Source of the DNA: Eledone cirrhosa
Taxonomy: Eukaryota
Assembly: GCA_964016885.1 (NCBI GenBank)
Contig: OZ024742.1
Span: 118,606,001-118,670,000 of the forward strand
Direction: 5' to 3'
Length of the DNA stretch: 64,000 nucleotides
Shown: positions 1 to 64,000 of the stretch, in pieces
Position numbering within the stretch: the first letter of the stretch is position 1
How the letters are laid out: each line of letters opens with the position of its first letter
The notes under the pieces: generated by a model
Seen by the model: only the letters and a program-made list of their open reading frames with translations
Told to the model about the DNA's origin: nothing
Database searches by the model: none
Position numbers and translations under genes: made by a program

Positions 1-56
1 TTTCCTTCTCCTAGAATTCTGCCTTGACAAAGGCTAAGGGGTCATCTCTCCTGGTA
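1..56 (-). mobile_element. 5' part of an RTE-derived bipartite non-autonomous element (runs off the window edge)
   Basis: Near-identical to about 689-744 of the copy at 333-939. Homology ends just upstream of GGGAG and abuts (TACA)n. Confidence 0.8.
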
Positions 57-332
57 ATACATACATACATACATACATACATACATACATACATACATAC
101 ATACATACATACATACATACATACATACATGATGGCTGCCCCCTCGTTATCGAGTATGGCCATTGCACGAGAAAAAAAAAAATATATATATATATATATA
201 TACATATATATACATATATATTAATAACAATAATAATAATAATAACATACATACATACATACACACACACATACATACATACATACATACATACATACAT
301 ACATACATACATACATACATACATACATACAC
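57..332. repeat. (TACA)n, (TA)n and (AAT)n microsatellites enclosing an isolated RTE-type 3'-terminal hairpin (131-168)
   Basis: Tandem repeats are directly visible. GATGGCTGCCCCCTCGTTATCGAGTATGGCCATTGCA matches the terminal hairpins at 17159 and 18011. Confidence 0.85.
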
Positions 333-939
333 ATGGTGGCTGCCAACTCGTTTTCGAGTACGGCCACTACTTTATATCCATGTAGGAGAACCCCTACCGA
401 TGCGTTGAACGAGTGTGACTTATTAGTCCAGCCAGCGACTTGAAAACTCTGATACAAACACTGCACTTGTGACAATTATTGACACATAGTGCTGGGCCCA
501 TGGTACCATGTGATGACAAGTGCAGAGAGATCTCCAGATATAAAGCAATGCCTGTGCCGTGAAGCTTTTATAGTGAGCAAAGGCACTGCACAAAGCCAGT
601 CCCACTCTCTTAACCAAGATGATATTTACCAAAAAGAACAAGTCAACATCATTGATTACCATCAGGGTTGCAGGTGTTATATCAGAGTTTTCCTTCTCCT
701 AGAATTCTGCCTTGACAAAGGCTAAGGGGTCATCTCTCCCGGTGATTTTGGATGGCCAATGACTCTTAAGAGCTCCTTTGCTCTTTGACAGGTTTTGTTT
801 TTAGTCCTGCAGGATGTCCAAAGTCACCCTCCTCACCAAGAAACCTTGGTGGGGTTGCCAGTTTATTCGCCAACGACCCGACCATGAGACAGGTTATACT
901 GGGATACATGTTGCCAGTAGCACCAACTGGTGACCTGAC
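333..939 (-). mobile_element. RTE-derived bipartite non-autonomous retroelement, subfamily A (~600 bp)
   Basis: Near-identical to 16013-16600 and 34689-35295. Ends in a hairpin plus (ATGT)n tail. Retains the terminal C2H2 finger coding sequence (394-501, minus: MGPALCVNNCHKCSVCIRVFKSLAGLISHTRSTHR*), homologous to the RTE C-terminus at about 17352-17430. Confidence 0.85.
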
Positions 940-993
940 ATACATATACATACATACATACATACATACACACATACACATGCATGCATACAT

Positions 994-1026
<33 letters not shown>

Positions 1027-1089
1027 TACATACATACATACATACATACATACATACATACATACATACATACATACATACACACATAC

Positions 1090-1147
<58 letters not shown>

Positions 1148-1511
1148 TGTCCCAAAAAAGATTTATACACACTTTGACTACCTGTACAGGCAATATTTAT
1201 TAGAATGCTGTTGAAGTGTGTATTTGAGAAACCTTGTGTGTGTGTGGTCGTTTGGTGTAGTAATACTACTACACCAAACGACCAGCCCTGTCCATTGTTC
1301 AATTGGTCAAATATAGATTAAAATAGGCACTCCCAAAAATTATTATTTAGATAAAATAATCCATATACTCATTGTATTCTCATTAAAAACCTTCTATATA
1401 CTTGTTTACCAGCAAATTGAATTGCCATCTGTCATATACTATCCCCTCTCTTCTTCCTTTCTTACAACTAATATAAATACTTCAATTTTTCTGAATTTTT
1501 CCAATTTATCC

Positions 1512-1631
1512 AATATCTCTGAAGAAGTGACAACTGATTATACATTTGCTATCGAATACTTGCTAACATTATATGATTACGCAAGCAGCGATACATAGGT
1601 ATTCCGTCTGTTACAGAAACACATGTCAATA
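1512..1631 (+). ncRNA. Degenerate type I hammerhead ribozyme-like motif with long stem II insertion
   Basis: CTGAAGA (1519), gtgaca...tgttac stem, GAAA (1616), C-ACAT-GTC. Stem I is poorly paired. Confidence 0.45.
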
Positions 1632-1924
1632 CCTAATAAATTCCTTTATAAAAGCACTTTCATTTTATATTCATCTTTTCTACATTTTCTCCGGAATATA
1701 ATTTATACTCGTTGAGCAAACCTACACGTACGCAGTTCATCTCTAACGTGACGATATATTATATTGATAACCTGGAATTTTTATATATATATATGTAAAA
1801 GTTCTATTTAAATTGTTGGGATACAACAAGCAAATATTTTTATAACTGATATAAAGCACTCAACAAATAATTGGAGTAAAAATACGATATTAACAAATGG
1901 AAACTGTATTTATAAAACCATATT

Positions 1925-1989
1925 TATTTCATTATACATATTTCAAGGACACCAAGTTAAATTATGGTGTGCTTTCATCAGATAAAATA
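1925..1989 (-). ncRNA. Type I hammerhead ribozyme (minimal stem III)
   Basis: Minus strand reads TATTTTAT-CTGATGA-AAGcACACCA..TGGTGTcCTT-GAAA-TATGTA-TA-ATGAAATA. Core and all three stems are present. Confidence 0.75.
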
Positions 1990-2064
1990 TAACATAGAGC
2001 AGTTTTATAAATAAATATTGACATACCCTTAAAGAATGCAACCATTACTGTTGGAAGCTCCCGG

Positions 2065-2108
<44 letters not shown>

Positions 2109-2270
2109 GGTAGGTTGTTTCAAGTATTGTGGAATATGATATATATATATATATATTTATTTATTTATTGTGTCATACTATTTTCACTCTACATCCTCCC
2201 GACAACAAACAATGCTACTGTTTATTTTGAACTTCAGTCACAAATCATTCATTTCCAGTAAGTAAATTAA

Positions 2271-2477
2271 CCCTTTAGCATTTAAACCGGCCATATACGG
2301 CTAGAATTTTCTCACCTCTTCTGTTCAAGCCGGCCATAACTCGCCACTCATACTGACATTAATGTATTGTTCTCAATATAAATAATAACATCATCAAAAT
2401 TTCATAGGTTCCATATTATGTGAAATAAAGCCTTTACCATGAAAATATAATACCAGAGTAATGTAAATGCTAAAGGG
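2271..2477. mobile_element. piggyBac-type MITE
   Basis: TIRs CCCTTTAGCATTTA / TAAATGCTAAAGGG flanked by TTAA / TTGA. Homologous to 56663-56870 and 62330-63040. Confidence 0.8.
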
Positions 2478-2809
2478 TTGAATAAAACTAAGTGAAAAGC
2501 TCTGCAAGATTCAAAAAAGTTCCAATTATGAAAGAAAGAGAAGCCAGTTTCTTAATAGTATTAATGCTCGTGCGAAATACCTTTACATAACTCTTAGTCT
2601 CTTGCATGTCATTGACACTAAAAGATCAACAAATTTCGATGTAACTTCACCTATAGTATTGAAGTATATTCGGCCTGCAGAATAAAGTTAAATAGAATAA
2701 ACAGTTTCATGTAAAGCTGTCTATACAAGAACAGTGGTATCGGCAAATACTTTACAATCTTGTTCAAAATGTGACTCTGAGCCTTGTTAATGGTAATGGT
2801 AAATACAAT

Positions 2810-2887
2810 CTTCTTCTTCTTCTTCTTCTTCTTCTTCTTCTTCTTCTTCTTCTTCTTCTTCTTCTTCTTCTTCTTCTTCTTCTTCTT
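2810..2887. repeat. (CTT)n microsatellite
   Basis: Directly visible. Confidence 0.95.
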
Positions 2888-2889
2888 CC

Positions 2890-3500
2890 CTTGAAATGTT
2901 GCATCGTTCTCGGAGCCTTAGAATATACACATGTCTTGATATGAGGTAGCATTCACTGGCAGTGGAGCTTGTATTGATGCTGGTTGAATGAAATTATGGA
3001 GCTGCAACTAAGTGAATCAGTTGCGAATCGACGATTCCCATTTACTTGTCTTCGATTGCATCTTTGCTACATTTATCCTTCCAGACAAAATATCTGGTAT
3101 GCCTGTATAGATAATGCCTTCTTTGGGGAACCCCGTGGGTTCTGCTGAATGTAGACCGTCGACTATGTGGCAACACATCTATCTCTATCCTCGCGTTGTA
3201 GAGGACAATGTGTTCTCTAGAACGGTTGCAGAGCAACTTCTCGACATAGGGCGATTCTGATGTGAATGGAAAACAGGTAAGTCTTCCAAAAGACCCACTG
3301 TCTGAAATGTATCGCTCATTGAAAGTCCCCATTTCATAGTTCACCATTTTTCAGCACCAAGGTCGTTTCTGAAAATAAATGTGATTTAGTCGCTTCCATT
3401 GGGGATGTATTTGTAGACGTTCTTCACGGTTCGTCATTTGTCTAGTGTTACCTTCTGGTCTTTCCTTGGTTTGATTGAATGAGTGTGGCCTTCAGGCTCA
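2890..3500 (-). mobile_element. Highly degenerate transposon coding remnant, possibly a LINE APE endonuclease
   Basis: ATG GGG GAC TTT-like 'MGDFN' similarity near 3320-3330 and higher GC than the flanks. Weak. Confidence 0.25.
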
Positions 3501-4061
3501 ACAGATCTTCCTCCGTATTCCAGTTATGAAATCTCCCTCACAAACATGGAATTTCTAAGTGATTCCGAGTTTTCGATGTCAATCTTGACTATGACCCTCT
3601 TTCTCTCTTTCTTTTCTTTTCTCTCTTTCTTTTCTTTTCTCTCTCTCATGTATATATATATATATGTATGTGTGTGTATGTGTGCGTGTGTGTGAGTATG
3701 TGCGCGTATGTGTTTGTGCATTATCTTAGGTGAACATCTACGCTTAGAATTTTTAAATATGAAATCCTCTTTGATCTGATACTGATAGAATTGATTAAAC
3801 CGGATCACACTATAAGTGCTTCTATCATGAACCACACGGGAAAACTTTAAATCACTTCTGCAAAGCAACGAAACACTCGGTAATTATACTGTTCTCTCGT
3901 TGCTGTGATTAGCAGTACCGAAAATGATACTTATTTACTCGCCTAACTGTTTGAGATAAGTTATAGTAAGTAATAATTCGTAACACTAAATACTTTCTTC
4001 TTCATGACATCATCTAACAACCATTGAACTTGTACACACGAAATTTATTATTTTAGCAAAA

Positions 4062-4366
4062 GGATAAGTGTTCAGAATGTCTCGGGAAAGAATCGCTGGA
4101 CAGATGTTACGGGCAAAACTAACTGGCAAGAAACCCAGGGGTAGACCCTCGAGCAAGATGGTTGGATAACATCCATGAGCTTGGCTGGTCACGCTTAGGG
4201 ATCCACCCAGATCAGTTGGAGACGGTTACAGGACACTGCCCCCACGACCCACTCAGGGAGTAGGAGGAGGAGGAGGAGGAGGAGGAGGAGAAGAAGAAGA
4301 AGAAGAAGAAGAAGAAGAAGAAGAAGAAGAAGAAGAAGAAGAAGAAGAAGAAGAAGAAGAAGAAGA
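4062..4366 (+). mobile_element. RTE-clade (Expander/REX3-like) LINE 3' end with (GGA)n(GAA)n tail
   Basis: Frameshifted translation VFRMSRERIAGQMLRAKLTGKKPRGRP..RWLDNIHELGWSRLGIHPDQL..LPPRP, typical of an RTE C-terminus. Confidence 0.75.
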
Positions 4367-6572
4367 AAACTGTTTCCACCGAAGGTCAAATCAAGATTTG
4401 AAACCTACTTCATAGTGAGCTTAACTGCATTTTATGATATATATGCAATGTTCAAACTCTGAAGGTTTTGTGAATGCTGAAGTGATATTGACATGCTTTT
4501 TAGAACTTTGGAATATAAGAAACGACCGTATACCGGAATAAATATTTTCCAGTATAATGTCTACGTTCTGCATCCAAACGTTTCCAATGCTAATTTTTGT
4601 CTTTCATCCTTCTCGCTGTTATCAAATAAATACTAGTTAGGTACGCGAAGTGGGGTTCAATCCAGTTGACAGCTTCCTTCCTTGCAGCTTTGTACTGATA
4701 TAACAAATCATTAATAATATTATTAGTAACAGGTCCTTTTGTATTGTAGCGCTTATAATATCTGGCAACATGTTGTTTCCATCTCGATGTGTTTTGTTTT
4801 GTTTCTTCGGTCATCATTTCAATTTCAAATCTAATAGATTACACTCTACATTAAACAAACGCTTTAAAGGAAGAGAGTTCTGATTTGTTGAAAATAGCAG
4901 AACAGGCAGCAGTTTGTATTTTTTCTCTTTCGTGAAAAACATTCAATCAAAATAAAGATTTGTAATAATGATTCCCGACCGTTCTGAACAAATCAGCCGC
5001 AGTGATCTTTGCTAGGTTGACGGGGTCGAATATATTTGTTTGTTTGTTTTCTCAGTTAAAATCAGTGGCTACTAAAGTAAATTAAGAGAAAACCGGTGTG
5101 TTGTGCTCATGTTGAAATATATACCTACTATGAAAGCAGAGACATAAATGGAAAGCAGAGACATAAATGAAAGCAGAGTTTAAATGGAAATAAAAGTTCC
5201 ATAAAACTCTAGTAAACAAACACAAATTTTCCATAAATTTCTGAATTCACAAATTCGAAAGACAACCGTAGTAAGATATCAGCGGAAAACGCGTTATGCC
5301 ATTCGATCATTTCTCCCTGTCCGTCTTTATGATTTCAAAAAAATAGAAATTTAGGTAAGTACTTTTATTACATTTGTTAACACTCATTTTTGTCGACCGA
5401 CCGTAAGGGAATCGAATTCGCTTCAAATATGAATATAGCCTCGATTATAGTTTGGGTCTTTAGATATTTTTTCTACGACGTTCATCAAAGAAAACAGGAT
5501 AAGATATATCATTTTCAGATCATGAATTTGTAGGAGAGGTGCATACCCCAATATATGCCTGATATAGACTTCAAGAGGACGAATAGCAAAATCCACTTGG
5601 AGAATTAAACCAAATGCTGCAAAGCATTTAGTCTAACACTTTATATACCCACTAAAATATAAAGAAACAAAGGTTTTCAATTAAATAATAAACAAATAAA
5701 TAAATAAATAACTGTTGCCAAAATTCATTATATTTAGTACCAAGAGACTCCGTTTTTGTTCTCCATTTAGAGTGGTTATGACAATTGTGTAAGGGGAAAA
5801 TTAGCTGTAATGAGTTTGTCTTGATATAAGAAATTTACTATGTAGCGTGTAAACTAATTTGGCATATTATCAATGTAACTCTTATATATAGCGAACACCA
5901 GGAGAGTAAGAGGTAATCTCCTGGAGGCGGCGGACGTGAGTGCGATCTGGTTTTGATTCTAACTTAACGCAAGTGTACCTTCCTAATTAATACGTTTGGA
6001 AAAGGAGTCTCTACTGAGCGAACAAGTGATGCTTCTTTGTGGTCGGTTAGCCTGTAGAAATATGAGCCAAATATCTCTCAAATCACATCCTTCCATCTTA
6101 CACTGGATAATGTAATCAATGCTATACAAAAGAAATAAAGCTCACTTAGCACTAAACAACCACAATGGTTTTAAAATGTATGAATGTCACAAAATCTTAT
6201 TTTGTTCTCCTACAAACATTATGGTGACTTTACCAATTACCGCCGGCGAATATGAGACAGCATTCAACGAAAAAATATAAATATTTTATCTCGCAAAGAA
6301 TATTGATTTTTAAATCGATTTTGCTTCAGTTGTGTGAGGCACAAACAATGTGTAGAGATTGGTGAATAAAACGAAACCAAAACTCTCCATTTCAAATAGG
6401 TCTGTATTCTTCACAAAATAGAAATCCTAAGAATAGCATACCATCTGTGATGATAAGATACTTCTGTGCCTAATTACATACATTATAGTGTTTCCTATTG
6501 GGCAAGGTATGTAATTGTATATTTGAGTTAACTGGACTGATAAAACAACTAAGTATTATTATTAATATATAA

Positions 6573-6745
6573 AGGCGGGGAATTGGCAGTATCGGTAGAG
6601 GGTCGAACGCCATGCTTTGTACCCTTTATTATCTGAGTTAAAATCCCACCGAGGTTAACTTTGCCTTTCGGCGTCGATAAAATAAAGTACCAGTAATGCA
6701 CTGGATAATTGCTGACCTTGTGCCAAAAGTAGAAACAATTATTAT
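6573..6745 (+). mobile_element. tRNA-derived SINE with MetaSINE-like core
   Basis: A-box-like TGGCAGTATCGG, B-box-like GAGTTaAAATCC and core GCCTTT..GTCGATAAAATAAAGTACCAG. Many copies occur in the window. Confidence 0.75.
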
Positions 6746-6843
6746 TACTATATAACAAACCTATGAATTCAAAATATTTGCTCTACGGATTTGATATATA
6801 TATATACATATATATATATTTTTTTTTTTTTATATATATATCA

Positions 6844-6970
6844 AAGTAATGTTGTAAATAAAAACCAGAAAAGCAAGAGAAACCAGAGATGTTACATTTC
6901 ATCATATCTGGTTACATTTCATCATCTCTGGTTTCTCTTGCTTTTCTTGTTTTTATTTACCACATTACTT
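6844..6970. repeat. Long inverted repeat (~48 bp arms)
   Basis: AAGTAATGTTGTAAATAAAAACCAGAAAAGCAAGAGAAACCAGAGATG versus its near-perfect reverse complement. Confidence 0.85.
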
Positions 6971-7279
6971 GTAGTGGCTTTCAAACCTCACAGTTCTCAT
7001 ATTCCACAATGCTTCAAACAATCTTCAATACTCTCATATATATATATGTGTGTGTGTGCACGCGCGCGCATTGTGTGTGTATATATGTGTGCGTGTGTGT
7101 GTGTGTGTGTGTGTTGTGCGTGTGTGCGTTGTGTGTATGTGTGTGTGTTCATTAATCAGGGGTGGTTTTACATTGATATAACACTAAAATGGCAGGCCAC
7201 CCCGAATCGGTCCTCTATTTTCTATTTTCTGTTTGTGTTCGACGTAACCCTGTTATCTAATGGAACTACTTCTGCAATT

Positions 7280-7355
7280 AACACCTGATGAAATCGTCTA
7301 AGTCTTTCATCATAATCGGATGATAAAGCTGAGCCATCTAAATATGTATAGTGTT
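7280..7355 (+). ncRNA. Type I hammerhead-like motif with GAAA changed to TAAA (likely inactive)
   Basis: AACAC-CTGATGA-stem II-TAAA-TATGTA-TA-GTGTT. Confidence 0.55.
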
Positions 7356-7506
7356 TTCGCGTAAATTTTCAGTCCAACATTCTGCTATTTTTAATGAATA
7401 CATAACTCCGTTCCAACACCAGCCACGGGATACCACATCTACGGTGGATGATTTGCATAACGTTGAGTGCTTTAATTTACTGCATCATCGTTTACTAACT
7501 AACTAA

Positions 7507-7589
<83 letters not shown>

Positions 7590-7594
<5 letters not shown>

Positions 7595-10500
7595 GAGAGA
7601 TTTATCCGCTTGTTGCACACCATTTGTTGTTGGTGATATAGTTCTAGTGCCACCCCTGTCCACAACTAGGGGACAGGGGATGGCGCCTTCAATTGTCAAC
7701 CGCTTTTCTGGGTATCCTGTCAGTTCCAAGGAGTGTTGTTTCTGTAAAGACCCCACGATGATTTTGGCCTCAATTCTTTTTAAAGTACCTTTCTATCGTA
7801 GTGTTCACACTACCAAGCGTCCCAACTACCTGTTATCACCTCAACCTTTTTCATAGCCCACAAAGGTTTTGTGTCCCATGCTAGTGGTTCATTTCCCTCA
7901 ACCTTCTTCAATTCTTTCTCATAACCTTATTGTCAGTGGAACAAGCCACATCTAGAATCAAACAGTGCTTCTTAACTTTGTTAATCCCCACAATATCTGG
8001 TTTGCGATGTTCAATTTTATGGTCACATTGGACCATAAAGTCCCACAGAATCTTGACGTGATCATTTTCTGTAACACCTTCTGGTTTGTCCTCATATCAC
8101 TGGCTACCTGTTTCTAGGCCGTATTTTCCGCATATCTGCCAATTGATTATTTTCCCTACGTTATCATGGCGTTGCTTCTATTCTTTCTGCGCCATCTTCG
8201 TGCACAGGCTGGTGATATATCACACACTTTCGTCTACGCGTCAGCTCCCGTAAGTTTGTTGTTTTTCACCTATTATAAAAACCCGTTTTGCTTTAAATTG
8301 TTTATACTTGTGTCTAAGGCGACCAAATTATGGAGGAGTTGGTCGTTTTCCCCTAATCTTTGGACTCTAAAGGGCTAAAGCTGCCATTGTTTTGTTTTTT
8401 CCCCCAACAATTCAAAAAGAAAACATGACAGTAACTGAAGCTTCTCCTCTCAGGAAGAACTTCAACATACACGAGAAAAGAGCAACGTCCCCACCAACGT
8501 TACCATTGTCACCACTACAGACATTCCCTACAAGGCCAACGTCCCCAGCACCAACAGTAGCAGCAGGGTTGGCAACGGTACCGGTACCAACAACCAAAAC
8601 TAAAGTTGTCGTGAGGCAGGTGATGGTTTTAATTTTCCACTACTCTACTGCCAAAGTCCACAACCATGAACGCCGCCGCCTCCACCTCCAGAACAGTAGA
8701 CACTAGTACCACCATCACTACCACCACCACCTCGAAAACAACAAAAATACAACACAAACAAACAACAAAAAGAATGTCAACAACAACAGTAACAAAGGCA
8801 AAAGCAACAACTGTAACAAAAACAATGAACATCTCTTTGGAATTGTTCAAACATTTTTTCTGTCAATCTACTTTCAGTTTCATCCACCTTCAAATACTTC
8901 AAATCCTCTATTTTACACAGCCCTGATCTTCTTACTTCCAGCAACAACGGTTTCCGTGGATTTTTTTAATACCTCGCCATTGTATTTTCTTGTCTTCTAA
9001 TGTTGTCTTGGCACCCCATCAGTCCTCTTCCTCCCCTTTTTCTTAGTACATATAATCTGTCTGTGTCGTTCTTAGTGGTAAATACTCCATATCTAGTCAA
9101 TATCTTCCCTGTCTTTCGGTCTAAACTGTTTAGTTCTATTGTCCACGTGATCATCCCTGCCCCATATATAAAGGGTGATACCACCCATGTATTGACAGCT
9201 TCCATCTTATTCCATCCATTTAGTTTCGACTTGAGAATAAGTCTCAGTCTGCGCGAGTATTCCACCTTAAATTTTTCTTTCATTTCCTCCTACATTATCT
9301 TATCAACTTCTTACCATAAATCTTAAAGTCGTCTGGAGACCTTTGAATTCATACCCAGCCATAGCTTTTTTCAAGATAATTGTCAGTGGTAGCATGCACA
9401 GTACAAACATCAGAGACGACAGGCTGTTCCCTTGGAATATACCTCTCTTGATTTCTATTGTTCCTAAATTTCTCCCATTGCTGTCAGTTCAGTCTTTCAG
9501 TCTTTCATACTTTTCCTTAAGAATCGCTCAACATTTGATATAATACCAAATAAGTTAACACATTCCATAATCCAAGAGTGCGTAATCATGTCATAGCTTT
9601 GCAGTAATCGATCCACGCTAAGGTGAAGTTAGTTTTCCTCCTATTGCTATCCTTAAGTATTGTTTTATCTATCAAAAGCTGGTCCTTTGTACTTCTACAT
9701 TTACGCGTGCAACCTTTCTGCTCATCTGGTAGAACTCCATTTTCTTCAACCTGCCCGTACATTATTTCTGCGATTATTCCAGTCAATAATTTCCCCATAA
9801 GTGGTTGGCATGTTATCGGTCTGTAGTTGTCTACCGCATTCCCTTTAGTGATATCTTTTAAGCACAAACCTGTTCTGACCTTTGTCAGCCACTCCTGTAT
9901 CACTTGATCAACATTTAACAATGTGTTGAATGGTCAGTTATTCGTTTATTCTTCTTGTGACGTAAAACTCCGCCAGATGCAGACTACGCATCAACATGAG
10001 GTATTTTTCTCCTCAAAGTTCGATCACCAGCAGCAGAGTTCAAAGAGCAAAGATCAAATCCAGTCCATAACTGTGACATTATCAAGCCATCGTTTTGGCT
10101 GCCGGCCTCTGTTTCTCTTACCAGCCAACCTTCCTTCCAGACATAACCTACTCACACTACGAGTTGATATTTTTATATGACCGTATAGTTTGAGTACTCT
10201 TGACTTGACAATTGATGTAATTGGTGACTAAATCTTTTGATCCATGACCTTGAACTCTGTCTAGTCTCAGAGACATTCAGTTGCTCATATTTTTTCTGGC
10301 TTTCTTCATATCTCTAGCTGAAATTACTAGATCTGCCTGTTTTGGGCAAACTGTTGTTAGTTTAAGTTCTTTTAACCATTCAGCTTCCTTCTTGTGCTCC
10401 TTCTCTTTACTCCAAATGTCGCTCCAAAACTTTTAACTTTCAATGTTGTCCGGTATAATCACTTCATCTGTACACTGTCCATTTATTTTTCGGTAAAATC

Positions 10501-11235
10501 TATTTTGGTCTACTCTGAATAGTCTATTTTGCTGATATGTTTTGTTTTTTGTTCGTATCTAGCTATCTTTGCTTTTTTTTGTTATGAGACGTTACTTGAG
10601 TTCCTCTGTTACTACTGTTTGGCCTTTTATTTCAATGCCATACTTTCTTTCCAGTGCTCTGTACTTTTTTTCATATCTAAGCTCCCCCTTCTCTTTTCGT
10701 ACTAAGACAGAAATGTCCTTCAAGAGGGTATCTATACTGGCCTGTATTCTCCTTTTCCACCATGGCTCTTTTCTTTGATCTCCCTAGTGTGTTTCTTTAC
10801 CATGACATATTTTCTGCTATAACAATGCTTGTTGACTTTATCAAGTCATTTGTTTCTGTAATGTTATTTGTTTTGATGTATTTCAGAACTTCATTTACCG
10901 TATATATTTCTTGGTTCAGCTTGCATTGGTCAACCTTCTTCAGGTTGCAAATACGACTCCTGTTGTCCTCCTGTAACCTTGCCTTTATTATGTCGTACAT
11001 TGCCTTCTCTTCACCTGTTATGTTTTCCAGAGAAACCATCTCTACCCTGTTTCTATAGGTTACCAGAAAAATGTTCACCCTTGTCCTCTGCTGTAGTTTC
11101 CCTTTCCTCAGTAAGACCTTCATTTTCACCATTTCTTGCACTGCTGTTTCCTGATACTCGTCTTTTGATAACTTTGAATTCCACTTCTGTTAACCAGCGA
11201 TTTTTTTTATTATTGCTCTGACTTGATAACTATTG
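7590..11235 (-). mobile_element. Decayed R4/Dong-clade non-LTR retrotransposon (RT + RLE), interrupted at about 8206-8829
   Basis: [40 protein letters not shown] (9586-9921), RLYVLRKRGGRGL (8966-9283), and RLE motifs KQRHDNV and LWDF..HRKPDIV (7950-8200). Confidence 0.85.
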
Positions 11236-11236
11236 T

Positions 11237-12195
11237 TGGCAGTATCTGGGTCCAATTCCCGTCGAGGTTAGCTTTGCCTTTCATCCTTTCGGGGTCGATC
11301 AAATAAAGTACTAGTAACGCACTGGGGTCGATTTGATCGACTTTTCCCTCTCCCAAAATTGTTGGCCTTGTGCCTAATTCAGAAACCATTAATTGAAGGC
11401 GGAGGATTAGCGAAGTCGTAATGGAGTCGGATTAAAATTGCTTCAGTATTTGTTCCAGCTCACTGCGCTCTAAGTTCAAATCTTTATGGCGTCGATAAAA
11501 TAAATCACCAGTAATGCACTGGGGTCGATTTAATCGGCTTTCTCCTCCCCCCCCCCCCCAATCGTTGGCCTTGTACCTATATCAGAAACCATTTTGGCAG
11601 TATCGGTAGAGGGTTGGACGCCATGCTTTGCAGCACAGTTACGTCCCTTTACAGACTGAGTTCAAATCCCGCCGAGGTTAACTTTGCCTTTCATCCTTAC
11701 GGGGTCGATAAAATAAAGTACCAGTAATACACTGGGATAATTGCTGGCCTTGTGTCAAAAGTAGAAACAATTATTATTAGTAAAATGCGGTGGATTGGCA
11801 GTATCGATAGAGCGTCGGACACCATGTTTTGTGGCATAGAGTTACGTCCCTTTACGGTCTGAGCTCAAATCCCACTGAGGTTAACTTTGTTTTTCATCCT
11901 TACGGGGGTCGATAAAATAAATCACCAGTAATGCACTGGGGTTGATTTAATCGACTTTCTTCTCCCCTTCAAATTGCTGGCCTTGTGCTTAAAGTAGAAA
12001 CAATTATTATGGTGGATTGGCAGTATCGGGAGAGGGTCGGACGCCATGCTTTCCAGCATAGTTACGTCCCTTTACGATCTGAGTTCAAATCCCGCCGAGG
12101 TTGACTTTGCCTTTCATCCTTACGGGGTCGATAAAATAAAGTACCAGTAATGCACTGGGTAATTGCTGGTCTTGTGCTTAAAGTAGAAACAATTA
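11237..12195 (+). mobile_element. Head-to-tail cluster of about 5 tRNA-derived SINE copies
   Basis: Repeated GAGGTTAACTTTGCCTTTCATCCTTACGGGGTCGATAAAATAAAGTACCAGTAATGCACTGGG units about 190 bp apart. Confidence 0.85.
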
Positions 12196-12401
12196 TTATT
12201 ATTTCTTTTTCTTTTACATCATTATGTGTAACCTACGGCAAGTGGGTAATTGCTTTCAGATACCTGCACAGAGAGAGCCATAAAAAGTACTTTGTTTACA
12301 TTGAATAAATGTATGCTTTGTACGTATAACTTGATATAAAAAAAATGGAGAATTATATAAAGTATGGTGGAGGAGACCTACATTCAAGAAGTGTCGCTTT
12401 A

Positions 12402-12535
<134 letters not shown>

Positions 12536-13439
12536 CTGTGTGCATATATGTATGTAGCTTAGTAATTAGGCTATTGAACTCAACTAAACGACCTACTCAT
12601 AAAATGAATGTTGAAAGTGGCTAAGTATTTCACAAGCTCTTATATTCTCGGTGTAATTCTCAAGTAGAATCAGCGTGACACAGTGTGACAAATCAGCATG
12701 GGCCTTTAAGTTACATGCATATTCCATCTAATGGGTTCCGACAGTTTTTCTCTATCCAGGTTCACCTACAAGGTTCTGATTGACCCGAGACAATAGTAAA
12801 AACACGTACCCACACAAACTTCTTAACCACACAACCATAGCGATTTATATTAAGAGTTTTCCAAATGCTAGATAGTTTGTCAACGAAAACCTCAATAGGG
12901 GGACTTCCGTCAGTTTCGACGATGAGTTTTCCAGTCAATCAACGGAACCGCCTGCTCTTGAAATTAACGTGTAAATGTCTGAATATTCCACAGACACGTC
13001 TACCCTTAATATAATTCTCGGGGAGATTCGGCGAGACAGTGTATGATACGGCTGGCCCTTTGAATTACAGGCACAATCCATCTGACAGGCTTCCAAACAG
13101 CTAACTTCTGCTCAATTTTACTCACAAGACATGGGTCAACCCGAGGTTATGGTAAATGACAACATGGTCAAGATGCCATGGGATTGAACCGTAGACTCAA
13201 TGATGGCGACGAATTCGTTGACTAGGCTGCCATGTTCAGTTTACCAGTTAAGACTTCATAATTAGTGTCTACTTGTATGGTGATTTATCATTTGCCAGCC
13301 ATTATTCAGATACAAACCTATCCTTTGAAAATATGTCCATTCATATATTTAATTTTTTTTTGTTTCGATAAAACAGACTTCAGACTTCAGCTTTATTAAA
13401 AGATTTGTATATATGTGTATGTGTGTATGACGGAAAATA

Positions 13440-13561
<122 letters not shown>

Positions 13562-14507
13562 TGTGTGTGTGTGTGCGTGTGTGTGTGTGTGTGTATATAC
13601 ATATATGTATATAGATGTAAAGAGAAGGGGGGGGGGATAAAGGGGGTGAGAGGGAGAGAGAGAGAGGGGAAGAGAAAGAGAGAGAGGGAAAGCGAGAGAG
13701 ATGTGTGTGTATATGCGTATACATAAGTTAGTATATAAATATTTATGTAAGTATATATGTGTGTTGGGGGACGTTCATCCTATCGTCATATTTAACCTAC
13801 TTGTTCACTCCCACCTCAACTTCTTTAATTCATTTTTTTCCGTTTTTCGTTGTTGTTTTCTGTTGCTGCAGTTGTTACTACTTGTAACCCTCCGGGTAAG
13901 ATAAAGAATGCCATTTTGACACGAAATACTCATCAGTAATTATTATTTAGTCAAATAAAGTCATAGTACAAGAAAACATTCAATTTTCAAAATAAAATTT
14001 AAAAAAAATCAACAATAAGCAGTCTCAAATCTTACAAATACAAATATATTTTGATAAGTTATGATATTGTGAATATTTTTAGTCTTACCACAAAATAAAG
14101 GAAAATAATATTTTTTTGATATCTTGGAATTTTAAAATAATTCAAAACAGCCCAGGAGAGAAACTCCGAACGTCGTGTCAACTTTTCTCCTCTTTTAAAA
14201 GCAAAGCAACAAAATGCAATATGAGACCATAATCCTCATTTAGTAGACTAAATCACAGCAAACCAGCATCACGTTTACATAAAACTGTCATGATGTTCAC
14301 AATTGTTTCCTCCTGTTTCAGAAGCAGTAGGGGTCTTATAATTTGTCATAGAACATGAACCCATTGACAAATTGAAATGATTGGTATCGCAGATGCTTAG
14401 ACGTTATGTGGTTTGTAAATATTTAAGTACTCACACTACTTCAACATACTCTGTCAAAGTATCGGGATCTTCTGATGACCAGTTTGAATGTTTCTATCTT
14501 AGATGTA

Positions 14508-14695
14508 TAGGCGACGAATTGGCAGAGTCGTTAGAACGTAGAATAGAATGCTTGGTGATATTCGTTCCGGCTCTCTGCTGTCTGAGTTCAAATCCTACCG
14601 AGGTCAACTTTGCCTTTCATCCTTTCGAGGTCGCTAAAAAGAAGTACCAGTCTAGTATTGGTGTCGATTCTTCCTTTATATCTCTTTCTCATTTC

Positions 14696-14781
<86 letters not shown>

Positions 14782-14880
14782 AAGAAATATGCTATACTCA
14801 GGCCTGGAAAGGGATGGGCTCCGCCATGCTTAAGATGCCTAAGAAACGCCGTATGTCAATACGGTGCCCCTACGACTCTA
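14508..14880 (+). mobile_element. SINE subfamily with internal (CT)n and a distinct 3' tail
   Basis: Same head and core as the other SINEs. The tail GGGATGGGCTCCGCC..AAGAAACGCCGTATGTCAATACGGTGCCCCTACGACTCT is shared with 32020-32302. Confidence 0.75.
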
Positions 14881-15323
14881 TCAGGAGTTACGAGACCATA
14901 CATATTTACATACATACATCTTAGATGTAAATCTGAGCAATGGTTACTGCTTGAAAAGAAGCAGAAAATAATCTAAACTCTTCAGAGTTATGCACAATCT
15001 CTGTTTGAAGCTAGGTCTGTCCTGGACACTGTTTCCTCCACATCTTAACACTGTATTGTATTGTTTTAATTATTTGATGAAATTCAGAGGCGATTTGTGT
15101 GAAATTCAATAATACTGTAATTCGAATAATTCTAGAAAGCTTAAATTTTCCATTAGTAGGAACTAAATTACGTAATGTAGTGAACGAATACATTTTAATT
15201 AGAATTAGAAAAAGTCATTATATTAATAATTAGTTCTTGATAAGATAGGCATACTAGGCAACCCTCGGAATTAAACTTAATAACAAATTGTAATGAAGAA
15301 TGAATTTGGCGGCACGGTGACAA

Positions 15324-15417
15324 CTCCGGACATGTTTCGTAACTTAGTCGTGCCATTGCTGCAGAAAATGATCTTCAGAATAACTCTAACAGTCCTTTGA
15401 TTCCTCATCAACGAAAG
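15324..15417 (-). ncRNA. Degenerate hammerhead-like motif with long stem II region
   Basis: Minus strand reads CTTTCG-TTGATGA-...-GAAA-CATG-TC-CGGAG, with a palindromic ACATGT stem III. Confidence 0.35.
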
Positions 15418-15656
15418 CATAAGGAATGAGGGGAAGGCATACGTTCCTTTTGTTCCATGTGCAGTTCTGTAAGATTGTGCTATGGTATTTGTTTTACTTT
15501 GTTTTTTTGTACAAACGTGAATCAATGTGACCAGGTATTGATTTCTTCTCAAGTATTCCTTGCTCCAAAATGTTCATTAGAGTGACCGAAATGCTTTCAT
15601 ACACGTTGGGATTCTTAAATTGTCACCTGGGGGGGTTCTTCTAATTTTTACCTTCT

Positions 15657-15735
<79 letters not shown>

Positions 15736-16012
15736 TGTACATGCTTTACAATTTAGCCACTGAGTAACCGCTCGGTGAAAACAAATACTTAAAATTCAAA
15801 CTAAGAAGATAACTAACGAACGCACTAAACTGACTGACAGACATACACACACACACATACACACACACACAGACAGACACACAGATACACACACGCAAAT
15901 AGATAAATGTGTGTGTATTTATTTGTTTGTTTGTGTGTGTGTCTATGTGTGTGTTTGCGTGCGTTTGTGTGTGTGTATGTATGTATGTATGTATGTATGT
16001 ATGTATATGTAT

Positions 16013-16600
16013 CTGGTAACATGTATCCCAGTACAACCTGTCCCATGGTCGGGTCGTTGGCGACTAAACTGGCAACCCCACCAAGGTTTCTTGGTGAGGA
16101 GGGTGACTTTGGACATCCTGCAGGACTAAAAACAAAACCTGTCAAAGGGCAAAGGAGCTCTTAAGAATCAATGGCCATCCAAAATCACCGGGAGAGATGA
16201 CCCCTTAGCCTTTGTCAAGGCAGAATTCTAGGAGAAGGAAAACTCTGATATAACACCTGCAACCCTGATGGTATCCAATGATGTTGACTTGTTCTTCTTT
16301 TTGGTAAATATCATCTTGGTTAAGAGAGTGGGACTGGCTTTGTGCAGTGCCTTTGCTCACTATAAAAGCTTCACGGCACAGGCATTGCTTTGTATCTGGA
16401 GATCTTTCTGCACTTGTCGTCACATGGTACCAAAGGTAAAGCACTATGTGTCAATAATTGTCACAAGTGTAGTGTTTGTACCAGAGTTTTAAAGTCGCTG
16501 GCTGGACTAAAAAGTCACACTCGTTCAGCGCATCGGTAGGGGTTCTCCTACATGGATATAAAGTAGTGGCCGTACTCGAAAACGAGTTGGCAGCCACCAT
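16013..16600 (+). mobile_element. RTE-derived bipartite element, subfamily A
   Basis: Reverse-complement copy of 333-939, inserted in (ATGT)n. Confidence 0.85.
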
Positions 16601-16879
16601 GTATATGTGTGTAGGGGGGGGGGGGTTTCTTTGTCAATGTTTATGTTTTTCTTTGCAATGTTTTTTCTTTATCCATAATGTATTATAATGATTAGTTATA
16701 GATGGCAACAGTGTACTCTTCTCAGACAGATATTGTACAGCAATAAATAAAAAGGGGGTTTCGAGAGAGAATAAACACGCACGAATAATGATTTATTTTC
16801 AGAGACGTAGAGTAAGGGAGAATAATTTTCAGTATTGCTAGAATATCTTATAATATATATGAATTTAAGTAAAGTAAAT

Positions 16880-17070
16880 ATAATTGTTTCTACTTTTGGC
16901 ACAAGGCCAGCAATTACCCAGTGCATTACTGGCACTTTATTTTATCGACCCCGTAAGGATGAAAGGCAAAGTTAACCTTGGCGGGATTTGAACTCAGAAT
17001 GGCAAGGGACGTAACTCTATGCGTCAAAGCATGGCGTCCGACCCTCTACCGATACTGCCAATCCACCGCC
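16880..17070 (-). mobile_element. tRNA-derived SINE (further copies at about 26095-26270 +, 26935-27080 -, 29565-29685 +, 29995-30195 +, 47455-47636 -, 62351-62505 +)
   Basis: Reverse complement of the SINE consensus. Confidence 0.8.
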
Positions 17071-17158
17071 CTAGTAAAGTAAATATAATGAAAATATCCT
17101 CCACACATTCACATACATGTATACATATATACATACATGCATACATATATACATATAT

Positions 17159-17230
17159 GATGGCTTCCCCCTCGTTATCGAGTATGGCCATTACATGATA
17201 AAAAATACATATACATACAAACACACACGC

Positions 17231-17322
<92 letters not shown>

Positions 17323-17742
17323 TAATAATTATATATATATATATTAATAATTAACTGTGCTGCGATCGAATGTGGCTTTTTAACCCAGCCAATGATCTAA
17401 AATGCTTTGCACAGAGTTGGCAATCATGATAAAAATATTCACTGGCAATGGTCGACTGTCGCTGGTTGTCATGTACTTTTGCATGTCGCTTGAGCCCTCC
17501 TGCTGATCTACACTATTTACCAAATGTTTAGCAGGTATGATGAGGACCTTTACTGTCTGGAAATGCAACAGCAATGCCTTTCCTGACATCACTTTTTACT
17601 TTCTCGTATGCGATTCGAGATGCTTCAAAAGCAACTTCCCCTCATGTACAGTCTTTCTCCATTTACTACGATCAGTAGCTACATTTTCCCATGTATCAGC
17701 AGAGATGTTAGCGTCTTCCGAGGAGGCTTTCAACGAATCCTT
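17159..17742 (-). mobile_element. RTE LINE 3' end with two C2H2-type zinc fingers, 3'UTR and terminal hairpin
   Basis: YKDSLKASSEDANISADTWENVATDRSKWRKTVHEG, then ..CRSAGGLKRHAKVH and [25 protein letters not shown]. Terminal hairpin at 17159-17195. Confidence 0.8.
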
Positions 17743-18010
17743 ATACACACATACATACACACATACAGATACACATACATACATACAAACATACATAAAT
17801 ACACACATACATACACACACACATACAGATACACACACATACATACATACATACATACATACATACATACATACATACATACATACATACATACATACAT
17901 ACATACATACATACATACATACGCACACACTCATACATACATACATACATACATACATACATACATACATACATACATACATACATACATACATACATAC
18001 ATACATACAT

Positions 18011-18354
18011 GATGGCTGGTCCCTCGTTATTGAGTATGGCCATTGCACGATATACCATTATTAATAATTATTAATTAATTCTATCCTGCAATGCCTGTGC
18101 GTGAAGATATTTTTTTAAAGTGAGGAAAGACTGTGCACTGAGCCAATCCCACTCTCTGAGCGACAGTAGCTATAACCCGAAAAGAAGAAAAGATCAACAT
18201 CATCGGTAACTACTGAGCCGCAGGTTTTATATTGGAGTTATCCCAGTTTCCTGAGTTGCCTTCTCCTAGAAGAATGCCCTGACAAAGGCTAGGAGTCCTT
18301 CACTCCCAGTGATTTAACCGCGCGATCGGGTGTCCAGCCCGACTATTTCTAGCA
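18011..18354 (-). mobile_element. RTE-derived bipartite element, subfamily B (5' block joined to 3'UTR/hairpin)
   Basis: Shares CTAGGAGAAGG, GATGTTGA, GAGTGGGA and GGCATTGC blocks and the 3' hairpin with subfamily A, but lacks the zinc-finger segment. Confidence 0.7.
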
Positions 18355-18442
18355 TATATACATACATACATACATACACACATACACACATACACACATA
18401 CATACATACATACATACATACATACATACATACATACACGAT

Positions 18443-18745
18443 GTGATAGCTAGAACCATCTGGAACGCACTAAGGAAAACAAAATTAAAAACAAATGAGC
18501 TACCCACTAGATGTCAACGTTGTAAGAAAAATACAAGAGAAGGAGGACATCTACGAACCATTGATGAGGAGTTTGCAGATCCAGTATCCAAGATTCACCT
18601 TCAGCTTCATACTCATTATCATTATTGGAGCTATAGGTTATATACCAACCCGCTTGGACCAAATTTTGCAAAACATTCTTGCAATACAAGAGATGACAAT
18701 TTTTTTTTTCTTTTACAATATAGCCGGTCAAAATGTACTCGAAAT
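18443..18745 (+). mobile_element. RLE-type LINE C-terminal fragment (R4/Dong-like)
   Basis: MSYPLDVNVVRKIQEKEDIYEPLMRSLQIQYPRFTFSFILIIIIGAIGYIP resembles the end of an RLE domain (K..KY..L...IIIGALG). Confidence 0.6.
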
Positions 18746-18797
18746 TAAGAAAAAGGGAAACATACATACATACATACATACATACACACATACATAC

Positions 18798-19100
18798 GTG
18801 ATGGCTGCAGACTCTGCTTAGAGTAGTGCAATCGCTTGTCAAATTATAGGCTACGGCCATCCACACGAACCTGTAATATATCCTGAACAAGCAATGCCCG
18901 TACTTTGAAGGTTTTTTTAATTGGGGAAAGGCCTTGCACTCGACCAATCCCACTCTATGCGCATCGAAAATACTACCCGAAAAGGAGAACTGGTCAACAT
19001 CATCGGATGCTTCCGAAGCCGCAGGTTTTGGGGGGTTTTTTTCAGTTTCCCTCTCCTAGAAAGGTGTTGTGACAACAACTAGGGGCTTTTGACTCCCGGA
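18798..19100 (-). mobile_element. RTE-derived bipartite element, subfamily C
   Basis: Diverged copy of the same 5' block with a variant 3' hairpin, adjacent to (TACA)n. Confidence 0.65.
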
Positions 19101-20882
19101 TAAAAAAAACACATACATACATACTTCTTTTAATTTGAAACCTCACCTGTGAAAGAATGAACTGCAAAGTGTTCATTCGAATATTCCTCTGTACACAGAA
19201 AACTATAAGAAACCATTCTTATGTTATTATTTCATCGATTTTTGTGGATCTATCAAATGAGAGCTACTCATATGATTCCGTGTACGAATGAATATTACAA
19301 TAGCAATGCTATATATCATAAAGAATATAAAAAATAGCTGAAATGATCGATCTAATTTACAGTACTGGCATACGTGTGACGACGTGATTGATAAAATGAT
19401 GAATATTTATCCTAGAAAACAATGTATTCCTTCCTTACACGGAATCCTGGGAATGTTTGTTCTCTGATGAGTCAATAAAAATCGATGGAATGCAGGTGCA
19501 AGAATGATATCGTATGTTTTCCTGTGTGTGGAGAAATATTTGAACGTGTTTACATTTCGTAGTTCATTAATTTCACAGTTAAGGCTTTTAATTATAAAAA
19601 CCTATCTTATACCTATCTTAAGTTTACCTTAATCTTCAAATATACTTGGTATGTGAGAAAATGATACATTTACGAAGCAGAAACCAATTAGTTGTATGTT
19701 GACATAAATTGTTAGGGAAAGACAAAGTGGTAGAGGTGAAATAAAGAATGTGGACGATTGTGGATCCAAAAAGGTAACCGTATAGTTAAAGGGATGAATA
19801 ACAAGGTGAGACGTTTGAACAAAAATGGAAAGATGAAAAGATTAGAGAGTTTTTTTTTCTTCTGTTATTCGCTCGCTCTGATCGATCGACAAGATCCCAG
19901 ACCTCATTCGCTTGCCGAATGAGGTGGACATCGTCTAATTGGACCAAGGAGACAATGTTTCCATTGGTCTTTCCATTGCTGATACTATCTACCGGTTGCA
20001 ACTCCTGGCCAAAAGAGCAACGTGAAATAAAGTATCTTGCTCAAGGACACTGTGTTACTGAAAATTCGTTATATATTGCTTACTATACTTAGATTCCGAA
20101 GACTGCTCGATATATTTATTTATGCTTGCAAGATGTGAAAATACACCATCGGAATCTATAAAACTGTAGGCATCTTCTATAGAGGTTGCCTGTGAACCAT
20201 ACTTAGGATTTCTTGTCATGACTATATTAAGGTCATAGAAAGGGTCCGGCTGAGTAATATATGGAATAGCATCATCGTACGACGACGAAAAACGCTTGGA
20301 CACGCGTTACGTGTGTACTCTAAGAAACCAATAGAGGTCTCTCTCGAATGAACTCCAGAAGATGAGTAGGAGGCAAAGCAGAAACGTTGAGGTCTGTGGG
20401 AGAAGACCTAGCAGACATAGGCTTGGGCCTGTTCTAATAGCAGGCCTGTGATACGACTTTCAAACATACAGAATGGATATCACTCATCGCTCAGTGCTTC
20501 ATAAAGAGCAAAATGAACAAAAGAAGATGTTTAGGTCCTATAAATACTGGGAAGCTGGGAAAATGGTGGGACCTATTCACATGGCGGATTGTCGCACGTG
20601 TATTGCATAGTCCATGTTCTTGCACGAGTTTTCTACGCTGTACTCCTTGTGACATTCCGATTTAACTCTACATTGTGGCTCGATCTGCTAGAATCTCACT
20701 CAAATAAAACCCTAATTTTTTTACAATAGAGAACAGGAGAGTCATGGCCGGAAAGTCTTTAATAGGACTTCTCCCCTATTTATTATGTTAATTAGAAATG
20801 ACAGGTAGCAATATTTAAAACATATACATTTACATATGTAGGATAATACATACATACATACATACATACATACATACATACA

Positions 20883-20913
<31 letters not shown>

Positions 20914-22972
20914 CATTTTAATGGATTTCTGTCGAATCACCTACAAACTTAGATAAAGACATTTAATGGAACGGGAAGATTTTTGCTCGACCGGTTTGAC
21001 AACAATATATTTTTTTTTTTTGGTTAAACAATAAATCCGTATAAAAGAGGAATATATATAAATATTTCCGAGTCACTCACCTTGTATGTTGACCAGTACA
21101 GTAAGTAATATTATAAGTGAAAAGATTTATGTCTTCTGCTTTCGATCAACCGTGGTTGGAAATGGTAGACATCGCATGGACATCTGCCAATCATTAACTA
21201 ATTAATTCTTAATTATTGGCTCACTTGCAGATTTTGGTCGGTAGCCGAACCGTGCTAATGCCAAACAAACAGAGCGTTTGACTATTTAAACAATTTTAGA
21301 AAGAAGGAAAAGAATACGTAACAAATAAAATTGTTACAGTTAAAAGAACTATTCTTGTTAGAGAAGACTGGATTCAAAGCATTCTATAACTGTCTGAATT
21401 AATTGTAGAGAGACTTCATTATTTTATCTAATGTACTGGACCTTTTTAGTATGGAGAGCTTGTAAACTCAAATGACTCGATATTACAGGTATTTAATTTC
21501 ATAGAAGTTAAAAGAAAAGTCGCACCTTATCACTTCTTATACAAAATTCTTGCAGAATTTCGCAATCTAGGTCACATTTTCAAAAGCATCTTCCTCTTTA
21601 TATGTTTATCTTCCTCGTGAGATTTCATTAACATGATTCTCTCTTGGAATTGCAATGACTGAATAAAATTTCATCTCTAATTTATACTATGTACCGATGT
21701 AAAAATGTAAACATTAATGGTGGCTCATCAGAAACTGAACAGTATTGAACAAAATGCAAGGCAGTATTTAATTGCACTCCTTTACATTTTGAGTTCAAAT
21801 CTTCACAAGAAAGATTTTATCTTTCATCCGTCTTTTGTAGATAAAATAGAAGACAGTCAAGTACTGAAGTCGCTATAAACATGTATTCCTCAAAAAAGCT
21901 GTAATTTCGTTAGAAAGCCTTATTACTTTAAAAAAATTGAAATTGTAAACGTTACAATTGCTGCTTAAATATTTCGATATATTTATCATGAATGCAGTTG
22001 AGATTTCTTAAAGATGAAGTTTAGTGGGTTGGTGATGTGTAAATTTATTGTTGCATGGTAAGATTTAATTCATTAACAAGTCCTCTCAAATCACTTCCTA
22101 CTAACACATTTTCTCTCATTCTCCTCCTCTCTCTCTCTCCCATACACACTCACTCACTCTCTCTCCCTCTCTCTCCCTCACCTCTCAATCTCTAAACTCT
22201 CTCTTGCTCTCTCTCACTCACTCATTCTTTCTATGTACTGACTCGTCTAATGCTAAGAAACGCACCGAAAACCTATATATATATATATATATATTGTTAT
22301 ACTTTGGGAGGGTCATGTTGCCAATAAGAAACACACGCACCAGTTGCTTTCACTTCAATTTATTATAATAAATTTATAAATTTAGGAATTTATAAATTTC
22401 CGGTTGGTTGGTTGGTTCCACAACCAGATGGTTATTTATATATTGTCAAAGTTCTTTCGTCACACATTCTCTGACCTCTTCAGTGACTGGGGATTCTTTT
22501 CTTTGTTTTTGTGCCTCTCCTTTGTTCTGTCCTGCGCCATCTTGTTTCTGTGTGTGTGTTGTGTGCTCAGTCTGCGCATGCGCCACATCCGGGTGTCTGT
22601 GTGTGTTTATATTCGTTTATTTATTTGTTTATTTACATGTTACTGGCTGGTTGTTTGTTCTATGTGTGTGTGTGTTTTCATTTTGTCCTTAATTGTAAGT
22701 TGTGATGTTGCTGTTCCACTCATGTTTTCTATTTAATTTTGGTTGTAATTCTTTTATGTTTATTGCCTCTGTGATTTGTCTAAAGATTGCGTCTTTTCTG
22801 TGTGTAGATTCTATTTTTATTTCTATGTTCTCTAATTTACCCTTATGTTCTATTTTAGCATGTTGGTAGAGTACAGATGATTCTTTACTATCTTGAAGGT
22901 CTCGCCAGTGTTCATTTATCCGTTCCCCTACACTACGAGCTGTCTCACCTATGTACACTATATTTTTATCTC

Positions 22973-23396
22973 AACACTTATTAGCAAGACATACCCTTTT
23001 CAAAGACCCCCCTGTATAGATAAGAAATGTATAACCTGTAAATTAAGCCCCCATATTAACTGTAAAACTAGAAATGTAGTATATAGCATAAGATGTACTG
23101 AAGGACAATGTAGAGATAAAAATATAGTATACATAGGTGAGACAGCTCGTAGTGTAGGGGAACGGATAAATGAACACTGGCGAGACCTTCAAGATAGTAA
23201 AGAATCATCTGTACTCTACCAACATGCTAAAATAGAACATAAGGGTAAATTAGAGAACATAGAAATAAAAATAGAATCTACACACAGAAAAAACGCAATC
23301 TTTAGACAAATCACAGAGGCAATAAACATAAAAGAATTACAACCAAAATTAAATAGAAAACATGAGTGGAACAGCAACATCACAACTTACAATTAA
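22973..23396 (+). pseudogene. Penelope GIY-YIG endonuclease domain (C-terminal fragment of the ORF, open frame)
   Basis: PCIDKKCITC..NCKTRNVVYSIRC..C..VYIGETARSVGERINEH..RQITEAINI..LNRKHEWN. Mirror copy at 22689-22958 (-). Confidence 0.9.
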
Positions 23397-23598
23397 GGAC
23401 AAAATGAAAACACACACGCACATAGAACAAACAACCAACCACTAACATGTAAATAAACAAATATATAAACGAATATAAACACACACAGACACCCGGATGT
23501 GGCGCATGCGCAGACTGAGCACACAACACACACACAGAAACAAGATGGCGTAGGACAGAACAAAGGAGACGCACAAAAATCAAAGAAAAGAATCCCCA

Positions 23599-23641
23599 GT
23601 CACTGAAGAGGTCACAGAATGTGTGACGAAAGAACTTTGAC
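23599..23641 (+). ncRNA. Minimal type I hammerhead-like motif of the Penelope pLTR (copies at 22445-22487 - and 34118-34160 -)
   Basis: GTCA-CTGAAGA-g-GTCACA gaatg TGTGAC-GAAA-G aa C-TT-TGAC. Confidence 0.65.
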
Positions 23642-23857
23642 AATATATAAACAACCATCTGGTTGTGGAACCAACCAACCGGAAATTTATAAATTCCTAA
23701 ATTTATAAATTTATTATAATAAATTGAAGTGAAAGCAACTGGTGCGTGTGTTTCTTATTGGCAAGATGACCCTCCCAAAGTATAACAATATCAGTTTCAA
23801 CACACGTTTTCAGATAAAGAATCTTGCTAAACAAATTCAGAAACGATATATATATAT

Positions 23858-24616
23858 ATATATATGAATGTATATATAGTGTATTTTGCAATACACTGTA
23901 TGCTTAATTAAAAGCATTTCGAAGACTTTACGCTATTGTTTTAGAGTAGTGACAGTCTCACTTACTTTAAATGTTCAGCAAACAGGGGAGATAAAGCTGA
24001 CAGAGCTCTGTTTCGCACTTTTTGGTGCTTATCAAAGCTAACTACTCCGCCTGTTTGCTGAAAATCATGAATGTTTGATTCTTATAGAATTCTAGTAATA
24101 ATCAGGAACTGATTATACAGAGCGGTTGCCGGTCAAGCAGAAATTGTAAATTAGAATTGGTGCTCTGAAATAGCGATATATATATGAATGTATATATAGT
24201 GTATTTTGCAATAATATTATGCTTTTAATTAAGCTCTGTATAATCAGTTCCTGATTATTACTAGAATTCTATAAGAATCAAACATTCATGATTTTCAGCA
24301 AACAGGTGGAGTAGTTAGCTTTAATAAGCACGAAAAAGTGCGAAACAGAGCTCTGTCAGCTTTATCTCCTCTGTTTGCTGAAAATTTAAAGTAAGTGAGA
24401 TTGTCACTACTCTAAAACAATAACATAAGGTTTTCGAAATGCTTGCAAAATACACTATATATACATTCATATATATATCGCTATTTCAGAGCACCAATTC
24501 TAATTTTCAATTTCTGCTTGACCGGCAACCGCTCTGTATAATCAGTTCCTGATTATTACTAGAATTCTATAAGAATCAAACATTCAGCAAACAGGTGGAG
24601 TAGTTAGCTTTGATAA
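23858..24616. mobile_element. Retrozyme-like ~300 nt HHR-bearing repeat: about 1.1 units on - followed by about 1.3 units on +
   Basis: Direct repeats at 23858/24177 and 24234/24532. 24234-24616 is the reverse complement of the preceding block. HHR motifs at 23995-24039 (-), 24317-24361 (+) and 24606-24616 (+, truncated). Confidence 0.8.
23976..24060 (-). ncRNA. Type I hammerhead ribozyme, U3:A8 core variant
   Basis: AGCT-TTGATAA-GCAC caaaaa GTGC-GAAA-CAGAGCTCTG-TC-AGCT, with extended stem I CAGCAAACAGG.GGAG / CTCC.CTGTTTGCTG. Confidence 0.8.
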
Positions 24617-24681
24617 CATTTACACAATTAGGTACAAAATCAAAATTAGAAGAAAAAATGTACATAAACGTACCAAAATTA

Positions 24682-24767
24682 TGTTTCTACCCGCGGAGGT
24701 TTCATTCGCTTTTTGGAAATATCCGATCATGGATAAATCAACGAGTTTCGAAATCATCAGGAAACAA
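24682..24767 (-). ncRNA. Type I hammerhead ribozyme-like motif
   Basis: TGTTTC-CTGATGA-tTTCG...CGAAt-GAAA-CC tccgcg GG-TA-GAAACA. Confidence 0.6.
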
Positions 24768-25053
24768 ACTTTAGCCTCGTTTAATTGATTTTTTGTGTGG
24801 TTGATTATGCTGATTGGGAGAGGAAATACTGTATATATTTTATCAAGTGATTCTATGGACTTACTTTCTTATATATTGCTCTGATTGTTGATTATTTAAT
24901 TAATTAATTCGTCATTGAGCCACACCTTGAATGGTTGCCAAAAACATATATATATATGGCTCTGTCTAGTTTATGTATATGTAAACCTATATATTTTATA
25001 TATATATATATATATATAATATAAGATCAAAAGATGGTTAAAGGAGTTCCAAG

Positions 25054-25124
25054 TATTTTATTATGCGCATTTCAAAAACAAATATCATCATGGGATGATA
25101 TCTGCGTTCTCATCAGATAAAATA
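25054..25124 (-). ncRNA. Type I hammerhead ribozyme within an ~80 bp inverted repeat (25017-25097 / 25186-25266)
   Basis: TATTTTAT-CTGATGA-16 bp stem II-GAAA-TGCGCA-TA-ATAAAATA, with palindromic stem III ATGCGCAT. Confidence 0.8.
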
Positions 25125-25352
25125 GGGAGACATGATATGAAGCTTAAAAAACACTTGTGAGCAGTGAAGTTTTAAATCAACATATATCCCATGATGATAT
25201 TTGTTTTTGAAATGCGCATAATAAAATACTTGGAACTCTTTTAACCATCTTTTGATCTTATATTATTTATACTCCAGTCCTACAAACTGTAGAGTGCTAC
25301 TTATCCGATATTTTCATTGCTTTATTGTGGTACAATAAAACTCACCTCCTAC

Positions 25353-25495
<143 letters not shown>

Positions 25496-25587
25496 CAAAG
25501 AGGGTGTGGTAAGATACCAGGTGGACCATAACGCACCAGAGTACCAGAGTACTTAGGGTAGTAGAGTGGGTAATAGGAAAAGAGTCG

Positions 25588-25645
25588 GGACCCCGACGGC
25601 TGAACTCCGCCGTTTCGACAGCTAGATCCGAAAACGGATCTAGCT
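25588..25645 (-). ncRNA. 3' half of a hammerhead ribozyme (CUGANGA missing)
   Basis: AGCTAGATCCG tttt CGGATCTAGCT-gtc-GAAA-CGGC ggagttca GCCG-TC, truncated by a microsatellite. Confidence 0.5.
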
Positions 25646-25649
25646 ATAT

Positions 25650-25682
<33 letters not shown>

Positions 25683-27437
25683 CTACGAAATTTATATACA
25701 TTGACCAGTTCACGCGCGCACGCTTACTCACATATCCACTCTCTCACAGCAGCCAGCCTCTCACGCCCATCCTTCAAGCATACGAACACACCTAAATGCG
25801 CGCGCGCATACGCACACACACACTCTCTCACATGCACGCATACACACATGTCCACCCGGCATATACAGTGATTACCTCCCTTCCTAAACCAATCTAACGC
25901 GTAAGATACCCGTCGACAAGCAAAACTCCAAAATAGCTGACTGAATATGCACGTGTTTTTTTTTCCCATGTTTTTCTCATTTTTCCTGTTTCTTCTTCTC
26001 ACTGTTTATTGGGCGTTTTTGTTTTTACCCCCGCCCCTCCTTTTTTTCTTCTTTTTTTTTCTCTTTTATGCATTTATATTTGTGTTTATCAACGATGGAT
26101 TGACAGTATCGATAGAGAGTCGGACAGCAAAGAGTTACGGCCCTTTATGATCTGAGTTCAAATCCCGCCGAGGTTAACTTTGCCTTTCATCCTTACGGGG
26201 TCGATAAAATAAAGTACCAGTAATGTACTGAGATAATTGCTGGCCTTGTGCCAAAAGTAGAAACAATTATATTTGTAATGTTATTTTAAACATTTATAAT
26301 GTTATTTACCCAAATTAATTGTCTTTTATTTCTAACTCTATTTTCTGTGTCCGAACGGTTAAGACTCTGTTCCTGCTATTTCAAGCGTTAAACTAATGTA
26401 TTTCTTTAATGTACTGTGTAGATGCTTTGTTACTTCTGTTTACTTTTTACATACATCTTTAATCAGACATAGATGTTCTGACTATACATAAGAAATTATT
26501 AATTTAAATAATATATAATAATAACATTATAGATAAAAGAAATAGAAATATAATAATACTATTTCTATCACAATGCAGTTGTAACCTAAGCAAACATGAA
26601 AGAACAGCCGAACTGTCATCGCCTCCATCTCTCTGGACCTCCCTATCTCTCCGTATGGTGAACAAATGGGGTCCCACGTGCTGGCCTCCCCACAGCCCCG
26701 GCGGACAGAATGGAGAAGGCGTTGTCAATACTCATCTTTTTCCATTTCTTAGAGGGTTCTAAACCCATTATGAGATTCTTTATATATATATGAGTAAGTA
26801 TGTTTTGAAACAGCAAGCGAGTTTGAAATTAGAAATAGAAGCTTTCGCAGTATGTTATATATATATGGGTTGAGGAAGGCGAGACTGTGTGGTTACTAAT
26901 AACGAGTATTAGAAGGTAAGGGGAATTAAACAAGAGACCCAATACTAGACTGGTACTTTTTTATTGACCCCGAATGGATGAAAGACAAAGTTGACCTTGG
27001 TGGGGTTTGAACTCAGAGAGCTGAAACGAATACTGCAAAGCATTCTATCCGACGTTCTAACGACTCTGTCAATTTGCTGCCTATTATTATCGTATAATAT
27101 TGGACAGAGATTCCTTTTTTATGGTGGTGAGATATGGTATATGGTGGTGGTGGTGGTGGTGATGATGGTGGCGGCGGCGGTGGTGGTGGTGGTTTTGAGA
27201 GGTTTTGTGTCAATAACGATGACGGATTGATTGATATTTATTCACTATTACACAAGTGAAAATTATAGAACAATGTTTATTTCTCTATAAGTCTACGATT
27301 TATTATATCTTTATTTTTATTTTTCATTTACAGGTATACTCGTTCGAGGACTTTTAAATCGTAAAAGACAACGCCTTCTTCATTGTCGACAATCGATATA
27401 TAAAAAATTTACCAATTTTGATGATCCCCAGTCTTCA

Positions 27438-27786
27438 ATGGACGACGTTAAAGTACAATCGGGTGACAACACTTCAGAAACTCTTAGTATACAAAGAAGC
27501 GTTTCATACGCTGAGGCCATCAATGAAATCAGCTTTAACATTTCTGATCAAACTTCCACTAATGGAAGTGTCTTTACTATTTCCAATGATATTAGTGGTC
27601 CGAAATCAAACCCTGGGTCAACAAGATCCATTCCTTCAACTACGGTACGGTCGACTGATTGCTTGGTTGACGAGCAAAGAGATTCGTGGGACAACAAAGT
27701 TCAGTATTTATTAGCTGCCATCGGTTTAGCTGTCGGTTTAGGTAATGTCTGGAGGTTTCCTTACCTAGCTCAAAAAAATGGAGGTG
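27438..27786 (+). CDS. SLC6 Na+-dependent neutral amino-acid transporter (SLC6A15/17/19-like), coding exon 1
   Basis: [36 protein letters not shown] is the SLC6 TM1 signature. GTAAG donor at 27787 (phase 1). Acceptor AG at 27332-27333 upstream of the ATG. Confidence 0.92.
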
Positions 27787-28230
27787 GTAAGTTTTCGTAA
27801 TTTCTAAAATGCTCTTTTAAATTATTAAATAGTTCTTTATATTCCATGATTCGTACATTTGTTAGTACCCACAAAATTTCATGTAACGACCAAATATGTG
27901 GAATGTTGTGTGTATATGATCAATTTACATATATAAAGACAAAAACAATGATAGTATTGTTTATATTATTGCTATGTAAATGTTTTATAAAGCACTTATA
28001 ACCCTGTTAAGTTTAACAGTGTAGGAATTACGTAACGAACTGGATCCTTGAGTCACTGCTTGTCTTTAGTTTTCGAGTATTTATTCAAGGCGGTAGTGGG
28101 TTCCTTTTTAGGGATATTATGCTAATTTCGGGATCATGGATAAATTTCAATTTTTCACCAATAACAAAATAAGTATAATACGCTTCGTTATACAAATGAG
28201 GAAATAGTTTTATAATACTAATGAGGAAAT

Positions 28231-28500
28231 AAGCGAAGGTGCATGGCCTAGTGCTTGGGATGTTGGTTGTACGATTGTAATGCCGTCGGTACGATTCTTG
28301 GGTTGGGTTATATTTTGTATTCTTGAGCAAAACCCTTCATTTCACTTTGCTCTAGTTTACTCAGCTGAAAATTAGCACCAATAGTTGCTGGGAGTTCAAC
28401 CCTGTGATGGACTGGCATCCAGTCTTGTACTGTCAATCGCTAAACACCACGGAAATTGAGATAACCACCAACCTAACAAGTCTTTGGGTTTGAGACAGAC
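28231..28500 (+). mobile_element. Second tRNA-type SINE family (copies at about 57480-57810 - and 62715-62860 -)
   Basis: TGGCCTAGTG A-box-like sequence and conserved TCTTGAGCAAAAC..TTTCACTTTGCTCTAGTTTACTCAGCTG core. Confidence 0.6.
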
Positions 28501-28803
28501 TTAAGACTTTTAAAATGAGAAAACGCTAATGTCCAATCCTTCCATTTGAAACTAGTTTGGATGACCACAGTGTGTTGGTGTAAATATCTTAATGAAAATC
28601 TATTTAAATGTTATTAAATCAGCCGGGATACAACAAGGGTCATTTTTTGTTCATTAATATAATTATATATCTGGCTAAATGACAAGTTTAAAAAGTTATT
28701 TCAAAATTAATGTTCTTATATAGTTTTGATTCTCTACCCCATTTTCTTCTTTTTTTTTCATATAGAGAATGTAACAAAATTATATTATTTTATTTCATTG
28801 CAG

Positions 28804-29093
28804 GTGCCTTTATAGTTCCCTATGTTCTAATGTTGTTTATTGAAGGTCTTCCAATATTCTTTTTGGAAGTCGCTATCGGTCAACGCATGCGTAAAGGCCC
28901 CGTCGCTACATGGGGTCAAATTTCTCCATATTTAACAGGTATTGGATATTCGTGTGTAATGGTGTCCTTCCTGGTTAGTATTTACTACAATACAATTATA
29001 TCATGGTGCCTCTATTATTTAGTTATGAGCTTTCGTTCGGAACTACGGTGGTCAAGCTGTCCAAATGACACTAGAACTTCAAACGAATGTAAC
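28804..29093 (+). CDS. SLC6 transporter coding exon 2
   Basis: CAG acceptor; GAFIVPYVLMLFIEGLPIFFLEVAIGQRMRKGP..IYYNTIISWCLYY..WSSCP; GTAAG donor. Phases fit (1 in, 0 out). Confidence 0.95.
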
Positions 29094-29419
29094 GTAAGTT
29101 TTTTCTTCTCTCCTTTATTTGTATTTTACTTTCTTTGTTTGTAAATATTTCATGAGATTGTTTTTTAAAGTATAAGAAAGAATTTTTTTTTATTTGAGTC
29201 TTAACGAAGCTCTGTCCTAAACTTATAAAATCCCATTTCTTTATTCTCTTGTACTAGAAAACCAATACAGCGTGAGTCATATATAAATAATGAAAGATCA
29301 GTGGATTAGATCTACAACTGAAAATGGTTAGCAGCCAACTAAATCATGTTCAGGTTTTGCTCACTTGAGTTACTACTAAAGATTTTTGAAAGATTATGTA
29401 TTTTGTAAGCGGTTTGCAT

Positions 29420-29990
29420 CGTTATCACTACCAACATGTTAATGCCCTAGTAACATTATCACCTAATAACATTATTACTGCAAACACATTAATGTCTTAG
29501 TAACATTATCACCACAAACATTGTTATGGTAAGATTATCATTGCCAAGACACTAATGTCCAGGTAGTCTGAGTTCAAATCCCGCCGAGGATAACTTTGCC
29601 TTTCATCCTTACGGGGTCGATAAAATAAAGTACCAGTAATGTACTGGGTAATTGCTGGCCTTGTGTCTAAAGTAGAAACAATTATCACTACCAGCATTTT
29701 AATGTCCTGGCAACATTATTTCTACCAGCATGTTAGTGTCCTAGCAACATTAGCACTACCAACATATTAATGTCCTAGTAACAGTATTTCTACCAGCATA
29801 GTAATGTCCTAGTAACAGTATTTCTACCAGCATATTAACGCCCTAACAACATTATTTCTACCAGCGTGTTAATGCCCAATCAACATTATCATTACTAGAA
29901 TATTAACGTCCTAGCATGATTATAACTACCAACGTGTTACATCTTAGCAACATTATTACTAGTAAACAAATAATATTCTAGCAACATTTA
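29420..29990. repeat. ~33-34 bp minisatellite interrupted by a SINE fragment
   Basis: Unit resembles AACATTATCACTACCAACATGTTAATGTCCTAGT. Confidence 0.8.
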
Positions 29991-30849
29991 AGGGTGTTAG
30001 ATTGGCAGAATTTGTGCACCGTCGTATAAAGTATTTGTGCTGGCTCTTTACATTCTGAGATCAAATCTCGCTGAAGTCAACTTTGCTTTTTATGCTACCG
30101 GGATCGATAAAATAAAATACCAACTATGTACTGGGTTTAATCAACTTTACCCTTCACCCAAATTTGCTTTCTTTGAGCCTAAATTAGAAATCAATATTCT
30201 AACATCTGCAGATAATTTGAACAACCATCTAACTGCCATTTTTTGTTGACCTTCAATTATATAGCAAAACGGGAAAAAGAGGTAAGCAAGTCCTGATGTT
30301 ATTTTAAATAACAATAAAACTGGTTGGTTCGATGTCCATCCCAAGTTGCCAAAAGAATTCTTGTGGTCCAAATTTCACAAGACTAATTCACAGCGTGACT
30401 CAACATGTACGGATATGATTCCGTATTTGCATATTCTTTACTAGTAAAGGCACGATAGAACAGGGATGTTATATGGTACAGCATTTAACCTTCTGAAACA
30501 GTTCGTTGCATCAAGGAGATATTTTAACAAAATATTCCATTCACAATTATAAAATTATGATCACAGATATTTTTCAAAGTATAGAATTTTCGGTGAAGAA
30601 ATTAGTTTTCGCGTTGAGGTTTTCACAAAAATTACTACAATTGGTAAGAAGACACTTGTAAATAAGATGTATCTGATAACTTTGTGATATATACATAGAG
30701 AAAAATAAAGAAAATATTTTTTTCGTTACGAAAAGATATTTTTCTTTGATAATGAGGCTACCTATATGTTTGTCGTATATAATCATATTATTATCACCAT
30801 CACGTCGAGTTTCCTCGGACAACGTTGATAACTACACTTATTCACTTGT

Positions 30850-31990
30850 CCCTATCTCGCATGGCTTCCACGAGTTCATTCTTTCTAAGATTCAAACCCG
30901 CTCCAGAAACATAGCTTGAGACTGACCTCTTTTTCTTCTACCATATGTGGGTTATCATAACAGTAGCTGGTGTAATGCGCCTCCCTGATCTCTTCGCCAT
31001 GCGTGACCTATAAGACTTAGACATCTAGCCTTTATGACGTCTGTAATCGGTCTCAGGTTGACGTATAAAGACTCGTTTGATCTGTGCTCCCTCCAAGATG
31101 AATTTTGCACTTTCCTCCACTCCAGATACAAGCTAGCTTTCAACTGTTGATCGAAAGAATTTAACCTTTAGTTTGGTGTTCAAGTTTGATTTCCAAATGG
31201 TATCCATTTGTTTGCAACTGTCCAGGCTAAGTTAATTCTAGTGTTCATGTCTTTTGCTGAACCAAGATACCTAAAATCCTCAACTCTTTTTAGGTAATTT
31301 CCATTTTGTGACACAATATCACCCTCTTTCTGTTTGTAGATAATATATTCCGTTTTCTCATTTATGTGAAGTCCAAGTGTTTCAGCAGCCCATTCCACCG
31401 TCTCTAGCAACATCTGTGCTTTTTCGCAGGCGTTTGATAAGAGTGCGATATGAACTGCAAAATCAACATCAATTATTATTTCAGGGTGTCTAGTACTGCG
31501 TCAAGTATGTAGCGTGAATCTTGTTTGATGTGCATAATATGTAGCTTGTCTCATTACATAGTCGAGTATAAATATGAAGAGGAACGGAGCTAGTGTATCT
31601 CCTTGAAGAACACTCAATTTCAATTTGAAGAAGTTCATTTCACCATTAGGGGACAGTACTTTTGCTTCCGTACCATCGTAGAGAATACCTATTGCTGTCA
31701 CAATTTGCAACGGATCTCTATACGCTTCATTTACTTGTTTGACTTTACCACGATGAATGGAATTGAAAGAGTTACTAAAATCAATGAATGTGATAACAGC
31801 TGGAAGGTTCTTTGCTTTTACTCCTTCGAGGAATTTTCTAAGAGTTAGAATTTTCCCCAGCGTTGATCTATTTGAACGAATCCATTTTGGTTCATGCGAA
31901 GAATTGGTTCTAAATGAAGTTTAATTCTAAAGAGTAGCATTTTGTTGTAGATTTTAGTTGATATTACTGTGAGACTAAATCCACAATCAT
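30850..31990 (-). mobile_element. Decayed RTE-clade LINE RT fragment, intronic
   Basis: VLQGDTLAPFLFIFILDYVMR, AETLGLHINEKTEY, VEDFRYLGS and LIGHAWR motifs. Confidence 0.85.
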
Positions 31991-32019
31991 TTTTTATATA
32001 AACATATAGTTTATATATA

Positions 32020-32302
32020 GGCGGCGAATTGGCAGAGTCGTTAGAACGTCGGATAGAATGCTTTATGCTATTCGTTCTGGCTCTCTGAGTTCAAATCCCG
32101 CCTTTCATTTTTTCGAGGTCGATAAAAAAAGTACCAGTCTAGTACTGGCGTCGATTCTTCCTTTCTCTTTCTCATTTCCTCTCTCTTACTTTCTATCTGT
32201 CTTTGAAAGAAATCTGCTGTACTCCTGGAGAGGGATGGACTCCGCCAGGCTTAAAATGCCCAAGAAACGCCGTATGTCAATACAGTGCCCCTACGACTCT
32301 CT
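32020..32302 (+). mobile_element. SINE, same subfamily as 14508-14880
   Basis: Shared head, core and tail. Confidence 0.75.
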
Positions 32303-32342
<40 letters not shown>

Positions 32343-32364
32343 CTTTCAATCTTTTTCGTTACAG

Positions 32365-32526
32365 CTAGCTGGACCGACAGCGTACTTTTGGTACAGATCA
32401 ACTTTAGATGTCTCCGCGTCTATTGAAGAATCTGGGTCATTGCAAATACACATAGAATTGTGTCTGTTCTTCGCTTGGTTAATAGTATTTTTGTGCATGA
32501 TTAAAGGAATATCTTCTTCTGGGAAG
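32365..32526 (+). CDS. SLC6 transporter coding exon 3
   Basis: ACAG acceptor; LAGPTAYFWYRSTLDVSASIEESGSLQIHIELCLFFAWLIVFLCMIKGISSSGK; GTGAG donor. 162 nt, phase 0. Confidence 0.95.
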
Positions 32527-32577
32527 GTGAGTTTTAAGTCAATGCATTACCGATACATAGGTGTTGTTTTTTTAGGC

Positions 32578-32623
<46 letters not shown>

Positions 32624-32665
32624 CATAAGCATGTATATGCAGATGTAAATTTATAAATATGCGTT

Positions 32666-32719
<54 letters not shown>

Positions 32720-32911
32720 TTTATGTTGTGGGGTTCACCAATGGATAGAACTGACCATTCCATTTAGTTAATCATGATGTAATAGTAGGAAAAGCACTCT
32801 ACGTTACGCAAATCATCCATCGTTGATATTGAATTCCGTAGCTGGTGCAAGAATGGAGTTAAATATTTATTTACTTAAAACAACAGGAGACCGAACTAGG
32901 GATATTCTTTG

Positions 32912-33218
32912 AAAGTTTTATTGTTGCAAAAACACTTTATATATTTCAATGGCCTGGTTACGTAAGAACCTGGTGACATCATCAAGTGCGTTTTACATAA
33001 TTAGTTAATTAATAAAAGGAATTACGGCAAACACAAACAGAGGACAGAGAATATATTTGATTCGGGGACGGCTCGCGAATTTGGTGTTATTGTTTGCAGT
33101 AGAACAATTCATTTTATTTATGAACTAATTATACAATCCGCACCTGATGATCTGGTCAGGGTCTTACGTAACTTGGCCATTTAGATATATATAGTGTTTT
33201 TTACAACAATAAAACTTC
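32912..33218. mobile_element. Diverged inverted repeat carrying two decayed copies of a type I HHR (Penelope/retrozyme-type remnant)
   Basis: The + arm has CGCAC-CTGATGA-..TGGTCA..TGGCCA..-ATATATA-GTGT. The - arm has TTGATGA..GAAA-TATATA. Confidence 0.6.
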
Positions 33219-33241
33219 TCCTGTTTTAAATATATATATAT

Positions 33242-33303
33242 AACTAGAACTTCAAATATTAGCTTTTAAAAATGATTAAAAGGTAATATTTGAAGTTCTA
33301 GTT
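33242..33303. repeat. Hairpin-forming inverted repeat (~26 bp arms)
   Basis: AACTAGAACTTCAAATATTAgCTTTTAA / TTAAAAGgTAATATTTGAAGTTCTAGTT. Confidence 0.85.
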
Positions 33304-33418
33304 TAAACTTTAATTAGATACCTACCTAGCTGTGTATGCTTACACACTTTACAAATTATCCCCTGTGATTGTTTCATGTGTTTATTTTAGATATATATAT
33401 GTCAATCCATTTCTGGTA

Positions 33419-33463
<45 letters not shown>

Positions 33464-33466
33464 ATG

Positions 33467-33535
<69 letters not shown>

Positions 33536-33538
33536 ATG

Positions 33539-33574
<36 letters not shown>

Positions 33575-33587
33575 TATATGTATGTAA

Positions 33588-33633
<46 letters not shown>

Positions 33634-33636
33634 GTA

Positions 33637-33667
<31 letters not shown>

Positions 33668-33682
33668 ATATATGTATATATG

Positions 33683-33713
<31 letters not shown>

Positions 33714-33716
33714 GTG

Positions 33717-33799
<83 letters not shown>

Positions 33800-33850
33800 A
33801 TATCTGTATATATGTATATATATATATGTATATATATATATATGTGTGTA

Positions 33851-33908
<58 letters not shown>

Positions 33909-34210
33909 TCGTTTCTGAATTTGTTTAGCAAGATTCTTTATCTGAAAACGTGTGTTGAAACCGATATTGTTATACTTTGGGAAGGTCATGTTGCCAATAA
34001 GCAACACACGCACCAGTTGCTTTAACTTCAATTTATTATAATGAATTTATAAATTTAGGAATTTATAAATTTCCGGTTGGTTGGTTGGTTCCACAACCAG
34101 ATGGTTGTTTATATATTGTCAAAGTTCTTTCGTCACACATTCTGTGACCTCTTCAGTGACTGGGGATTCTTTTCTTTGTTTTTTGTGCCTCTCCTACGCC
34201 ATCTTGTTTT

Positions 34211-34214
<4 letters not shown>
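33909..34214 (-). mobile_element. Solo Penelope pLTR 3' fragment (same family as 22291-23845)
   Basis: Near-identical to the reverse complement of about 23530-23845, with the same terminus, inside (TA)n. Confidence 0.9.
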
Positions 34215-34287
<73 letters not shown>

Positions 34288-34292
34288 GTATA

Positions 34293-34403
<111 letters not shown>

Positions 34404-34410
34404 GTATATA

Positions 34411-34494
<84 letters not shown>

Positions 34495-34519
34495 GATATG
34501 TATATATATAATATATATG

Positions 34520-35400
<881 letters not shown>

Positions 35401-35401
35401 C

Positions 35402-35484
<83 letters not shown>

Positions 35485-35490
35485 CATATG

Positions 35491-35523
<33 letters not shown>

Positions 35524-35606
35524 GTATATATATGTATATATATGTATATATATATGTATATATATATATATATGTGTATATATGTATATATATGTATATA
35601 TAAATG

Positions 35607-35748
<142 letters not shown>

Positions 35749-35862
35749 TGTGTATATATATATATATGTATATATATATGTATATATATATATATATGTG
35801 TATATATATATATATGTATATATATATGTATATATATATGTATATATATACATATATATATG

Positions 35863-35923
<61 letters not shown>

Positions 35924-35946
35924 GTATATATATACATATATATATG

Positions 35947-36007
<61 letters not shown>

Positions 36008-36024
36008 GTATATATATACATATA

Positions 36025-36066
<42 letters not shown>

Positions 36067-36146
36067 GAAAGATTTGAATGGATACAGCATTACAACACAA
36101 CGGAAAATACTGTATATATATGTATATATATATATATGTATATATA

Positions 36147-36198
<52 letters not shown>

Positions 36199-36234
36199 AA
36201 TATATATATATGTATATATATATATGTGTGTGTG

Positions 36235-36265
<31 letters not shown>

Positions 36266-36266
36266 G

Positions 36267-36299
<33 letters not shown>

Positions 36300-36314
36300 A
36301 AATATGTGTGTGTG

Positions 36315-36395
<81 letters not shown>

Positions 36396-36481
36396 GTGTA
36401 TATATATATATATGTATATATATATGTATATGTATATAGTTATGTATATATATGTATATAGTTATGTATATATATATATGC

Positions 36482-36593
<112 letters not shown>

Positions 36594-36662
36594 GCATATA
36601 TATATATACATAACTATATACATATATATACATAACTATATACATATACATATATATATACA

Positions 36663-36768
<106 letters not shown>

Positions 36769-36769
36769 C

Positions 36770-36828
<59 letters not shown>

Positions 36829-36885
36829 CGCATATATATATATACATAACTATATACATATATATACATAACTATATACATATAC

Positions 36886-37183
<298 letters not shown>

Positions 37184-37214
37184 GTGTATATATATATATA
37201 TGTATATATATGTG

Positions 37215-37250
<36 letters not shown>

Positions 37251-37254
37251 TGTG

Positions 37255-37291
<37 letters not shown>

Positions 37292-37398
37292 GTATATATA
37301 TATGTATATGTATATATATGTATATATATGTATATATATATATATGTATATATATGTATATATATGTATATATATATATATGTATATATATATGTATA

Positions 37399-37445
<47 letters not shown>

Positions 37446-37456
37446 GTATATATATG

Positions 37457-37488
<32 letters not shown>

Positions 37489-37537
37489 GATATGTATATA
37501 TATATATGTATATATATATGTATATATATATATGTAT

Positions 37538-37704
<167 letters not shown>

Positions 37705-37705
37705 C

Positions 37706-37827
<122 letters not shown>

Positions 37828-37828
37828 G

Positions 37829-37879
<51 letters not shown>

Positions 37880-37880
37880 G

Positions 37881-37967
<87 letters not shown>

Positions 37968-38140
37968 GTATATGTATATAGTTATGTATATATATGTATA
38001 TAGTTATGTATATATATATGTGTATATATATATATATATGTATGTATATATATATATGTGTATATATATATATGTATGTATATATATGTATATATATATA
38101 TGTGTATATATATATATATATGTATGTATATATATATATG

Positions 38141-38207
<67 letters not shown>

Positions 38208-38363
38208 ATGTATATGTATATATATATATATATACATATATATACATATATATATATATATATGTATATATATGTATATATATGTATATATATATACATA
38301 TATATACATATATATACATATATATATATATATATGTATATATATGTATATATATATATACAT

Positions 38364-38445
<82 letters not shown>

Positions 38446-38464
38446 GTATATATATATATGTGTA

Positions 38465-38495
<31 letters not shown>

Positions 38496-38524
38496 ATGTA
38501 TATGTATATATATATATATATACA

Positions 38525-38562
<38 letters not shown>

Positions 38563-38653
38563 TGTATATATATGTATATATATATACATATATATACATA
38601 TATATACATATATATATATATATATGTATATATATGTATATATATATATACAT

Positions 38654-38762
<109 letters not shown>

Positions 38763-38877
38763 CATATATATATATACATACATATATATATATATATATA
38801 TACACATATATATATATACATACATATATATATATATATATACACATATATATATATACATAACTATATACATATAC

Positions 38878-38935
<58 letters not shown>

Positions 38936-39098
38936 GATGAAGGACTCACTTTTTCATATATATATATATATGTATATATATATGTATATATATGTATATA
39001 TATATTTATATATATGTATATATATATATGTATATATATATGTATATATATGTATATATATATATATGTATATATATAGATATGTATATATATATATG

Positions 39099-39145
<47 letters not shown>

Positions 39146-39186
39146 GTATATATATATGTATATATATATATATGTATATATATATG

Positions 39187-39221
<35 letters not shown>

Positions 39222-39222
39222 G

Positions 39223-39335
<113 letters not shown>

Positions 39336-39336
39336 T

Positions 39337-39401
<65 letters not shown>

Positions 39402-39482
39402 ATATATATATATACATGTGTGTGTATATATATATGTATATGTATATAGTTATGTATATATATGTATATAGTTATGTATATA

Positions 39483-39529
<47 letters not shown>

Positions 39530-39530
39530 G

Positions 39531-39629
<99 letters not shown>

Positions 39630-39858
39630 GTATATATATATGTATATATATGTATATGTATATATATGTATATATATGTATATATATATATATATATGTA
39701 TATATATGTATATATATGTATATATATGTATATATATATATATGTATATATATATGTATATATATATGTATATATATGTATATATATGTATATATATATA
39801 TATGTATATATATGTATATATATGTATATATATATATATATGTATATATATATGTATA

Positions 39859-39901
<43 letters not shown>

Positions 39902-39902
39902 G

Positions 39903-39955
<53 letters not shown>

Positions 39956-39966
39956 GTATATATATG

Positions 39967-39998
<32 letters not shown>

Positions 39999-40054
39999 GA
40001 TATGTATATATATATATATGTATATATATATATGTATATATATATATATGTATG

Positions 40055-40091
<37 letters not shown>

Positions 40092-40128
40092 GTGTGTGTA
40101 TATATATATATATATACATGTATATATA

Positions 40129-40298
<170 letters not shown>

Positions 40299-40299
40299 G

Positions 40300-40376
<77 letters not shown>

Positions 40377-40459
40377 ATATTATATATATATGTATATATA
40401 TATATAGATATGTATATATATATATATGTATATATATATGTATATATATATATATGTAT

Positions 40460-40537
<78 letters not shown>

Positions 40538-40542
40538 ATATA

Positions 40543-40637
<95 letters not shown>

Positions 40638-40639
40638 TA

Positions 40640-40696
<57 letters not shown>

Positions 40697-40703
40697 TTAT
40701 GTG

Positions 40704-40758
<55 letters not shown>

Positions 40759-40839
40759 ATATATATATATATATGTGTGTATATATATATGTATATGTAT
40801 ATAGTTATGTATATATATGTATATAGTTATGTATATATA

Positions 40840-40880
<41 letters not shown>

Positions 40881-40881
40881 G

Positions 40882-40976
<95 letters not shown>

Positions 40977-41025
40977 GTATATATATATGTATATATCTGT
41001 ATATGTATATATATGTATATATATG

Positions 41026-41056
<31 letters not shown>

Positions 41057-41169
41057 GTATATATATGTATATATATGTATATATATATATATGTATATAT
41101 ATATGTATATATATATGTATATATATGTATATATATGTATATATATATATATATGTATATATATGTATA

Positions 41170-41254
<85 letters not shown>

Positions 41255-41255
41255 G

Positions 41256-41308
<53 letters not shown>

Positions 41309-41319
41309 GTATATATATG

Positions 41320-41351
<32 letters not shown>

Positions 41352-41407
41352 GATATGTATATATATATATATATGTATATATATATGTATATATATATAT
41401 ATGTATG

Positions 41408-41486
<79 letters not shown>

Positions 41487-41491
41487 ATATA

Positions 41492-41730
<239 letters not shown>

Positions 41731-41763
41731 ATATATATATATATATATAGTTATGTATATATA

Positions 41764-41802
<39 letters not shown>

Positions 41803-41929
41803 ATATATATGTGTATATATATATATATATGTATGTATATATATATATGTATATATATATGTGTATATATATATATATATATGTATGTATATATATATAT
41901 GTATATATATATATATGTATATATATGTA

Positions 41930-41960
<31 letters not shown>

Positions 41961-42131
41961 ATGTATATGTATATATATATATATATACATATATATACAT
42001 ATATATATATATATATGTATATATATGTATATATATGTATATATATATACATATATATACATATATATACATATATATATATATATATGTATATATATGT
42101 ATATATATATACATTACATATACATATATAC

Positions 42132-42198
<67 letters not shown>

Positions 42199-42312
42199 CA
42201 TACATATATATATATATATATATACACATATATATATATACATACATATATATATATATACACATATATATATACATAACTATATACATATATATACATA
42301 ACTATATACATT

Positions 42313-42372
<60 letters not shown>

Positions 42373-42431
42373 GATGAAGGACTCACTTTTTCATATATAT
42401 ATATATATGTATATATATATGTATATATATG

Positions 42432-42466
<35 letters not shown>

Positions 42467-42583
42467 GTATATATATATATGTATATATATGTATATATAT
42501 ATATATGTATATATATAGATATGTATATATATATATGTATATATATATGTATATATATATATATGTATATATATATGTATGTG

Positions 42584-42670
<87 letters not shown>

Positions 42671-42671
42671 T

Positions 42672-42740
<69 letters not shown>

Positions 42741-42835
42741 ATATATATATATATAGATATATATATATATGTGTGTATATATATATGTATATGTATATAG
42801 TTATGTACATATATGTATATAGTTATGTATATATA

Positions 42836-42882
<47 letters not shown>

Positions 42883-42883
42883 G

Positions 42884-42928
<45 letters not shown>

Positions 42929-43195
42929 GTATATATATATATATGTATAGTTATATATATATATATGTATATTATATATGTTATATGTAATATATGTATA
43001 TATATGTATATATATAATATATATATATATATGTATATATATGTATATATATGTATATATATGTATATATATATATATGTATATATATATGTATATATAT
43101 ATGTATATATATGTATATATATGTATATATATATATATATATGTATATATATTTATATATATGTATATATTTATATACTTATATATATTATATAT

Positions 43196-43395
43196 NNNNN
43201 NNNNNNNNNNNNNNNNNNNNNNNNNNNNNNNNNNNNNNNNNNNNNNNNNNNNNNNNNNNNNNNNNNNNNNNNNNNNNNNNNNNNNNNNNNNNNNNNNNNN
43301 NNNNNNNNNNNNNNNNNNNNNNNNNNNNNNNNNNNNNNNNNNNNNNNNNNNNNNNNNNNNNNNNNNNNNNNNNNNNNNNNNNNNNNNNNNNNNNN
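43196..43395. other. Assembly gap (200 N)
   Basis: Run of N. The round size suggests a placeholder. Confidence 0.98.
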
Positions 43396-44571
43396 AATCA
43401 TCTGTCGTCGCTCGCATAAGTAACACACGCAAACAAATACACATACTTTCACACCTGATTTCGCCAATTGCCGGATAACATCAAAACAAAACGCACAGAT
43501 ACACACATGCACATACATAAACACACATACACACATATCTATACTTATAAAGCTGACGGTCGTATGTATGTCTCTATAATTTAACAGCTTTACTCTCTGT
43601 CGCTCTTCACTCTCTACATGACAACAGTTTTAGTTTCTGTATCTCTCTTCAATATATACACATAGAGAGAGATTTAGAAAACTACACACACACATATCTA
43701 CAGAGAGGAGGGGAAAAGAGAGAGATAGGCTGTTAGACAGAGATACAATTAAAGTGTTAGTTATTCAGAGAGACAGCTGAGCGTTGTATGTATGTATCCT
43801 ACACACCTCCCTATAGTTTCTTAGCTTTACTCTCTCTGTCGCTCTTCCCTCTCTCTATAATAGATCATTCCCCTCTCTATAATTTAACTGCTTTACTCTC
43901 GCTGTTGCTCTTCACTCTCTATATGACAAACACTGTTTTAGTTTCCGTATCTCATTTCAATATATACACATAGAGATAAGCCGTTAGACAGAGAGAGAGA
44001 TACAATTAAAGTGTTAGTTATTCAGAGACAGAGGGGGACCAGCAAGTGACCGAATTTCCAATGACGTTAAATTAAATATTGGCATTAAAATAATTTTGAA
44101 ATAAACAATGTGTATGATAAAATCAAATGTAGCGGTGATTGAAAAATAACGTTTATTTCCGTCATATCTCTTTCATCTGTCGTCGCTCGCATAAGTAACA
44201 CACACACACATACTTTCACACCTGATTTCGCCAATTGCCAGATAACATCAAAACAAAACAGACACACACACATATCTATACTTTATATGTATGTAAGATC
44301 ATTCCCCCTCTCTATATGACAACACTGTTTTAGTTTCCGTATCTCCCTTCAATATATACACATAGAGAGAGAGAGAGAAAGATTAGGAAAACTACACACC
44401 TACAGAGGGAGGGGGGAAAGAGCGATAGGCCGTTAGACAGAGAGAGATATAATTAAAGTGTTAGTTATTCAGAGAGATAGTCGGAAGGACAATGTGACAC
44501 AGGAGGTTGTGTGTGGTATCTTTGCAGTGGAGTGGTGGGGGAAGGTATACCTAGCCAGGCTCCAGCTTAGT
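43396..44571 (+). mobile_element. Internally duplicated repeat, possibly a non-autonomous Helitron
   Basis: A|TCTATACTTATAAAG start-like motif (43538), CAGCTTAGT end-like motif (about 44570) and three partial internal duplications. Confidence 0.4.
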
Positions 44572-45995
44572 ACATATATAAAATTAGGAAACAACTACAT
44601 ATTTGATTGGTAGTTATTACTTCCCTTTATTTTATTCCATGGCTAAATAGTAGTTTGTTTACTGTAATAAAAAAATATACTCTAGTTCCTGATATTACTT
44701 AGCAATTTCTACTTTTTTACATAGCAAGCTACATATTTTAGAAGACATATTCTAAAATGAAAATGGATACTTTTTTTTTTTTTTAATTCGGTAAAATACT
44801 GCGCAACAATAGGAAAATTTTAAAATGCATTTTCTTGTTAACACTTTTTTTTTTTTTGTAATTTTCATTTCACTGCTTCAGTGTGACTAGAAAAATGCAG
44901 ATCTTAACCCTTTTGTTACTGTATTTCTAATGAAATACTTTCAATTTTAAGTAATTAATTAATAATTTGGGAAATATGTACTGAAATTATGATTCCATAT
45001 GTTATAATAAATATGCAATGATGTTTGTAACAAACAAAATGACTTTATATAAAATTATGTTGAAGGCTTTGAGGAGGTACACTTTAAAATAAGTGGCGTT
45101 GTTTCATAGATAAAAGCAGGTTGGTATCTATAGGATTAAAGGTAAATTAGAGCAAAGAGTATATATTTATACTATCTGATAAACATCTCATGATTGTTGA
45201 GATTAAAAAGATTAACTTGTTGAAGCAAATGGTTTTATAATTGGATCTTACTGTTAACCAGCTGCTACTGTTTGGTTTTTTTTAATCAGGTAATCTATTT
45301 ATAATTTAATTATAAAGGAAATGTGTTTGTTTTCAATATCAGTAATAAACACACTAGGATTAAATATAATGATTAGAAAAAATATATTAGGATTTTATAT
45401 AATAGTATATTTTCCTTTCTTAGTGTTAGATTCTTTGCTCAGGATGATCATCATTTTTTGTCCACTTTACATACCGGCATAAATTAGACAAGTCATCCCA
45501 ATCTGAGTTCATAGTCAGAATTACTGATCTCTTGGGTGTGTCAGAGTATCACATCTTGCTCATACCTTACAATTTTGGTATGGTTTCTATGGCTGGATGC
45601 CCTTCCTGATGCAAACTGCTTTACAGAGTGTATTGGGTGCATTTTATCTTAGCACCAACACTTGTGAAGTTGTCTTGTATCACACAAGATGAATATTTAT
45701 TTGTTTCTGTTCAAGGCAACACGGCCGAAAGTTTTTATGGTCTGTGTCATTGAACTTTAAAATAATTGGCAATTTGCCACAGTCGTATATATTTTTCTTT
45801 CTTAATCTGACTCACTTTTTGCTCTCACTCACAAACTAACGAAATATCAGTGGCCCTCAGTTCATTGTCCAATAGATAATTGATGCAGCAATCTGTAGCT
45901 CTAGTGGTCAATATAAAGAAAGAAAACAATTGGTGGAGCCACATTCAAAAATAAACTTAGCAGCAGCAACTAATAATGGTGTCAAGATGTGGTTA

Positions 45996-46030
<35 letters not shown>

Positions 46031-46524
46031 TTTTTTAAGTATTTCAGACCCTCCACACAGCTGAGATTCAGGTAACTGAAGTCTAACATTTTCAGGTCAA
46101 TCTCAATTCACTGGTCGACTTAATCTGTTCAGTTTAACAACAAAAATAGGTCTTTGGATGTTTTTAGCAGGGTTCACTCTCAGTTGGGACATCTTTTAAA
46201 AAGCTAGATGGTCACAGATACAATACTGTTGGAAAAGTAAGTGGTTAGTTACACTTGGAATATTAAAAAAAAAAAAAAAGGTAGATGGTCACAGTTGAAA
46301 TGGCATTAAAAATAAAGACATATAGTCATTACTTGAGCCAGAAAGGTGAGTGAGAATAATATGAGACTGGCAATAAGAGGTTGAAAATTAAAACACTGAT
46401 CAGAACAGAGGTATGTGTTTGCTACATACAGACAAAACTTTGATGAACTAAAATTATCCAAGCGCTTAGTAGATACAAACAGTCAATAAAACTTTTTCAA
46501 CTTAAAATATTACAAGTGTAACAT

Positions 46525-46955
46525 CAGTTTACTGTCTATTTTTCCACACTAGCATGGGTTTGATGAGTTGTCCCATTGTGAGACAAGTCAGATCAGGTGG
46601 CTGTGTCTTGTTCATAGAGAATTCTTTCTGGCATGGTTTCTATGGCTGGATGCCCTTTTTTATGCCAACCACATATACACTGCTGGGTGATTTTGTTGTG
46701 ACACCAACACGACCACTTTACAGTAAGGGCTGGGTGTTTTTTGTTGACACCTTCATGACCACTTTACAGTGTGGGCTGGGTGCTTTTTTTTTTGTTGTGA
46801 CACCAATACAACCACTTAGTGTGGGCTGGATGCTTTATGTTGTGACACCTTCATGACCACTTTCTGGACTGGGCACTTTTTATCATGTCACCAATGACCA
46901 CTTTACAGTGTGTGCTGGGCGCTTTGTCATGGCATCAAAACAACCACTTTAGTGT
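46525..46955 (-). mobile_element. RTE-tailed SINE-like element with ~50 bp internal tandem repeats
   Basis: GGCTGGATGCCCTT core and repeated CCACTTTACAGTGTGGGCTGGGTGC, shared with 61145-61420 and 62530-62690. Confidence 0.55.
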
Positions 46956-47649
46956 GGAGCTACACTGTCATATTTGTATATAGTATATAGAATATTCCCC
47001 AGGGCTATTCCCTCTCGGCCATATTGTTGATATTCATAATTGGCATCTCTACATCCCCTTTATTTCTCTATAAAGTGGTTACTCTTCATTTTGCCAACAT
47101 CTCCCCATGCAGGAGACTGGGATTTGTGTCCTTACTGGAGAGGTATTCCTTTTTTTATAGGTGAAGGTGTGACTGGATGATTAAGGGGTTGGTTTTAGGT
47201 TCAGTTGTGTTGCATGGCAATTTGGGTTAGCAAATGCTTTGTGGGAGGAAACTGCTGGAGCCCGTTGTATATATATATATATATATATACACACGTGTAG
47301 CTGACTGTCTGTATGGGTCATTTTATTTTATAGCATTACGCAGGAGTACACTACTATATATATATATACACATGTAGCTGACCGTTGTTATCATCAACTA
47401 AATGAAAGCAGTGTAAACCAGCATGGCCACAATCTACTGACTGAAACAAGTAAAATAATTGTTTCTACTTTTGGCACAAGGCCAGCAATTATCCAGTGCA
47501 TTACTGGTACTTTATTTTATCGACCCTGTAAGGATGAAAGGCAAAGTTAACCTCGGCGGGATTTGAACTCTGAATGGCAAGGGCCGTAACTATGCGTCAA
47601 AGCATGGCGTCCGACCCTCTACCGATACTGCCAATTAGAGTATATCAAG

Positions 47650-47688
47650 CTCTGTTGAAGAGGTCTAATGAGATTGAAACGTCGATAG
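47650..47688 (+). ncRNA. Degenerate minimal hammerhead-like motif
   Basis: TTGAAGA-GGTCT aatg AGATT-GAAACGTC. Stem I is weak. Confidence 0.35.
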
Positions 47689-49617
47689 TTGTTATCAGGT
47701 GACTTTAAATATAGACCAAATCTGCTCTCATTTGGATAGTCTATATTATCCAGAAATTTCAATCAACTGATCTTACTAGAGTTATCTTCCAGATTTATAT
47801 ATATATATCAAGGGTAAAACAATATATTTGTATGTAGAGTTATTTATGAGAGTATATAAATGCCATATATTTTCAGAGCGAGCTCAATGTTTTATACAAT
47901 GTTGGTTGGAAGAATAAGAAATACTTTAAAGGAAAAAGATATGGAAAGAAAGACAGAGCATATATAAGCTAATAGAAAGATGGAATCGGAATTCTACATA
48001 AGTTCATTGCTTTACATATACACACACTTATGTATGGATATATTTAAACAAGCCAAGGCAGTTTTTATCTACTAATGGTGAGAGGAATCTTTGTTGATCG
48101 AAGTTTTTCAACTCACTATGATACGTTACTGTATTTATAAGCAGAACAAAGCATGTCTCCATCCGACAGATATTTTTGGCACTATCAATCAATCGATCAA
48201 TACAACCATTTACTTGTTTAGCAAACTTTTCAGTTATTTGTTGGCAACACCTCTATAGCTATTTTATATATTTTATTTCTTCGATAATTATGTCTTTAGA
48301 AGTCTCTGGTTACATTCCAGATTCACCATTATAGGATTTTGGTGAAGCGATTTATTATTATTAAGTAACTCACTTATGTTTTCCAAACTCCAACGACCAT
48401 TGTTTTGGTCTGTGTTTTGAAAATAAATTTTGTTTATATAATGATCATAAGTAATTGTTTCAATTGAATAAACAATAGTTTTCGAATTTACGCACGTTAT
48501 TTTTACCGAACAACATCATTCCCAACAATAGTGGTTCGGAGATATCAAACCTGTTACCGTGATGAAAAAAAAATGGAAAATATTCTCCTCAGCTTATGTT
48601 TATTCAGTCTATTTTCTCTTGTCGTTTTTAGAACTAGGGAAGAAGAAAAAAAATTATATGAATTTAAATAAAGCATCCCAAAAGTATACATATTTACAGA
48701 AACTATATCGACAACGAGCGAACGAATAAGCCTCTAAGCGGTCGATCTACCTGCTGGAAATAGTAACCAAATTTCACGCAAAACGTACCTCGCTGTTTTA
48801 AAATAAGGAAGGACATTAGGTAATATAGTTGTAAACATAAAAAAAAACCCCAGAATTGTCACGACTTAAACGTCTTAGATAATAGGCCTGATAATGAAGG
48901 CTGATCTCGGTATAAACAACAACAGTAATGTAATCTAAAGTTTGTGTAACTAATCCAGAACGGAAAACCATCTCCGTGGGATGCGAGAACAACCTTTTAT
49001 TGAAGTGTTATTATTCAGCTTAAGGTAAACACGTGATGTTGTTTGTACACAAGCCAAACCTATGTTGGTGTGGGCGGTTATCTACGGAGAGAAATGCTTT
49101 AAACGGAATGAGTTAGAAAATTAATTATTGATATTCAGAATATATGATTTTCTGCACATATTTAACATATTTATTTCTAAATGTAATTCTTACAAAAAAA
49201 GAAAAAAAACTTTTTGATAAATTTTATATTTGTTGACAGACTTGTTATATTGAAGATTTATTATTATAGAAATCTTCTTGAACAAATATTTGTCATGAAA
49301 TTCAAAGATGTATTAGTTTTATTGACGTGAAGAAAATAGTGATATAAAAGTTTAATAAGTTTTATTAAATAGATTTGCAAAATCTGTCGGAATCGCGAAG
49401 GAAATGCACTTCGGTTCTGTAGAAATAGTGCGAAAGAAGAAAATCTAGGTATCATTGCGCGACGTAACCCCCGCCATTATTGTAGAGTACCTGGCTACAT
49501 GGTGATTACTTTTCCCCTCTCAAAGTTAACTTACACTTTGATATATCTAGTAATTCTTTTTTTTTTTTTTTTCTGTGATAAAAACTAGATATAAACGCCT
49601 AATCGAAGATTAATGCC

Positions 49618-51511
49618 ATGGACGGATACTCTGATGATATGGACAAAGATATTAATCGGTTTAAAGAGGATTTAAGTATGTTCGAAGTACCCTCACCACA
49701 AACATACTGGCAGGAGGTGACAGCTAAAAAATCGGATACATCGGCTGGAGAAGAATTTAAATGCAAACAGAGCCTATATATGGCACACATGCAACAAAAA
49801 CAGGCTGCACAAATGAAATTTCATAAAACGCTTGTAAGTTCATCTGGTTTCGGCTCCGGTCTTGAACACCCGTCTAACTTGCTTCATCACCACCAACAGT
49901 TACATCAACAATTACTACACATCCGAGGAGATTCGAAACCACCGATTCCGATCCTCCTTGGCCAGTCAAATATGGGAGCAAATTCTAATATGAAGCCAGT
50001 AATGTCCATATTTCCTCAGCCAGGTAGTAACTTATTGCCTTTTCATCCTCCGTCTATCACAGGTTCACCTCTTGGAGAACCACCATCGTCCTTGATGCCA
50101 TTTCCTCGTTATCCGGACACGATAGGGTTAAAAAATTCCTCCTCTGCAACTTCGTCTTTTCCAAATAGTACTATTCCGCCACCGCCACCACCTCCCTCAT
50201 CTGCAGCCTTGGTTGCGGCAGCCGCTGCACATGCTTCTCCACCACTTCTACCTCTTCCAGGTATTGTAATGACGACATCCACTTCGACTCCAACTATGAT
50301 ACCTATACAGATAAATTCTAACCAACCTTTGTCTAATACTGCTAATACCAGTGCTAACACCAGATCACAACAATCTGGTTCGACATTTTCTAGTCCTCGG
50401 TCAAGTCTAGGTAGTGGTGGTGGAGCTGATTCTAAAAATTCCAGTCCACGTACCAGTGTCATCGGACCTCCAGCTCCGCCTCTACCGTTGTCTGTAGTTT
50501 ATGATCAACGATTTGGTAGTCCACGATCTAGTATTGCCAGTTCGAAATCTAGTATTAGTGCTGGTTCAATAGATTCCAAACAATCTAGTCCAAGAGCCAG
50601 TCTGACTGGTGTTTTATATGATCGATACCCCAGTCCTCGAACTAGTATTGTTATGAGTAACAACGAAAGGTCTTTCAGTTCCCATCCGGACACCATACTT
50701 AATACGAACACTTACTCATCTCATGTTAATCACCAGGCTATGATGGTACAAAATACCAATGCAGGAGGCGGTTCTCGATCAATTTTAACTGACAGTAGAT
50801 TTAATGAACCAGCTCCACATATTTACAATGAGCTTAAATATCGAACTCATCCTATAATTGTATCTTCTCCTTCAACTGATTTAACATCTGATTCTATAAC
50901 ACAGCCAATTTATGCTAATACTAACCAGTTTTTACAAACATCTGTAAATAATACTACACAAAGTCAAAGTCCTTATGGAAGTATACCTATTCAAATTACT
51001 GCCCACAACATTCCTAGGCCTCCTGTACCAGGTAATATTGCTGCAATGCATTTACCATTATATTATGAAACAATACCTCCGAAAAAGAATGGATTTTCAG
51101 ATGCTGAAGAAAAACTTGCTGCCTTAACACAACAATTAGAAAATGAAATGCGTATATCAACAACTCGTAAACCAGTTGATATTCCTAAGGAACCCCCTCC
51201 ACCTTATCATGGACCTCATAAAACAGAGCCAATGCCTGGTAGTACATCATCAAGAGTTCCTTTGAAATATGCCAATGCACCAACAAGTGTTGCAAATGAA
51301 GATATTGCATCTAATCAGTTTTCTCAGCCCACTTCGACATTTATTCAACCGACTTCCGAATCTCTTCCAAAATTATCTGTCTCGCCACATTTAACTTATC
51401 AAGTGACCCCAGGACCAAGTAAAGGTCCATCTGAAGCAGAAAAGAAACTAGCAGCTTTAACACAACAGCTAGAAGATGACATGGAAAACAATCCTCAGGG
51501 AGAATATTATG
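49618..51511 (+). CDS. jub: Ajuba/LIMD1/WTIP-family LIM-domain protein, first coding exon (pre-LIM region)
   Basis: 631-codon open exon, Pro/Ser-rich, with SPRSS repeats and PPPPY. It ends GPSEAEKKLAALTQQLEDDMENNPQGEYYG, resembling the pre-LIM1 segment of WTIP/LIMD1 (PSAAERRLEALTRELE...DYFG, recalled). GT donor at 51512, phase 1. LIM exons are not seen in the window. Confidence 0.8.
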
Positions 51512-52692
51512 GTAGGTTCGAAATCATTCATTCAACCTAATTTTGTTTTCAGAAACATCAGACACATGTATTGTTTTTGTTTTTTTTACATACATTATCA
51601 TGCATGTTTATTGGGATTTGTGTCAACTAATTTAATAATCTACCATATTGAAATAGCATTGTCCATAATATTGAATGTGAATAATATATTTTGTGATTTA
51701 CGTACAACTGTCGTTTGAATTAAACGATATTTCCATTTAACATGAAGCCTGTATATGTATTATCAATATTTTTGTTTTTACATGGTGAACAAATTTTATA
51801 TTTTTAATGTCAGTGAATATAAAATGATGGAGTCGAGTATAAAGAAAATATTGGCTTAACAGCTTGTTTAATGTTTCGTATTTCGATCCTCTTCCGGTGT
51901 TTCTTTGTGTCTGACTAGGGCACTTAATTCTTTAATTCCGGGGAAATTCATTGCAGTTGTTTAACATAACTGACACCCATGCTTCGTAACTCATTTTTTT
52001 TTGTCAATATTAACTATCGAGTATGTATGACTATTTGTAGTGTAGATGTTCTTTGACAAAATAGATTTCATAAAAATGTAAACTCCTTTAATGATAACTA
52101 TTATTGTATATATGGAGAAAATAATAAAAGAAAAAGCTGTAAGGTTGTCACAGAATTCTGCAAGTATACAATAATATACAAGGGCAGGTCAACAGGATTA
52201 AGCCTAATTTTAGCCCTGTCTATTATGATTGTCACATGTGTCTACATAATTTATTGAAGTAAGACTAAAAGCCCATAGTTTGGGATTTGGTGATCACCTT
52301 AAACTATCATTTCAACAACAATCTCAAAACTGTATATCATTACTCCACTGTATCTTCAACTTTTACACTGATTTATTATTCGAGTGCGTCATCTTTACGA
52401 TGTATAAAATGAATGACGATCGAATTGAGACAGTGTAGAATAGAGAGGGCTCTTTCGTCACGCCGAGGATAAGATAAAAGTTGGTGTTAAGAAGAGTACC
52501 CAGTTATATATACCCTCCTAGACGAAGGGCAGTAACTTCAAATAAAAACTAACTCCGATCGTAACTACACATCAAACTCATGCCAGCATGGAAAACCGAT
52601 ATAAAATGATAAAAAATATCCTGTACAAACATGAGGGTTAATTTTGAATTATAACTTTTCGTCTAAATTTCAGAGATGAGGAATTATCATTA

Positions 52693-53102
52693 TTGTAAAC
52701 TGATTTATTTGAGCTAGTGTCCTTACCTTGTTTGTTATAATGAACCTCTGTACCCTCTAGCCTTCTTTGTGTGCTTGTCATCTTCGGTAATGTTGTCAGG
52801 ATAAATAGCACAGTCGTATAAACGTTGGTTAAGTGTTAAGTACACGAATTTACCTGCTGGTTATAAGTTTCATCCGTGGGACTCTAATCTAAAGAGAACA
52901 CACAAGCGACATCACAGGTACCTTATACACAGGCAACAGAATGAGAAATTCCTGTGGTTTGATTAAAGGGTTCAGTTTGAAATTCCAAGAACATTCATTA
53001 CCTATGACAACAAGCATTTGAAGAAAACTAGAGAGTACATCACCCAAAACGTGATTATAACAATCAAGGTGAGGAAACTAGTCCGAATAAATCAGTTTAT
53101 AA
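52693..53102. mobile_element. Old inverted repeat (~100 bp arms) with decayed HHR-like residue
   Basis: TAAACTGATTTATT..CTAGT..CCTTACCTTG..TTGTTATAA versus its reverse complement. TTGAAGA..CAAAACGTG near 53018-53052. Confidence 0.45.
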
Positions 53103-53559
53103 CATTTTTACACTATATTCTATTTATTCATTTTTTAATACAATATAACAACAAAGCACCCAATCCATCATATCTGTAAATCGGTCGTATTGGTGACACG
53201 AAAAAGCACCCAGTTCACCCTCTAAGGTGGTCGTGTTGGTGACGACAAAAACGCACCCTGTTAGATGGTTGTTTAGGTGCCACAATAAAAAGTACCTAGT
53301 CTACACTTTAATGTGATTGGCATTAGGAAGGGCATCCAGCAGTAGAATCTAAGCCAAATTATAGATTGATATGGGCTAGACATGGTCACCTGACCTGAAT
53401 TATCACATAGCATGACAACCTGTCTAACCCATACAAGCATGGAAAAATAGACATTAAACAGTGATGATGAAATAATACCTAGTTACATTAATATTTTACA
53501 TAAAACTATCGAATCAAAATGAAAGAAAATATTAATTCAATCCGAAGTGTGTCAATCAA

Positions 53560-55790
53560 TCACACAACACACAAAGTGTTGGAGCCTCCCTCTAATATTT
53601 TAGGCAATCCAACGTGATCACAGAATTACAACAGGTGACAGCAAGGCTAAGACACTGGAACAACCAAGCACCCTCGTGTATCACCGGGTACCATTCTTAA
53701 GGCAACCCGCCCACGTTGACAAGAGCTTCATTGTCAGCAGCCCAGCTCTTCCAAATAACTCAAATACCACAAGCTGGAAAAAATAGTTTGTTGATAATTC
53801 CCAGTATTTTGGAATTTTATTCCAGTCAGCTATGGAAGCAGTGACCCTCATATTTACTGCAGCATACAGAATGTGGGAAGGGACAAAAGAGTCACTTACT
53901 GTGGCATCTCAAATGAGACATCTACCTCATACCCAAGAATAAAGGGTAAGACCATCTGGTCTCTTCTCATCAACTCTGGACAATCCAGCCAGCTCCAGAA
54001 TTGAGGGGATATTTACCCCGAGCCATGGCTCGCTTAATAATTATGTTTAGCTTGATATGGCGAGCAAAGCAACTTGCATTCATGTGGTATAACAAACCAT
54101 GAAGACTTCTGGAATCAAGGGACCTACCACAGCGATATTTCATTCCCCCACAGACATCAGCTCTCACTCTGAGTGCAATGGAGATGCAGAACTCATCCAG
54201 ACTGAGTTGGCCATGGGCAGGACATCTATCCAGGCCCTTGAAAATTGATCAGATTGATCAAAGAGAGAGAGTTGAAAGTGTCTCTTGCATATAAATTGTC
54301 CCAAACTCTCTGCTTCAGTTTATCCTCCTCTGTATCAGGAACTGACTATCTTAGCTCCCTCCACTGTAGTAGAACTTCATCCATCTCCCTGTTAGAACTA
54401 ATCCATGTTGGAGAAGATGTTACCTACCAAAGGGGAGCAAGTATAGATGCAGGGAAGAGACAGAGATGAGTATTTATGCAAACCTAGGCCTCCAATTCTT
54501 TTGTACAATGCAGCCTTGTCACAAGAACTTGATGTTGACCAAGCATTCAAAGATTAGGGTGTCAAAGTGTTGGAGAGATTAGAATCTATAGGAGGAACTG
54601 ACTCTGAGCATATACAATAATTTAGGAATCAATTGGTAATTCCTAAATATAAAAAAAACCTTGATTGGGCTCAATTGCCTCAATATTTTTTAGTAGTTAC
54701 TCAAGGTTAGCCATCTTGAATAGAAAGATAGGCTCGAAAGCTAAGTCAGTAATTGGGGCTTCTAGATATCACTATGCTAATGAGGGAGGTACCGTAATAG
54801 AGGGGAATGATTCTGTAAACAGGCCTACTGTCAGCTGATGTGAACCTGGGTGGTTGAGGAGCCAGAGCTCGCATTTGGAACTGTTGATATGGAGGCCCAT
54901 GACCAAGTTCCTTAATCATCATCTACACAGTTTCAAGGACCTTGTGTGGAGGACTCCCTAAACAAGTATCAAGATACCAGACATTCAAATCCAAGTCAAC
55001 CCTTATTTTAGTAACATTGATGCCTAGAGTAGGGCCAAACGATGCAGATATGATGAATTGGACACCAGAGGAAAGGTAGGAGGGCTCTTGATAATCTTTC
55101 CTAGCAAAGTGGTAGAGCTGTGGTGTCCTCTCCTTGACTGTGGAGTAGAAGGTAGTCTTCAGATAAATTTGAGGATAACCTTGAGGACCTCAGTAGGCAA
55201 GTTGATAAAAGCCTTTGTGGCATGGGCAGCTGCCTCAGACCTAACTGAGTAGAGGGAAATTCTGCAAACAGTCTGAGACCGATGACAGACACACTTTTGC
55301 TGTGAGCCATTGCAGAGTACATTAACCTCGAATATAGAGGAGGACTCTCTCAAACAAGATCATGTTGACAAATTGCGTCTGGTTCTCCAAAAGCTCAAGG
55401 CTGGCATCACCAGCTGACAGGGATATAATATCCTTATGATACTGAAGTCATAGATCATCAATCTCCACATGAGAAACGGCAGGAAAAGATGTCATCACTT
55501 TCCTGATGTTATCTGAGGTGAAAACTGGTTGTAAATAACCTGGTGGGCCTGTCCAGTGTAAACAGTCACCTGGGATCTGTATTACATTGAACAAGGGAGA
55601 ACAGAGAAGTGAGGGGGCAAACAGCCCCTTTAATGTCAAATTCACTGAATTTGGCATTGACAACTTTCTTTAGATTTGGTAATCATTCATTGTTAGGAGC
55701 TGTGTTGATCACCGACCTGAGATGAACAGTGGTTGGGGTGGACTTGAGCTGTAGTTTTAGGAAAGATGCAAAGGAATAAGAACAGTTTCT
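53560..55790 (-). mobile_element. Decayed CRE-clade RLE non-LTR retrotransposon
   Basis: EAAAHATKAFI..VILK (RT), CGRSLDSRSLHGL..RHIKLNIIIKRA, RPDGLTL..DAT and EGAWLFQCLSLAV motifs. Confidence 0.75.
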
Positions 55791-56662
55791 GCCAATCCTG
55801 TTTTCCTTCCATCAACTATTTTTTTCAAATACAAAATTAACTCACATAAACTTCTTGAAACCTGTAATTGTATTTTAAAAAAGAATGTTAGCTCATATAT
55901 TTAACATTTTATCCCCAATTTTTAAAAATACTACTTGGTACTGTGATTTATCCATATTTTGTTACTATGTTATGTAGGCCTCTCAAAATCCTTTGTTTGC
56001 TCCAGACATGAATTAGACTGAAAAGGATATGGGATTATGAAGCAGGTGATAGGCTAGACTTCTCATGTTAAGCCTTCTCCACTAATAAGTATCCTCTGAC
56101 AATCAGTGGCTCTATTGAATGAAAGAAAAATAGAGGGAAAATTATGTCAAGAGACTGACCAGGAGGTGGTGTTAAACAAAGTGGTATTTTAAACTGACCC
56201 CTTCAAAAAAAAAAAAAAAAAAAAACCAGGATGTGTTTTATCATGACTTCAATGATAAAGGACTGCACTAGGCAGGAAATTTTCATTTTGGAGTGGTCCG
56301 GAAAATACTTCAGTCCTTATCGGATGCTGATGTTAAACATAGATAGATTTGTTCCACTTTGGAGTATTGCTCACATATCTGGTACTGTGATGCAACTACA
56401 CTGCATACATAACATTACAGTGTCACTTTTTAGCATATCTAACTAGTTTCTATTGTATATCTGATTTATTGTTAATCAGCTTTTCTTATAAATGAAGTCC
56501 ATAATGCTAGCAATGCATTCACCTACAAAACACCTACTTCAAGAATACAGATTAGTCCAACACATTACATTTATTTGATTATAGCTAGAACTTTTTTTTA
56601 TTCCATTACCATCTCTATTCATGAAGCTTTTGAATATTCTTGCTTCTTGCTTGAAATATTAA

Positions 56663-56870
56663 CCCTTTAGCATTTAAACCGGCCAGAAAACTCTTATCCC
56701 TTTCTGTTCAAGCCGGCCGTAACTGGCCACTCATACTTATGTTAAGGTATTCTCAAAATAAATAATATCAAAATCTCATAGATTTAATAATATGAGAGAT
56801 AATTATGTAAGCTAAAGTGTTTACCATGAAAATACAATAGTAAATATAGAGTAATGTAAATGCTAAAGGG
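56663..56870. mobile_element. piggyBac-type MITE
   Basis: Perfect TTAA TSDs and CCCTTTAGCATTTA TIRs. Confidence 0.85.
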
Positions 56871-59810
56871 TTAAATATATTTCACTAGAATACCTGAGGT
56901 GTCAGTTGGCTTTTCATTTCTCACTGTCACTATTGTTCCTTTTGCTCATATAACAACAAAACAACTAATTCACAATGTGTAACAAACTGTCCTTTGGCTT
57001 TCTGCTGCTCAACACATTCCAACTCTTCTAAACAGTTTGTTTTGCTTTTCACTCTTGTCCTTTTTGAAAATTCGAGTAGGATCTTCCTTGCTATTTCTAA
57101 AATGTTTATAGGTAGGCCTTCTGGAATATAAAGATAGCAAAACAGCTCAACACAGTTGATGTTAGATATTACTATGTCATGACAATAGTAAATCTTTGTA
57201 GAAAGTTGTGAATATGAATGTTATCTAAATACCACCTTTATCTCTGTGTGTTTGTATTTTATTGATTTTTAAGAAATATTTTATTAATGTGAACAAGAAA
57301 CTAACAACAGTAGACAAATTTAAGATTAACACCACTTTTATTGAATTGTCTTCTAGAATTTTAAATTAGGAATAGGGTTGGTAAATAATTTGTATAGACT
57401 TGATGACGGAATGAACTCATTGTAATGATAAACATGATGTGTGAAGAAATTAAAAAGCTAAAAATTATTTATGATGTGATAAGGGGGTAATGACCCCATT
57501 GGTTATGAATGACTATGTGATTTGCACATAGAAAGTTCTGCTCCGAAGCACAAGTCTGGGCAAGGTTGTTTGTGGAAGACCAGCAGTTGTCTATGCATAC
57601 CAATCTCACCTCTCCACACCACCGATGTTGTCCAAGAGAAAGGCAATGGCCATACTGCTTGGTACCATTGATATCACAACTCATTTCTACAGCTGAGTGA
57701 ACTGGAGTAGCATGAAATAAAGTGTCTTGCTCAAGGGCACAATGCATTATCCGGTCCAAGAATCAAACCCACAACTTCACTCTCACCACTAAACCATGCA
57801 CCTTCACAATGATGTGATAAATGAAAATTATAAAATAAAGCAACTATTATTGAATTAAAACAGCATATAATCATTTTGTTGTGCATATTTGCTCACAAAA
57901 GCTGTGTCCTTTATATTAAGTTCATAAATCTTATATCAAGAATTAAAAGAAAAACAACTTACATTTGAAATTATTGCTTTTTCTTTTTGCTTTTTTTTTT
58001 TTTTTTGTCAAACAGAACAAGATATCTTATGTCTACTGTTGCAAGAGTAAACAAATTATGACATTAGCCTCTTTATTAGTGTTTATGATAGTCAGACCTC
58101 AATAGCTGTGAAATTTAATCTTGTAGTATTAAGATAAGAGTAAAAGACAAAGACAATCTACTTCTTCATCTACTCATCAATTGCTGCAGCAATCCCCTCT
58201 GCTACCTCTTTGTCTTTTTACCTTCCAATCATTGCCTACATTCCACTAGACAAAGAGCTTACAGTTTTAGCTGTGTTAGTATATGTGAGATGTTGTTTAG
58301 GTGCTGTTGATGTTAGTTAAAATGTTTAGTGGTAGTAGGACTTGTCCATCAGCAAGCAGAGTTGCATGAGATACATCAGCAGGGTTGGGAGGACCCTCAG
58401 TTGTGCCAAAGACATGAGAACCTCCCCTGTTCACTCGGTAGAACATGAGACCATACATAGGCGAGACAACAGATCCTTGGCTTGTCTGGGAGATAAGTAG
58501 CCACCGCTACAGTACTGATTTGATTTATGTAGATCCGTCCAACCCTTGCTAGCTGGCAAAGCGGATGTTAAATGACAACAATGATGATGATGATATGTTC
58601 CAAACACCAACTTAATAATGAGAAAGTTATATTACTAAATCCCTCCAAATTCTTGATTATTTAAAAATAATAGGCAGTGTCTTTCATTTGAAGTATGGTA
58701 ACACATGGGTTAGACTTTTAAATTTGAATGACAAAGGTTTTTATCTGGCAAGTGAAATAGTAATTTATAAGTTAATTTATTTATAACAATTTATCAGTTA
58801 ATTCATTTTCATATCTAAAACAACATTTTTTTTTAGAGGAGAAAAAATATCTCATATATATATATATATATATGGACTTTGTCAGTATATGCATCTATGC
58901 ATGAAAAACATGGAATGAAATTTACAGCTCAGACCTATGTAGGTTTAGTTGGCCTCCTATGAGGTTGAATCTCATAGGAAGTTTCTTTGGTGTTTTAATA
59001 ATAGAAACCACAGTCCTATGAAATGATGTGTTTTGTGCAAGAACACAACATGCCACGAAGTCGAGGAATTAAACCAACAACCTTATAACCTTGAGCCCAA
59101 CACCCTAACCACTAAGCCACACACCTTTATGAACTCACTTGTCTTGGGCAATAAACAGGTTTAATATGGTAAGCTTTGTTGATTAGGAACAAAATACTAT
59201 ATTATTTTTATTATAAAGATCATTAGTCATGGTCTATTTTAGAATATAGCAATATAACAGAATATTTATTCAATAAATGATATAAACAAAAGTCTTTGTG
59301 ACTCCATTCTTTTTTTTATGATTTGTGTCTGTCCAAAGATAAATTATATATAAAATATGAGTGTTCTATTTAAGATTGTATCTAATTCAGAGCTACAACA
59401 ACAAAGTTAGAATTTAAATAATGGGTAGTCAATAAAAACAGTAGATTTTATAATTTAATTAGTTCTGGTTATACAGCAAGAAGGGGACATGTCTATCTAT
59501 AGTTAATAGTGGTTAAAAGTTTTGAGGAATATAATGATAGTGGCTCTATGTTTGTTCTTGTTTCTCTAGGTTTGAATGACTTTTAGTTTGCCTTATGCTT
59601 TGTCAGTTTAGCTTAGATCAGATCTAGCTCCAGCTTAGAAGATTTTTTTCAACTGTAGCTTTTTTTGTACTATCATATCTATATTCACATCCTTCCTGTA
59701 TATAGGCACAGGTGTGACTGTATTATTAACTTAGCTTTGCAACCATATGATTTCAGGTTTGAACCACAACACAGCAAATGTCTTCTGCAATAACCTTGGA
59801 TTGACCAATG

Positions 59811-59923
59811 CTTTGTAAGTGGATTTGGTAGGTAGAAACTGAGGAATCCTCATTGTATGTATGTGTATACACATACATACAATGAGGATCCTCAGTTTCT
59901 ACCTCCCAAATCCACTTACAAAG
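59811..59923. repeat. Near-perfect spacerless palindrome (~56 bp arms)
   Basis: Centred on GTGTA|TACAC at 59867/59868. Confidence 0.9.
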
Positions 59924-60804
59924 TGATATCCTTCTTGAGGCTAACCCATAACTAATATTTTAGCAGTATGGAATATATCCTTCATCCTCATTTAACCAGC
60001 TAGCTGTGGGATGTATTGTTTTTGTAGAGCACAGATATCATCACTTGCTTTAAATGGCCTTGGTATCAAAATGCACACAGCCTCAAGAAGGATATCTGGC
60101 TATAGAATGATTGCCTCAAAAGAATCTTGTTCAACCCATGCCAACATGGAATAACAGATGACAGGCTACTTTTGCTGTGAGCATCAATCTCATTGCTGTC
60201 TCTGTTGACTACAAAAGGCTTCTCCCTACAAATGAAAGGTTGGCTGTATGACAACTGCGTGTGAAGTGTGATGCTGTATGGTAGTGAGAGAGAGCAGAAG
60301 ACATACGAAGGCTGGAGAGAAATGAAGCAAGCATCGATGTGTAATGTTAATGTGTGAGAACAACAAAGCATGGATGAACTGAGAGAGAAACTGAATATAA
60401 GTGGAATGAAATGTAGTGTGCAAGAGAAGAGATATTGTTGTTCTATGTTTGCATGAGATATACGGGTCCTTCTCAGTACACCATCTCTCTACTTAACATC
60501 TCTGACAGCTTCAGCCATTTGAGATAAGCTGTCACCAACTCTGCCCAAGTCTTTCCTCTTGTCCTTCCTCTACTGCAGCTTCCTTCCACTGGGAGTTCCT
60601 GGCTCTTCTTCACCTAACAGTCATGCACATCACATGGCTATACAAATGCATTCTTCTCTCTTGTACATCTAATTCCTCTTATCATTACTAAATCCCCTAA
60701 TGTGTATAAGACTTTGAATTCTTCTAGTTGTCCTCAAAGTTGAAGATAAAAATAATCTGATATTTTAAAATGTCCTTGCTGAATATGTATGAACATATTC
60801 ACCG

Positions 60805-61025
60805 ATGAGTGAAGAAGTGCCAGGAAATGCCAGTTGAAGGAAGACGTGGTAGAGGTAGACCACGAAAAACATGCGCGGAGGTGGTGAGAACAGACCTCAG
60901 ATCATTGAAGCTCACGGTGGAGATGACGAAGGACCGTGACGAGTGGAGAGATGCTGCGCTGAATAAGACCCGTCCCACCCTTGCAAGCAGGGAAAAGCGG
61001 ACGTAAAATGATGATGATGATGATT
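60805..61025 (+). mobile_element. RTE LINE 3' end with (GAT)n tail
   Basis: VEGRRGRGRPRKTCAEVVRTDL..DRDEWR followed by GGACGTAAAATGATGATG. Confidence 0.8.
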
Positions 61026-61144
61026 GCATTTCTGATTTAATGTATTACTGATCTGTCTCTATTCTTAACACTGTCATTACATGGCTGTGTAATATAAACT
61101 TGAATGACATTATAATGAAGAATGAAACTTTCAGAAGGTGTATA

Positions 61145-61918
61145 TCATCATCATCATCATCACCGTTTTACGTCCGTTCTTCCATGCTAGCATGGGTTAA
61201 ACGGGTTATCCTGTTGTGGGCAGTGTCTGGCCGGCTGACCATGCCTTGCTCATACAGGAACTGATTTTGGCTTGATTTCTACAGCTGGATGCCCTTCCTA
61301 ACACCAACCTCATTTACAGTGAGTGCTGGGTGCTTTTTCCGTGGCGCCTACACGTCCACTTTACAGTGTGGGCTGGGTGCTTTTTTGCCGTGGCACCTCC
61401 ACGACCACCTTGGAGTGGGAGGGTGTGGGGGCATATTGTCTATATGCTTCAGCTAGTACCCATGGGAGGTCGGGTACTCTATATTACTGCGTGACGCCAG
61501 AGGTCACGGTCGTGTGTCATCGCCTTTGAGAGGTGTAATTGGGTAAGGTCGGCTTTTATCACCTCATCCCAGGTCTTCTTGGGTCTCCCCACTCCGCGGT
61601 TTCCATTGACTTCTAGTGCTCTGCACCTTTTTATGCAGCTGTCATCCTTCATACGCATCACATGTCCATACCAACGCAACCACCTCTCCTGCACACAGCA
61701 TTTGATTCCTCTTATGCTCAGTCTCTCTCTCAATTCATTTATGCTTTGTCGTTTGCATATATTACTATTACACATCCATTGGAGCATGCAAGCTTCGTTT
61801 CTTTCTAATCTATGTAAGTCTTCCACCTTCAACGCCCAGGTCTCACTACCATGTAACATTGCTGTTCGGATACACGCATCATACAGTCTGCCTTTCATTT
61901 TGAGGGAGAAGCCTTTGT
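61145..61918 (-). mobile_element. RTE LINE 3' fragment plus RTE-tailed SINE-like end
   Basis: KGRLYDACIRTAMLHGSETW..LRWYGHVMR..GRPKKTWDEVIKAD (61479-61898). A more decayed homologue lies at about 60160-60430 (+). Confidence 0.85.
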
Positions 61919-62329
61919 AAGTATAATGTGTTGAGAACTAGATAATTGCTATGAAATGATAGAAGGTAGAGATTATTTGGAAAAAACCTGCCAAACAAAA
62001 GGTCAGGACTTTTCAGTTGAGTCAAAGATCTAACAACCTCCCTAGTGCTGGTGCTATGATAAAATGCACCCAATAGTGTGCAGAATTGTATCTAAGTGGA
62101 ATACAAGCCCCCTGGCCTATTTAGGAGGTCAGTAACTCTGCTTGAGTACTAACTTGGTGTGTGAAGCCCTGTCCAACCCTTGCTAGCAGGGAAAACAGAC
62201 ATTAAATAATAATGATGATGATAAGCAATCTCAGAAAGTTTGAACATGAGGTAAATAAAAGAAAAATAAAGATAAGTTGGAGGGAAATATCTTTACAGTA
62301 GACAAAAGCAATGAATGCTTGTCCTTTAA

Positions 62330-63040
62330 CCCTTTAGCATTTACATTATATCGGTAGAGGGTCGGACGCCATGCTTTTCAGCACAGTTACGTCCGTTCAA
62401 ATCGCGCCGAGGTTCACTTTGCTTTTCATCCTTACGGGGTCGATAAAATAAAGTACCAGTAATACACTGGGATAATTGCTGGCCTTGTGCCAAAAGTAGA
62501 AAAAATTACTCTATATATTTCATTCATTTCATTTCATTTTACGTTCACTTTTCCCTGCTTGCAAGGGTGGGACGGGAACTGATGCTGGCTTGATTTCTAC
62601 AGCTGGATGCCCTTCCTAACACCAACCTCATTTACAGTGAGTGCTGGGTGCTTTTTTGCCGTGGCGCCTACACGACCACTTTACAGTGGAATGATAGGGA
62701 CCCCAGTCCCTATCATCTCATTTCTACAGCTGAGTAAACTGGAGCAATGTGAAATAAAGTGTCTTGCTCAAGGAAACAACACATCACCTGGTCTGAGAAT
62801 TGAACTCACAACCTTTCGATTGCAAGGCCAATGCTCTAACCACTAAGCCATGTGCATTCATACTATTGTATTTTCGCTGTAAAGGCTTTATCTCACATAA
62901 TATTGAATCTATGAGATTTTGATATTATTTATTTTGAGAACAATACATTAACATCAGTATGAGTGGCCAGCTACGGCCGGTTTGAACAGAAAGAGGTGAG
63001 AAAATTCTGGCCAGATACAGCCAGTTTAAATGCTAAATGG
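62330..63040. mobile_element. piggyBac-type MITE split by nested retroposon insertions
   Basis: TIR+TTAA at both ends. The body at 62860-63040 matches the reverse complement of 2271-2477. Confidence 0.75.
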
Positions 63041-63643
63041 TTAAATTATGTTGTTACAGCATGTATTAAGTCTCAAAACACTCTCAATAAAATGAACCCT
63101 GTTCACATACCTAAGCATTTTATAACTACATGCAAATTAAGGGAAAAACAAATCTGCGGATCTGTAAATATTTTAATTCTTAATATAAATATGGAAAAAA
63201 AGACAGTATAGTGATAAATATTATATACTACTAAACTAAATAGGTTGCAGTATTTAGTTACATTTCTGTACATTGTGTTCAAATCCTGCTATGGTCAACT
63301 TTCCTTTATATTCTTCTGAGAGCAATGAAATAAGTAGTAGCAGTGAAATACTGTGGTTGATGTAATTGGCCTACAAAATTGGTGGCTTTGTGCCAATATT
63401 AGAAATCAATATAAAATATGGCAGCCTATGATGACAGTAGAAACAGAGGAATGCTAGATTATGTGTCTCATACTGTTGAGTCATGCCCTAATACATTTCT
63501 GAGTTCAAATAATTTAGGGGTTAACTTTGGCTTTCATCAATAAAATTTAAGTGCAGTAATTTACATATTTTTGGTTGTGAGATCAATATTACCATATTTC
63601 TAAAGAAAGTCACTGTATATGATTTTTTTTATAATTTTAAATA

Positions 63644-63768
63644 CAGTGAAATTCCATTATAACGAAATTCACGGGGTATAAAAAAAATTCTTTATAATGA
63701 GAAAGACCGAAATACATTGAAAAAATTTTTGTTATACTGAAAAATTCGTTATAACGGAATTTTACCTG
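63644..63768. mobile_element. Tigger/pogo-type MITE
   Basis: TA|CAGTGAAATTCCATTATAACGAA ... TTCGTTATAACGGAATTTTACCTG|TA. Confidence 0.75.
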
Positions 63769-64000
63769 TATAACCAAGAATTTGAAGTGATTTAGTGATA
63801 TAAATAACTTCCTCTTTATTATTTGGTGTTTGGGACATAACTTACATAAAATTTTGGTGGAAGATTTTAAAATGATAATTTTAACCCCCCTTCATTGGCT
63901 TATTTCTAATGAAATACACTATTTATGATTTTGAAATAATAAACAATTTGTATGAATTTAGTAAAATAGCTTTTTCATTAAGCTGATGTTTGGAACATTA

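Follow-up and report, generated by a model that had tools for sequence, protein, structure and literature searches.

A retrozyme-like repeat family of Eledone cirrhosa with a U3:A8 hammerhead core and insertion ends resembling those of Penelope-like elements

Introduction

Natural hammerhead ribozymes with a U3-A8 pair in the core have been reported, and are active in vitro according to work cited there (Perreault et al. 2011, PMC3088659). Around 1,300 minimal hammerheads of this kind were described in the Cercyon Penelope-like elements (PLEs) of Schistosoma mansoni (Cervera and De la Pena 2014, PMC4209133). Likewise, non-LTR retrozymes and their circular RNAs, including a mollusc case, have been documented (Cervera and De la Pena 2020, PMC7229834). 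Host ligases close circles of this kind. Non-LTR retrozymes have been argued to derive from PLEs, by a mechanism that is left open, and one of nine Xenopus retrozyme dimers was cleaved in vitro (Li, Clavereau and Pollet, bioRxiv 10.64898/2026.07.22.740005). Their mobilisation is a hypothesis built on co-occurrence and similarity (PMC7229834; bioRxiv 2026).

The insertions left by EN+ PLEs consist of a partial tandem with an inverted, 5'-truncated copy and a tail, and show a bias for (TA)n (Craig et al. 2021, PMC8557442). The PLE protein nicks both strands, the tail reflects two internal sites at which its reverse transcriptase (RT) starts, and transposition in vitro is independent of hammerhead cleavage (Frangieh et al. 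2024, PMC11167929).

Here we analyse a 321-nt repeat of Eledone cirrhosa which, judging from its sequence, we read with a probability of about 0.65 as a non-LTR retrozyme family with a type I hammerhead fixed for U3:A8, likely copied into (TA)n DNA by the RT-endonuclease of an autonomous PLE. To the hypothesis on retrozyme mobilisation this family, hereafter family A, adds a Penelope-specific insertion signature. We did not find it described in the literature on hammerheads, on Penelope or on octopus and other cephalopods, whose supplements may list such families. The U3:A8 core itself, put forward as a novelty in an earlier note on this DNA, had precedents both among natural hammerheads (PMC3088659) and within Penelope hammerheads (PMC4209133); what is new is the switch of the 3:8 pair within one lineage, together with insertion-end evidence that ties a retrozyme to Penelope enzymes.

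Results

Layout of the locus

In the window (the whole stretch of DNA analysed, 64,000 nucleotides of contig OZ024742.1), the repeat spans positions 23856-24616 and is one insertion of the 321-nt non-coding unit, in two arms with their 3' ends outward:

23845..23865, no strand: (TA)n tract at the left end of the insertion, which also terminates a neighbouring Penelope-like remnant
23856..24232, minus strand: left arm, 377 nt (1.2 units), with its 3' end at the first fixed end of the family (site A), entering the (TA)n tract
24233..24616, plus strand: right arm, 384 nt (about 1.2 units), carrying deletions of 22 nt and 9 nt
24479..24504, plus strand: 'tail', the stretch that separates both fixed 3' ends, with site A near 24478 and site B near 24504, internal in the right arm

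The unit had been described as repeated head-to-tail and then inverted; the ca. 320-nt unit and both arrangements are indeed there, in the form of two arms of about 1.2 units each and not of three units. The (TA)n tract is likely the target site of the insertion, and sites A and B, which bound the tail, would by analogy with the PLE studied by Frangieh et al. (PMC11167929) be RT start sites. The right arm stops abnormally within the core of its second hammerhead, at a point that matches neither fixed 3' end, and this atypical end probably stems from a later deletion or insertion. The locus has no ORF of 120 aa, and its architecture is not LTR-like. The locus and its neighbours are repetitive in four contig sets of undefined kind, a result with no bearing on expression.

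Several other features were observed in the window. The Penelope-like neighbour (22291-23791) is a 5'-truncated insertion with long inverted arms, which shares its terminal (TA)n tract with the retrozyme and holds a GIY-YIG remnant (22881-23396). Its minimal C3:G8 hammerhead, at 23599-23641(+), has a mirror copy at 22445-22487(-), and a further copy of this motif lies at 34118-34160(-). Segments 27291-32628 and 49603-51540 hold exons of a sodium:neurotransmitter symporter (SNF) gene, two of them backed by a search, and an open frame of 645 aa, low in complexity, that has no match in Pfam. A (TA)n-type array some 8 kb long, with an assembly gap after it, is located at 35294-43195. Matches to Rfam microRNAs were discarded as artefacts of the inverted arms and of microsatellites.

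Hammerhead copies in the window

The two arms contain one complete hammerhead, one mutated copy and one stub:

23976..24060, minus strand: complete type I hammerhead with distal stem, internal loop, stem I, stem II (CAAAAA loop) and palindromic stem III
24029..24035, minus strand: its core, U3-U4-G5-A6-U7-A8-A9 in the sequence (TTGATAA; U3:A8 pair)
24000..24011, no strand: 12-nt palindrome forming stem III, with 4 bp and a tetraloop in the monomer and 12 bp in the dimer (predicted -20.1 kcal/mol)
24296..24380, plus strand: second hammerhead, with the G5A core TTAATAA (24321-24327); HH9 score 19.5 bits
24585..24616, plus strand: truncated third copy, comprising the 5' strand of stem I and the core only

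The type I fold proposed earlier is borne out at 23976-24060(-), where stems I and II, the palindrome and the GUC triplet are all in place. Every invariant position is present except for the paired 3:8 swap, and the predicted cut falls at the GUC site, between 23999 and 23998. Loop II is identical to the HH9 consensus, the match to Rfam Hammerhead_HH9 (E 0.0003-0.0014) scores 26.8 bits where the gathering score is 52, and folding of the region gives z = -7.2. The in vitro evidence for activity of U3:A8 cores reportedly goes back to Przybilski and Hammann in 2007.

The middle copy does read TTAATAA, as had been stated, and it has an additional mismatch in the distal stem. G5 is essential for hammerhead activity, and this copy is likely dead through ordinary neutral decay after insertion, because changes at the invariant core positions of inserted family A copies accumulate neutrally (21 observed, 17 expected); these core substitution counts revealed no selection on individual genomic copies. 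The third copy ends directly after A9 and lacks stems II and III and the cleavage site, so it is not a ribozyme. The TTGATAA hammerhead that the earlier note counted in two copies thus comes down to one complete U3:A8 motif, the copy at 24610-24616 being a stub. Two consecutive units with complete hammerheads, the pattern by which Li et al. (2026) define active retrozymes, are absent from the window locus, whose same-strand hammerhead pair is formed by the G5A copy and the truncated one. The window locus is a dead, decayed copy of its family.

A family fixed for U3:A8

We searched a genome of 3.0 Gb in 1,796 contigs with an anchor pattern that left seven core positions free, which yielded 449 matches to family A. 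The family is fixed for U3:A8, the pair found in 435 of the 449 anchored copies; the six copies without U3 all retain A8 and the eight without A8 all retain U3. Scans restricted to CUGANGA miss the family, as had been anticipated, because C3:G8 occurs in 0 of 449 copies. A 20-mer covering stem III and the cleavage site retrieved 1,109 exact matches. We selected by hand 40 stretches from the first 100 of these, mainly outside the list from the first pattern; among the 85 further hammerheads picked in them by the 3' half, TTGATAA was present in 51 and CTGATGA in none.

From cleavage site to cleavage site, the unit measures 320-328 nt in six genomic tandem copies, and 301 nt in one with a deletion, with a GC content of 0.32-0.35. 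Stem II occurs in two compensatory forms, and G10.1-C11.1 is retained. Long arrays exist, with 17 and 11 hammerhead matches spaced by ca. 320 nt. Family A thus resembles the metazoan non-LTR retrozymes in being a short, tandem, non-coding unit (150-450 bp in those elements) with one type I hammerhead and low GC (under 45-50%), and also in its thousands of copies, its organisation from monomers to long arrays and its co-occurrence with PLEs. Unlike in the known retrozymes, its core is U3:A8. At the level of the family, where these genomic features are found, the window repeat appears to function as a non-LTR retrozyme that is mobilised by enzymes of Penelope elements.

These two arrays, L213 (G000:C1:82389000-82397000) and L214 (G000:C1:93461500-93467500), are diverged and run head-to-tail; they are candidate source loci or local amplification products. 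A motif scan of metagenomes for family A gave 0 matches.

A sister family holds both states of the 3:8 pair

Family B, first met beside an endonuclease remnant, has a unit of 315 nt with a mean identity of 73-74% to family A. A B-specific anchor retrieved 236 C3:G8 copies, 104 non-C3 copies and 106 non-G8 copies. Among the matches listed, with 100 of the 104 non-C3 rows and 100 of the 106 non-G8 rows counted by hand, there were at least 81 U3:A8, 12 C3.A8 and 8 U3.G8 copies, the others being scattered; 3:8 mismatches are rare, about 20 among the matches listed. Positions 3 and 8 are associated in family B with an odds ratio of 199, which reflects few events because the copies are kin and not phylogenetically independent. 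The earlier note had called for such a genome-wide tabulation, and would have abandoned the idea of a compensatory U3:A8 pair if most copies carried CTGATGA with positions 3 and 8 varying independently; the counts in both families, with joint switching in B, speak for the idea instead.

Covariation was also found in stem I, stem II and the distal stem. In a set of 23 hand-picked, related copies of A and B, nine of the 24 hammerhead pairs change on both sides, 96% of the cells are paired, as against 30-46% in slid controls, and 3:8 is paired in all 23 chosen rows. The cell-based pairing measures exceed all 500 shuffles, and the number of covarying pairs does not stand above them (59 of 500 shuffles reached it). 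Since nine of the 24 pairs covary, the data support a change between C3:G8 and U3:A8 that would be compensatory and not decay.

We regard as very improbable the explanation that the motif is a decayed hammerhead, or a hairpin that arose by chance within a satellite or MITE-like repeat, with U3 and A8 as two unrelated transitions. Both changes are, as it would predict, GC-to-AT transitions in an AT-rich repeat, and the Rfam score is under the gathering threshold, but it conflicts with the joint switching in B, with the covariation in three stems and with the same U3:A8 pair in an unrelated PLE family (L104, see below). A-to-I editing was rejected as a driver of the switch, as the substitution spectra of the two families disagree, with an excess of A>G in A (p 0.02) and of T>C in B (p 0.003).

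Because A is fixed at U3:A8 while B holds both states, we infer at least two paired 3:8 switches, from or back to the canonical pair. The A/B trees, from which, as from the substitution analyses, four antisense or unrelated alignments were excluded, are unrooted and lack resolution inside B, so they do not give the direction of the switch. The oldest sampled B subfamily is U3:A8, with 7.9% divergence from its own majority (n=6) versus 2.8-4.1% for C3:G8, and characters in common with family A, counted as a test of direction, amount to 12 versus 11. One copy intermediate between A and B (L167, near 1479), with C3 followed by a core deletion, may mark a further subfamily.

The covariation in the core is as in the Cercyon PLEs (PMC4209133) and in the hammerheads of PMC3088659, and Cercyon also shares the superfamily context. 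Unlike Cercyon, family A has a ribozyme of canonical size with an HH9-like loop II, an internal loop and a 12-nt palindromic stem III, and it is a non-autonomous tandem unit, with both core states amplified within one lineage (A/B).

Insertion ends suggest a role for Penelope enzymes

We retrieved 73 loci by hammerhead match and dropped four that overlapped, which left 69 for a survey of insertion ends. Two-arm insertions with tails outward were found at 45 of the 69, with 3' ends fixed at unit positions ca. 269 (A) and ca. 295-298 (B), about 27 nt apart; end A is paired with end B in 31 of the 45. TA-rich DNA adjoins 46 of 50 B ends and 35 of 52 A ends, versus one of 12 other ends. The same two fixed 3' ends were found in family B. 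Family A therefore shows the hallmarks of Penelope insertion, namely a partial tandem with an adjacent inverted, 5'-truncated copy, a tail and a microsatellite target bias. Given the inverted arms, the two fixed 3' ends and the (TA)n targets, the family likely moves on a Penelope-type retrotransposon enzyme, and the tandem arrays and insertion ends together uphold the earlier description of the repeat as retrozyme-like and Penelope-dependent.

As with EN+ PLEs (PMC8557442, PMC11167929), the insertions have this structure, a tail at one end and no discernible target duplication; they differ from those elements in lacking an ORF and in a tail of ca. 27 nt, versus 30-40. Most family A copies are dispersed two-arm inverted (TA)n insertions with a PLE tail, an arrangement that we did not find described for retrozymes in the available portions of that literature. 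An in vitro PLE system already exists in which both predicted RT start sites are testable.

An arm is longer than one unit in 51 of the 69 loci, reaching 833 nt in the longest, and two same-strand hammerhead 3' halves one unit apart are present in 11 of 69 other loci. Of the 5' ends of arms, 0 of 115 in A lie within 3 nt of the cleavage site (about 2.5 expected if uniform), as do two of 104 in B. Because arms exceed one unit and no 5' end in A falls at the cleavage site, the template is continuous across the cut site, as a ligated circle or an uncut multimer. Rare alleles shared within family A insertions are enriched 6-10 fold, which both the circle and the multimer models predict.

The retrozyme reading suggests the following course of events. 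Tandem source loci would be transcribed through more than one unit, and the U3:A8 hammerhead, aided by contacts between loops I and II and probably by a dimeric stem III, would cut at GUC and release monomers. These would be circularised by a host ligase, and the circle would rest in the predicted inactive fold. A PLE protein would then nick both strands of a (TA)n target and prime cDNA at the two internal sites ca. 27 nt apart, producing the two arms; the cDNA would pass through the cleavage site on a template that may be the circle or an uncut multimer. The fold would be selected in the source lineages, and inserted copies, including that in the window, would decay neutrally.

More tentatively, we put forward an active circular-RNA lineage in which the 3:8 pair flipped two or more times, perhaps with a return to C3:G8 from an older U3:A8, and in which the insertion ends record an RT start at two sites on a circle, with copying past one turn. 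Were this true, the ends would constitute direct genomic evidence for how animal retrozymes move.

How much cleavage matters

It is somewhat unlikely, in our estimation, that the repeat is instead mobilised by Penelope enzymes with the hammerhead as a weak or protein-dependent passenger, an uncut multimer as the template, no circles, and U3:A8 kept for folding or protein binding, or by AT-biased drift with mild selection. Uncut RNA would account no less well than circles for the passage of cDNA across the cleavage site in most arms, and the anole PLE mainly uses unprocessed RNA, its hammerhead cleaving only with protein (PMC11167929). For the A monomer, the predicted minimum-energy fold differs from the active one and is more stable by 3.5 kcal/mol, and the core is also blocked in the predicted folds of A circles; this alternative fold may represent a resting state or may indicate poor activity.

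Family B offers further evidence of this kind. Its C3.A8 group (L170, L171 and L211, two of them also G5A) clusters weakly (96/77, not a starred branch), with a core that is probably inactive and yet was copied a few times. Positions 10.1-11.1 in B are A-U, U.U or A.A, the A.A mismatch being found in its U3:A8 subfamily. From this cluster and this subfamily it follows that weak cores can still spread, and the modest amplification of mismatched cores means that cleavage may not be essential. Against a mere passenger speak the joint switching of 3 and 8 in amplified lineages, the retention in family A of G10.1-C11.1, of a loop II identical to HH9 and of two compensatory forms of stem II, and the palindromic stem III, retained at three different lengths. 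Sister subfamilies with C3:G8, U3:A8 and rare mismatches make up a natural series on whether cleavage matters.

Candidate autonomous partner and other hammerhead elements

Among 10,596 GIY-YIG candidates in the genome, 150 were scored and 50 were examined. None of these 50 loci had the unit as a terminal repeat, and the single unit match among them lay in an independent insertion of family B, next to the remnant of an endonuclease. That these 50 loci yielded no autonomous partner similar in sequence also speaks against the retrozyme reading. The lack of the unit from their terminal repeats weighs against the unit being a pseudo-LTR or 3' fragment of an autonomous PLE whose copies are ordinary 5'-truncated insertions, as do the long pure arrays and the arms that re-enter the 321-nt unit head-to-tail and not an ORF; the unit repeats into itself and lacks the ORF with RT and GIY-YIG of an autonomous PLE. 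The insertion architecture, on the other hand, is that of truncated PLEs such as the window neighbour at 22291-23791. We consider this origin improbable.

One PLE, L104 (G000:C1:145869500-145877500), has a 938-aa ORF with RT and GIY-YIG between repeats 98% alike, and is apparently intact and autonomous. Each of its terminal repeats carries a compact U3:A8 hammerhead with core TTGAAAA and a GUA site, which has 6,819 matches in the genome, with U3 and A8 in all of the first 100 listed. This family also inserts into (TA)n with two ends, and the last seven bases of its second end are identical to those of family A, with no similarity beyond them. L104 is a candidate helper of family A. As a source of the unit it was rejected, since the score of the local alignment was reached by 196 of 200 shuffles. 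In all, U3:A8 is the core of more than 7,000 hammerhead copies (435 + 81 + most of 6,819), from at least two unrelated families, in the Eledone cirrhosa genome, and CUGANGA-limited scans would miss them.

More hammerhead repeats, of more than one sequence type, were observed at L104:467 and 958, L091:2740, L131:2363 and L146:1961; in several of them stem II is long and the core, CCGATGA or CCGAAGA, carries U4C.
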